Shown here: positions 1 to 64,000 of the stretch, in pieces
Layout of the letters: each line of letters starts with the position of its first letter
How positions within the stretch are numbered: the stretch's first letter is position 1
From: Psilocybe cubensis
Lineage: Eukaryota
Length of the DNA: 64,000 nt
Direction of reading: 5' to 3'
Assembly (NCBI GenBank): GCA_017499595.2
Contig: CM039004.1
Coordinates: 1,736,001 to 1,800,000, forward strand
Notes under the pieces: model-generated
The model's input: the letters and a program-made list of their open reading frames with translations, nothing else
Databases searched by the model: none
Told to the model about the DNA's origin: nothing
Made by a program: the position numbers and the translations under genes

Positions 1-1758
1 TTGCTGTAAATAGGTCCAGCCGAAGCGACATTTGTGCCACATACCCGTAGCAAATCTGGGACCACAAACCTCCCTGAAGGAACTGTACATATATTTCGGG
101 ATGGCTCCAGCAAACCTACAACCGAAGAGCTTGAAGCGAAAGTTTCGAAAATGGCACTAACAGACCCCGCTGCAGATTCAGACGGGATTATGTTGGGTGT
201 ACTTGCAGTTCCATCGTGGATGACTCCTTCTGACTTCTTGGAATTTGTCGCTCCAGCGGTAGATGGTATCGCACACCTTCGGATTATTCGGTATACACGC
301 CTTCGTGGCTTTGAATTGGTAATTTGATTCTGACACCTTTTCAGAGACTTTGCTCCCAATCGTTCTATGGTCGTCATTAAGTTCCCCAACCCAGCAGATG
401 CTGCCGAATTTTCTGAGGCCTATAACGGCAAGCCTTTCAACTCGATGCAAGTATGTGGCAATATTTCTCTTCACGTCCGTAATCTCAATGTCGAGTGCAG
501 CCAGAAATCTGCCATGTAGTGCACGTTTTATCCGTTACCATAGACGTGGAAGATGTTGTTTCTCAGACAATATCTCGCATTGAGCATGCTCAAGGAAATG
601 TGTATGAATTACCAACATGTCCGGTTTGCCTCGAACGAATGGACTCCGCCGTTACAGGCCTAATAACTGTCCCTTGCTCGCACACTTTTCATTGCGCATG
701 TCTAAGCAAATGGGGAGACAGTCGGTGCGTTTCCACGCCGATTTTGCATGTTTGCATTCCTGAAAGTCTCTCCCAGCTGTCCAGTTTGCCGCTACTCCCA
801 AACACTGTTATCCTCTCATCCTACCTCTTCAACATCTACAAGGACCATACCGTTTGCTGATCCATTGGCTCAGAATCAATCGTCTTGTACATCCTGCGCT
901 TCGAGGAGCAATTTGTGGATATGCCTAATTTGCGGAAATGTCGGATGTGGTCGTTATGGTCAGGCACATGCACAGGCCCATTATCAAGCAACAACACATC
1001 TTTACGCATTGGAGCTCGAGACGCAGCGCGTGTGGGATTACGCGGGCGATGGCTACGTACATCGTTTGATACAAAACAAGGCCGATGGAAAGCTGGTGGA
1101 GCTCCCAAGCGCTGCCTCATCTGTGGCTGCAACACCACGAGAAGGGGGACTCGGACCCAGCCAAGCAGACGCACTGAGTGCGGAGAAAATTGAAGCAATT
1201 GGGATTGAATATTCATATCTCCTTACGTCGCAGCTCGATTCTCAGCGTTCATTTTACGAAGAACAATCACAAGAACTCAAATCCCAAGTAGATGAGCTCA
1301 AAACTCTCGTGGAAAAGCTGAGCGTTGAATTCAAAAAGGAAAAAGAACGAAATAGGGAAGAAGAAGTGCGCCTCCGCAAGGCAGAAGAAGAACGTATAGC
1401 TCAACTCTTGAAGGATAAAGCCAAAGCCGAAAACCGAGCAGAGAAGGTCGCGGAGCTAGCCAGACGACTAGAGAAAGAGCTTAGAGAGGAACGTGCTGTT
1501 AGCGAGGGTTTGATGAAGAATTTGAGCAAGATGCGAGAAAGGGCCGAATTGGCTGATAAAGATAGGGATGCTGCCATAGCCGAGGTCAAGGATCTCAAAG
1601 AACAATTGCGGGATGTGTTCTTCTCTCTGGAAGCTCAGAAAGCGATCGAGCAAGGTGGTGGGATTGAATCAGAGGCGGCCGGTGGGTCGATAGCTATCCC
1701 TTTACCCGAGTCGACGTCGACTACGGATGCAAAAAAGAAGAAGGCTAGAAAGAGATAA
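1..1758 (+). CDS. BRAP2: BRAP2/ETP1-type E3 ligase (BRAP2 RRM-like + RING + zf-UBP + coiled coil); 5' end lies outside the window
   Basis: LGVLAVPSWMTPSDFL (BRAP2 domain); ELPTCPVCLERMD...CSHTFHC.CL.KW...CPVCRY (RING); LWICLICGNVGCGRY..AHAQAHY...VWDYAGDGYVHRL (zf-UBP); short GT-AG introns. Confidence 0.93.
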
Positions 1759-3198
1759 ATGACATGGATTCAATTTTCCCATTGATCACGCAGGCTTTCG
1801 ATATTCTAAACATGGGTGTTTTCGATCTGACTTCGAGATCATACTTTGTGCCTCTCACTTGCTCTGAGTCAGAATCGGTGGACTGTCTCCGCGATATCTG
1901 TGTGAAATGGATGGATTCAGACTGGCCGAGCCAAGTATATAAGCTGTGTGGGTTTCTATGCGGACCCACAAGTATAGCGCCAGTCCTATATTTGCTCCAA
2001 GGGCACCGGACTCGTGTACGATCGCAGATGGGTTTAAGTATATGTCTTTAGACCAATTAACGTTCACGTCAGCTCACTTAGTGACTCCAATAAGTTTGTT
2101 CAATTCATGAATCAAGATTGAAATAACCCGCCCTTTTGCATGACCACTGACTACACCTACTATTGGCTGACTAGTGCGCAACTACATGCATACTTGCGAA
2201 ACACAGTCTGATTTTTTGTAGCGTTACAGTTTCCAGCAACACGTCTAGAATTTACCAAATGGAAGGGCACCTCAATTTTTGAACTTTCAGAATACTGGGA
2301 CCGCAAAAGTGAACCTCGTACTATTTCGACATTTCAAGTGCTCGAATTACCTCGGAAAGAACCAAAGGTAGGAAAGAAGTAGTAGTCGACCTGTGCGAGA
2401 ATTCCCCGAGTCCTGCAAATTTGACATACTAGTAAATACCCACTGTTTTGTGGTACTTCGGACAACTGGCATATGGGTATCAGAAGTTGCCAATGACATT
2501 CATTGCACTCTCCCCGTATCTAATGACAGTTGGTCGGTTATTAGTAGCTACGAATAGTCTATCTGGAAGTCTTGGCGCCGTATGCCACATAGCACAAGAG
2601 TAATTATGTAGGCGCTTATTTTTGGGTGAGGTAACTGGGCCCCCAATCTTCTTTACTGACTTTGGCTTATGACGCCATGAAGCGACCCAGCGACGAATGG
2701 CCCCCAATATCCTTTACATGTCTTATCCATATTTTACTATCCTAATCACACTGCCAAATCCCCAGGTCCAGTGTAAGCTATTCCCATCTCTCACTTTGCT
2801 TTCACTTCAACCTTCCTGACTAATTAGTTCCTAAATTTTCCTGTGCATTTGAGACTTCAATCCGCTTCTCTCTGTCAGTTATAATTTTCACATCGTGATA
2901 TATTGCCTTTCAGCCACTATTTGAAGTACAGTGAAATTAGGTTGAAGTAAAATTAGGATATTTGGTGTCCTTGTTTGCCAAGAGCTTCAATCTAGGGTAC
3001 CCCCAGTGCGTCATGGGTCTTCGCTCGGTGCTCTTGCTCATGCCCCAGCTGTCCGCTCCTCTACTCAGACAACCCTCCGCCCTCTTTCATTCAAAAATTT
3101 TCTGAACATCTTGATAAACTTCACACCGAGAACAACACCAGCGATCACAGTCTCTGCGATTATCATTGACTAATAGCGTTCATTCCGAGTCTGAGAGT

Positions 3199-4921
3199 GA
3201 TGAGCACAAACCATCGAAAACGCAAATACCGTGGCACGGCGCGATCTCACAACTCGTACTCAGGTTCAAAATCTCAGCAGCACATTGAACCGTTTCTGAG
3301 TCACCATGAAGCATATCTCAACCAGCAACAGATCTCAAGCTCGACTGCATGGGGAGTTGACCTTGATATTTCTTATCGTGGCGAGTTGACTCCAGCTACA
3401 CATCCACAACCCGACCCCCTGCAAGCACTATATATCCAGGCACATGAAGCAAATATTGTAAAGGGGTCCAGCGCAAAAATTGCAGCACAGTCGTTAGAGG
3501 TAGTGGAGTATCACACCGTTCCGTTGCCTCTTGGGACAGTTGTCTCTGAGTCTCAACTATCTGCAGCTCCCGTCGTTATCACTCCCAAGGTTGGGACTGC
3601 TCTGATTGAGTTGGGCGACGGCAATGTGCGGCAGGGTGAGGTAGAGAGAAAATCTCCTGGTGCAGCTGGTGGCCTTGTACATTCGGCATTGGTGGTTGTC
3701 GACGATGACATCGACTACGTCGATTCTTCTGCCTTGTTGCCAGAAAAGTCACCATCATCGATATGGGTTGACAGGTATGTCCGTGTTTCATGTTCTTCGA
3801 TCTGCAGTATGAGTGAACTCCCGGTCAACGATGTCGGGATTTCGATTAGGGGAATTTTTCGTTCCTCTTTTTCGCCCAAGTCTCCGATGTGATGTCGAGT
3901 ACCAGTTCATGCGGTCAAGTCGTTTACCTATGACTTATTTACATCTGGCCCATTGCCACGAAGTCAATGTTTCTACTTTCTTTTCTCGTTGAGAGGTGAT
4001 TTACAAACTTTTGCTCCCACCAGGTACGATATCCGTCTCCTCCTCAATAACACTAGACCATTTCCCCCCCTTTCTCCCGAAAAGCTACCACCTGCATCCC
4101 CAACAGGTTTCTCCGACCTTCCCTCAGACGCTGAAGATACCTTCTTTTTCTCCTCCACTGAGGTGGAAGATTTTAGGCGGGAAAAGCGTCGGCGGGTAAT
4201 GGAGCGTACAAGGGATGAGCGAGTAAAGGCGCGTATGCAGGAAGAGGGGTATGAAGACAGACTTGGAAATAACAAAGAAGAGGAGGATATATGGGGTGGG
4301 AGTGACGAAGAGGTATGTTCACCCTCATTTTCATGTCATTTTGCTTTTGCTCGTTCATGTATTCCCCATATTATCATTCCACTCAACCTTCAGCATTGTT
4401 CTTAATACTAATTTCACCTTTTAACCCAGCCCGACCAAACACAACAGGATCTTATGGAGCGAACCGCCATGCATATTGCCTCTTCACCGAACGCAGCTCA
4501 ACTTGAAATGCGCATACTTGCCAACTATGGGGCGGATAAGCGATTCGCGTTTCTCCGTGGACGGTGGAAGCGCGCATGGGGATTAGCAAAGGCTAAAGCC
4601 CGGATCAAGTTGAAAAAAAAGGTGGAGGACAAGCAGAAGGAGCCTGAATCCACGGGGGTATTAGCTCTGGCAGGTTATGGAAGTGACTCACAGGAAGATG
4701 ATGATGAGCCTGTGGCAGAGCAGGTAATATCATTCGTTTCTCCTCCATCCCTTCTTCCCTCCTCAGCACCGCCTGTTGACCCCGATGTGTCTCATTCTTC
4801 AAAAGTGCAAAGCACTAGTAGCGTCGATGCAGATGTAGAGAAGGAGGAACAGGCAAAAGAAGCTCGACGTAGGCGGCTGAAGGCATGGGCAGCGCAACGT
4901 AAGGCAGGTAGCAGCGGCTAG
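3199..4921 (+). CDS. SWAP/suppressor-of-white-apricot-like splicing regulator (DRY motif + SURP-like module)
   Basis: Splicing out 3775-4023 gives IWVDR|YDIRLLL (DRY_EERY-type motif); the last exon MERTAMHIASSPNAAQLEMRILANYGADKRFAFL resembles a SURP module. Confidence 0.7.
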
Positions 4922-5448
4922 GTAGAACCAGTGAACAATGTAATGCGTGAATCTAACTAGGACCAATATACTGTTGCAGCTTTGATACATCGCATCTGTA
5001 AACCATTCAGCTGCGTAGGAACTTCGACCTTACAATTGCCGCATATATGCAGTGGTGAAAGTTCCAACGTAGCAAAGTATTTAAATCTGTCTACTTGTCT
5101 TATGCACTTTAACCCAATATCCCAGATTTCATTGCCTGGTTTTGTCCAGGCTGGAGTTGTAGTGGTATCAAGGAGCGGGTAGAAATTTCCATTTTCTAGT
5201 TCGCGATATCTTAGCCTCCGATCTGATGAGCATCACTGCAGTGGCAATGCTTCCCGGAAGGCATGCAGACTGCAGTGCAACAATCTTGCAGAACTTATTA
5301 AATGCCTTGGCTGAACCAGAGGTCATTGAAAGTTGTTTTAATCAAAATATCTGGTTCCACGATTCCCTGCATGGAAACCAATTACAGACGGTCAGCAAAC
5401 ATGTAGAACGTTGACGGAAGATTGATGCGCACTGTTTTTGCCTACCGT

Positions 5449-5801
5449 GATCCGCCATAACAGCACGAAATAATCGACCTCGAATAGCCATGGCATGTTG
5501 TGCGATGCATGTCTTTCATATATCCCCAACCAATAGATTCTATTTTCAAAGAACCAATGCGATCCTGATTAGCCCGAGAACTTCGTGAGCAAAGTTACAG
5601 ACTAGAAACGCACATTAAGAAGGCTACAACACCATACAACCAATCGAGGGTGTTCGGCGCTGTGGAATAGCCATCGTAGGAAAGTTTTGCCTTGGATAAA
5701 CCGAATCCAGCTGTGAGGACAATTACCAGGATGCGATATCCAGTCATTAAAGGATGACTTCGGCTATGGGTTGGAAGGCCATGAGGTTCCTGATAACTCA
5801 T
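5449..5801 (-). CDS. small hypothetical membrane protein (further 3' exons not resolved)
   Basis: Exon 1 ...HPLMTGYRILVIVLTAGFGLSKAKLSY...LDWLYGVVAFL; exon 2 IYWLGIYE..ASHNMPWLF read across a GT-AG intron; TATA-like TATAGAA upstream. Confidence 0.55.
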
Positions 5802-6276
5802 TTTGATTATGGTGGGAGGGCAGGCAAACTCTAAGCTTTGCAGTCGAAGGTGAACAGTGAAAGGAGATTAAAGTTGAAGCTTGAGGCTTTCAGGTGAGCA
5901 GCTTCTATATGGTAGGAATCCATTGTCTTTTCACGGAAGGCACTGCCCAGTGACATTGCCCCTGGATATTGCCTTACGCATTTATTGTACTCGTATTTGC
6001 GATGCCAGCACTGCGTCTTACCTGCAATGCTTTATTTAGGTTGAATACCCGATTTTTATCACAGCCGTGGCAATGGATGTCCAGCACCATCTTACTTAAT
6101 AATAGTTGTGCGGGCCTCTGTCTCGTCAATTCATACGCTAACTCAAGTTGATAGTTGGTCTGAAAAATTATGAAAATCCGAACGTGCCCCCGAGATGTGG
6201 CTTCATTACAATGCGATGATAAACAAATAAAAATATAGATACATCTATGCAGAATCGAGAAAGAACACCCATGATA

Positions 6277-9200
6277 TCACAGACCTTCGAAGAAAGACAA
6301 ATCTTGGGCTGACAGCCCACCTGTCTTCGTTCCATTTGAAGCAGGCAAAATAGGCTGCGCAGCCAGTGGCGTCATGAAAGGTTGTAATTTTGTAGCAGGA
6401 GGAAAGGTAGCCTGCGCCGATTGTGGAATAGGTGTGAGGAGTGTACTATTTGACGCCGGTGGGGGCCCGAAGTTCAACAGTGGAGGCTGCTGGCTAGTTG
6501 AAGATGCAGCAGCGATGGCAGTAAGTGAAGCAGTAGCTTTTGCTTGTTGATCTTGCATCGACGATCCACTGGAGAAAAAGTCGACAGTAGAAGATACACC
6601 ATTTGCCTCGGGTGGAGGTAAAGCTTCAGGAAGTGGAGAAGGAGGCGCCAACCAACGTCCGCGTGCTGCTACGTTCTCCATCAAGCTTAAAGTTTTAGAG
6701 TGGTTAGCAACTCTGATCGGTTTGTGATGGTTTGAATGCGCATGATTTGCATTCTTTGGGACAGATGGCGACCGACTGAGTGGAAAAGATGACTTTGGGG
6801 GAATTGGCTTTGCAGGCGGTTGCGGAGGTGGGGTAACAAAGTCGTCAAAGTCATCAAAAAGATTGCTGGTGGAATGAGTAGTAGTTTGGTTAAGACTGGG
6901 TTGTGATGGTGTAAAATTGCCAAGTGATAACTGCGGACTTTGTGTATTATCAGAAGGGGAGGAAAGGAACTCCGAAAAGTCATCGTCTTCAATAGTTGTT
7001 GTTAAGGGCCGTGGTGGAGGAGGGACACTATCCCGTATTAAAGGTGGGAGGTGAGATTGTGCTCGTGAAGGGGGCGGTGGTGGCAAAGGTGATATACTGC
7101 GCGACTCAGGTCCAGATCCGACAGTTGTACGTCTGCTTAGTGATGGAGGATTTGATAATACAAACCCTGAAGTTGGTTTTGGAAGGAGAGGGGGATTAGC
7201 GGATGTTGGTTTTGATGACGAGGTCGACATTATGGCGACAAATGGCCGTTTTGTCGGAGCAGGTTTTTTCATTGGTGTGGAAGAAGGGTAGTCAAATGAG
7301 GGCCAAGGTTGATTGACGTTTCCTTTAAAGTCTAGCATTTGCTCTGATGTGTTTACAGAGTTTGTTTTAGTGGTTGTAGGAAGAGCCTGGGTTGTGAAAC
7401 CCATGACAAGTGGCGTAGGCACTGGTTTTATTGGCAATTGGGATTGAGCTGGAACCGGTTGCATGTTGTTATCATTATCAAAGAAAGAAAGAAAGTCATC
7501 AACAGGAGGATTTTCCTGTGGTATGGGCATGGATATCTGTGGAGGAGCTCTAGGAGGCGGCTTCAGTGGGGGAGGTAAAGCAGTCTGAATGGGCGGTGAT
7601 TTAATCATCATGCTAAGCGCATCTAAACCCATACTTGAATCCGGGCTTGTGTCCACTGTTGGTACATCCGAGAGAAATTCAAGATCGTCGGACGAAAGAG
7701 TCAGAGAATCTCGACCATTTGATTTTGAAGGACGGGAGGAAAATCGACCCAGAAATCGAGATACTGCCGATGGTTGTGGCACCACTTCCGCATCAGGTGA
7801 ACCAGCTGGTACAACTGTGGCCGTGACATGCTCTGGCGAGATATCAACGTCCTTAACGGAGACTGGGGGAGTATTTGTAGTAAATGTTACAACACTAGGC
7901 GAAGGTGGGGCAGTGGAACTACCAGCCTGACTTTGACTTATACTGCGACGACTGCTGTCAATGCTTGGGCGAGGAGATGTTCCTGGCCTAACAGAAGATG
8001 TACCCGAGAGATTTATTGGCGAGGACGACCTTGCAGCAGTTACGTTCTGATTATCCGAAGGAGAATTCGTTGTCTTCCTTCCAAAGAATGAGAGAAGCCC
8101 CCCACTGGATTTCTTTTTGCCATCATCTGCGGGCGACGCCTCAGGCTTCTGAGTTTCCAGTATTCGCCAGCCTGCCGGAGTAAAGTCTTCTTGTAAAAAA
8201 GTAGGCTTTGCCTTCACGGAGGCTTCCCAAGAAGTTAATCCCTTTGAGGACATGTAGAACGTCATTGGACTAATTCTTGTCAAGTGTGTGTGTCGCGTCA
8301 TTTTGAGAGCTTCAGACATTTGCTTCGAAGTAAATGTTTTCGAAAATGGTTCACTAACAGGAAGTGTCAAGCCTTCGGGAACCAGTCTAACGACGATAGG
8401 GGCTCTTAAGCAAAGGAATAAGCCATCAGGAGGCGCAATTGAATGCAAAATAAAATAACTTACAGACCAAGATGTTCTTCCATATCTGTAGGGAGTTGTG
8501 AGCCAAGAGCGTCAGTCCGAGACGGCGTGGAGTCGGACCATAGATCTTCAGATAAACTTTCGAACTGTTGAAGAATTGAGGCCAATAGCTCTGGTGGCTA
8601 CAGATCAATCAGTTTATGTCTTGTGCGTATGGCATATGAGGCTATACGAACGACATGTTCATCTTGTTTTTCTTTTTGTCGGCGAGCTACTTCCCAAGCA
8701 TCATCCACGTCCAGATTGGCTGTACTTTGCGCATCTGAAGTTGTTGGAGCAGATAATGTCTCCCATGGCCCATCCCAAACAGCGGCATCAGCAGAAGGAA
8801 TAGAGAAGCCGGGTCTAGATATTGACCAGTCTTCGGAGTCTGCACCTTCATTAGCTGTTTCAAATGTACCGAATGCGTCAAGATCATCCACAGGTCCAGT
8901 AGAGAGAGCGGGAGGTAATGTAGGGATTATCTGAGGGGAACGTGGTGGTGGTGGTGTGTCCGAAGTTGTCGATGTTGGCGAACCAAACGCGATAGTATCC
9001 TTAGGAGTCACAGAGCCTAAAGACCTCTCCACATCATTGGTTGGCTCGGACAGGGAAACGTTATTTTCAGACTGGGAATCAGGACTCGAAGACCCCTTGT
9101 CAATTGTTGAAGTAAACGGATTCCAGATGGTAGATGCGTCATTGGTCCACAATGCTTCAGAAGTATCCGGGTCATTCCACTGTGTTGTTGTTGGTTGTGC

Positions 9201-9353
9201 AGACCAAGAAGGGAGCGAGAGATCGCCTTCACCGGTGTCATGGTCACTCTGTGTTGTGGAGATGGCGGGAACAGACCAAGCAGAGGTGGATGTTAGCGAG
9301 TGCGGACTTGTCTTGGAAGGTTCACCCCATGCATTGGCCCATGGATCGTCCAT
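6277..9353 (-). CDS. large Pro/Ser-rich disordered protein with adaptor-ear-binding-like motifs
   Basis: Long ORFs 8598-9353 and 6277-8448 joined by short introns; motifs DDPW, DAFGTF, DDDFSEF, FDDFDDF; C-terminus LSAQDLSFFEGL. Confidence 0.65.
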
Positions 9354-9695
9354 GTATGTGGCCTAAACGAAGCTCCGATTTAGCTAGTTCAAGTCTGTGA
9401 GTACAAGTATGTAGTACCTGTACAACTGTACAAGTCACGGTCGAGTGATCAGATTCAGGGACGGTTGGTGCGTGGCTGTGCAACCTTCTAGCACGTGTCT
9501 GGAAACTAACGCGCAACTGCCATCATTGTCAACAGGTGAATGGGCCCTTTTCAAGCCAATCTCTTTAATAGAGGGTTATCAACCACCCATGCTGCCATCT
9601 TCGTTCCTCAGTCAACTATATAGCAGCTGAAACCGGCTTTCTCTTTGTTTCTCCATACCGCTTATCATTTACCAAATAATAACATATCATCGTCC

Positions 9696-10970
9696 ATGGA
9701 GCGGCCAGTTCACGACCCTGCTGCCGACAAACATATTCTAGACTGGGACGAATCAGATGTATATCAATGGTTTTCAAGTCTCGGATACTCTCAATACGGG
9801 GAACAAATCAAAGGTCTCTTGCATTTCTACCAATAACTGTAACATTGTAATAAAAGTTTCCGTCCAGAGCACAAAATACAAGGGGATTCACTGTGCATGT
9901 TAGATTCTGATGGGCTCAAGGCTTTCGGCATCACCACTGTAGGACAACGTCTATCGATACTTAAGTCGATTTATCATCTCAAAATTGCTCACAATATACC
10001 CTTCGGTGAAGACGATTACATTCCACCATGTAGGTTGACTTTCGAGGCTTCACAATTTGCTGACACCACGTCTAGCTGAAGCCTTTTCATCTGCTGATGT
10101 TGTTTCTCTGGAACAAATACACTCCACTATCAAGGAACAAGGTGTGATCATTTACCCCATTATCTTTGTTTTTCTTTACTTAGTCCATTACCATCCAGCT
10201 AATCGCCTCCGCACGTTGGAAGAGGACAACAGAACGCTGGCCCTCGCAATGAGATCTTTCTCTGATGAGATCATCAAACTTCGTTCTACTGTTGGATCCC
10301 CTGTAAGCGATCGTGCCTTGAGCTTCATTCGTGCGTGTCTCATAGCACAATATAGGATGAGAATCCGAATCAAATTCGAAAGCGTGTTCCTTATCTCAGT
10401 AACGAGATGGAGGCGGCAGGGAATTCTCTCGCAATTGGCGACGAGACAGCTCGAGGCAGCGTTGCCAGTCTATCGACTGCAGAAAGCTCTACCCTTAATT
10501 CCATAGCAAATCCTTCGGGTCGTGAGACTCCTGATAACTTTCCTAATAACACCAAAGTCAGTTTAGACGACCCTACATGGAAAGTTCTTCCCGCTGCATT
10601 AAAGAAGCATCGTATCAACACAGATGAATGGCCAAACTATGCGATGTTTATTAGTTTCGGTCCTGCCAGTACGTCTTTAATTTTATGATAAAACCAAGCT
10701 AAATATTTCTCAATACTAGACAATCGAACGAAGCGGAAATTGGAGCTGGAAGAAAAACCCCTATACCTATTCAAGAAGCTTAAAGAGGCTCAGAAAAATC
10801 CCGCTTTTGTCCTGAAGAACATGAAAGAACCTCGCACACCTGCTGTCGATGAAACACCTTTAAGCAGACATTCACCGAACAAATCAAATGTGCTCACACC
10901 AGCATCAAGCGCAAATCGTGCTCAGGGATATCCAACACCTCCATTATCGAGATCAAGTCCTGGATTTTGA
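9696..10970 (+). CDS. Ste50/Ubc2 paralog, short form (SAM + RA domains, no SH3)
   Basis: ILDWDESDVYQW...EHKIQGDSLC.LDSDGLK..GITTVGQRLSILK (SAM); KVSLDDPTWKVLPAALKKHRIN...YAMFI...EKPLYLFKKLK (RA); six exons splice in frame. Confidence 0.85.
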
Positions 10971-11818
10971 CACGGCACTTTTCCTCAGAGTTTGTTCATG
11001 AGATCGGATAACTGACGAAGATAGTCGTCAAAACAACTACACGTACCCTAATACAACGCCCTTCCCCGAATCTCTCATAAATGGATATCAGAAATTACCG
11101 GCTCCTTGCATTTGTCGGGTACTTCATTTCAGCAACGCTTCCAGAAAGTCCTGATCATCGCTCTGCAATCATTGGACGACCGTCGTCGGAGAGCATATTA
11201 GTGGAAATGACTTCTCCAGCAAATCTGACACTTGGAATATCATTCCTTGCATTCACTGAAGTCGAGGACGTGACAGGTAGTGGCAGGGTGGGGTATCGTT
11301 AGCTTTGAACCAGGACGGATCTATTTTACGATTTATGTCAGTAGATGTGGCCTTTTTTAACATATTATTGGGACACATATTCAGGTGAACTGTAATTTTA
11401 CTTCATTATCTACTTTGTAACTTCGTACTACATACCAACGTAAATGTGTATATACATCAATGTCACCGCAGTGTAATTATATTCTCCCAGTATGTCAGTG
11501 TTGTTGAGACAAGCCTAGTCAGTTTAGATATGGTCACGGCGTCAGTTCTGTCGCCTCTGCACTTTCATTTTGAACCTTGAACGGTGAAGCTAGATCAGAT
11601 GAATTCAAGCGGCATTTGGAGGCATTCCCTTGATTTCAAGGAGACTGTACTTTGAAATCACGTGAAGTGAATTGCCGAATAAAGATTCACTCAGACTCAT
11701 TGCTGTTGACTTGCATTAACGGTTTCGTTAGTCCAACTTGTCTCTCGTTCTTCACCATTCATAATCAGATTCTATTTACGAGATTGATATACAGGATACT
11801 CCATACATTCATATCAAC

Positions 11819-14261
11819 ATGGACGGCCTTGCCGCTGACCGCCACATTCTTGACTGGGACGAAACAGATGTTCATAATTGGCTGTCAAGCCTCGGCTATC
11901 GTCAGTACGAAAGTCAAATTCGAGGTACATGTTTCTTAGCATTCTTTACATGTATGATATCTTCTTATCACAAAACCTCAGAACATAAAATACAAGGAGA
12001 TTCACTGTGCGAGCTGGACTCGGATGGACTCAAGTCATTAGGCATTACGACCATCGGCCAACGACTCGCGATACTGAAAGCTATTTATCAAGTTAAACTC
12101 GCACAGAATGTGCCAATCCAAGAGCATCACTATGTCCCCCCATGTAAGCCGTTTATTTCTGGACCTGTATCTCAGTCAAGCCATGGTTGACCATACTCAA
12201 AGCTGAAGCTCCCGAGCGCGTGGAAAACATAAATGTCGAGAAGCTGCATTCCATTGTGAAGGACCAAGGTGAAACTCGCTATTTAATATATCTTCAATCT
12301 ATCTTATGAAGTATTGATTTGATAGCTCAACGGCTGCGAACACTGGAGGAGGAAAATCGGAGCTTGTCCACTGCCTTAAAGACGTTCGTGGATGAGTTCA
12401 ACACAATACGTGCATCATCGGGGCGGCCTGTATGTCCTCTATCAAATGTTTCTTGACTTTCAGTCTCACATCTTTAGGACGATCAACCCGTCATTCGGAG
12501 GCAACCTTCCTTTAAATGGGCTAAATCTCCGACTAAAGATACGCACATAGAATCGCCTCATCCATCACCTCAACGGGTTGAACACGACATTTCGTCGTAT
12601 TCAAGAAATGCCGGACCATCGACCTTGCCACAACCTCCAGCGGAGAAGGCACGAACACCCCCTCCTCAGCCTGATGCTACTGTTTCTGGGTCCCTCAAGC
12701 CGTCAAAGCAAGAGAGCTCGGATAACCTCAAGAGCTTCAAAGTTAGCTTAGAAGATCCGACGTGGAAAGTCCTTCCCGCGGCTCTCAAGAAATATCGTAT
12801 CAACAATGATAATTGGCAAAGTTATGCGATGTTCATCTGCTATGGCCCATCTGGTACGGCACCATGTCACCTTCATGCCTCTGCATCCACTTACCATCGT
12901 AATCAGGTAACCGCATAGAACGCTGTTTAAGCTACGATGAGAAACCGCTTTTGCTATTCCAAAAGCTTAAGGATGCGAAGAAAAACCCAGTTTTCATGCT
13001 GAAACACATCAAGGATATCCGCTCACCCATTGCGGTTGCACAACAGAAACATGCTGCTCGTAAAGCTTCCTCCGTAATATCGCAAGAATCTACGGTCACG
13101 GGTGCAACTCATGGACACCAAAAAGCCCCTTCACAATCACGCACCACACACCGACCTCCGAAATTAGAAGTTCAAGATCTATCTGCAACTACCCCAGCAC
13201 CTTCGACAGGGCTAAGTCCACAGCCCGGGTGGCCGGAGGCCAGTATGCTTTCTCCTGCAGCTGATGGTTCCCGACAGGAAGAAATGCCTGCATCTGCCAC
13301 CATTCACACGTCACACTTTTCTAATTTTTCAACCAATTCAACAATGAGTGCATCAAGTGGTTCTACGATGGTCGGTTCGAGTCAAACTGGAAATGGACGA
13401 GATTCGACCAAGCCAAATCAAGAGACCACGAGCAGCGCACGAGAAATGCCACCAGCCTCTTCTAGTGGAGTTTCGTATGCCGTTGCTATTTACCCTTATA
13501 TGGCTGAACAAGATGACGAGTTCGATGTCGTCGTGTAAGTTTGAATTTCTTCTATCATCACACCTCTATTCACATCACCATAGTGGCGACACCTTTGTTA
13601 TACTCTCTCGCGCCCGGGGTTGGTGGGTGGTTCAACGGGATCCAACCGGGTCAGGCATTGTCGAAACCGATATTGTTAAACAGGGCTGGGTTCCAGCTGG
13701 ATGTCTTTTGGAAACAAATGTCCCAGTTGCCTCAGCCATCGCCGAGGCCACCGCTGCAAAGAGTGGCTCTTCTTCAGGGTCACCTCCGGGAACGCCTGTC
13801 TCAAAAACTCCGATTTTACCCTTGAGCATCATTTCAACGAGTTTCCCTGGAATAGCTTTGATGGACTACAAGAAGAAAGGCGATGAAGAGTTGGACCTTG
13901 TCAAGGATGATGCTCTGAGGGTGTTCAAGCGATACAATCATTGGTCATACGTAAGATTACCTGATTATATTCTAAAGCGCTTCATCTTTGCTCATTGATA
14001 TCCATAGGCTGTAAAAGAGGTCGGCGGAGATCGCGGATGGGTTCCAGTAAGCACGAAATACTGCATCTATTTAATTCTGCTTTTTTGACCATATCTTAGT
14101 CATGGTTTATTGGCAAGGTTTCAGCATCTGGAGCCATGTCTGGTACACCAACTCCTGGTGCGCCAACACCTTCGAATATCGAAGATGGTGCAACACAAGT
14201 ATCACCAATGTCATCAGCTTTCCCCCCAGTGCAATCACGGAACACGCCAATAGTCGTATAG
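11819..14261 (+). CDS. UBC2: Ste50/Ubc2 MAPK adaptor (SAM + RA + 2 SH3); possible extra first exon at 11599-11646
   Basis: SAM and RA motifs as in the upstream copy, plus YAVAIYPYMAEQDDEFDV...GWWVV...GWVPAGCL and ALMDYKKKGDEELDL...GWVPSWFI (two SH3), the architecture of Ustilago Ubc2. Confidence 0.9.
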
Positions 14262-15381
14262 ACAAACCCTTTTATCATCAGTTTCCGAATCTATCCAAAA
14301 TCATTAATCGCGCCCACACCCACAGGAATGTTTTACACATCAACTTCATTAGTATATTTATGATCATCTTTGCACTCTTTTACCCATGCACCGTTCACTT
14401 GTATTCAATCACGATATACCTGACGCCTAGTTTTATTCCCGTAAATCTACATCTCCAACTTTGAGAGGCGGAGAATCCACATCGTACCCGCAAATACGCG
14501 TGTATTCTTGTTTGTAGTGTGCCGACATCTTGTTCATTCCTTACTCATTACTTTTCTCAGCGCGCTGGAAGGCTGTGTTCTCTTTTCTTAATGTAGATTA
14601 TGTACTGACATTTTTTGCTTTCTTTGGCGGACAGGATGTGTATTATATTGACATCAGATCATTGAAATCCGTTATCCATTCATGCTTTCGATAACTTTGC
14701 GCAGTAAGTCTGCTCCTGAAACTGATCTATGGATGCAATTATGTATTGGTCGCAGTGTATCGGATTTCATCGGCTTCATTTTGATTATAATAATCCATTC
14801 TATCTGCCATGCCCTCAAATATGGAACCTCCTGTATTTGTTTATTTCTACTCTTAGCTTTTGTAGCATGCCAAACTGTATTACCCACATGCTTTGGGTAC
14901 CTCAAATAGGCTCGAATATCCCATATCTAGAATCCAAGGATACTATAGAAACGACATCGCTCATCGTTGTCTGTCCAGTATCACAGAATTCAATGTAGCT
15001 AGTTAGTTAATTTGAAAGGTATGCATCATCATTGAATGAAATCGTGAAATGACATGCAAGGCGAAAACAGTCTTTATTGCCGACAACTGAGGGTGGAATG
15101 ATGATGGAAATACAGGAGATTGCTACAACATATGCCAGTACTATTCCTAAAACATAGAGAGTAATACGACATAATATCACTCAATAACACATGGATTTGT
15201 CTACTAACTACGTGAACTCAATAGTAATGTACAGATTTGAGGTTTGAAGAAAGAAAAAAAAGGGAAATTCGCCAAAATTCAAAAAAGTGATCGAATGAAA
15301 AGGCAAAGAAAAAGGTAAACATGTGGTCAATCAAAACCGAAATGAAAAAAACGTGGAGAGATAACAAAAAATGAAAACCAC

Positions 15382-16929
15382 CTAGTGCCACCATCTTTTC
15401 TTGCGTTGTCTATCTTCGTGTGATCGCGGGTCAGCACCTACGAAGTGAGATGGTTAGCTAACTTCCTCATGTTATTCATATTATCATTGATGAAAGGGCT
15501 CAACTGGTGCTAGAAGGAGATTGATAATCTGTGGGTCCAGAGGGCCGGTTTGTGAAATGCAGACTATGCACAAACGCTAAAAATCACGTACATTTCTCAG
15601 AACTCCTCCGCTTCCGTCCAAGGTTGTTATTGATTATAGGCGTTGCTATACGACATAAGCAACTTAAGCATGACAATAAATGTTTCATCAGCAGATCCTT
15701 ACGTGTGGAATGGCGCGAGTAGGGAGGTGGAGGCGGAGGCGGAGAAGCCCCATAAGCCATTCCTGAGGGGTTCACCATTGGTTGTGGGTGCACAGTATCT
15801 GGAGGAAGATACAGGGGTGCCGGTTGGTCCGAAATCCGCCTGCTCTTTGAAGTGTTTGTAGGAGCGGGAAGAGGGGGAATATGTCCTGCAGGGTGCTGTT
15901 CTACCCCGTTGATAGTGCGGACCTCGCGCCCGTCAGGTAAGGTCCGAAGAATATGTTCATTTCCCTTTGCGCGAAACAATACCCTTTTAGTCAATGAGAG
16001 AAGTCACACTGGAAATTACTCACATTGGAGTCAACACGTTTACGGATCGTTTGAGTGACACCGTTCACAGTAGATGTCATAAAACTTTCTGATACCCATT
16101 TTCCGCGGTTGTTGTTGAATGCAGAGGATTCAATCGCCGGAGCAGTGGGAATAGGCGGCATAAAACCAAACCTAGGGAAACCTGACATGCTGAAAGGATC
16201 CCGATCGATATTGTCCATGAAGGATTCGATCTCCGCTTGCATTCGGTGCATATGGGCAAACGGATCCATTGCTGGAGAGAATGAAGGGTGTCGATGGCGA
16301 GAGGGCCCACCGAAGAAAGGATCGCCTTCAAAGATTGAATTAAACAACTCGAATGGATCTGTGAACTCGAATGCAGAGAATGGAGAATGATGATGAGGGA
16401 AAAAAGGATCGGGAAAGCTGTTGTTCCTAGAAGGGCGACGACTTCCAGAGAATGACCTAGAGCCTTGTCTATGGGTGGGGTGTATTTCCTCCGCTTCGGG
16501 GGGTGGCCAGACACCATGGATGTCGTATTCCTAACAGAGGGCAACAGTTAATGAAACAGAAGAAGACATCTGTCTGATATAATGCACTAACGGCTCGTTT
16601 CTTAGGATCGCTGAGGACCTCATATGCATTGTTGACCTGTGGAGTCACGGGTAAGCAATGTCTGTAAGTAAGTGATGATTCAAATGAAACAGCGCCATAC
16701 CCTCCTAAACTTCTCCTCTGAGGAAGTTTTATCAGCGGGAGTTGCATTTGGAGGTAGCCTGTCTGGATGAGTTTGCAACGCTCTTTTCTTGTAAGCTTTC
16801 CGGACTGAAGTGAGAGAAGAGGGGCCTCATTAGTGATAACAGATGATATGAGAGAATACAAATAACAAACGTACTTTGTTCCGGAGAGGCATCCTTTGAG
16901 ATTCCCAGTTCTTCGTAGAGGCCAGACAT
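15382..16929 (-). CDS. DnaJ/Hsp40 J-domain protein (DNAJB6-like, G/F-rich region)
   Basis: MSGLYEELGISKDASPEQ...RKAYKKRALQTHPD...VNNAYEVLSDPKKR.YD; F.FTDPFELFNSIF. Confidence 0.88.
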
Positions 16930-17134
16930 TATAGAAATACAGAAGATAAAAGGAAAGAAAGTACAAGGATGTCGATGGGACAGTCGACCTTTTATAAGGA
17001 ATGTTCTGGAGGCATGCGCCACACACGAAGTCGGAATCCGGATGGAGTAACCGTCTCATTACAGTGCATCACGTGCACATTTTTTCAAGTTGGGCCGACT
17101 CGCTCAGAGTGCTTTCACCTTAATTCTTCCCTCC

Positions 17135-18988
17135 ATGATTCTACAAGAGTCAATTCTTTGCGCCACTGCTCCTCCAACATCCGGTGCTGGTTCTGGTTCC
17201 ATTTTTTTGCATGATATTCAAACAGGTGCAACACTTGCGTCGTTCAAGCAGACCAATGCCGGCCCGCATTCTCTGGCAGTGCTCGAATCAAACAGCACGC
17301 AGGGCGGGATAATGCTTGCATCCCAGCCCGATAAATCTATATTGAATGTATACAACTTCCAAAAGGTGAGGCATTTTCATCAATTCTACCTAGAGCTTAG
17401 TTAATGATTGAACTAGGACCAAATTAGTCTTAAAATCGTGCTCCCTGAGAAGCTGACCGCCATTGCCCTCGATCGACGAGGCGATCTATGTGCAGGTGGA
17501 ACTGCTACAGGCAGAGTATACTTATGGGAGGTTTGTTCGTTCCCTATCACTGTAATTGGTCTGAAAATTTAGTCAATATTTCAGACGTCATCGGGTGTCC
17601 TCTTCAATTCATGGGACGCGCACTACAGACAAGTCAACGTACTTCGTTTTACAAACGATGGTGCTGCTCTGATTTCTGGAAGCGATGACTCAGGAGTGAG
17701 CGTCTGGTCCGTATCCAGGTCAATATGACCTCGCGTTCCTCCTTTGCCGCTAACTGATACATGGTATTCAGATTAGTTGATGAGGACATGCAGAGAGAGC
17801 TCGCGGTGCCTTACTGTACCCTTTCCGATCATACACTTCCTGTCACAGATATTATATGCGGCATCGGTCTCTTTCCCGATTGTCGCGTTTTAACATCCTC
17901 AATTGACCATTCCGTCAAGGTCCGTAAATTATTTCTGCTGTCATTGTCAGTTTCTGAATCAGTGGTTTCTTAGTTGTGGGACCTTTCTACCAGATCGCTT
18001 TTAACAACCTTCCAATTTCCTCGACCGATCTCATATCTCGCGTGGGATGTCACAGAACGATTATTTTTCGCAGCATCTTCCGATGGTTCAGTTCACCAAA
18101 TGAATCTATTTTATGAACGAGAATCCAAATTGAGCGGTGTTGTTACAGAAGCTATAGGAGGCGCGGGCGTAACGGACATCATACGTGTTGATGATGATGT
18201 AGATCGCGAAGCAAGACGAAAGAGGTTAATAAATTTAGGGTGCGTCACAATCCCGCTATGGTCTCAAAATTAAATTCCAACAACGAAGTTCAGGCAAGCG
18301 ATAACGAGCATGTGTATTTCCTTAACATCCGCTATCCTCCTTGTTGGCACCTCAGAAGGTTTAATCCACTTGTACGATGTACCATCGCATCAGCTGCTTC
18401 GCACGATATCGACACATAAAGGGATGTCGATAGCCTACCTTTCGACAATGATCAAGCCTCCTGATTTAATTGGCCATACCAATCTGGAGTTCGGGCCTGG
18501 AAATAGCACCGATACAAAGGACTTCTTACCCGTCAAGCCAATCATGCCATTCCAAAGAATGCGCGACCCCAAAACTCGCGAGGCCCATGAAATATCTTTG
18601 ATCCTGCCAAGTACCCGCAATGTAAGAATATCATGTTAAGCTTCTAGTTTCCGCACTCGCTTATTTGCGTTATCAGGGATATCGAGACGAGTTCTCATCG
18701 TATAGCCAGGAAGAATTTTTGCGAGACTACTCCTATTTCGTCGAACCCTCGTCGATATCCAAGGCCGGAACTTCAGATTCTCTTGCTCTCAAGACCAAGG
18801 TGGAAGAACTAGAATCTGAGGTAGAGAAGCTACGTTCACAGCTCAGTAAAGCCAAGGGTGTGAATGACGCCATGTGGGATACTGTTGTTAACAAAATAGT
18901 CAGTCAGCCCAAGGGTTCGGCGCTATCGCACACAGAAGGCACTGAAAACCCCGACGAAAGGCGAAGAAAACGAGGGCGTGCTATGTAG
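17135..18988 (+). CDS. IPI3: WD40 pre-rRNA processing protein Ipi3/WDR18
   Basis: LYLWE..SG.L...WDAHYRQVNVLRF; LSDHTLPVTDI; C-terminal coiled coil. Confidence 0.88.
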
Positions 18989-19849
18989 GGTGACCCCTAG
19001 AACTCAGTCAAAAGTATAGTGAGTTCGTATCAACGATGATTTGAAACCCAATACCGTTCTAACTAGACGCTAGAATTGCATTATTGTCTACCTTGTTGTA
19101 GATTATGGTTTCGATATAATAAAACATCTCATCGCCAATATCTTTCTCGAGGCGATTTTTAACTATTAGCTAACGGAAACCCCAAACTAAACACCTATTT
19201 TTCTGTCGTCTACCCTAGATCTATGATGTCAAAACCAAAATGGTTGCGCATGAATTCGGAAGGAAAGTGATTGACCACATGCACTCTAAGGAGCCAGTCG
19301 GTTCATTGTGATTAAACTTGACGGTACGCACAAATCTCTTGGCCATCTGGTTCTTTCTCCGCGATGCGGAAGGCGGTAATATGTGTCACATTCACTAATT
19401 TAGTTTCAAGTTTTAGTTTGGACCAAATTTGCCATACAGCCCTTCGGATAACTATACTGGACCATGCAGTAACCCGAAATACTAGGCTAGTAAATATTCA
19501 AAGTGCAGGTTCGGTCTTCCTCTGTCTTTGTCCAGTAGAGTTATCTTGATGAATATCTTTCTTTGAACCTCGCCATTCTCCCTTTCTACGAGGCGTTTAG
19601 GCGGCACTTCGGTAAAAATAATCATTTACTCCAAGCTCGCGGCGGCAGGCTATACATTTTATATCTTCCGGTTGGTATCCAAATCGATGCCAAAGGGATG
19701 TGTATCTGCAAACGACATGTCTTGGCTACCTCGATGTATCCTTCGATCGTTTATGAACCTGCGATGATTTTGCGGGGTATATGTACGCTGAAGTATTTAT
19801 ACTGAGGCATTTGCAAGGCAAAAGCTTCAGACTGAGTCGCCTACGAAAC

Positions 19850-20864
19850 ATGCAGATCCAGAAACTCTTGATCCTGACGTCTTTTGTCGCTACAGCTTTG
19901 GCTCATACCCGGGTTTGGGGTGTTTGGGTTAATGGCATTGACCAAGGAAATGGAGTTGACCAATATGTTCGCTCACCGCCAACCAATAACCCTCTTAAGG
20001 ACCTGAATCAGGGCAACATTGCTTGCAATGTCAACAACCGCGGTGACTAACTTTTTTTTTTGACCCGACTATCTCTCAACCTGTGTCACAGTCGTTTCTC
20101 GCACCATCAATGTCAAGGCTGGAGACAGGGTCACTTTTGAGTGGTTCCACGATAGGTAGGAATCAACATCAGTCATTGTGCAGATCTCATTGGAGATGCC
20201 ACCTTTTAGCCGTCAGGATGATATTATTGCTAGTTCTCACAAGGGACCAGGTTCGTACCAGTGTTTCGACTTCAGAGTAGCAATGTTTGCTGAGCAGTCC
20301 TTGAAATCAAGTTCTTGTCTATATTGCGCCTGCCTCTTCCAATGGCAATGGAAATGTTTGGACCAAACTCTTCCACGACGGTTACAGCAATGGACAATGG
20401 GCTGTTGACCGTCTCCTCAATGCACGGGGAAAGCACAGCATCACCATCCCCAATATCCCTGCTGGTGATTATCTTCTTCGTCGTACGTAGGCTCTTTTCG
20501 CCAGAGTACAAGTTCGCCAGCTAAAATAAACTTAGCTGAGATCATCGCTCTTCACGAGGCCAATGTTCCTTATAGCGCCAACGCTTTTCGTGGCGCGCAA
20601 CTTTACATGAACTGTGTTCAGATTAGGGTCACTTCCAATGGAGGATCCAGTCTTCCGGGGGACTCTCAATTCCCTGGTATGAAATCGTCCATCAGACCAT
20701 AGTACAACAGCATTGGTTTTGACGCTGTTGACCGTTTAGGCACTTATAACTACGACACTCCCGGAATTGTGTGGAATTTGTACGACAAGACTCTTGACCA
20801 CAACAACTACCAAATCCCAGGACCTGGCGTTTGGACCGGCTCTTCAGGAGGAGGTTACAACTAA
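19850..20864 (+). CDS. AA9 lytic polysaccharide monooxygenase (secreted, no CBM1)
   Basis: Signal peptide followed by N-terminal His ([14 protein letters not shown]); [21 protein letters not shown]...[16 protein letters not shown]. Confidence 0.93.
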
Positions 20865-21242
20865 TCTCTTCTTAAATGTACTACATAGTAGCTTTTTGGA
20901 AAGAATGAAGTTGAAATCTCGGCCGTCACAAGATTAGATATAGTTTGAAGCATTATTTTATTTTATTTTTTGCAAGTTCAATCCGACCATTAGCCATGTA
21001 TGATGATGGTCTCGGTGTGGAGGCCTTTTGTTGAAGTTGTGGGGTCTGGACTGTTGAGCCGGACCCCGGTAAACATGGGATCAAAAATAGCCGTGCAATC
21101 ACCCACGGGGATGCGGAATGGATGCGGGGTATGAGAATGTGAAAGATGCCGGAGGAAGTCTGGAAGACATACGCATCCTTCTTGTTCTCTAACTACCAAC
21201 GATCTACACACATCTTTGTCCAACTGAGCTCAATTTTGAAAA

Positions 21243-21740
21243 ATGGTTGGTGATGTGATTTGCCCTCTTAACAGATTGAATTATGATTGCTGAGCCGTGT
21301 CGTGTATCTGTAGTCTGCATACCCCGCTTACACTATGGGAGGACTTTGCATCGTGGGTGGTGTGACTGGATTTGCTAGGACACGTTCCATACCATCGTTG
21401 GTTGCTGGTGTTGGGTAGGTTTCCCTCCTTGAACGTCTCTACTAGTACCATCTAATATAATGCCTGCCAGTGTTGGCCTGTTGTACCTTTGGAGTGCTGA
21501 TAGCATACGCAAGGGAACACCCAACGGTCTCGAGGGTGCTCTGGGTAAGTTGAGAACAATGACTGTTCCGTCTGCGCATGCTTATTATTTAATGCATTAT
21601 GTTTAGGAGCGTCGGCACTGCTATTCCTATCATCACTTCCTCGATTCGCCAAAGGCCCTGTTCCCGCAATTCTGACACTCACTTCAGCAGGCACTGGCCT
21701 CTATTATGGAAACACTGTTTACAACCTCAGAAACCACTAG
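21243..21740 (+). CDS. TMEM14 (UPF0136) small membrane protein; first exon appears to be the ATG only
   Basis: SAYPAYTMGGLCIVGGVTGFARTRSIPSLVAGVG...GASALL...RFAKGPVP assembled across three introns. Confidence 0.85.
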
Positions 21741-22264
21741 CTATCTACGAATATCACTTACAATATCAAACCTTTTGGGTATTTTCTGAACATGATGCTT
21801 GGGATCGGTTGAACTTGGACGACGGCAAATTGTCACTACAACCATTTCTCTCTGGTATGAAGCACATTACGATGAGCAATGAATTAGTACTCGGGTCAGC
21901 ATTGAAGCCTAGGCAACGCCCAGTCACCGTACTCAGGTTGTTCCAGAACGGTGTTCGAGTATGGCTTACCATTAGGTGTGTGATGGCAAGAGAGACCGCA
22001 TGTATTTCTGAGATTACTCAGTAGCTCAACACTGTAGAGGTACGTACAGAGGGGATGCGTGTATTCAGAGACACGATCGGCACCAGAAGCAAGTCTATTT
22101 TTAGCTGCCTGCGCGTCATATCCCCACCGGAGGCATATCCAGCAAACAAGTTTGGGATTTGGAATCTAATTAGCGTGATCCCAGACATCACATAAAATGA
22201 ATAATATACGTCTTCCTTGGTTTGCTGTCAATATTCACCGTTCATTCATCCGCAATAATCCGCA

Positions 22265-23466
22265 ATGCACAACAAAATTGCAGAGAATCTTTTTGGAACA
22301 ATCGGTATACTTTCTTGCAAATACCTTCAGCAATATGACGGTCCCTAATGATCCCATTTAGGAACGATATGTTGGACTGCCCAACTAATTCCTCAGGTTT
22401 GGAAAAGCTATCGAACTAAATCTACTAAAGGGTTGTCCCATTGGCTCATGTAAGCTCCTACACCTCGATGACACTGGCATATTCCCTGTTCACACATCTT
22501 TCTTCAAACAGGCTGCTTTGGGGAATCTCTGCTGTCTTTCAAGGGGTTTACGCCCTCCTACAGAAGTTAAACATTCCACTTGAGGTTCAGCCCCAGATTT
22601 TTGTTTTTTTGTCGTTTCTCAGTTGGGGACAGGCGAGTTCGACCTTTACCATAGCACGTAGCGAGACTCGGAAATTAACGTAATTGCACCTCCAGTGCCA
22701 ATACTACGGTTCACAGAGATCGTTGCGCGCTTCAGTCATACTCACCACGATTATCATTATTTTCTTTGGTATATTAGAGCTCACCATAGTTCTTGTCGTT
22801 CGTCCATCACACAATCGAGGAAACCATGCCGCGGCAGACGCCTTTGGCATTTTCGGGTCGATTTTGGTTTCTCTGGCGTTATTCCCTCAGTATTGGGAAA
22901 TCTACAAATACAAAGAGGTGATTGGGATATCTATGGTATTCATATGGGTCGATATCATGGGTGGCGTCTTCAACCTTCTATCACTTGCGTTCAAAGAGAA
23001 GTTCGATGCCATTGCGGCAGTGACGTATTCGTTGGTCGTCGTAAGCTGTTAAATTTGCACTTAGTTTCTGAAACTGATACATACTGCGACAAAGGTACTG
23101 GACGGCGTCATTGTGGTTGCTGCCATGATCCTAAATCCAAGGGCTCATAAACGCCGACGAGATACGCTAGGAAGAGAAAAAAATGAAGAAAGTCACGCAT
23201 CCCTTTGGGAGCCATCAAGGCCAGGTTCCCAACGGCCGTCTTTGGAGAACAGAGAGAGTTCATATTCCAACGTTGACAGAAGACCCTACAGTGACACAAA
23301 AAACAATGAAACTCGGGACGGACTTCCTTCCTACACTGAAAGAGACCAGACTCGCGACGGCGACACACCCACGAATGAAGCTGAGGATGTGGACCAGCCC
23401 CCTGGTTACGAAGGTTCAAGCCCAACCATTCCTTTGCCACCGCCAGTCCTATTCCATCAAAATTGA
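22265..23466 (+). CDS. PQ-loop repeat membrane transporter
   Basis: GTICWTAQLIPQVWKSYRTKSTKGLS and LALFPQYWEIYKYKEVIGIS (two PQ motifs). Confidence 0.9.
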
Positions 23467-23699
23467 ACGGAGGGATAAGGCTGCTTGAGGTGAGTACATC
23501 TTCTGTTTGAAGGTTTTGGAATTAAAATATGGATGACGAATAACGTCTTGAACATGTACGTATTAATAGATACAAACTCCAGAGATCCGAGCTAGAGTGG
23601 GTTGGGAGATGTGTATATGTGATGTGCAGCAGTACCAAAGGAGCGGAATAGGAAATGGTCTCACAGTACCGGATCAGTCGATAACTAGGAGTGAAATTG

Positions 23700-24880
23700 T
23701 CAATCGTTCCTTGTGAACTTTCCCTTCCCACTGTCATGCCCGTTAATGGCTCTTTCTTCGTCACTAGCAGCAGTCGTGCTGCTCTCCGTACCGAGCTTTG
23801 AGTGAGCTCTCGAGGAACTTGAGCCAGCATAGGTTAGTTCATCTTCGTCGAACAGAATCTCTTCTTCTATCCCTCTATCCTTCCCCATAGAGATACTGCC
23901 AAAGCCCTTTTTGCGTGGTGTTCGGCCGGGGGCGCTGACAAAGTCGGCAAAGCTGGCAATAGATGAGTTGTTGTTATTACTTGAACCTCGTCGGTGACCT
24001 GAAGCAGGAGGTGTACGGAGTGGGACGCGATAGAAGTCTTCGATTTCTTCGTCTTCTTCGGCAAGTGCGTCGTATGCTGCATGTGATGCAACATTTGAAG
24101 AAGCGTAGGCATTTCGTGAAAGTGGGAGAGACCTGTATGATCCTTTCCTTAAGTGCATAGCGTAAGAGTAGATGAGGAGTGCAAAATAGATCTACACAAG
24201 TTAGGTAAGTGCTATGGTTTGGAAGTGAAGTTGGTCAGCGAACCTTGAATATCCAGGAGATGATTATAACGAAGGCAGCAAGTCCCTTCTCGTGGTTCCA
24301 TATGGCCAAGGCAGCTTCCTTGCGCTCCTCGTCCGTGAGATGCGTGGCGGACGAATTACCGAGTTCCATCATTTTCTGCTGCGCGACTGAGTTGGCCTGT
24401 CTCTGTCCATCGTGAGGATTCCACAGCCACCAGCCTACAGCGAAAAATACTGTCCACGAAGTAGAAAATATATGATCCGCGAAGAATAAATGAGCGAAAT
24501 AGAGGGTCTTCTTGGGATCCTCCTGTTGGATATTTAGTGTCAGATGAATGTGACATAAGTTTGACAAGGCTGCGGTTGACGCACTTCCTGGACTACTCGA
24601 AGGCCCCAAGCTAGGGCAACAAGGGCGATAACGGAGTATATGTAGAGACTCAGTTGGGCAAACGAGCCGCCTGCACCGGTCAAGACGGCAATTAATCCGT
24701 ATACACCAGCAACCTTGTTGAGAAGCTAAACGATGGTAAGGCTATGAGGAGACACTGAAACGAAGAGAAAATACAGACAGCAAATAAGAGGGCAACAGTA
24801 ACGCCTGTCTTGATGTCAAGGACACCAAAAAACGAAGAAAGAGGCCAGAGGCGCCATTCAGGGCGTAGCATGAGCTTCAT
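23700..24880 (-). CDS. KEI1: inositol phosphorylceramide synthase regulatory subunit (DUF1753)
   Basis: SFFGVLDIKTGVTVALLFALLNKVAGVYGLIA N-terminal signature; four TM segments. Confidence 0.85.
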
Positions 24881-24983
24881 GAAGGATCATGCAGAGAGGA
24901 AAGAAGAAGAGGAGCGTGGATTACGTAACACATAATTTCTCTTTTTCTTTTGCTCTCACTACCGCACAACATAACATCACTCA

Positions 24984-26114
24984 ATGGCAAGCTATTTCTC
25001 CAACCACTCCGCCTCTAGATTTCTTGCAAATAGTACAACAACGCCCGCAACGACATCCACCGCCCTCTCGCCCTCCAACTCTTCTGCACAACCCACTGCA
25101 CCCGCCACAACGCCCTCCAGACAGCGTATCCCAAGCTCAAAGCATTTCTCCACCAGCGTAAACGTCTCCCAGCCAGTTGCTTCAAAGGATCCTACATCCT
25201 CTTCCACCACATCCTCTGCTTCTGCATCACAGGTCCATCCACTACGAAACACGTATGTTCGTATTTTTTTCCGTGTCAGCGATCGCATCCCTTTTGACCG
25301 CTTCTCTGGTTTAGTTGGGTATTTTGGTTTAGACAACAACGCGCACCCGGAAACAAAATCATTAGCTACGAAGAAGGGATAAAAAAGATCGCGGCTTTTA
25401 GTTCTGTAAGCTTATGCCATTCACCTCATTCATTTTTACTGGGCGCTAAAGTGATCTGGAGGTCGAATCGTTCTGGTCCTTGTGGACCCATCTGACGCCT
25501 CCATCATCCCTGCAACCCACTACAGACTATCTTCTTTTCCATGCAGGTATACGCCGACCTGTGTGGGAGGACCCACTGAATATTACTGGCGGAAAATGGA
25601 TCATACGCCTCAAAAAGGGCATTGCCGATCGTTTCTGGGAGGATCTTGTGTTAGCAATAATTGGTGACCAATTCGACAATTGCCGCAGCAAAGTGGAGGA
25701 CAGTCCCAAGGGGAAATCAGGCGTCTCCGCCACCGGAAAATCTGAGGATGGCAGCGAAGGAGGGAGCGAGTGGCCGGAAATCTGTGGGTGCACGCTTAGT
25801 GTAAGGCAAAGTGAGGATATCGTCACAGTGTGGAACAGAGTGGATGGCGACCCTAAGCTGAGAGAGCAAATTCGGTACGTGATTCGCCGCTGAGAATATG
25901 GTTTATTGGGGTTAACATGGAGACCAGTGATACTCTGCGGAAGGTTCTGAACCTTCCACCATCAACCATAATGGAATACAAATCTAATAATGGTACGTCG
26001 GATGACTGATAATGTCGGTCGTTTGCTCAACAAACGGGATTAGACTCGATGCAAGACAAGTCAAGTTTCCGGAGAACAGCGATCGACAAGACGCCAATGT
26101 CCCCAGCATCTTGA
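24984..26114 (+). CDS. EIF4E2: translation initiation factor eIF4E, class II (4EHP-like)
   Basis: HPL..W; SVESFWSLW; RPVWEDPLNITGGKWIIRLKKGIADRFWEDLVLAIIGDQF; Tyr (SYEEG) at the first cap-stacking position. Confidence 0.88.
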
Positions 26115-26395
26115 CCTTCCGTGTACGATGTCAGGAGGTTGTGTGGAGGATAATATGGGTGCTGTATATGATGTTGTGATATCAGTTGTAGCTCGATTTC
26201 TTGTGTGAAATGAAGGGACTCGGTTGAATATTTGCGGTTTTATGCCGTTATCAGTTAGTCACGTGGGTAGGAATAACGACACACCACGGATGACAAGTTT
26301 GCGAACTTTGCAACGCTTACATTAATCCCAGTGAGATTTTGAGTTGACAGTCACGGCGACATCTAACAATTGGATTCCATTTATGAAGCGAGCAC

Positions 26396-27186
26396 ATGTT
26401 CGGAGTTCGCACCATCCCTAAGTTTCTCTCCAGTGTGATAAAAACACCAAGAGCAAGACCATCAGCCACTTTCTTCCCCTTTCTTATCGGAACCAATTAT
26501 TTGAGCAGCCCAGGAGCAAGTCCTAGAGCCATGTCTACTACAGTGAACAAGTCTGAGAGCGAATGGAGGGCAATCCTGTCCCCAGAACAGGTGTGCCTCA
26601 CTCTGTACTCCATGAACCGTGTATGCTCATCTGTTTCGGTCGGCGATTTCTAGTTCAGAATCTTGAGGCAGAAGGGTACTGAGCCAGCTGGAACGGGCGA
26701 ATATGATAAACATTCCGCAGCTGGAGTCTATTCGTGCGCGGGGTGTGGGACACCGTTGTACAAGAGCACCACAAAGTTCAATGTATGTTACTCTAAAGCA
26801 TCATATAAGTGACGTCCTAATGTCTAAAATCTACTCGGTAGAGCGGTTGCGGTTGGCCTGCCTTCTTCGATGGTAAGTATTAGCTCTCATAAGATTCCAT
26901 TGTGTATGGTGGCTGAGCTGTTTCCATTCCTCCATACAGCAATCCCAGGTGCCGTGAGCAGACATGAAGACAACTCCTGGGGTATGAAGCGTATTGAAAT
27001 CACCTGCACCGCTTGTGGTGGCCATCTGGGACACGTTTTCCAAGGCGAAGGATTCCCTACTCCAAGTATGCTATTGATCTCTATCCGATGACCAGATATG
27101 CTCTAGCAATGTGCTAACTGACATTCCTAGCTGATGAACGCCACTGTGTCAATTCAGTCTCACTCAAGTTTCATGATGAGAAGTAG
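26396..27186 (+). CDS. MSRB: methionine-R-sulfoxide reductase MsrB
   Basis: KSESEWRAILSPEQF.ILRQKGTE; SGCGWPAF; CGGHLGHVF.GEG; RHCVNS. Confidence 0.95.
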
Positions 27187-27551
27187 ACCTAATCCGAGCT
27201 TGCAACATGGTGTATATTATATGACTGGATATTTGTATTTGGCTAGATCGAATTTGTAGCTGAAATGGATGTGATTGTATTCCGAACAATTAAATCACGG
27301 ATCGTCTCCATCAGCAAAGTAGGTGAGTTGTCATTGAAGTTTTGAGATTGAGACTGAATAAACCATGTATTCAATGGGTGTAAAATCCAGAGGTATACAA
27401 AAACGAAGAAGGATGATGAATATATGAAAGTAAAAATGAATTGTATACTGGTGGATATATCTTTGGTTTCAGACATGCGCAAACTCCATTGGTTGGACAT
27501 GATAACCAGCAACGAAATGCAGAACATGCAAGTTGGCAAACAAGCCGTGAA

Positions 27552-28243
27552 TTACAGATCCTGCATAGTCTTCTCCAATTCTTCGAGGTCGGCGATTGAC
27601 TTTTTGTACTTCGCGTTGGCCTCCTATCAAACAAAGATTGTCAGGGGCTTGGTTTATAGCGGACAACGGATCTGACGGACCTCGTATTTCCTCTCCCACT
27701 CATCTCGCTCCTGTTCAACGCGCTGTACCTGCCTTTCAAAGTGTTCTGCCTTGACATCAACTTCTCGCAGTCTATAGAGGTTCGATACAAGGAGATCAGC
27801 AATCGATCATCCTCATAAGCCGTAGGCAGTGCACATACTTCACTGTGGTTTCATTGAGGTTTTTGTCCGCCGCAGTAAGTTCCTCCTCCAAAAGGGCAAC
27901 CTTACGAAGCAGTCCTTCAGATGCCATTTTGCTGGACTCGCCATCCAAAGATAAAGTCTTGAGTTCTTCGAGCTTCGTCTCGGCCTTTTCGATCTCTGCG
28001 TCTAAACGACTGATCTGGTGTTGCAGCGAAGTGATCTCCTGATCTTTTTCAAGTAACAATTGCTCAAGCTTCCTGTTCTTAGCCTCAGCCTCTTCAGCGC
28101 GTGCAACCGCGTTGTCGGCCTCCAGACGGAGGGAGTTCATTTTCTACATGACAGGTTATCAAGGGTGGTTAGATCACCAGTGTCGTGGGCGGTAACGGCC
28201 AGGATATGCACAAAGAGCTTACCTCACGAATTCTGTCAGTCAT
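27552..28243 (-). CDS. TPM: tropomyosin (~162 aa, 4 exons)
   Basis: MTDRIRE|KMNSLRLEADNA...K|LREVDVKAEHFERQVQRVEQERDEWERKYE|EANAKYKKSIADLEELEKTMQDL. Confidence 0.95.
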
Positions 28244-28686
28244 AGCGAATTATAAAGGCGGATTAAGAGATTTGATGATTGAGCTGCGGTATGTTGTATG
28301 TTGGGTCAAGTACAAAAGAGGGAGCGTTCGTTTGAGTAAGGGCAGGCGTGTTCGGAGATTAGATTATAGCACGTGCCGGTAGAGTAACACAGGCATTCTT
28401 CGTTTGTTCTTTAACTTTCATCTTCACAACCTACGCGCCTACGCCCTTGTATATTTAATTTTCTTTCGCCTCACGGAGAATATGCGGACGATCTACTATA
28501 TAGCACCCTCTACACGTCCTCGGATCGATTCTTCACCCAACTCGAGGCTATCTAAATTGCCAGCAAAATTCTGGACAAGGCCTGTCTTGATCAGGATACC
28601 TCTTCTCATAAACCAGTCCCCCTAAAGACTAATCATAGAAAACAGCGAATTAAGTGAGATTATCTGCGATTGTATCTACCAGCCAA

Positions 28687-29221
28687 TCAATTGATTCCTA
28701 GATGCTCGAGCTCTATGACCATCTCGTTATACTGCTTTTTTGCGCTCTGTGTCCCCTGCTTCAGCGGGCATAGCTTTCTGAAACTGGGGTGCATTTACCT
28801 GGTATCTTGACTCGAAGTCATCTGTCTCGGAACGCAGCCTTTCTATCCTTGCTTCTAAGGTCTCTGCCTTCTTCGAGGCACTTTCGAGCCTTCGTGCTAG
28901 CTGAAAACGTGGACGCGAGAGAGACGCGCTAGGAACCTACTTTGCCTTCCCTTCTCCCAATTTCTGCAGCGTTACGATCAGGTCCTTCGTTAGCTGCATA
29001 CGCTGTTTTGACAGCTCTAGTTGTTTCTGCAGGTCTTTTTCCATTTGTGTCTTCTCCTTCAAGATATGCTGCAACTTCTTTGCTGTCTCTTCGGCCGCTG
29101 CAGTACGTTTGGTAGCGTTGACAATAGCGGCACGACGAGCCTCTGTAAGCTGTAGAATGCTGGTGAGTAGAATCAAGGACGATGTTTGTGAACGGGTACA
29201 TGCCCCCTTAAGTCTGTCCAT
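28687..29221 (-). CDS. divergent ultra-short tropomyosin paralog (~125 aa, 4 exons)
   Basis: MDRLKG|LTEARRAAIVNATKRTAAAEETAKKLQHILKEK...K|LESASKKAETLEARIERLRSETDDFESRYQ|SAKKQYNEMVIELEHLGIN aligns to the adjacent tropomyosin with three equivalent intron positions. Confidence 0.75.
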
Positions 29222-29438
29222 TGAGGTTGCAAATACAAGAAAGTGATTCTACGAATATGGACAGGGGCCTCAGAATTTATGTAGGTAGATTAGATTAAGT
29301 CAGCGTGGGAATAGAGTGTGATGGGTGTGATCGATGGACTCGTACAACACATATTGCTTGTTATTTACCAATCCTCATTAATAAACTCGGCTTGTTCTCC
29401 AAAAAGCCACACATATTTCGTTTTATTTACATCCTCTC

Positions 29439-31533
29439 ATGGCGCCAGTGCCGCAGGAAGGTTCGTACATGGCCCTTGTAAACCACTCCATATCTCATTT
29501 GTACCAATAGAACTTCCCATTCTCGAGGCCTTGATCAAGTATGAGCGCCATATATCTCTGTTGAAGCCTCTAATAGCATTCTATTTCTTAATAGTATCAG
29601 GAATAGGCTTACCGCTTTGAAGAAAGATCGTGGCGAGTTCATCAAAGCTTCTGATGTCAACCAACTCCACCAGGCGGTGGTTAAGCAAAGTGCGTCTTCG
29701 ATAGTTTAATATTTATGTCTTCAGACAATTTATCGGTTAACCCTCATTCTCAGTTACGAAGCTTAACGACTTACGAGATGATACAACAGCATATAATAAC
29801 AGAGTGGACACAACCCTTGCCGATGTCTTCAGCTTACTCTCTCTGTTCTACCTCACAATCGGCAAAACCAGAGACGCGCCAGCGACGTATTGTCAGATTG
29901 CCTCCATGCGGGTCAGTGAATGCCCATTTCAGAAACCCATCCATCGTGTCCCTTGCACATATTTGCGTCGAGACACCGTGTCTCATGTCCTGGAAGGAAC
30001 GCCGGGTGGTCGATCTGTCTAGCAAATCTGCGCCTCTCTTCTTCATTTCGCTCGTGCTTATCATACTTTTTGGCCCTTACAGCAAATTTTAAATCACATG
30101 AATGAATCCGCCGTTTATAACGAAGCCGATCTCAAACCTTTTCAAAGGCGCTTAACAGACTTGCGTACCATCATCCAGCAAGATGGCGAAAACGCTAAGA
30201 ATCCAAAACCGTTGACCAAGCTCCTCGAGAGACAACTGAACGAATGCGGTTTGTCAATTTATCTCTTTTTTCATGTACATATCATTGAGATTTTTGTCTT
30301 AGATGCCATTGTACAACAATTACAAGACTCTCTATCAGTGTTATCGCCTGAGCTCGTCCCAGTACATCAGAAACTCGTTACAATTCGACGGCAGCTTGTT
30401 GCTCTTGCTGCAAAGGAAGGTTCTCAGAAAGCTGAATTGAAACCTATTATCGAGGAGCTTCGTAGAATCGATTCGTTGAGTACCTCTCTCCTACATTATG
30501 TCTGTTACTATAGTTCCTTCCTTTTCATTGAATCATTTCGATTGGTTTTGCTTACTGAAATTCTGTTTTACTCGTATGACTAGAACACGAGTTGACGGCA
30601 AATTCTTGGGTCCCGGGGGCATCGTACCATCTTCACAAGCGATTTGCTCGTCTCTCCTGGAGGAATGTTTTGAGATTATTCAAGAGATCAAAGCTCACGA
30701 AGACTCGAAGAATGTGGCTTCGTCTCTCAAGCCCATATATGACCGACTCAGCGAAATCCGAGCAGAACTCGAAAGCCTGACAATGACCCACCGATGGAGT
30801 TTGCGAGAGACCGACCTCTGGAATTACTCACTCAGTCTGCAAGAAATTGATAAAATGAGAGTTGACGGTAAATTCGTGGATGCAGATGGGAATCGACCTC
30901 CAGGGCAATACGTAAGCCTGACAGCCACATAATCGACGCCTGTTTGCTTAGTTTCCCAACAGGTTCTTCTCTATCTTCTGCGACGATGTTATGGTCTGAT
31001 ATACCGTCTGCTCTCTTCGAGCGAACCTGTTTCGGAAGAGCTTATGCCTATTGTAAGCGAAGCATGTTGTCCAATCAATTTACTAAGAAACCTGTAGGCA
31101 AATAAATTGACCACTGTGAAGAAATGTTTGAACGAGGTTTTGAAATACGGCGGGCCGTTCAACCCTCGCGATTTATATCCTGTATGTTGCTCTTCATATG
31201 GGAAACGTTTTTGTTTGCTAACCAATGTGTAGTATCAATTAGCCTTATTTCAAATCGACTCGATGCGGAAGGATGGGCGTTTCGTTGGAATGGATGGGTC
31301 CATCCCAGAGGGACAAGGTATCATAAATGCAAATCTGAGCGAATGTCATGAGCTTGTTGAGATGGTAAGCAAGTCCTTATTTTTCTACAAATATTTCTCA
31401 ACGCGATCTTTTGATCGACAAATAGCTCAAGGAATCTATGGATGAAGGTGAAACGGAGGAAGATGAAGATGATTATGATTATGATTATTCTGATTCTGGA
31501 TCCGATCTCGAAGGCGAGGAAAGACAGCAATAA
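29439..31533 (+). CDS. DUF2408 (UPF0662, yeast YPL260W/Cub1-like) protein
   Basis: ELPILEALI.IRNRLTALKKDR; NRVDTTLADVF.LLSLFYLTIGK; THRWSLRETDLWNY; LLRRCYGLIYRLLSSSEPVSEEL. Confidence 0.85.
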
Positions 31534-31936
31534 TTCGACCCGTTAACTTTTGATTTTCTTTGGTTATTGAAATCCATACAGCCAAGGACGCTTTTTTCGA
31601 TACTTATGACATGATATATTTTCGCCGTGCCTATCAGAGCCTTAATCAAGTTCGATATCTTTCTCCTCTTCATTCTATTTTCATCGTATTTTTTATCAGG
31701 GAACCAGACTAAAATGTAGTATGTACAAATAGAGAGATTTGCAGAAATTGTATACAATCCATGCGTTTTAAATATATCTGCCTGTCTCAATCGGCAACAT
31801 AGAATGCATATGTTAGGAACATTTGAAGATTTGCTTTAATAATTCAGCGTCGCTAACTGTACGGGATATAAAATCATGACACATAAGTTACAATCATCCA
31901 ATTCAAAGATGAAGAATCTAGTTGTGGGTATTATAA

Positions 31937-34900
31937 TTAGGAATATGAATGCTGTGACTTTGTAGGCGGTTGCTGGGCTAGGGCAGCGGCATGAGGGAAA
32001 TGACTTGTTAACAAATTGACAACGTCTCGTTTAGTTACCAGTCCTGTTAGTTTTCCCGCATGCGTAAATAGGATTTGGCGAAGGTTCTAATGAACGACGG
32101 TCAACACTTTTTTTAAAAAATGACAACGTCCATTGACACATACAAGCTTCTGGAACATATTCACCACCAGCTCCTGGGGAACCTCTTTTCGAAGCTGTAT
32201 AACAGAATCTTCAAGCGCTTCTGATAAATCTGCTCTTTCTTCGGCGGGAACGCGCAGACGATTTTTTGAAAACGTGCACTTCTTCTGCCTTTCAGCTTCT
32301 GTTTCGTCAAGCTGAAGGCGATCTGAAGAATAACACTCGATTCAATGTGATGGTTTATACAGATGAAGCGACGACGAACCGAGAGCACCAATCAACTCCT
32401 GCCTTGTGGCGTAACCCACAAATCCTCCATGACTATCTGCGATAGGGAATCCGTGATAATGATATCGGGCTAGAATTTCTTTCAACTCGCCAACAGTCGT
32501 GACGGCATCCTCAATGACGATAATTTCTTCTAGTGGTTTCATGAGGCTGGCGCCTGTTTCTCCTTTATCGCGATAATCAACTGGAGGTAGCCATGGGTAA
32601 CGACGCATTGCAATCCATGCGGAATATATGCCGTCCTTGCCTAAAGCATCCCCCACCCATTTGGATGTCATGACGCAGATCATTATAGGAAGGACGTGAG
32701 ATAATGCGCCTGTCAACTAAACGGGCGTTAAGCACAGTAGGAACAAACTGGCTTCAAGTCGTACCTCAAACAAGATGACTACCAGAGATACTGCATAATT
32801 TTCAAATAAGGGGACAATTTCCACATCCATGTAGAGCTTACTTACTTGTCATTCTAGTCACCCCACCAAGCATTGCTGAGGCACCAATGACGGCATAGAA
32901 TCCAGGAGAGATACATCCCACTGAAGGGTCCGGAGGACAGGACAAAAAAATCCAAGCTGTTGGGTATGCCCGATACAGACTTTGCCTATTAAAATATCAA
33001 GTTTCAATATCATCTCCGTAGTATATATCATACCCACATAATCAGTCCCATTGCACGACCTAAACATGCACCTATTCCGATGGTAGGTAAAAAGATTCCA
33101 GCTGGTATCTAGTGATACTTTGGTAAGAGTCCTTGTGATCTTGTGAGAAATGAGTGGCAAATCACCATCATGCCAAAAGTCCAAGCGGTCAGAACAACTT
33201 TGAGAATGGCGGTTAAGCACAACAGAAATATGTTCTCGACGGTGGCAGTAGGACTAATTAGACGATAAGTCACCAATTTCCTAAGTTAAACATTTTTGCC
33301 ACATACTTGCATAGTCCATGATAGTCTTTACTAGCATCGCACTCTTGGAAAAGATTTGCAACTAACTCGGATGTTTGAACCCTATCCGTGGCAATGCATG
33401 AGTGATGAGTGGCCATTTGATACCAAGCATACCCACCTGGCAAAAACAATCTGAATAAATAACGTCAACAGTAATTCATTACCCAAAAATCAATAACCAT
33501 ACCAGGTAGCTGACAGCAGCAGTTACAGACGTAGCACACACAACTTCTAATACAGGCCAGTCGTTCAGGACACTATTCCGTCGATACAATGCAATTTCAA
33601 CATTGAGACGTATAAGAAGAGTGCCTAGAATACCCTGATAGATATGGGTAAGAAGGGTATGTGGTTGAAAACAGAAGAAAAAAAACTCGCCCCAATCACA
33701 CCAAGAGTGACCCAAGGAATCTTGCAAAGAATAAGCTGTAGAATCGAATACAAAAAGATCCCTCAAACTAACCAATTCAAAAGCCCTCCAGCTGTCAGAC
33801 ACAAATGTGACCTGGAAATCATCAGTAAAAAATATTAGAGTATGTCTCTTGAAAGGTACCTGAAAAAGGACAAGCTTTGATGTACCAAAGGGGTTTACCC
33901 ATTGTAAAGAAACGGCGGCGATGGCTGACGCAACAAATCCTCTCCACATGACATCTGACTCGTTTGCGAATGTGTCGAGTTCTATTTATGTGAGAAATTT
34001 ATCAGCAGGCCAGCGGAAACAACGGGATAGCCACAGACCTTCTAAACCAAATAGCACACCACCCAGAGGGCTACCAAAAGCAACGGATACACCGGCTGCT
34101 GCTGCTGCTGCTAGTACGCGGCGTTTTTGGGCTAAAAATGGAAGCCGTGTCTTCAATTAAAGGGTAGAAGGTAAACAGAAACGTAAGGAGTAACCTTCGT
34201 TGTGGCGAAATTCCTTGAACAATTTAATCAAGACGTATGCCATGCAACAAGCAACGTGCACCAACGGTCCCTATATATATTCAATAAAGTGTTGAGTGTG
34301 AATCTGGAGGCCTACCTCTTTTCCTAGAGAAAGACCAGACGCGACAGAAAGGGCAAGCCCAAGTGCCTTGATGAAGAGTGTCCAAGGACTCAGAAAAGCA
34401 TCGAATACGTATCCGCCCAAAATCTTGAAAATGTTTAAGACTAAAACACAAGATACATCATATGTATACTTACAGCTTTAATTTCTGGAACTAGATGTTT
34501 AAGCATCGGTCAAAACTTCTGAAATAGATCAAATTATAGACAAAACGAACTTCCGGTATGAAAAGCGCTGATCGGTTAAGTTGAGAATACTCACTTTTAA
34601 TCAAAAAACAGGACTTACTGAGGCGCATAATTGACTACAAGTAAAGCTGCACCGCCTGCGAATGTAATCTAAAGGCAATTTAATAAGTTTTGGATCTTAA
34701 GGTAGATGACAGTGTTCAACTCACTGCTAAAACGACGTATATAAACGCCTGTATTAGAGAACGTCCAAGGATTGAATCTATTCCAAGATAATCCCCCCAT
34801 GTCTTCCAAGCTTTGCATAGCTCCCCGGCTAGAAGGATAGTTAAGCGCAGATACAGTCGGTGTGAAATGTAGAGTTTGCATACGGTCAAGACCAGTACAG

Positions 34901-35326
34901 CAAGCATTGGCATTAAAAAAGAAGCCATAAATACAATGTCCTTCACGCAGATCGCTCAGCCTACGAAGAGGCGGAGGTCAGAAGACATGCAAGTATGAGA
35001 CCTGGTTATTACCGGACTCACCATTTAACAAGGACATCAAGCCAAGCTCCTGCAATACCGATCCCTATTCCAGTCACGACAACAATAAACCACATTCGTG
35101 CAGAGTCTAGAGCTGGTAGAAGGATGCCACGGACACCAGCCTGAGACTGTAGAGCATGATTGCGTTCTCGTTCCAAGCCTTCTTCATGAAGCCAGTCAAT
35201 AGTATTGCCATCCTGATATTTGGCTGTTTTGCGGTAGGGTATAGGTATTCGACCATCCTCAGTCAGTTCATATTGATCTTCTTCATAAACAACATCCTCT
35301 CGTGTGTGTCGATATCCAGATGGCAT
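31937..35326 (-). CDS. CLC family chloride channel/antiporter with CBS domains
   Basis: [41 protein letters not shown]-terminal CBS-like segments; many introns. Confidence 0.92.
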
Positions 35327-35603
35327 TTTAGCAAGACATGTATAGAAGCTTGGAAGGTAGAGTCAAGAGCAGCATTGCGACCACTGCAGTTCTTTATTCA
35401 ATTGCAAGTACACGTGAAGCTTTGATCGGGTTGATGCTGGAACTCTGACCCTTCTCTTCAACATCAACAATCTCTTTGATGCCTCTTCGATGATCTCAAG
35501 CATTGAGCTAACGTCAAACGACTCTTTGAATCTATTACATGTCCGCTAAGCCGTTGACATACTTTTAACGACACTCTGCAACCATCATTCTTCACTCTTC
35601 AAC

Positions 35604-36434
35604 ATGGCTCAGCCGAAACCTTCACTACCAACGTCTCCTCAAATTGACACTAATTCTATGACTGGAACTTTACTCAGACCTCTAAACGAATTGCAGACAT
35701 TAGCGAACACCTTATTCCAATCTTTGTCTCCACCCCAATCTAAACCCCCGCCTCCGCCGCCCTTGAAGGCTTTCTTGGAATGCGACAAAGCGATGGCTGC
35801 TGCAATCAATCTCGCCTATGTCCATCAAATCAAGCAACGAAGGATCGACATGTTGGAGGCTGAGATATTGGACTTAGAGAGCCAGTGGCGCGATATATGC
35901 GCAGAACTTGCTTCTGGAAAGGCGGATCTTGAGGAATTGATAGAGGAAGGCGATGAGCGCATCAAAGCTATAGACGAAGCTAAGAAAGGTGCGCATTCCA
36001 TCTGACTACAAGCAATAGAAACCAATGGGGCTCTTTCAGCGTCGATTCCATATCCTGAGTTGCTCGCATATGCTCAAAGTCTTAGCGCTTTTACATCCGC
36101 CCCTCCCAATATGCCTGACCTTTCACTGCCTGGCCAACCCCCACCACCTCTGTTCTTCCCTCCATTCCCAAATGAAGAGAAAATGCGTCGGGGTCGCTTA
36201 AATGCAGAGGCACCGCTTGGCCTGCTAGGAGAAACCCATTCTGTGGGACGACGTAAGGGTTTTATTTGTATTTCAGATCCCTCTTGTAATATTTTGAACG
36301 CAGCTCCAACCGTCTCCCCACCTAAGGCAGAAGGAACGCACAATATTGCTGGGGCTAATCCTTATCGTCACGAACTTCGCGCACCTCAACCACAATTCTT
36401 CGACCTCGACCTTGATCTAAACCCAGACCTTTAA
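35604..36434 (+). CDS. MED4: Mediator subunit 4
   Basis: Coiled coil followed by IPYPELLAYAQSLSAFT...PFPNEEKMRRG. Confidence 0.85.
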
Positions 36435-36612
36435 CCCAGACCTGTGTAGGAGCCCGCACTGAAAGGAAACCTTATTAGGTGGTACCACGACCTAGTACAA
36501 ATATCCACAATATCCTAACTAACCATGACGCCATCAACTTGACGCTACGAGACAAATGATTGCGGAGCTAAACGCACAGAAGGGATCCGCAGTCGTAGAA
36601 CCACTTCAATTT

Positions 36613-37317
36613 TCAAGGACTCTTTTCTGCAGTGTCAATGCCCTTCAACCTTCGTATCCGTGCGGCAATTCCACCTCCAAATTTGAGCACATCCTCTGTG
36701 ATGGCTTGATTTGGTTTTGGTTTGGCTTTCAGCTTCACGTATTGATCTCCATATTGATTCAGTTGGCGTCTAAACCCATCATTGGGGGATACAATCCCAC
36801 GCAAAGATTGAACATGGGTAATGGAGGATTCTGCAGTCATGCTCGTCGTGGCTACGAGGTATGCGCAGACTACTGTAGCGCTTCGGCTGATCCCTTGGAA
36901 GCAATGCACCTTTAAATGATCCAATGGTACATAAGATTTATTCATTTCAACACAATTAATCTAGGTTCTCACCAAGACTTTATTCATCTCATTTTCCTCC
37001 AAAGCCCGTTTGATGAAGTTTGTAGTTGCATCAAGATATTGTAAGATATCTGACTGCGAACTGTCTGCAATGGGTATGTGCATACGTTTCCCCTCCTCGA
37101 TAAAGTCGGGGAGGGCTGGTTTGTATTCCATGACCGTGATGATATGCGTGATACCCAACTCTCTGATCTTTTCTTCATCTGTTGCCGTATAGAGATCCGA
37201 GAGATACAGTCGGCCAGGTATGATAGGACTGGCAACGCGTCCGTATTTCAAGTTCTTCCCCAAGGCGGAGGTGGAACCAAGAGCTTTCTGCCAATTTGCG
37301 GCAGGGAATGACAACAT
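36613..37317 (-). CDS. dual-specificity protein phosphatase
   Basis: KVL|VHCFQGISRSATVVCAYL; PNDGFRRQL. Confidence 0.92.
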
Positions 37318-38289
37318 TATAATTTATGGATCGAAGTCTTGAGGGTAGGCTGTTGAGATTGTGCGCTGCAAGGGTTGTGCTGCATGGTAGTTAACCCCGA
37401 TACTTATACCTGTGCTGGCAGTTGTTTAATTGATGCACAGTCTATTGATACTCGGGAAGATGCGCCTTCGGCCGCATGACACCGGCTTGGCCCAAATTAC
37501 TCTGAGTCTATATGACTCTACGGTTTTAAATAATGGTTAAAACCTCCACACCCCTTGTTTATATATCTATTTCATCTCTAGTTACTATGGGTGATCAGTT
37601 GTTCGGATTGGACACTGATTCGGATTTCAAGATCCTGTGCTCCGTTCCTCATGAAAATTGGTACATACATTCTAATGTATACTATCTGCAAGAAAATAAA
37701 AAAAATTCACAGAAAACAAATAGGAAATGGGTAGTACGAATGAATGTCCAAACCGACTTCCCATCACCTCCCATCATTGCCATAAGTCTGAGTTCACAAG
37801 CAGCATCGAGTTTCTATATGAGCGATCGTATGGTCGTCACGACTCGGAGTTATAATTTTTGCTGTTGACCAATGGTAAGCGACCATGAATCCGAATGAAT
37901 GTCTAATCCGAACAACTGATCACCCATAGTATATAAAATTCCATCGTATTAACACGGTTTTTATGTTCTTACTTGATCTCCGTGAGTCAAGCACTGATCT
38001 TAACCCACATTTGTATATTGAAGACAAACTGTAGTCAAAGGAATGGCCGTTTACGCGGCCCCTACAGGCACACAACCACTCCTTCCAGCGTTCAGAATTT
38101 TATTGGTTCAAAAATTGTTCCTTCATGAACTTCTTCATTCCATCGTTCACTTTCATCTCAGGCGACGTGACTGCCAGTGAAACGTGAGAATTTGGCTCGG
38201 AAGTACCCGCCCTTGCCATTTATTCAACCTACCCCATAAAACGAGCACAGCTGTCGTTCAAAGTACATGCGTCGATTTTGTGACGCTAG

Positions 38290-39771
38290 GTGTCTACAAT
38301 CGAACTGGATGCTTTGGGCCGAGCGGGCCATTCAAGCAATGGTTCTCTCACTGATTGTGTAAGTACCCACTGGATTACTGTCATTGTAACTGGTAACAAT
38401 GGCCGTGGATGGAGATACAGATTTGGCTGGTATTTGGCTACATTCCAAGTCGGAGGTATATCCAATAGCTAGTTGACTCAAGAAACATGTTATTCAAGAA
38501 TCATTTTTGCTTTTCTCAACAGATTGGCTTATACATCGCAAAGATTCGTATTTATTCGGATGTGAGGTCATACTCGTATTCAAAGGAGTCTCCTTAATCG
38601 TTTCTGCCATCCGTAATAGGCTTTTACCTCATTTGCGTCAATGCTCTCATCCCTGGCATCGGTGCACTGTATCTTTATTTGTGCTCGGGACGTCAAACAT
38701 ACGATGTCGCAAAGTACGATCTCCCGGACAAAACAACACTAACAGAGCCATACCCTTGTGTAAATATGGATGGAGATCTTGCTGTATGCAATAAAGACAA
38801 CTGCGGAGGCAAATGGAAACCTCCACGAGCTCACCATTGCACGACTTGTGGTGTTTGTCGCCTTGAGTTTGACCATCACTGTCCTTGGGTATGCGTTGGT
38901 TCTTTCGGGTCGAGCAAGGTTTAACTTTTGACTATAGGTTGGAAATTGTGTTACCTTATCAAGAATGAAAGCTTTTATGCTTCTACTGTACTTGGTTCCA
39001 TTGGCTTTTCTTGTTGGCGTTCTCCCCATTGCCAAGATCCTTATTGGCCATATCAGAATGGCATTGGTAATGTCGAAAGAAGACGAATGGGCATCTTACA
39101 TGTGGTGGAACTGGTGGGGTTCATGGCTCTTCTGTGCGGGCCCATTTGGACGATGGATAATTGGCACAATCCTTGGCTATATGGTGATAAAGGGCAAGCG
39201 CCAACAGCCACTACCTGGTTATCCTGGTCAACTTATTGAAGAGCCACATTTGAGGGTACTTATGACAGCGTTCTTTGCAGCGCTTTTATCCATATTTGCT
39301 GTTGTGAGCATATTAATCACGGCTTGCCTCGACTCCCTCTTATGTTCACCATTTCAATATGCACAGGGTCTAGCGATCATGTCGATGTATAAGATTCTCT
39401 GCGGGTTAACTTTCTTAGAGAGTTTGAGACCTCCTTCTCCAGATCGTTTGGATAGTTCAAATCCTTACCTTGTTTGCCTACCACGAACAGCACCAGAAGA
39501 GAGCATTGTAGGTCATGTCTTACCGAATGAAAGAATGTATGATATGGGTGTCCTGAGCAACTTGAAAATACACAACGCGAGACCATTAATATCCTCACTG
39601 CCTCCCAGGTTCGTCCAAACGATATATCCCTTTGCGTTACACCATCTCTCAAATATATTGTTTTGTAGATTTTACACATGGCCAAAGCTTAATCCTTCCT
39701 TGGTCAAAAGACTTCGACTGCTAAACGCACAGGAAACGTCAAGCCTCTCATCACCTCATCGTCCTATTTGA
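38290..39771 (+). CDS. DHHC palmitoyltransferase (start codon uncertain)
   Basis: [31 protein letters not shown] segments; YDMG..SNL. Confidence 0.88.
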
Positions 39772-39778
39772 CAACCAT

Positions 39779-40666
39779 TTAGGAGGGGGCAGTACCTATC
39801 GCGGGAATGGTCAGTGGACCACTAGCATTACTGGCACACTATGAATCTTACCTTTATTTCCGCAACCTACAGATGGCCAGTTTCCTGCTGACTCTCCAGA
39901 GAGGCATGCTCCGTTGAACTGGGACCCGCCGTCAGAACCAGACCACTGGCTACACGACACCTCAGTGAAAGTCCCAGTTAGAGCACCGTGCCCGCTTGGG
40001 AAGAAAGCATTTGCTCCTCCAGTATCCTCACAGATGTCGAAGCTGGAGACACACACAGGTGAATGTCAACGGCTGGAAAAGATGTCATAGAGCTCACTGG
40101 AATGGCTTTCCGTGCTGGTTATTTTGGTTCGATGTCGTCTGACCGCACCACTCCTATCATAATGCCAGTCCCCACAATTTATTAAAAACGTCAACATTGG
40201 AGTTTTATTCTCACCTGATTTCCTTGAACTGGACTATTGATTCCTAGGTTCAGATCTTTTTCTCAAGAATCAAACAGCCCCTTACCAAAGATCGGTTACT
40301 TTGACGACGATGGTGTGGAATGGTCCAGTGAATTGAGGAGAGAATGGGTCTGACTGTCCTGTAATTGCGAAGCACCGTCCGCAAGCATCTCCTGCTCCAG
40401 ATCCAGGAGCAGATCCAAAAGCCAATTGATTCATTGCAGCTGTGAAGCCACTGCCTGTCTTGCCGCAAGCTAATGATTGGTCATCAATTTATGAAATCTC
40501 TTGAAATTTGTACACGGTGTATACCGGGGCTACCACATCCAGAGTAGTGGGTGAAGGAGGCTGCGCCAGAGGGGTTCTGAATATAACCACCAGTTGCTCT
40601 TTCTTCTAGGGCAGCTGCGTTGACACCAAACAGTCCACTGAGAATGAAGAGGGATGAAAACAACAT
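39779..40666 (-). CDS. GH45 subfamily C endoglucanase (PcCel45A-like)
   Basis: Signal peptide; ATGGYIQNPSGAASFTHYSGCGSPACG; GDACGRCF; IVVKVTDL; FDICEDTG; GACLSGESAGNWP. Confidence 0.88.
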
Positions 40667-41215
40667 TTTGCGACTGATGCTCGACGAAACGAGACCGGTT
40701 ATTTTATACCCATACAAGTGTGGCGCCTAATTCTCGGAGATGTCAAGGGTTATATCCATAGAACTCCTCTGGCCACAAGATTCAGCGAGAAAATAGTAGG
40801 AAGACACTATTTATAAATGCACCAATAGTTTTTCCTGTACCAAACTGTCATGTGAAGGGAACAGAAGTTGAAATATGACCGGTGCTGTTCTGGAGGATCG
40901 AAGCATGACATAGTCTCTTCCTAGCAAAAGAAGCAAGCAGAATCTTCAAGTTGGAGTATCGTCGGTGAGTACACAGAGGGGCGGATGCCAACGGAATTGT
41001 GAAAGAAAGCAAAGGAGGTTGACCTATCGCGTCCACAAGTGGTAGGCAGGGCAGGAGAATATTTGTGCAATTCTTAACTCAATGCGTGTCGATATTTGAT
41101 CCAATCGATACCCATGTTAGTGGACCAACATTCTGGTTGGGTCTGGCCGAGTTCTACAAACGACAAAATAATTAATGTAATGGATATATTGCCTTCACAA
41201 CCAGAGACAGTGCTT

Positions 41216-41929
41216 CTATGAACTCTCTTCTTCCTTTTTGACACCATACTTTGCAGGGTCGGAACCATGGTGGGTGTGATTTACAAAGTTGAACCTGAGT
41301 AGGTATAGTCAGTAGTTTCCTGGCATGCGAGGATATTTGTTAAATACATTGGCAAAACACCTAAACAATGAGATAAACAAAAATGGATAAAAGTAACAAA
41401 ATCAATTAAGCTCACCGAAGTTGAGTTGCGACCACGTAGAATTCGAGGCCGCAGCTTGTTGCACCCAAGCTGGTTGAGGGGAGTTGCCGTATAGTGATTT
41501 CCCATCTTGGGCACGCTCCCTAAGCTCAGCCAAATCCAACTCTTCCTCTCTTTTATTTTCCGACCAGCCCCAGAAGCGATCTAAATTGCAAAGTTAACTT
41601 CCACGAGATGTAAACAAAATAACGAGGCAAACAAGTTGATCTCTGGTATGCAAGTAAGAAACCGGCAGTAAAGCCCAGGAATCCACCAAGTTTCAGGGAG
41701 GTTTTCAATCTAATTTTGCTGGGGTCCGCCATTTCTATTGCATAATTAGAAAACGGAGAAAACCGCTCGTTGGACAAGGCGTACCCCAAGCTACGAGAGC
41801 GGCTGGGAATGCAGCTGTAGAACCGGCCCACAGAGCATAGTCCGAGGGTCTCATGTACCTGACAACACGAGAGGCATGGGGATCTGAATCGATAAGAGGG
41901 TATTCTGTCTTGACGACCTTGTTTAACAT
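41216..41929 (-). CDS. NADH:ubiquinone oxidoreductase 20.9/21 kDa accessory subunit (NUXM)
   Basis: YPLIDSDPH..RVVRYMRPSDY; GFLLAYQRS..RFWGWSEN; NSTWSQL; NHTHHGSDPAKY. Confidence 0.88.
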
Positions 41930-42153
41930 GGTGGACTGGTGGACTTTCTATTGCAAAGCGGAGAATACGGAGTGCAACAGCAGGGAACAAGGCAAAGAAT
42001 GGTCACGTGCATGACCTGCCCTAAGGTTCCATTACCCATTGGCCTGCCAGTGGCACCTGCAAACAGCACAACAAAAATATAAGAGCCAGCCTCGTTGCTG
42101 CTGCTGACATCCCTTATTTTCTGTTCCCTTTACCAGGGTTGCTGTCGCCAAGT

Positions 42154-45084
42154 ATGAGCGCCATTCGAAACAACTCGAATCGCGCAGAGGCACGCAAGAG
42201 TAGGGCCACCCCTTACGCTCGCATTGTGGTGAGATTTGTTGTTGGTTTTTCCGGTTTCAACCATGCTGAAGATGAAAATCAGGTCAACAAGGTTTTTCGA
42301 TTTCTCGGATTTGTACCTGCAGACGAAGCTCAGGAATTGCGCGAACAACATCTCAATGGGACCTCGGAAACTGGCACAGACTCGTCCAAAGAACTCGTGA
42401 GTACCGCATTTATCCTTGTCATTTGTTGTTATCGTTATTCAATCATCAATAGCAAAATTGCACATCAGAGAATCGCCTTCAAAACATCAATGATAGTGGA
42501 CAGTCTGTTAAGCCCCCACATGCTAATGGTTCACGGGATCCCTTGACGGCTGCAAGCTCCTTCAATGCCGCGCCTGATCCTATTCCAACAACTGCACCAG
42601 TACCAGCCCACAAACTTGAGCGATCAACCTCTGAGCGGTATATGGTTGTTGACAAGCGTACGTGCTCATGCATAGTTTTGATTTACTCCTTCTAACTTGT
42701 CTGTTATTGTATAGCCCAACCACGATTTACATTTACGTATACGGCCCCAGGATCTTCATCCTTTTCTTCACTGTCAGAGCTTGCGCGCGACCAAACCCCC
42801 ACATCTTCCGCAAAAAAGAAGCTGGAAAGGAATCCTAACGGCATCTATCGCTGGGAGGGTGGTGGAAGTGCGAAACGCCCACGGAATCGATTCTCCTCTC
42901 CTGCTTTTGGCGCTTCTCCTGTGAAACCTTCACGCTCAGTTGTGACAGATAATACTCCTCTTGGAACAAATCCCCTGTCAGACACGAAACGACAGAAAGT
43001 AGATGAACGACCACAAACACCACCTCTCCCTTTCCCTCTTGCAGGTTCTCCTTCATCTTCACAAACCAATGGCGCCGACAACCTTCCAGCGCCGCGTCCA
43101 AATGGCACTATTGCAAAGCCAAGGGAGAGCTCGCCTGTTTCACGCCTTCGAACTCCCGCAAAGCCCACTGCGCCAGCCAATCCGTCACCATTAAGGCAGG
43201 CGTGGTCAGATCCAGCGCCTTCCCCAAATGATTCTAAAGCCGGTTCTTCTCAAGCAAATTCGTCTTCTCAGCCCAAACAATCAAAGACGGCGAACTTAAT
43301 GGCAGAATTGATTAAAGAAACCACGCCAGCGAAGAAGCCTGACCTTAGTAATCCATATCAAACTGCTAGTCCTCTTGCTAAAATCGGTCCTCCTCGACGA
43401 GGAAATAAGCGCACACGCGTAACTGGTAAACCTACTGCTTCTGCCAAGGATAAAAGTGGTAGTGAACAGAAGGCAGACACGAAGAAAGAAAAAGACTTGA
43501 GTGAATACTCACAGCAGGCTATTATCGAAGCGACTCTGCCCAAGGTATTTTTTCTGTTGTTCCTTTTCAGAAAGAATGTATATGTTAACCAATTTCTAGG
43601 GAAGCAAGCGATCTCGTCCTCCTGCCCATTTTGACAATGCTGCTGCTTCATCATCAAACGGAAGTCAGCCTGCTGACCGACGTGAGCTTCCTGTCACTGA
43701 GACTGGAAAACAGGTCTATACAGTGGAAGAACCTGAGGCAGATGATGAAGAATCACCTCGCAAAAAGGCTAAGCCAACTTTGAACGACAACGGTCTTCCC
43801 TCATCTTTTGCGCGTCAGTCACCATCTGCCCCAATGCCGGATGTTACTATCGAGGAAATTGGTGATGTCGTGATGGACAACACTAAAGAAAAGGAGAAGG
43901 AAGTCCCCAAGGTGATTATACCTACTCAGAGTAACGAATCTTCTACCAGTGCTGGAAGTCCAACTACCCGCAATCCATTTGGAGGATTTAAGCCCAGCTC
44001 GATACCAAAGGAACCCAGCAAACTCAGATTCAGCTTTCAGGCAGAGGGTACCTCTGCGCCTCCATCTCCTGCACCTCCTGGATCAGCTCCGCTTCCTCAA
44101 TCAACCCCTCCCGCGCTGCCTAAATCTGATTTCAAGTTCTCCCCTCCTTCGGGCAATTTTGAATTCAAATTCAAAGCTGAGGAAAAACCCATTAGCCCTA
44201 CATCGCAACCTGAGGCCACCAAGACAGCCGTCGATGGCTCTCGGGATGCTGAAGTTAAAGCCAAAGTTCGGGCTCTGAACCCATCTATGTTGCCAGTGTT
44301 CAACATCAATCTGAATAGCACGAGCAAGTACCCGGACACTGAGGAGCATGTCAGCGCCAGGAATCGAGTGAAATCACTTTCTCAAACTTCTCTTCCTGTT
44401 TTCGAATTTGGTCTATCCAAGTCCGTTCCCTTTTCCTTCGGCTTCGATCCGTCGAAGCCTACGTCTCCTTCACCATCAACTCGTCAATCCACCCCTCCTA
44501 AGCTCACAAAATCTTTCGAGAGTAACAGCGGTATATCCCTCCCAAAGGCCCCCGTACCCGTGTTCACTTTTGCAGACTTTGGCAAAGCCTCAACCCCAGT
44601 GGCTGAATCGTCCCAGCCTTCTGCTCCTCCAGTTAAAGGGTTCGACTTCGCAGCCGCTGGTATGAAAGTACCAACTGTCGGTAAAGATACTTGGCAATGT
44701 TCTCTCTGTTCTCTGTCAAACCCTTCGACAGCGAACAAGTGTGAGACTTGTGAAGCGCCAAATCCAAAGGCGACTCCGGTAGCACCTACAGTGAAAGGGT
44801 TCGATTTCGCTGCGGCAGGTATGAAGATGCCATCTGTCAACAAAGATACTTGGCAGTGTTCACTGTGTAGTTTGTCGAATCCTACATCGGCAACCAAGTG
44901 TGAGACATGTGAAACACCGAATCCGAAGGCGGCCCCCGCTGCACCACCAGCCAAAGGCTTTGATTATGCTGCGGCAGGAATGAAGGCACCTACTGTGAGC
45001 AAAGGCACTTGGACATGCTCTTTGTGTGGACTTTCCAGTCCAGAATCAGCATCTCAGTGTGTGACATGCGACAATCCCCGGTGA
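42154..45084 (+). CDS. nuclear-basket nucleoporin-like protein with FxF motifs and three RanBP2-type zinc fingers
   Basis: N-terminal basic R..PY segment and amphipathic stretch; FSF/FKF/FEF motifs; 3x W.C.LC...N.....C..C..P. Confidence 0.75.
44632..45084 (+). repeat. three ~159-bp (53-aa) coding repeats KGFDFAAAGMK..P...TWQCSLC
   Basis: Units start at 44632, 44791 and 44950. Confidence 0.9.
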
Positions 45085-45436
45085 CCGTAGTACCTGCCCC
45101 AACTTGCTTCCACCCACTTTGTGCCCATGATAATGCCCTATCTCGATTATTCTGCTATCCTCGTATTTTTCCATTCTCGTTTTCATGTCCTTTTTCTGGC
45201 CTTCATTGCATTGGACCCTGAATTAATGTTGTCACAACACCTTTTACGCACCCATTTCATCCTTGCACTATTGCTATCCATGACTGTTTGTATTTGTACA
45301 TTTTCATTTTCATTTCCCCTTGTCATTGTTATACTTTGGTAGAGACAAATTATCTTCTCCGGACCAATTGGCTTTGTTCTACCTGTTCCGTCTGAAAACC
45401 TGAAGTGAGTGCCAATGCATACGACCAATCCTAAGT

Positions 45437-46947
45437 TCAAGACCCAGGTGTATGTCTGGAAAAATCTAGTCGGCGCGCAATAGAACGACCTTTGCCTTCC
45501 CCATCGGCCGGAGATGTCAATTTCCGCTTTAGGGCACCATTGCGTGCTTTTACGCCAGGTCCTGTGCTATTCATTTCCACATTTCCATCAACTTCCTCCA
45601 GCGGTCGGGAAGAGTTGAAGTGCGTGGAACATTTTGGAAGCTTCGAAGGGAATGTGGGATAAGGGAGCGCAAAGAAATAAGGGTGGTTGAGTGCCTGCAA
45701 ATTGAACATATGAAAATCTGTAGATATAAGGTTAGATGGATTATGTACTTCTCGGGCTGTGATGCGTTTCCGAGGTTCGTAGATGAGGCACTTGCTCAGC
45801 AAGTTCAATGTATCAGCACTTGCTGCTGTAAATAAATCCCGCAGAGGTGTCTTGGGGAATTGTCCTACTGGTACGTAGTCTGGTAACTTCGTATGACCCT
45901 GCGTATGGAGTTCAACAACACTAACTTGACTGAGATGGTTTGACGCTTACTGGCCATTCTTCCTCGGTAGGTGTTCCTAGAGCTCTAAATATCGTTTTGA
46001 GTTGGTCCATGTCACTCTCGCCAGGTAAATAAGGTATTCGCAACATAAGTTCCGCGAATATGCATCCAACAGACCAAATGTCAACAGCCGAGCTATAATA
46101 ACGACTTCCAAACAAGAGCTCTGGCGGACGATACCACCTATCGTGCGGTTGAAGGGTCAGTATCGTCATATGAAATAATAATGGGACAAACGTACCTGGT
46201 GATGACCTGGCAAGTCATTTTGTACCCTGGGTCAGCAAAGTCTCGTGCTAGACCGAAATCTGCGATTTTGAGCTCTCCGTCAGAAGAGATCAATAAATTG
46301 TTCGGTTTGAGATCCTGAAAAGTAGTTCAGAATGCAGGGCTTCCGTATGAGATGAACGACAAACTCGATGCAGCACGAAATTTCTATGGCAAAATTCTAG
46401 ACCCCGGAAAGTCATTGCCATCCAGCTTTTGATGTCTGCTGGGAGGAAGACTAAAGTTTTATCTCTTATAATCATTTCGAGATCTGAATCCAGAAATTCA
46501 AGGACCAGATTTAGATTGGTTTTTGACGAGAAAACATCAAGTAACTGCAAGGGAAGGCTCTTATTATGAGTTCTTTTCAGAGTATGAGAGAACATACCTC
46601 GATGACGTTCTGATGCTTCAATTCCCTCAGGTATTTGACCTCGCGAATGGCTGACATATCCAAGCCATCTTTGAACTGGCCGACTTTGATCTTTTTAATA
46701 GCCACTTTGCGTCCAGTAGACGCCTCCCTTCCTGACAAGACAAGAAGAAATAGTTGTCTCAGGAAAGAAAGCTTCTTTTTTGTGCGAAGAGATAGTTACC
46801 CTGATATACAACTGCGTATGTTCCTTCTCCAACTTTCCTATCTTTCACCCTGGATAAACAGAGTCGGTGGGGATAAAAAGACAATGGATGACTGCATATT
46901 TACCATCGCTTCTGCCTTTCAGTGTTGGCCTTTTCGACAGCGTCCAT
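45437..46947 (-). CDS. KIN28: CDK7/Kin28 TFIIH kinase
   Basis: [54 protein letters not shown]. Confidence 0.93.
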
Positions 46948-47336
46948 TCTACCAGCGCAAATTGAGATTGTTGAGGTGAAAAAGTACAAATGATTATCAG
47001 GCCTTATCAAGGGCCGCTCTAGCAAATGTATGATAGGGTGGTTTCGCTAACTAGCAAGCCATGCTTTTGACTGCAGGCTACAGTGACGGTAAACGTTAAT
47101 GGGCCTTTGCAAGCTTGATATATTAAGGCACACTTCCTTTTGCAGCAAATCTACCTTATTCCCATGCACGTGATTAGCGCGCCCACGAGGCAGCTGTTCG
47201 ACTTCAATTGCCAACTCTGGTTGATTTCAACTTGGCTTTCATATGCTTGTGCTACCTGGTGCAAGGTGTTGGATGCTTTTGCCTTGATATATTTCTTGTA
47301 CACTTCACTTCATTTTTTTACTTCTTTTTGTAGATC

Positions 47337-48117
47337 ATGCCATTCTTCAAGGATCATTACGAGGTGCTCGGAATCGAGTCTGATGCTTCTAATGACGAAA
47401 GTAAGTTATTCCTGACGCATATATTCCCTTTCCCTGGTTTACACCGACGGCTCATGTAGTTAGGAAAGCCTACCACAAGAGGGCTCTTCAGACACATCCG
47501 GACAAGCTCGACCCCAATGCATCTGAGTCTGATAAACAGCATGCCGAGGAAGAGTTTCGCAAGGTATTTATCCCGGCTCAGTATCGATTCTGATAATGAT
47601 TCTCAACCAATCTACAATGCTTCAGGTGTATGAAGCTTTCGAAGTTCTTGGTGATGCAATCAAGCGGAAGGTAGTCCTTTCCTCAATTACATCTTCAATC
47701 GTGTGGTCCTAATCTGTGTTGGCTTAGGCTTACGACATTCGCATGAAGGCTAGAGCTAATCCTACGCGTATATCTGAAGAGGCCGCGCGCAGGGTGAAAG
47801 AACGGAAGGAATGGGCTCTTCGTCAACATCAGGAGAAGCTAAACCGTGCTGCTCAGCTGGAACGCGAGAAACGTGAAAAACAGGAAGCACTGGTAAATAT
47901 GAAAATGAAAAAGGAAGCCGCCATGGTGTCAGAGCTGCTTAAAGCGATGTATCAGTCAAACCCAGAGTTTGCTAAAAGGAGAGAAGCCGCCCTCCAGGTG
48001 AGTGCTAGTAATTTTGTGCACGCGTGGATAATCTCATTCTTTTTTATTCCACAGCGCAAGGCAGAGCGTGAACGGGCTGAAATGTTTAAGCATTCTCAAC
48101 ACTCAATTCACTCTTAG
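47337..48117 (+). CDS. small J-domain (DnaJ) protein with coiled-coil tail
   Basis: DHYEVLGIESDASNDE|IRKAYHKRALQTHPDK...F.KVYEAFEVLGD..KR.AYD. Confidence 0.85.
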
Positions 48118-48224
48118 TTATGATTTATGTGGAAGGATTTTATGACTTACAGGTCAATTCGCTCTTTGTAAACATTATTGGACTTATGTATGCTATGAAT
48201 GCCATGTTTTCGCTTTACTATATA

Positions 48225-48833
48225 TCAATGAACACCCAATGCCCCGAGCCTACTCTTTGCAATTTGTCCAACGTCGTAGACTGCGCGGCTTAGTTCCTTT
48301 CTCCACTCATCGCCTTCGACATCAATTGGTGATATGCTTTCCACCTCTGGGTCCACATCTGATAATGAATGAGAAATTCCAAGCATGCTCTCCATCTCTT
48401 CGGCAATGGCAGCACGGTTTCGTCCGTTGACAAAGGTAATATACCGCAGGCCGGGGTATTTACGTTCGTAGCATGCATTCAGGTGCTGCAAACGAGCCAA
48501 GACCTCTGGCGGTGTCGGCTTCAATCCTTGAGCACCTTGCTCGCTTGCACTAAGTGTCGAGAGGTTCTTGCTCTCTCCGATGCGGGGGTGCCCAGATATA
48601 AACTCCGACTGCGCTGTAACGTCCCACTTTTCGATTTCTTCCAAAGCATCATTGATTAGGTCCGTATATGATATGACTGAAGACTTGGACTTGAGAACGG
48701 CGGAAAGTTGCGGCTCAAGGACATTGATCAAGATAGGAGAGCGTTCGAAGAGGACCTCTAAGGCGACGGCGAGAGGCGAAGACGGTCCTGACGGCTCGGT
48801 TTGGATATCTTCTATTGCTGGTAACGCGCTCAT
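48225..48833 (-). CDS. OHCU decarboxylase (urate to allantoin pathway)
   Basis: LFERSP; FISGHPRIG; SASEQ; LNACYERKYPGLRYITFVNGR; IAKSRL. Confidence 0.88.
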   Translation of the reverse strand: MSALPAIEDIQTEPSGPSSPLAVALEVLFERSPILINVLEPQLSAVLKSKSSVISYTDLINDALEEIEKWDVTAQSEFISGHPRIGESKNLSTLSASEQGAQGLKPTPPEVLARLQHLNACYERKYPGLRYITFVNGRNRAAIAEEMESMLGISHSLSDVDPEVESISPIDVEGDEWRKELSRAVYDVGQIAKSRLGALGVH

Positions 48834-49112
48834 TGTATGTTGACTGTAGCGCAGCTGTACACGGCGGGACCTTCGCCACTGTTTTTTTGGCGTCGATCGG
48901 AGTTACAAATAAATACGTTTAGATTTACAAAATAAAACCAAATTTAATACTGAAAATTAGCATCCGTCGGCGATGTGTTTAGCCGCGTTAAAAATCACAA
49001 AATAACCAGTGCGTCAATGAGTCTCTGTTTTATAGCTTCAAATCCACTTCCTTACCACAGTCGTGTTCTGATTCTTTTTTTTTGTGGCAGCTAATTTGAC
49101 GGCAGCCTAATA

Positions 49113-52100
49113 ATGGTCTTCGGCATTGACCCTGCTGGTTAGTGACATCACTCTCGGTCCACCTTACTACTCGGCTGAATTAAGAATAGTCGTTCAACGA
49201 CAAGTTGTACACGGTCAAACACTCTATTATTGCCGGGTCTGTCAAGATACAAAAGGTCGCCAAAAACACCACCTCAATGAGCACTTCAACACCACAAAAC
49301 ACCAAACAGCTCTGCAGGCATTTCATACCAAAGAGAAATCCTCTGCTTCTTCACAAACCTCGTTGCCACCGGTTAACAAGTCCCTTTTGTTAGAGGACGC
49401 CTTACGTGCAATTCTTGTGTCTGCATCTCGTCAACCACACCAGCCTTTGTATCCTGCCAATGACCCTCGCCTTTCTAGGGTCTCGGCTGCACCTTCTTCA
49501 ACCACTTTGTCGACGGTCTCTCCACTCACCAGGATTGACTGGAATCTATTCAACGATGATGAAATTATGTCGGATCCATCTCCCATCGACTTTGCGTCTG
49601 CCCAAATATGTCAAGCTACTCTGGATTTTCTAAATTCTAATAACGAGAGTGATGGATCTGATGATGGTGGTGGCAGTCCTCCGCTTTCTGAGAGTAGCAA
49701 TGAGCAAGCCAATTCAGGTGTGTAACGTCTAAATAGCGCATATTGTTTGAGTCCTTAACTTTTAATCAGACACTGAACAAGTTGATAATGAATCTTTGCC
49801 CCGAAAACGTATGCGCGGTATTCACACCGACCCGGCTGAAGCTCGAAAATGGTATCTGTGGATTGATAAAATTGTGAGTCTTTGCCTGCCATCGGTTAGA
49901 TTTTCTGCTCAATCAATAAATCAGACTTGTTCTCTTGATGTTTTGATGCACCTTCCACGATCACTATTTTCACGTCGTCAGCTGGATTTATTTCTCTGGC
50001 TACTGCGTATCAATGGCGTCAACGATGTGCCTAGCGTTAAGGCTATGCAAGGCATTAACAAGGCATTGCAGAATTTGTGTGGAATTGAGACGAAGGAGTA
50101 CAAGGGCAAGCTGGGCAATGTATACTTTGTAAATTCTCTGTCTCAAATTCTTGCCCAGGTATGAATCTATATGTTACAAATGAATACTTTTGATTTCTAA
50201 CCAATCTGAATAGGAAATGTCTAATCCTCAAGTCCGACCGTTCCTTTACTTCTATCCTGAAGATACGGGCAAATCGATTAGCGAAACCTATCAAGCTTCG
50301 GGTTGGCTGCGTGAAATCAATCCTGAGGATGGTACTCCAATGATACGGCTCAATAATAATGATTTTTTCATCTTTGAACCAACTATGCTGATTGATGGAC
50401 GTTGCTGCATTCCTATTCAATGGTTTCTCCGAGAAGGTGTATTTTATGCCAAAGCCTGGCTTATGGAAGATACTCCTAGTGGTTGGGTTGTGTCCGAAGA
50501 TCGCGAAATCAAAATCACGCAAAGCCAATTGCTAAAGAATTTTATTCAGTTGTCAAAGGATCACTTGTTGTATAACTTGTCACACCCTTCACGAATATTT
50601 GGTATGGACTATATTTTATATATTTTATTCAATTTCTTATAAGTAAACAGGTGTGCGATCCATTCGGGGCCTGGGCTGTCGAAATGGACACGTACAGATC
50701 CTACTATTGGCAATCGTTGGCGTGTATTAGCAAAGGGATACCGAGTCTATTCTCTGCCGCTATGGATGTACTGTGACGATACGTCGGGAAACCAGTCCAA
50801 GAAGTGGAATAAGCACAACAGCTACCTATTTATTCTAGCTGGTCTTCCTCGCAAAAAGAGTTCACAAGAATACAATATCCATTTTCTATGCACTTCAGAT
50901 ATTGCGCCACCTCTAGAAATGCTTGATGGTGTGGTTGATCAACTTCAGTAAGTTGTCACTATCTTATATTTGCTGCACATATTCTAATCATTTTAACTTT
51001 AGATTGGCTCAAAAACATGGTATTTGGGTATGGGACTGTATACACAAAGAGGCCGTTATGATTTTTCCACCTGTATTTGCACTTCTGGGTGACAACCCTA
51101 TGCATAGCGAGTTTGCTTGTCATATTGGAATGCAAGGGAAATATTTTTGCCAGATTTGCTGGGCCAAAGGAGTTGACAGTCAAGAATGCCCACACAAAAA
51201 TCTTCCACATGACAGTTGTGCTCGACCCAACTTTCCTACCCTTTCAATCCATAGTGATGTTGATTCTGAAGATACCTTCACACGGCCTTCTCACAAACGG
51301 CGGAGGTACAAGGAGTCTATGGAGTCAATGCTTCGAAGGGTTAGTGATTTTATAAAGGTGCGTAAAAGTTGTTTTATAACAATTTATATTTTAATCACCT
51401 TTGATTCTAAGATTGGCAAACCGCGTCGCAAGAAAGAGACTATGGCTACTCTTGACTCTTTTTTGGAGCAAGCTAAGATGATTGGCACAAAATCAAAACT
51501 TAGAGCTGCAAAAACGGAAACTGGCATCAAGGATGTTTTCCAGGACTTCTTTATTGAAAAGCTTTTCAAATCTTATAAGGGAAAAGTTTCTACTCAGGCA
51601 AAGGAAAAAGCTCTTAAAGCGGCTGTCGATAAGCTTCCTGGAGACATCAAAAGTCCCGTATGGAAACTTGGTGCGATTGAAATATTTTGCTTTAATTTAC
51701 TAGCTAAATCTATATTCCAGGCTTGGATCCTCATCAGGACACTCCCGTCAAAATTCTGCATGTTGTATTGCTGGGTTTCGTTAAATATTTTTGGAGAGAC
51801 CTAGTTCAAAATCAGGTTACTCCTGCTAAAAAGCAAACTTTGATTATTCGTTTAAACAGCCTCAGTGTGGCAGGTCTAGGTATACCCACATTAAATGGCT
51901 CCACACTAGTGAACTATGCCGGGTCACTAACTGGTCGCGATTTCCGAATTATTGCTCAAGTAGCGCCATTTGTCATCTACAACATGGTTTCTCAGGAGGT
52001 TTATGATGCATGGGTGTCCCTATCTACGTTAGTTCCAGTTATTTGGCAGCCAGCAATCTCTAACATTGATGAGTACCTGGTGCGTCTTCATTGTGTCTTT

Positions 52101-53527
52101 CTTTAAATTGTTTTATTAAATTAAATCATGTTTTAGCCCAGATTAGAGGCCGACATCAAATACTTTTTGTTGAAAACGGCAACATGGACCTGCGCGTGGT
52201 TTAACAAAACCAAATTTCACATTATTCTTCATCTTCCAGAACATGTCCGTCGGTTTGGGCCAGCAATATTGTTTGCCACGGAATCGTTTGAGTCATTCAA
52301 TGCTATTATCCGTGCAAAAAGCATTCACAGTAATCACCAAGCACCTTCACATGATATTGCCCGTGGCTTTGCGCAAGGCAATCGGATTCGCCATCTTCTT
52401 AGTGGTGGTTTTTTTCTTCCACAAGAGCTTTATCAGTCTTGGAAAAAGGATCCAACAAATGTGGCTAATTCAGAGTGGCGCACTGCTGGACCTGGAGGTC
52501 TTCACCTTATTGATGCTCCAGACTCAACACCAGCTAGCTATTTGGGACTGCAGAAACCTGCTGCCAGTAAGGCTGGTAAGTTATATTTACAAATCTATAC
52601 TACTAGTGAGCGGTCTAATGCAATGGCCTAGGTTCATGCAAATCTAATGGCACAGATCCTCAACCATTTCATCGCACATTATGTGGCCAAAAGCTTCCCA
52701 ACATTGTGCTCAATACTGCAGCCAGCCAACAACTGTATGTAACCAATTCCCAGGTCTATCTGAGAAACGAGGATCTATGCACCATAGGACAGTTTGTCAT
52801 TGCCCAAATTCATCCATCCCAGCCGCCTCTGATAGGGTGTGTTCGAGAGATCTTGCAGCAGGTTGGCTCTCCAAACCATCTTCAAAACCGGCCCGATGGT
52901 ATTCTTATTCAAACAGCTTTACACCAACCGCCGTCGCACATATTGCCTGCTGGACAACTGCAGCCAGTTTTTATGCTCCGTCTGATTCTTCAGCAGGAAT
53001 GGTCCTTCATTCCGTGGAGTTGCCTTCTTTGCACCGTAAATACTCAACATGACTGTCAACGTCATGGATGCCAGGCAAATGGGCTACAATACATCTATCA
53101 AGAGCAAATACAAACTGATCAGACTAAGGCAACAATACTGCATCAAAACTCATTGGATGATATGCTCCTCCTCAATATGTGTCAAATGCGCGATGCTGCT
53201 CATCTCCAAAGTTTTCACCTCCACTCTGCCCCGTTAAACGAAGATGCTATAATTCAAAGAAGTGTGGCTCAAGCCATTGTTCAACGGAAGGTAGGAGAAG
53301 CCTCCCAATCAAGTACTTCCAAACCAACCAAAACACCAACAGCCGCCTTGAGACAACATGCCCAGAGCCCCTTGGGCACCCCTACTCTAGCAGCCACACC
53401 TTCTGGGGGTGTCAGTTTGCCTCAACATGCTTCAGCAGGAACATCTTCTGGAGGTGTTAGTTCACCTCGACGTAGCAGGCAAGCATCTGTGGTATATCCA
53501 GGTCAAATAACATTGGACTTTCGATAG
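49113..53527 (+). CDS. CACTA/CMC(Plavaka-like) DDE transposase, multi-exon, probably decaying
   Basis: N-terminal CxxC..H..H finger; YCDDTSGNQSKKWNKH; LLGDNPM..E; FCQIC; PVKILHVVLLG; KFHIILHLPEHVRRFGPAILFATESFESFN; NTQHDC. Confidence 0.85.
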
Positions 53528-53580
53528 AAGTAAAACCATACTGTATTTATTTACTAGAATTCTACAAGAAGAATAGCAGA

Positions 53581-55870
53581 TCAAACTTGTCCAGAGACCT
53601 CAAACGCAGCTTTTGAAATAAGATCTTGTAAGGTGCACAACATGCCCAACCCCCTCTTCCATCGTGTTGGCCTAAGCTCCATTTGCTCTTGATAAAGCTT
53701 GGGGTTTGTACGTTTTAACTCCTTCTCGGTGCGGTAGCCATAATCAACCCATCTAAACAGGCCACCTGAAGCATACTGAGTAAAGGAAGCACGCTCCTCT
53801 CCGTGTTCAATGCTGGTGTTTGAATGTTCTAGGACGGCGGACAGCATAAGGATGGTAGATCCTGCAGGGAACTCAATGGCCACTTTCAGGCCCCACACCA
53901 CAAAGTGACCACCCTTTTTGGCATTGAATTTCCCTAAAGACTGGATGGCGCACCAGCCATATGGACAGTTTTTGATATCAAAATGCGGGATGGTGCAAAC
54001 CACAGACCCTAGGTTGAAGGTGGCCGCCGGAAATATGCTGCGGCGAAACAGTCGGACTAGCGTGGAGTCATTGGCGAATATCTTATCCATGTACAACTTA
54101 TAGTGGTTGTACACTTTAGGGCTCCATGTAGCAAATGCACCTGTGGATGTGTTTAAAAACAGGTTCACAAAACAGGCATAGGAGTCACTTACTGCTGGCA
54201 AAACTGGCCATTTGTTGAATGCTTTCCGACTGCAAGAGCTTGGCAGTGATTTTGGGATGGCGCTGGACGCGGTTGAGTGGAGAGTGTGTCCCTACACCGT
54301 GTGTAACGCCGATGTTGAGTGCGGGATAATGACCACGATTTTCTGAATAGTCTTTGTGTGTAAACACTGTGGTGTGTCCGGCCTCCCTCAGTAGATCAAA
54401 TGCTTCCTCCGTGGCACGTTCGTATGCAGGGTCCTTAGGACGGCCTGCCAGAACCATAAAAATACGTCCGTCTTCAGAAACAAACGGGACGGGGGTGCTA
54501 TAGTGCATTAGCTTTAACTCCATCAAACTGAACAGATCAGAAGAGTTGTAACTCACCATCTATCCCAAGGTATAATGCGGAACCCAAGGGCCTTGATGGC
54601 ATCCAAGCTATATAGGTGACTTTTGTGGGGTTTTGTTGGTTTAGCACCATAGGCGCCTTGCGTGGCAGGCAAAGTGTCAAGCTTGACGTTGAGAGCCTCT
54701 GGCTGGCAGCTGGGAAGCATGCTTAAAAGACTGGGTTTTGGTGTGTGTCCGTGCTTATTGTATTGTAACGTCCGCTGATACTTGCGGCTGCGATGACTGT
54801 TGGAAAGCCCATTGTATGGCCTTTTCAGGCTGGCGGTTTGCACGGATGGGTCTCGCTGAGGTAACGAAAGCGAAAGCTTGGTCGACGATTGCGAAGGTAC
54901 AATCGGCGGTGTCAACATATTGTCAACCGATGGTGTCAACGCATCGTGGGCTGACAGCATCGACTCGCGGGTTGACGGGGTCGACGCGTTGTGGGCTGAC
55001 GTCGTCGATTCGCGGGTTGACGGGATCGACACATCGTGGGCTGACGTCGTCGATTCGCGGGTTGACGGGGTCGACGCGTTATGGACTGACAGCATCGACT
55101 CGCGGGTTGACGGGGTCGACGCGTTGTGGGCTGACGTCGTCGATTCACGGGTTGACGGGATCGACACGTCGTGGGCTGACGTCGTCGATTCGCGGGTTGA
55201 TGGGGTCGACGCGTTATAGACTGACAGCATCGACTCGCGGGTTGACAGGGTCGACGCGTTGTGGGCTGACAGCATCGACTCGCAGGTTGACGGGGTCGAT
55301 GCGTTGTGGGCTGACGTCGTCGATTCGCGGGTTGACGGCGTTGACACGTCGTGGATCGACGTCATCGATTCACGGGTTGACGGGGTCGACACGTCGTGGA
55401 TCAACGCCGTCGGCGTCGACGTATTGTTCGTAAACTGCATCCAGGTATCGTCCGTCGACCGATTCTTTGACGCATCGTGGATCGACGGCGTCCAGATGTT
55501 GTGAACGGATGGCGTCGACGTATCGTCGGTCGATGGAATCAAGACATCTATTGACAAGTACGTGAATGGGCAGATGACGAGTAGGCAAACATGGTGACTC
55601 ACCTTGATCTAGATCTAACAAGTCTGTGTCCTCCCTTGCATCTGCTGCCCGCCAGGCAGAGATCAAGTCAAAAGCCAACGGATCCTCCCATACCTCAGGC
55701 TGACACTGGGCATACACCCTCCCAGATCATGTCTGCTTGAACAGATTTCCGATTTAAAACTTGGTATATGCATAGAAAAGTTTCCAAGGACGTACCGTAT
55801 AGCGCGCCTATTGGCAGGCCGACATCTGTGCATGCAAAAACCAACGGTGAGCAGGGTTCTTGCAATCATG
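53581..55870 (-). CDS. TET/JBP-family 2OG-Fe(II) nucleic-acid dioxygenase (N-terminal exons uncertain)
   Basis: RGHYPALNIGVTHG; SIFPAATFNLG; PHFDIKN (HxD); GGHFVVW.LK..IEFPAGSTIL; LEHSN (distal His); ERASFTQY (2OG Arg); GGLFRWVDYG; introns 54141-54192 and 54498-54556. Confidence 0.9.
54925..55410. repeat. 45-bp coding minisatellite (~11 units, 15-aa AHNASTPSTRESTTS) with 135-bp higher-order periodicity
   Basis: Unit gggctgacgtcgtcgattcgcgggttgacggggtcgacgcgttgt seen repeatedly, with 9 CpG per consensus unit. Confidence 0.95.
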
Positions 55871-56063
55871 ACACGCCCCAGCTCCTGCGTTGGCTGGCAG
55901 TTTGACAGACCCGGTCCAGGGGTGATCCCTCGCCTGGCAAGCCTCTAACCAACGCGAGAGCTGGGCCCTGTCGCGTTTCTGATATACGAACGTTTGCTTA
56001 CCGGTGGGACGGGTATTTATACGAACGCGAATGAGGGGAATGTTGAACCTCATTAAACAGATC

Positions 56064-56104
56064 AGGGGTCAGGTGATAGGGGTCAGGTGATAGGGGTCAG
56101 GTGA
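56064..56104. repeat. 3x 14-bp AGGGGTCAGGTGA(T) tandem repeat upstream of the TET gene
   Basis: caggggtcaggtgataggggtcaggtgataggggtcaggtgacg; minus-strand TATAAA at ~56016-56021. Confidence 0.85.
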
Positions 56105-56316
56105 CGTAGGTGGACGCGTTGCACCCGCGACACACTTCAACTGCTTTGACCTCAGAACACCTGGTAATACGTCAGTCCGCTACAAACACAAACACCGCAG
56201 AGTAATGCAGGTCTCAGGAATACTACCCAGGTGCGTTATATTTCATGCATCCCTTTTGTAAGGCCAAATTGACAATATAGTATTGAAAGTGCTGCAGATT
56301 CTATTTCACAAACCGT

Positions 56317-57221
56317 CTAAACAATAGCAATGGGATTGTCAGACTGCAAAGGCTGAGGAGGAATGTAAACCGGTACGTTAATGCCATGGGACGTCAACGC
56401 TGCTTTCAGCTGTTGGCTCCAATGCCTCTCTTCTACCAGCATAATTGCTGTGTTGTGTTCCTGTCTGACATATGTCCTCAACTGCTCTTCTAGACCCTCC
56501 ACCACCAACGTCAGGTATGCAGAGCGTTGTTTGGAATTCTTCACAGACCTAACCAAGTTTTTTACCGCCTTTTTAGTTGACTGGGCCTCCTGGCGTGCTG
56601 CGGCAAGGTCCAACCATGCCGTTCAAAGCTGATTCTTATAGGCCACAGCTTCTCTTGTTGCCTCGATGGCTATTTCACGCCAAACAGTAATCTCTGCCTC
56701 CAGATCGCGTCGGGAACGTGGATAGGCCCTGTTCAAGCTGATTGTGGTTTTGTTGCGGGGAACCTTGGAGGAATGGTCTAATAAAGTGGATGTGAGTGGT
56801 CTCAACCTTTCACAGCAATACTGTCAACTTATGAAACGCACCATTCTTTTCAGGCATTTTGGATACAACCGGCTGGTCTTCGAGATCGCTTTGGCACGTT
56901 GATCCAGGGGTATCACCTAGTTGAGTTTGGATGGTGTAAGTTCAAGTGCATTCGTGATAAGATTCTATTTACCAAGGCCGTAAAAACTGTAGTTGGGCAG
57001 ACCATCAGTAACGTCAAGCCCTACGGGTGGGAGGTCAGGGTAGGTTATGCTGAGGTTTAACAAGGTTTGTTTACTGACCTGCATTCAGAGTTGACAGGTA
57101 CTTTTTAGGTGCCTCATCGTCTTCATCTTGGTTGTGCTTCCTGAAACTTTTTTTTGGCGATGGAGTCTTAGGCGACAGCAGGCGGGATGGTAGACAATTG
57201 TCAAGAGTGTTGGTAGACATG
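56317..57221 (-). pseudogene. transposon accessory gene with C-terminal coiled coil and an in-frame TGA at 56623-56625
   Basis: ORFs 56623-56805 and 56317-56613 share a frame and are separated by one TGA (KNQL*TAWLDL); upstream exons start at MSTNTLDN. Confidence 0.6.
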
Positions 57222-57370
57222 TTGAGCGGTTCAAGATAACGAAACCACACAAATATCAGACTGATGGTTAAGGGAGTGAGAGAGTGAGACAAAAGGTGAG
57301 CAAACCTTTGGAATAACTTTGACGCCTCCTTTTTATGTGACGCATAGGTTTGTTGTTGTTGATGTGACAC

Positions 57371-57430
57371 GACGCGAATTGTTGATTGACCTCGAACGCG
57401 ACGCGAATTGTTGATTGACCTCAAACGCGA
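57371..57430. repeat. 2x 29-bp repeat GACGCGAATTGTTGATTGACCTC(G/A)AACGC in the internal divergent promoter
   Basis: Seen directly; TATAAAA at ~57475. Confidence 0.85.
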
Positions 57431-57518
57431 TGTGATTCGTTTGTTGTGGCAAACATGGCAAATCAAACTTGGGGTATAAAAGCAAGGTAAGAGATGTTTG
57501 CTTGATTCTGAATCCACA

Positions 57519-59078
57519 ATGTCTCATTCTTCGATTGACCCAGCTTTTGCATCACAGCCTGTTTCTCGTGACGTGGACCGCCCAACTGGTACATAGCTGT
57601 TTATTGACAACCTGGTTCACCGATTCAACCTCACAAGCAACCACAGTGCAGATCTCACTTTTCTTTATCAGGTAAACTTGTTTTTTACATAACGCCTACA
57701 TCAAACTGCTTCTAACTCGTAAACCCGCAGATCTGTACAGCCGTGCCTGAAGAGCAACCTCCTTAGACCGAAGTGATAAGTCGAATCATGATGTTGGCCT
57801 GCCAGTTTGGGGCCGAAGTTCGTCTGCATAAAGCACTGACTGCCACGCAAACACATCTACAAGGACTCGGGCAGCTGAGCAGTTTTTTGGCTGATTATGA
57901 GCTGCAAAAAGATGAGAACTTTGTGTTATCAAATGCACAAAAGGTGAGTCATTGTTTGCCTTTATGAACACGGTGGTCTGAGCCAGCTTTTAGATGGCCA
58001 TTAAATCAACCTGTATCAAAGAGCTTCTAAAGCCCTCTAGACAGTCCTTTAAGACGCTTCACATCGATGTTGAGGTGCGTTCTTTTCACTTTAATTGGCG
58101 GTCTAAAACAAATGCATTTGCAGGCAAAGATGAAAAAAAAGCCCGCAGACAATTACCTTGACAACATCCTGAATCGGCTGGGACGTGAGGCCAAATGGAT
58201 GGCGCATATACAAACCGTTTGTACAATTCAGAGAAACACGCTTCGAAAAGAGGTGTGTGGTTGTCCGGTTTACCATATGCCGTGTACTGATGTGTGAAAT
58301 TAAAGATCATACAAAGCATAACTCCAGGCCCAAAGTTTACTTCTGTGCAAGAATTTGCGGCGGGCCTCATTGTGAAATATTGTCTGCCTACGTCAGAGTC
58401 TGGTGCAAATTCCAATACAGCTTACCTCTCAAAACATGTGTTATTGGTGTGTCTTCAATATTTCTGATTCAAAAAGTTTCACTAACGTGGCAATGTAAAG
58501 TGGCGGTTTTTCTGGGACCATTCATCTATGTTTTCGGCCTTTGAACTTGAGAAGGATGACAACAACTCAGAAGAGGAGAACAATGACCAGGATTTTGGAA
58601 CACCAAGCACCGACAACTCTAGCGATTCGGGTCATTCTGCTACCAAAAACGTAAATTGCAAAAAACAAACATTCCCGCTGGGAAAACTCGCGGTCGGGTG
58701 GCTGATGGCGAAGACTATTGGTCCAAAGTTGATCAATGGCTCAAGAGGCTTGACGATGAGCTGGGAGATAATACAGCTGAGTTGAAACAGTCCGAGTTTT
58801 CTCTTGTATTCTCAATGAGTTATGCTAAGCTTGTGAATAGATTTATTGCTGAATGTCTGGAGATGGACTCTCTCAGGACCAATAAAGGCTTAGATTTCTC
58901 AAGCCACCCTTCCGAGCGCTCTTTTACCAGCCCTAGCGATGTCACATCCGACCCACAACCCACCACTATACAGTCCTTTCCTTCCAATTCTTCTTCGAGG
59001 CTGCCTGAACCTCATTTAAATTTTGGTAATGCAATTGCTCAATTATTTAGTGGTCCTTCAACAGGTAGACCTTTTTAG
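57519..59078 (+). pseudogene. multi-exon transposon accessory gene of unknown function with two in-frame TAG stops
   Basis: ATG 57519; TAG at 57594-57596 and 57764-57766 in otherwise open exons; later GRVADGEDYWSKVDQWL. Confidence 0.6.
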
Positions 59079-59550
59079 CCACTAGACTCCACTACAATAT
59101 AGTTATTAATTATGCGGAAATGTATGTGTAAACGCAACTAAATCTGAAGTTGATGTTGAGAACATGTAGCCCCTAATATTCAGTTTGCTAGTGTTTGGCA
59201 CCGGTGATCATTTGATCAACAGCAACGAGTTATCGCTTTCATCTTTTCCTCCATGATCTCGCACAGCGGCACCGTGTTTTCCGCCGTGCATTGTTAAGAG
59301 ATCCAGCCCTTTCATGTACTAAAAGCCATGCACTGGAAAGATCCAGATTCCCAATATGTGGGAACGCGTTGAGCGGCATGGTTGGGCATAGTTTTTTTTT
59401 GGTGACTGACATTTGATTTGTAGATCGCACACTGGTGCAAGAACCTGCTTATTGCTGAGTATTTTTAGACAGCTATCCATGGCGAAAATTACTTATTTTA
59501 ACACCACAGGTTCAAGAATATGTGCTTTGAAGTTTGACAAGGTCCAAGAA

Positions 59551-59711
59551 CACCATTGCCGGAATCGATAGCCATCGTTGACACCATAGTTTGGCTCTGG
59601 AGAATGGGTGATAGTTGGATGCGCAACACAACATCGTCAACGCCATAGCCGGAATCGATCGCCATTGTCGACACCATAGTTTGGCTCTGTGGAATGGGTA
59701 TTTGTGGATGC
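59551..59711. repeat. two ~70-bp direct repeats (90-bp period) near the right end of the element
   Basis: gccggaatcgat.gccat.gt.gacaccatagtttggctctg..gaatgggt starting at 59551 and 59641. Confidence 0.85.
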
Positions 59712-59898
59712 AATAACCCAGTGAGTACTTTATAGGATAGACGTTAGATTAGTAGTTATTTAGCTTCAGCTTCATGCTCAATATATGGTGTTTTATTATA
59801 ACCTAATCTTGTATGAAAGACCAAAAATAAAATTTCACAATGATATTATACTGTGAATACATATGAAAAGCCTACAAAAAAATATGTATTTGCTAGAA

Positions 59899-60049
59899 TG
59901 TGGCTGACACAAACGGTGCTTGGCACTTATGTGGCAGCCACATGAATTTCGGCCTGTTGTGTCACCCACTGATATCGGATGGAGGTGGCAGACACATGTT
60001 TATTTGTGTCTGACATACATCGGCCAAACACATCCAAAAATGTGTCCAG
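59899..60049. repeat. subterminal quasi-palindromic repeats TGTG(G/T)C..(A/C)CAC(A)
   Basis: tgtggctgacaca, tgtggcagccaca, tgtgtcacccac, gtggcagacaca and tgtgtctgacata within 160 bp of the right terminus. Confidence 0.7.
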
Positions 60050-60226
60050 CGGCCGCCTGTGTAATGGTCGCGATGGGTGAGTGTCTCCTCTTGTCGGTGA
60101 CAAAATTAGACTTGGCGGACCGATGATCCCGATATCCCTACGATTATTCCCCGCCTTCATCAAGTTCCCCCAACTTGGATCATATGTTCGAAGGAGCTTC
60201 TTTATCTGTTCCCACTACATCTAGTT

Positions 60227-61784
60227 ATGGCTGAAATCACTCCTCTCACTTTTCGTTGGGGAATCATTTCAACAGGAAATATTGCTGCAGCGTTCGTTAA
60301 AGTAAGCTTCATTGTGCTTTTAAGTTGGAGCTAACCAACCTGAGCGACATTACCCCTATCTAGGACTTGTTGATAGATCCAAAAACGTATTTCTATCCAG
60401 TTTTCGAATACATGGCCATTGACGAATTTTCAGCCGCGGTGTTCATGATGTTGTGCACAAAGTTGCCTCTGTTGGGTCTCGTTCCGTAGAGAAAGCCAAA
60501 GAATTCATCGACCGGTTAACTGGAGGAGACAAATCTATCAAAGCCTTTGGCACTTATGAGGAGGTATATGCGGACAAGGTATATTCATGTTGCTGCTTTT
60601 GGTCCTGATTATTGAATTTCCGTCATTGCACAGGACGTCGATGCTATTTACATCGGTAAGTTCTTGCCATCCAATTTAATTTCAGTACTCATATCGTATC
60701 TTAAAAGGTACTCCACATACCTACCACTATACGAATGCGTTGGATGCAATTAAGGCTGGAAAACACGTTCTCTGCGAGAAGCCTGTCACCTGTAATGCCG
60801 CTGAACTTCGAGCTTTGATAACTGCGGCAAGAGAACACAATGTTTTCTTCATGGAAGCTGTGTGGACTAGGTTCCAACCTCTTAGTCTTGAGGTCAAGAG
60901 GATCGCAGAGGAGGGAAGCCTCGGACTGCCTGTTCTGCTGCATGCTGATTTGTCTGGAAACTTCGGGATCCACGGTATGTAGTTGTGTTTTTGACTGCAG
61001 CACGGAAATCATGCTTACACAAAATATTTCCAGACATCCCCGTCACCCATAGGATATTGGATCCGAATTTGGGCGGAGGGGCTTTGCTTGATTTGTAGGT
61101 GCCTTGCTCCACTGCGATGTACCTGTTAACGAAAGACAATACTTCATACAGAGGTCCTTACCCGCTCTTTTGGGTATGATTCTTTTCCGCTCAGGACGAA
61201 TAATTACAACTAAACTGTACGCATGATTAGGCAATCCTCGCTCTCTACGAGAACCCGGCGAACGGCTTCTCTGCGCCAACAAACATCTCAGCAAGCATGC
61301 TCAACACACCTCTCACACCTGTCGACAGCAGTACGGTCTTCAATCTCACGTTCTCAGCTTCGAAACTGGCCGCGCAAGCCTCTCTCAGCTGTAGCATCAC
61401 ATTGAATGCTCTTGAGACAGGTGTCACTATCCGGTTTGAGCACGGTACCATCTTGATACACAGTCCCATCTACTGCCCGAAGTCATTCAAGGTACAGTAT
61501 TTAGGAAAGAACGGTAAGGTCACGAAAGAGGAAACGCGAAACTTTGATTACGTGGGCGGGGGCTGGCACTTCCAGGCTGACGAGGTAGCAAGATGTGTCA
61601 GGGACGGGAAGAAGGAAAGTGCGCTTTGGGGACACGATAAGAGTCTGTTGGAGATGACTGTCTTTGATGAGGTTTGAATCGAACTCCTCCAATCCTTGGG
61701 TTTTGAATGCTGAACCTGTAAATGTAGGTCCGACGACAAGGAGGGTATAAGTTCCCAGAGGGCGTCGAGAAAGTTGTGGCTTGA
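60227..61784 (+). CDS. GFO/IDH/MocA oxidoreductase (dihydrodiol/D-xylose dehydrogenase-like)
   Basis: FRWGIISTGNIA; YIGTPH; GKHVLCEKP; FFMEAVWTRF; GGGALLD. Confidence 0.92.
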
Positions 61785-62349
61785 AGCATGCCAACGTAGT
61801 AGTCTCTTTGACAGACATCGACCCGTATATCATGAGAAGTGTAAAGAATCAAGATGGCGACCCCGAAACTCGACACAAAAAAACCAAACGTATTCGAAAA
61901 GATACTCAACGGACTTTGTAACAATACCTTTGCAAGCAATATTTTTACTTGCCACCATACATAGTTTCGAGTCAACAAGTCAATGGCAAACATTGAGGTA
62001 GATGAAGCACATCGTTGGTTGGGTATACCCATAGAACACATTGTTTTAGCATGATGCGCAACGAGCTCCGACAAGTTGGGATTGACCATCTATTTTTTGA
62101 GTCGTGGTTTGGTGGTGGTTGCATTTATAGGTATAGTATTATATATATTATATCACTTCTAAATTATGAGAGTCAGTATATGTTGTAAAGATGGATGTTT
62201 AATGACCCACTGTCATGTCTTTTTTCAAATCAATTGTTGTTTAATATACTAGAACAGTGCCAAAGCTGATGAAGTTGGAGATCCAATGCAGGTCAGTTTC
62301 ACTCAAACCGAGCTGGATATAATGAACCTACCCATTTGCCTCATCAAGT

Positions 62350-63066
62350 CTAGTCACACCTCCCGTCGGGTGGGCCATCTTTCCATCTCTCATCCACCTT
62401 GGCGCAATCAAATTTTTCCTTGCCCAACTTCTGATTTACCTCGTTATGCCTCTCACAAAGCCACCTGCTTAGCGCAGTACGTCCACTGACATCCGGTGCA
62501 TTCTTCTCAATGTCCTTCCCAAAGTCATCCGCGCACCATGTACATGGGTATAGCACGGGAATAGAACGCAAGAGCATCAACATGTTGGCGCGCTGGGTGG
62601 GGTTGGGCTTTTCGGGGTAGTAAGCGGCGGTAGTATGCAGGAACGTCCAGGTTGCACGTCCGAGCTGCTCGACATCTGGTGGACAACCCGGAGGAGGCTC
62701 GTCGCCGCGGTAACCTGGAGCATCGAGGTGGGTACTCTCCTCAGAGTTGGGCGTTTCGGTAGCCGTGCTCACAGCACTCGCGACGGGCACGGCAGCTAGC
62801 GCTGCAAAGCCTGCAAACTGTGACCCTTTGGCAGTTTGCTGCTGCTGCTGCTGTTTTTGATTTTTCTGCGCATTGGGTGGTGCAGGCCAGGTTTTGGCAG
62901 CTCTGTTGGAATCTGCTTCCGTGTAGTTGGTGGTTCCGGGTTTCCAGTTGCGAAATGCGGTACAAATTTTACAGGGTTTGCCGTCAGGACCCATAACCAT
63001 ACCTGGGGGCATGCTGCTCTGCGAGGAAGACGTGTCTGATTTTCCGTTCTCAGTGGCTGCTGCCAT
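62350..63066 (-). CDS. ERV1: Erv1/ALR FAD-linked sulfhydryl oxidase
   Basis: KPCKIC shuttle; CPPDVEQLGRATWTFLHT; YPCTWCA; C..HNEVNQKLGKEKFDC...ERWKDG. Confidence 0.95.
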   Translation of the reverse strand: MAAATENGKSDTSSSQSSMPPGMVMGPDGKPCKICTAFRNWKPGTTNYTEADSNRAAKTWPAPPNAQKNQKQQQQQQTAKGSQFAGFAALAAVPVASAVSTATETPNSEESTHLDAPGYRGDEPPPGCPPDVEQLGRATWTFLHTTAAYYPEKPNPTQRANMLMLLRSIPVLYPCTWCADDFGKDIEKNAPDVSGRTALSRWLCERHNEVNQKLGKEKFDCAKVDERWKDGPPDGRCD

Positions 63067-63559
63067 TCTTTCTTTCAAGAGTAAATTTGGAGCAATTACA
63101 AGAACAAGTTTATTGGGCACTAATCTTGTTAAGCAAATTAGCAAGATGATGTCATACGCCATAGTCACATCCCGGCTGCATGACGGTGATCATATTGTTT
63201 ACACACAGATCAAATGGGTACTGTTGGGTTTCCAATCCATTTTACTTTTATTGTACATGTAGTGGTAATTAGATAGCCGAAGCAAGATAGCATACTGCGA
63301 AAGTTACACGTCTATTTTGAATGCCAACAAATCTCCTCAAAATGCAATGAGTCCGTCGTCAAAAGTTACCCTATCGATACAGCGGTAAGAGTCGAAGTCC
63401 AGCGGGATGTCCCTGGCTAGATAGGATAGGTCGTAAACGCATGTGTACATGGATATGATATCGTGAGTTAGTTGTGATACAGTGTGATTGAATTTGAGAG
63501 ATAGTGGTGTTGTAAACGTTTTGCCATTTCCGGCGTTTGAATGGCTGGGAGCAAAAGGT

Positions 63560-64000
63560 TTAGGCCCAACGACCCAGTAGTGCCATGAGTGCACATCCGA
63601 GGCACATAGAGCCTACTGCATAAGCCAATTTTCCGTTCGATGCAGACATCATTTCCTTATTAAAGAGGAATTCATGTGCAAAGAGCTAGGGAGAGAGAAA
63701 CAGGGTCAGGAAATACTATGGCACAAGAACACATATAACATATACCTCCACGAGCCCGGTGTACGTCAGAACCCCTGCACTTAATGAATCCAATACACCA
63801 CTGACAATCGAGGCAGTTGTGCTACCGGGATTATATGTTTGTCTGACGCCAAGCCCAATAGCGATCCCGAGAGGAGTGGTGAGGCCATATAAAATGGCTC
63901 CTGCAATGGGTGCCCAGCGGAATCGTTCAGGGAGATCAAGATACGCAAGTCGTGAACCAATTCCCAATCCTTCAAATGTTTCTATATAAAGGTATCAGCG
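63560..64000 (-). CDS. ZIP family zinc/iron permease, 3' part only
   Basis: ETFEGLGIGSRL; TTPLGIAIGLG; DSLSAGVLTYTGLVE|LFAHEFLF; LMALLGRWA*. Confidence 0.9.

Follow-up and report, generated by a model that had tools for sequence, protein, structure and literature searches.

Is the stretch of DNA just upstream of the tropomyosin gene of Psilocybe cubensis a second, much shorter tropomyosin gene, and what could the protein it encodes do? In a survey of 27 fungi a 161-residue tropomyosin occurred in all of them and a longer second gene in two yeasts only (available part of PMC3805550). The window analysed here, 64,000 nucleotides of contig CM039004.1, had been the subject of an earlier note proposing that a separate, fast-evolving gene for an ultra-short tropomyosin lies in tandem with the gene for the ordinary 162-aa protein. 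This proposal was borne out: gene structure, RNA contigs, relatives, synteny and dN/dS all support an expressed tandem paralog of 125 aa. The note did not mention that the protein has reversed its net charge and lost most conserved surface sites, that relatives occur across agarics, or that the Coprinopsis gene rises in primordia. We present the evidence for the gene, its descent and its family, and then weigh what the protein may do.

Results

Structure and transcription of the short gene

The features of the locus are given in Table 1. The genome contains one locus for the short gene, and the canonical tropomyosin gene, which lies 443 nt downstream on the same strand, is the sole genome-wide Pfam tropomyosin match above the cut-off (two of its exons; exon 2 scores 60 bits against PF00261).

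Table 1. Features of the tropomyosin locus (window positions)
Feature	Position	Strand	Remarks
Short gene, coding sequence	28687..29221	-	ATG at 29221, stop at 28687; open 378-nt frame, 4 exons of 18/209/91/60 nt, 125 aa
Short gene, exon 1	29204..29221	-	18 nt, 6 codons from ATG; six-residue start identical in P0001-P0004
Short gene, intron 1	29150..29203	-	54 nt, GC-AG, phase 0, in frame, without stop; inferred, supported by relatives
Short gene, exon 2	28941..29149	-	209 nt; the corresponding tropomyosin exon has 305 nt, 32 codons more
Short gene, intron 2	28890..28940	-	51 nt, GT-AG, acceptor AAG, phase 2; skipped in X1 and X2 contigs
Short gene, exon 3	28799..28889	-	91 nt, the length of tropomyosin exon 3
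Short gene, intron 3	28747..28798	-	52 nt, GT-AG, phase 0; absent from the X1 contig, bridged by a loose end in X2
Short gene, exon 4, coding part	28687..28746	-	19 codons and TGA stop; C-terminal residues common to P0003 and P0004
Short gene, 3' untranslated region	28434..28686	-	minimum extent, from X1 contig
Canonical 162-aa tropomyosin gene	27552..28243	-	exons 28243-28223, 28143-27839, 27771-27681, 27623-27552; X1 and X2 lack all three introns
Divergent flanking gene with DUF2408 domains	29439..31500	+	end approximate; presumed ATG read from sequence
Convergent flanking MsrB (SelR) gene	26530..27187	+	bounds approximate

Splicing was checked in contigs of four runs, none of them recorded as RNA; two from one study (X1 and X2) were guessed to be RNA and proved to be spliced, and the other two are unspliced across the whole stretch. 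Intron 2 is removed at the predicted bases in both X1 and X2, intron 3 is removed in X1, and a loose end of 23 letters on the X2 contig matches exon 4. The junctions proposed in the earlier note were thus confirmed by spliced contigs for introns 2 and 3, while the GC-AG intron 1 was nowhere seen spliced and draws its support from relatives. Both RNA contigs stop at 29150, the last base of intron 1, a weak hint that spliced and unspliced paths merge there, sharing only the last G. Since this intron is in frame and free of stops, reading through it could give a protein of 143 aa. The Hypholoma and Pholiota proteins, however, join exactly at the predicted junction, three metagenome loci (L028, L035 and L039) carry GT-AG introns at the same position, that of L039 being 50 nt long and thus impossible to read through, and locus L010 carries an intron-free frame of 123 aa. 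Four proteins (P0001, P0002, P0003 and P0104) run past exon 1 with Ala as their next residue, which fits a conserved GC donor.

The first 94 unspliced codons are the start of NCBI model JR316_0008099, a 147-aa 'hypothetical protein' of Psilocybe cubensis in which introns 1 and 3 are retained. Because the RNA removes intron 3, this model and the NCBI model of 143 aa were both rejected. We also rejected the possibility that the short gene is a set of alternative exons upstream of tropomyosin: a stop and a 3' untranslated region of its own are present, and its X1 contig, which extends 253 nt beyond the stop, is separate from the tropomyosin contig, although contigs cannot fully rule out read-through. 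Positions 28736-28741 form a run of six T in the window and of seven in the loose end of the X2 contig; if real, the extra base would shift exon 4 and end the protein at about 112 aa, and it may be a homopolymer error at the contig end.

Both tropomyosin genes are transcribed in the same samples (X1 and X2) and, according to the accessible data for Coprinopsis, in primordia. Contig depth in X1 and X2 was 26 and 156 for the short gene and 174 and 195 for the tropomyosin contig, figures that are a poor measure and were not taken as expression levels; the sixfold difference for the short gene is in line with regulated expression. In Coprinopsis cinerea the short gene, CC1G_14841, is numbered beside CC1G_14840, which is annotated as tropomyosin-related. 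The portions of the published data sets available to us place CC1G_14841 (GO:0051015) among the top 15 primordium genes by 5'-SAGE, at 0.0 versus 66.2 tags per 100,000 (PMC3606632 Table 5), and by RNA-seq it rises from 741 to 10,058 in primordia (13.6-fold, P 6e-69), while CC1G_14840 is flat (0.91-fold, P 0.45; PMC4082614). In the accessible proteomics file of the latter study ordinary tropomyosin appears and the CC1G_14841 protein is absent. The same supplement, as far as available, gives the CC1G_14840 model as 37.5 kDa, about twice the size of a fungal tropomyosin, and it is probably a fused gene model.

Descent from tropomyosin

The introns of the short gene and the adjacent tropomyosin gene match one for one (phases 0/2/0), as the earlier note had claimed, and exon 3 is of equal length in both. 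The two proteins are 26% identical (pairwise BLASTP, E 1e-14), and their global alignment score of 119.5 was reached by none of 2000 residue shuffles and none of 2000 heptad-block shuffles. Profile-profile comparison of the short family with tropomyosin gave a probability of 92.3 and an E value of 5.5e-7 with a single 32-residue gap, the family profile matches Cdc8 at both ends (E 0.014), and the first matches in the ESM Atlas are tropomyosin clusters, with scores of 0.96 and 0.95.

Profile searches gave a mixed picture, and the earlier note had named a lack of tropomyosin similarity in such searches as a sign against its reading; this sign is partly present. Pfam Tropomyosin (PF00261, gathering cut-off 38.6 bits) gave no match for the unspliced pieces of the window protein or for P0001-P0003, though it recognizes their relatives: among 22 proteins scanned, 12 match tropomyosin at E<=0.01 and one lies above the cut-off; P0004 scores 26.9 bits, and the L010 frame scores 44.5 bits, above the cut-off. 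Homology to tropomyosin spans the whole chain and is accompanied by a common gene structure, and on sequence grounds we regard the short gene as a tropomyosin paralog by descent. Its product is not classed as a canonical fungal tropomyosin because it fails two canonical features, acidity and the surface sites.

A family conserved across agarics

A homolog search with the single sequence returned 3 proteins among 5 candidates, and the family emerged only with profiles. Searching 1.84 billion representatives with a profile gave 25 matches at E<=0.001, 23 of which constitute the family; the bacterial P0100 and the aphid P0112 are long unrelated proteins and were dropped. Fifteen named species are represented, comprising three of Psilocybe, two of Agrocybe and one each of Hypholoma, Pholiota, Crassisporium, Phlegmacium, Crepidotus, Panaeolus, Crucibulum and Cyathus, together with Agaricus bisporus and Coprinopsis cinerea, all of which we take to belong to Agaricineae; P0108, P0109 and P0110 were left without species names. 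Length is tightly held, with 14 of the 16 complete members at 122-125 aa, one at 120 and one at 117, and the sequences are diverse (mean identity 33% among the 13 members compared). Counts based on 13 or 17 sequences exclude P0094 (an N-extended model), P0096 and fragments.

UniRef labels three members 'Tropomyosin', and NCBI calls these hypothetical proteins. The family is easily missed, since public gene models are mis-spliced in two Psilocybe species and most members carry the name 'hypothetical'. No description of it was found in the literature searched, which lacked most subscription papers, and no match to it occurs in the supplement of PMC8805025 or in the available parts of those of PMC4624876 and PMC10282164.

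The duplicate lies in an old gene interval

Scanning metagenomes with canonical tropomyosin yielded 44 loci. Four of them (L010, L028, L035 and L039) carry the short gene immediately upstream in the same orientation, and in the three genomic loci L028, L035 and L039 its exons measure 18, 209 and 91 nt, the sizes found in the window. Both DUF2408 and tropomyosin are visible in 16 loci. The short gene stands between them in three, and in the other 13, four of which are nearest to Rhizopogon, the two genes are close together with no trace of it, which points to tandem duplication into an old gene interval. In the window the presumed DUF2408 ATG and that of the short gene are only about 217 nt apart, and the short copy thus occupies the place where tropomyosin faces DUF2408 in loci without the duplicate. 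For L010 and L039 the nearest tropomyosins are those of Sphagnurus, Tricholoma and Tephrocybe, which suggests that the duplication may predate the split of Agaricineae from that group. The 17 aligned short sequences form one clade (bootstrap 100), whose position among canonical genes has a support of only 16-26.

Synteny and dN/dS in relatives had been proposed as checks of the gene, and both came out in its favour. Between L028 and L035 dN/dS is 0.35 for the short gene (10 nonsynonymous and 8 synonymous changes) and 0.07 for its canonical neighbour, ratios that derive from few changes, and the distance from the window to L010 is 3.34 substitutions per site for the short gene versus 0.41 for the canonical pair. 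By these estimates the short copy has evolved several times faster than the canonical one.

Several observations concern the surrounding genes. The canonical tropomyosin of the window is itself rather divergent, exon 2 being at most 74% identical to its 87 matches, and those of L028 and L035 are about 66% identical to the nearest named protein; possibly the canonical gene was relaxed after duplication. L031 and L038 lie on one 25-kb contig, whose two tropomyosin-like genes, opposite in strand and separated by about 13 kb, represent a separate duplication. MsrB (+) and tropomyosin (-) converge at 26400-28350 and share one RNA contig in both X1 and X2, and likewise in L010, which suggests that their 3' ends overlap. 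An eIF4E-family gene (PF01652, 121 bits) lies at 25450-25893, upstream of MsrB.

An internal deletion that disturbs the register

The earlier note described the protein as about 37 aa shorter than its neighbour, roughly one actin-binding period. The total is correct, but it is made up of 32 residues within exon 2, one at the N terminus and four at the C terminus, and no clean 38-residue period was lost. Residues 1 to about 51 match canonical 1-51 (161 numbering) and the remainder matches at +32: the N-terminal part aligns at offset 0 with a score of 46.5 against 13.6 for the next best, and exon 3 at +32 with 40.7 against 20.3. The deleted segment, about 52-83, contains the shift of the canonical heptad register. 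Removing 38 residues would take out this shift cleanly, whereas removing 32 leaves a one-residue offset near residues 49-53, and a hinge in the dimer is therefore predicted there. The C-terminal overlap segment (canonical 155-161) scores 19.0 at offset 32 and 17.0 at offset 39; the C terminus would either lack at least four residues or have lost one heptad and retained its motif.

Core and N-terminal end are kept, charge and most surface sites are not

The window protein lacks proline, and 4 of 13 family members have one or two. An AlphaFold2 monomer of P0004 is a single helix over residues 2-122 (pLDDT 94.9), although a monomer cannot test the hinge. The a/d core is kept on both sides of the deletion, and core and flank positions are better kept than surface positions (0.67 versus 0.43, p 0.003). 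Overlap contacts of Cdc8 involve M1, K3, L4 and R12 (available part of PMC11626781). The N-terminal overlap residues are kept in the family, which is basic at 3 and 12 (net charge +0.87 and +0.94) and hydrophobic at 4 (0.93). Fourteen of the 16 complete members begin with Met-Asp/Glu/Asn/Gln, the NatB acetylation pattern. An acid at D131 is kept in 17 of 17 sequences and a base at R86 in 15 of 17.

The charge is reversed. The window protein has a net charge of +5 (pI 9.4) and the adjacent tropomyosin one of -12; the ranges are -3 to +6 for 13 short sequences and -10 to -14 (pI about 5) for 19 canonical ones. The deleted segment (-4.5) and the e positions (-6.4 to -0.5) account for most of the shift, and the b, c and f surface sum moves less, from -5.3 to -3.2. 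Of the 21 conserved surface sites of Cdc8 listed in the available part of PMC3805550, two are deleted, and the window protein keeps 6 of the remaining 19 (family 3-10, canonical proteins 16-19). According to the same source, changes at V114/E117/H118 or R121/D131/E138 of Cdc8 make actin binding too weak for measurement; four of these six residues differ in the short protein. E93 is replaced by Lys or Arg in 13 of 17 sequences. The 38-residue acidic periodicity was not found in the short protein, where autocorrelation was 0.08 versus 0.26 in a comparison of low power.

Discussion

The scenario that we favour, at roughly even odds, is that the short protein forms a weak or altered actin cable for fruiting. 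In an agaric ancestor the tropomyosin gene was duplicated in tandem, and the copy, placed between tropomyosin and DUF2408, lost 32 codons from its centre together with its last few residues; many mushroom genera have kept it at 122-125 aa. The protein may be N-terminally acetylated and form a parallel two-chain coiled coil, hinged near residue 50, whose dimers would join head to tail along F-actin with three subunits per dimer. Binding to F-actin would be weaker than, or different from, that of ordinary tropomyosin, the surface presented to myosins, cofilin and fimbrin would be altered, and the short tropomyosin might thereby mark or tune an actin population of fruiting-body cells. This reading is favoured because length, coiled-coil core and N-terminal junction fit. 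From the Cdc8 overlap of 5.8-12.5 A (PMC11626781 Table 3, available part), about 4-8 residues by our conversion, a three-actin form is expected to have about 122-123 aa; a three-actin span fits, and follows from total length only. Against a cable are the charge, the lost surface sites, the change at E93 and at four of the six positions important for Cdc8 binding, the lost acidic periodicity, a C-terminal overlap segment that is shortened or shifted, and the absence of the protein from the Coprinopsis proteomics file. A deletion of 32 rather than 38 residues also places the N- and C-terminal sites out of their old phase. The stronger form of the proposal, a dedicated fruiting-induced gene whose product makes a three-actin cable, binds F-actin though basic and without the periodic acidic surface regarded as the driver of binding, and is needed for mushroom tissue, is possible but doubtful.

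The features that weaken the cable also lend themselves to other explanations. Reversed charge, a surface stripped of most conserved sites and of its acidic periodicity, and a distance to L010 well beyond that of the canonical pair could mean that the protein is a repurposed coiled coil, derived from tropomyosin but no longer coating actin. In fruiting cells it would then be an adaptor, a spacer or a filament that assembles by itself. There is a precedent in the atypical tropomyosin of Drosophila, which plays such a part for kinesin-1 (PMC8247599, available part). We consider this somewhat unlikely, given a length near three periods, the retained acetylation-type start, R12, R86 and D131, and the fact that the b, c and f charge changes little, the shift stemming mostly from the deleted segment and the e positions. 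Opposite net charge, together with co-transcription of both genes and conserved N-terminal junction residues, is also what a modulator of canonical tropomyosin might display, one that joins it end to end or pairs with the acidic chain, with the effect that cables end, weaken or change phase during fruiting. For the window proteins the counts of attractive and repulsive g-e' pairs are 2/4 in the short homodimer and 4/2 and 2/3 in the heterodimer; across the family, however, they barely differ (3.1/2.5 in homodimers versus 3.8/2.5 in heterodimers), and a side-by-side heterodimer would need 32 residues looped out, leaving a modulator unlikely. That the gene is a duplicate in decay, or encodes a functionless coiled coil found next to tropomyosin by chance, is highly improbable and largely refuted. 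The silence of Pfam on the pieces of the window protein, the raised dN/dS from few changes and the base that may be inserted in exon 4 at the end of one contig would fit decay; frames that stay open and exons of constant size in 15 named species and four metagenome loci, common intron positions, a single strongly supported clade, spliced RNA and regulated expression do not.

Descent, intron positions, a/d core and N-terminal overlap residues are common to the short protein and canonical fungal tropomyosin, as represented by the product of the adjacent gene (162 aa) and by Cdc8 of S. pombe (161 aa, PDB 8PUZ/9FF9). The short protein differs in being 36-37 residues shorter, with the central register-break segment deleted, in being basic and in having lost most surface sites; in the Coprinopsis data available, moreover, the short gene is developmentally induced and the canonical gene is flat. 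By features, the first ESM Atlas match of P0004 (0.96) is a cluster named 'Tropomyosin-2', with a representative of 125 aa and 418 members, mostly from Mucoromycota. If these members are whole proteins, short fungal tropomyosins exist in another phylum, which would lower the novelty of the length but not of the gene family. Neurospora crassa has a tropomyosin isoform of about 123 aa, a splice form of its one gene that keeps canonical sequence; the literature searched yielded no report of it. Both proteins have a length near three actin periods, but the agaric protein is encoded by a separate gene and is remodelled in sequence and charge. S. cerevisiae likewise has two tropomyosin genes of unequal length in one fungus, Tpm1 (199 aa) and Tpm2 (161 aa) (available parts of PMC3805550 and PMC12440208). 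These differ by a 38-residue insertion, a whole period, and are about 64.5% identical (available part of PMC2120352), unlike the pair in the window with its 32-residue deletion, end trimming and identity of 26%. Drosophila aTm1 is also a tropomyosin-derived coiled coil, possibly with another partner, although it is an isoform of an animal gene.

A second, short and basic gene kept across agarics alters the picture drawn by the survey of 27 fungi. The short gene offers a natural test of whether tropomyosin must make periodic acidic contacts to bind actin, or whether its shape and end-to-end linkage suffice. Among cytoskeletal genes it is also a candidate for a role in fruiting-body formation, and one that can be studied in two workable species, Coprinopsis cinerea, as CC1G_14841, and Agaricus bisporus.

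Follow-up and report, generated by a model that had tools for sequence, protein, structure and literature searches.

A CpG-dense tandem array in a DNA transposon of Psilocybe cubensis is probably a coding minisatellite, amplified by slippage or unequal exchange within the disordered linker of a TET-like enzyme that the transposon encodes. It lies in the 64,000-nucleotide stretch analysed here (contig CM039004.1, positions 1,736,001 to 1,800,000), hereafter the window, to which all coordinates refer unless a locus is named. The first-pass annotation had proposed the array as a possible methylation sensor of the kind known from the Arabidopsis ROS1 gene, with a Ser/Thr-rich linker expanded by slippage as fallback. 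It is the fallback that our data favour: the array peptide is coil by pLDDT, unit number varies between 10, 7 and 6, and variable S/T/P-rich linkers occur family-wide. The ROS1-type sensor is disfavoured by the exonic position of the array, by the window's gene being a pseudogene and by a decay of array CpG that resembles the rest of the element.

The array resides in an ESTA-like DNA transposon of 11,202 bp (48860..60061, plus strand) with short imperfect inverted termini, whose CAC..GTG ends conform to the 5'-CA..TG-3' terminus of ESTA. The dinucleotide TA is duplicated at 48858-48859 and 60062-60063, flanking the element, and TA was present on both sides in 10/10 copies having both ends in view. 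A CMCT-type transposase gene (49113..53527, plus strand) contains DD, D, CxxC, H-x4-H and E motifs as judged by eye; the ESTA motifs were likewise read by eye in P0024, P0029 and P0042, with catalytic residues assigned by position alone. Pfam searches with six full-length transposases returned no transposase family. By its termini, TA duplication and transposase motifs, the element fits ESTA (CMCT). Apart from the TET-like gene described below, it carries a putative third gene (56317..57220, minus strand) and a putative fourth gene (57519..59078, plus strand), as well as a right subterminal direct repeat (59549..59699; 2 x 61 bp, spacing 90, with GTYRAC motifs). A 14-bp repeat (56064..56105) lies upstream of a TATA-like box at 56021; it occurs three times in the window copy and twice in the other subfamilies and in X1-X3, which are contigs from three other samples of one study and covered 55410-57600.

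The genome contains at least 11 copies of the transposon. The array was found in 11/11 of them, so that its absence from most sister copies, which the first-pass annotation had named as evidence against its proposal, is not what we observed. All 100 pattern matches of the 45-bp unit fall within these 11 copies, among the matches listed. The window's subfamily comprises eight copies with 10 units each (seven identical, one with 3 substitutions), the C10 and C3 copies, with 2 differing sites between them, have 7 units, and the C5b copy has 6 units and carries an insertion.

As to its surroundings, the element is inserted 5' of a minus-strand host gene (ORF 48225-48902; window 48225-48859), ~25 bp from its start codon; by sequence type, this gene may encode an OHCU-decarboxylase-like protein. 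C-x2-C-x10-C-x2-C zinc fingers are encoded by a 159-bp repeat in another host gene (44626-45012), presumably a nucleoporin-type RanBP2 finger array. Elsewhere in the genome, a CpG-rich nested tandem array with periods of 61, 151, 180 and 300 (L067 8850-10000, G000:C3) lies on the downstream side of an ESTA-type transposase, at a distance of ~9.5 kb and with no TET match close by, and two apparently identical ESTA-type transposases stand in tandem, 9,635 bp apart, in a region that likewise gave no TET match (L068-L070, G000:C4 2272001-2302000).

TRF reported a tandem array at 54935-55399 with a period of 45, 10.3 copies, 83% matches and no indels, and in addition a 135-bp period row for this region. 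The core minisatellite (54949..55398, minus strand) consists of ten 45-bp units with 75 CpG in total, each unit being composed of a 21-nt and a 24-nt subunit that both begin with TCGA. Read from 55398 to 54949, the units contain 8, 9, 5, 6, 8, 8, 7, 9, 8 and 7 CpG, form a single stop-free frame and encode a peptide with the pattern H-[DN]-[VA]-S-T-P-S-T-R-E-S-x-x-S-x. An array of about 11 in-frame 45-bp units with up to 9 CpG each had been noticed before; array, open frame and CpG load are borne out, but the count is ten full units plus one partial. The core is bordered by degenerate subunits downstream (54859..54948, minus strand) and upstream (55399..55533, minus strand), where 9-30 nt separate TCGA/TGGA starts and 23 CpG occur in 135 bp. 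The degenerate upstream units that had been described do exist, but in the 45-bp register they reach only 33-36% identity, the stretch being built of older, 24-nt-type subunits instead. Similarly, the 3-unit higher-order repeat that had been described holds in one part: a 135-bp period is confined to the last seven units (lag-3 differences 1, 2, 2 and 1) and to the window's subfamily. A conserved 3-unit repeat is rejected, as the C10 and C3 arrays have a 2-unit (90-bp) higher-order period instead.

Positions 54925-55540 contain 101 CpG in 616 bp (o/e 1.85), whereas 5000 base shuffles of the same stretch gave 54.6 +/- 5.2 CpG with a maximum of 72. The array is the CpG maximum of the window, with 78 CpG per 465 bp compared with a median of 19; CpG o/e in the host part is 0.83. 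Its single-strand fold has a z of -2.66.

The TET/JBP-like dioxygenase gene (53581..55825, minus strand) is delineated by inferred exons, the public models P0002 and P0297 and a fold match. Its five inferred exons (55825-55796, 55732-55603, 55547-54557, 54497-54193 and 54140-53581, minus strand) have canonical splice sites and are separated by inferred introns of 63, 55, 59 and 52 nt, and this model agrees with the public predictions for open-frame copies (P0002, P0297). The array starts ~290 bp past the inferred start codon, in inferred exon 3, and ~490 bp after the TATA-like box, which would place it away from the transcription start. The array is predicted to be coding from its open frame, the canonical splice sites and the public gene models.

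The predicted model of the TET protein matched CcTet with a Z of 22.6 and an rmsd of 3.7 over 278 aligned residues, followed by NgTET1 (Z 19.2), TET2 (18.4), CMD1 (13.5) and other 2OG oxygenases (at most 11.9), and Foldseek gave an E of 1e-12 for the TET-type double-stranded beta-helix fold. Sequence identity to the best fold matches is only 9-15%, and to CcTet 9-12%. The iron triad H494, D496 and H547 and the 2OG residue R558 are invariant or nearly so across 150 family rows, and the H-x-D...H and R residues are unaltered in the last exon of the window copy. Pfam Tet_JBP scored 23.1 bits on the last-exon frame, under the cut-off of 34.9; full-length P0002 gave no Tet_JBP hit in Pfam, and PDB sequence searches gave no TET hit. 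By fold and triad, the enzyme is TET-like, with 5mC oxidation as its putative activity. Assignment to the AG type (Kojima 2025) was rejected: phmmer and hmmsearch gave no hit to CcTet, and N and C follow H-x-D rather than G/S and D (ungapped count, AG rows by eye). The TET-fold clade to which the enzyme belongs is a large one, with no fewer than 5532 representatives (E<=0.001, 50% clustering); it falls under the Pfam Tet_JBP cut-off and, by eye, looks unlike the PU, AG and PE types.

Members of this family share a layout of R-x-T-R-S-G motif, helix, variable S/T/P-rich linker, basic helix and catalytic domain. The N-terminal motif is present in 52/150 family rows and appears in the family alignment as a conserved R-x-T-R-S-G-x-x-[FY]-S-P-[WYF] at residues 8-20 of P0002; by analogy, it might be a chromatin-tethering arginine anchor. 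In the structure model, residues 47-240 are coil with pLDDT mostly <50, while values are mostly >90 from ~260 to 620. The array peptide is thus predicted to form a disordered Ser/Thr/Pro linker between the R-x-T-R-S-G motif and the TET-fold domain. At 325 aa, the distance from motif to domain exceeds that of every other motif-bearing row (52 rows, median 191.5). For the highest S/T/P fraction per 40 aa, the family median is 0.425, and tandem peptide repeats occur in 3/150 family members.

In the window copy, the TET/JBP gene that had been annotated is TET-like by fold but broken, with two premature stops upstream of the array. The first (TAG, 55808..55810, minus strand) lies in inferred exon 1, and the second (TGA, 55727..55729, minus strand) is a CpG transition that hits the arginine of the conserved T-R-S-G motif; both are sense codons in C10, C3 and C5b. 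The X1-X3 contigs show the sense variant alone at both sites, and the stops are therefore derived. The TET frame is open in C10, C3 and C5b, and TET is dead in 8/11 copies. The other genes of the window's subfamily are damaged as well. The transposase gene has lost 1 bp near 50661, a frameshift that precedes the catalytic motifs, and at 51750 a conserved E has become K; the third gene has an in-frame stop near 56625, where C10 is open, and the fourth a 1-bp loss near 58644 relative to C10/C3. The public models P0001, P0291 and P0292 of this subfamily bypass the TET stops by fusion to an upstream gene or by a later start, and a shortened TET product devoid of the motif is conceivable.

Outside the array, the window copy differs from C10 at 97 sites, 61 of which are CpG transitions on the window's lineage and 8 on that of C10. 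This load argues that the eight copies spread in trans after a period of decay. With 8/11 copies near-identical and four genes broken, the sequences look like a recent amplification of a dead full-length element; the window's subfamily was not seen in the three other samples (X1-X3). The C-to-T losses on the window's lineage are biased to TpCpG when compared with C10 (36/243 vs 25/643 in other CpG contexts, p=1e-7), and the C5b copy has a similar bias (p=0.01). TpCpG hypermutation has been reported in Pucciniomycotina and not in the Agaricomycotina tested (PMC3318451).

The CpG of the array exceed what the peptide calls for. The non-redundant array has 54 CpG, as compared to 17-22 expected for the peptide if encoded with host or uniform codon frequencies; of the NCN codons, 53-82% are NCG in the array and 11-17% elsewhere. 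Amino-acid content as the source of the CpG is rejected, since their number is about three times the requirement of the peptide. Unit types with 7 CpG were amplified beside types with 9-10 CpG, including in the open-frame C10 copy. An excess at z>=3 was found in 0/55 scored metagenomic linkers, which derive from 80 TET loci that include some duplicates (25/80 have no scorable linker), and no ESTA-like transposase was detected in the DNA examined around these 80 loci. Among paralogous loci outside ESTA elements it was found in 0/13 scorable ones in a 60-aa test; this set holds 15 loci, several of them near-duplicates and 2 of them lacking a linker frame, and L059 was left out as it overlaps L058.

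The first-pass annotation had suggested comparing unit number and CpG retention among copies. Unit number varies, as described above, and array CpG are lost at the element-wide rate: in the window's subfamily, 9/83 CpG were lost in the array and 61/451 elsewhere in the element (p=0.60). Corrected for context, 9 losses were observed vs 13.4 expected in the window's subfamily and 5 vs 4.0 in C5b. Six of the nine array losses are synonymous and three non-synonymous, with 44% synonymous expected, though these are few events. A shielding of array CpG from decay is not shown, as the loss rate matches that of the rest of the element. This shows that the array is methylatable and unprotected in damaged copies and says little on working ones: the comparison was run on dead or damaged copies, in which no selection is expected.

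The sole other ESTA-borne TET in the genome, among the matches listed, belongs to a sister element on contig C4 (L060/L061, G000:C4 ~973400-979656) that is present as a single copy among these matches and carries its TET gene in the same tail-to-tail orientation as the window element. Its left terminus is near-identical, and its transposase contains a stop. The two TET proteins are 51% identical over the domain, and 4-fold sites are 65-74% different, that is, saturated. The linker of the sister contains a 105-bp tandem duplication with 13 CpG per unit vs ~6 expected (z 3.4-4.0; 3.4-3.8 when scored by unit). In a matched scanning test its best window reached a z of 3.6, compared with 3.1 for the best other paralog. 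It is also the CpG peak of its element, peaks per 300 bp amounting to 48-49 in the window family and 37 in the sister. The longest word common to both linkers is a 10-mer at most, no longer than chance (p=0.52), and the sister linker does not match the left end of its own element significantly (p=0.175). A 12-mer is common to the degenerate downstream subunits of C10 and both right subterminal repeat copies, with a post hoc p of ~0.03 in one of six comparisons. We also sought CpG-rich subterminal arrays at the ends of TET-less ESTA relatives, whose ends were not found. Four further sites (L153-L156) carry the left end of the sister without coding matches and are probably non-autonomous derivatives. 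Adjoining the sister element is a 6,060-bp LTR-type stretch with 0 CpG (L060 1200-7260, G000:C4; 1332 C, 1174 G, no N).

A slippage-grown linker offers the most economical account of these data. A CpG-rich seed of 21-24 nt, made of NCG codons for Ser, Thr and Pro, gave rise to the 45-bp dimer and the dimer to 90-bp or 135-bp higher-order units, unit number diverging among subfamilies. The encoded coil is predicted to sit between the N-terminal basic motif with its helix and the catalytic domain; if the protein tolerates extra length, as we infer, the array would serve as a longer flexible tether. CpG density would mostly be a legacy of the seed, and the self-complementary TCGA/GTCGAC words may promote duplication. 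In a silenced copy the array would become methylated and erode like the rest of the element, as the mutation spectrum suggests. Because all four genes look broken in the window's subfamily, the array would be a passenger there in a non-autonomous element. Its eight copies, nearly identical to one another, were mobilised while carrying a broken TET gene; this would have happened in trans, probably by means of the open-frame C10/C3 copies. What counts against the linker account is that the peptide fails to explain the CpG and that the sister family provides a weaker parallel.

Cis-acting functions of the CpG, platform and sensor taken jointly, are a minority possibility. In general terms, ESTA elements with this TET clade might keep a CpG array by selection at the DNA level, as a landing pad or methylation read-out and hence as a dual-coding cis element, which we consider unlikely. 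If it were true, each family would demethylate itself with dead copies riding along as a side effect, and the parallel CpG-rich duplication of the sister would be a trace of it. As a specific form, a platform similar to that of VANC, in which the CpG word cluster recruits an element protein (the TET enzyme, the transposase or a cargo protein) or is the preferred substrate of the enzyme and seeds demethylation of the family, appears doubtful. Its precedent is the best among the alternatives, VANC acting on fast-evolving tandem repeats and itself containing tandem peptide motifs in variable regions. Such a platform would fit the location of the CpG peak of the element, which falls in the linker in both ESTA-TET families, the synonymous CpG excess in 2/2 ESTA-borne families, the TCGA every 21/24 bp and the 12-mer common to both right subterminal repeat copies. 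It would also agree with the accumulation of VANC targets as fast-evolving tandem repeats (PMC5735166) and with the palindromic CpG word repeats seen by eye at several rust ESTA ends in the supplement of PMC12730594. However, VANC targets are non-coding, whereas the array lies in an open frame joined to catalytic exons; the 12-mer comes from one of six comparisons, the left-end match of the sister is insignificant, and the linkers of both families share no word beyond chance. Moreover, both families go back to one capture, and thousands of relatives exist, none of which, among those scored, has the feature.

Selection of the peptide repeat itself, whose S-T-P-S sites or tether length would tune reach or specificity, is improbable. 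In its favour, tandem peptide motifs are frequent in VANC variable regions (PMC5735166), and the conserved R-x-T-R-S-G could, by analogy, be an arginine-anchor tether of the class described in PMC9040877. But such repeats occur in just 3/150 family members, the units differ non-conservatively even in open-frame copies, and the synonymous CpG excess is left unexplained.

The originally proposed methylstat, a feedback loop in which TET transcription would go up or down with array methylation, is quite improbable. The CpG-dense array does lie in the 5' half of a TET-fold gene in 11/11 copies, it is evidently methylatable in vivo as judged from CpG transitions, and a passing suggestion has been made that TE-associated TET genes regulate themselves through oxidised 5mC (PMC8889193). 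Yet it is exonic and not at the transcription start as MEMS is, TET is dead in 8/11 copies, unit number and CpG per unit drift freely, and a selfish element would profit from escaping methylation rather than from homeostasis. Splicing that removes some or all of the array, or that yields isoforms of differing unit number, is highly improbable: nine units contain CAG in phase with the upstream donor and the array-less linker would approximate the family length, but the four inferred introns are 52-63 nt, no examined copy has its frame interrupted within the array, the matching exon of the sister is continuous, and the public models examined, though predictions, retain the array.

The family bears on the question of how a transposon-encoded TET finds its own family. 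If the array is a mere slippage product, it would be an ordinary case of linker expansion; should recoding of its CpG alter expression or targeting, the coding sequence of an anti-silencing enzyme would itself contain a cis element, a situation of which a literature search largely without subscription papers found no described example. It provides a ready test case, as 7-unit open-frame, 6-unit damaged and eight 10-unit dead copies occur in one genome and are separable by long reads.

Several known systems invite comparison. The first exon of maize Spm, a CACTA-clade element, contains a GC-rich internal repeat whose methylation is tied to activity; this GC-rich control region is non-coding and adjoins the promoter, and our literature search found no paper on it. 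At the level of the enzyme, CcTet from Coprinopsis cinerea (7vpn), NgTET1 (5cg8) and TET2 (9hxv) are the best fold matches and have H-x-D, H and R in common with the protein described here, which differs from them in its low identity, in yielding no PDB sequence hit and in staying below the Pfam Tet_JBP cut-off.

ESTA elements and fungal transposons with a TET gene have been described before (Kojima 2025, PMC12730594). The element resembles the TET+ ESTA of that study in its CAC..GTG ends, TA duplication, CxxC and H-x4-H motifs and TET cargo, and its first 10 bases equal, by eye, those of ESTA-3_PCor. The TET+ families reported there have rust hosts and a PU-type TET, whereas the present host is an agaric and the enzyme looks, by eye, unlike PU, AG or PE. 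Data S1 lists one Agaricus ESTA, which is not a TET+ row, and in the accessible parts of the paper we found neither a TET+ ESTA from agarics nor an enzyme of this clade. The words 'minisatellite' and 'CpG' are absent from its main text, though an array within a consensus sequence of the supplement could have been missed. Kojima infers a family-specific benefit of the TET cargo and calls its function unvalidated (PMC12730594).

The ROS1 MEMS of Arabidopsis is, like the array, a methylatable sequence at the gene for a demethylase (PMC5758694). MEMS is short, spanning -40 to -2 relative to the transcription start, and has been shown to promote expression of the host gene to which it belongs, whereas the array extends over 450 bp within an exon of a transposon gene. 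VANC from the VANDAL transposons of Arabidopsis is not a dioxygenase and its targets are non-coding (PMC5735166), binding of the present array by an element protein being putative. What the two systems share is an anti-silencing protein encoded by a transposon, tandem peptide repeats in the variable region of that protein, and repeat units that are quickly gained and lost among related copies; the variable regions of VANC have been speculated to tune reach or specificity (PMC5735166).
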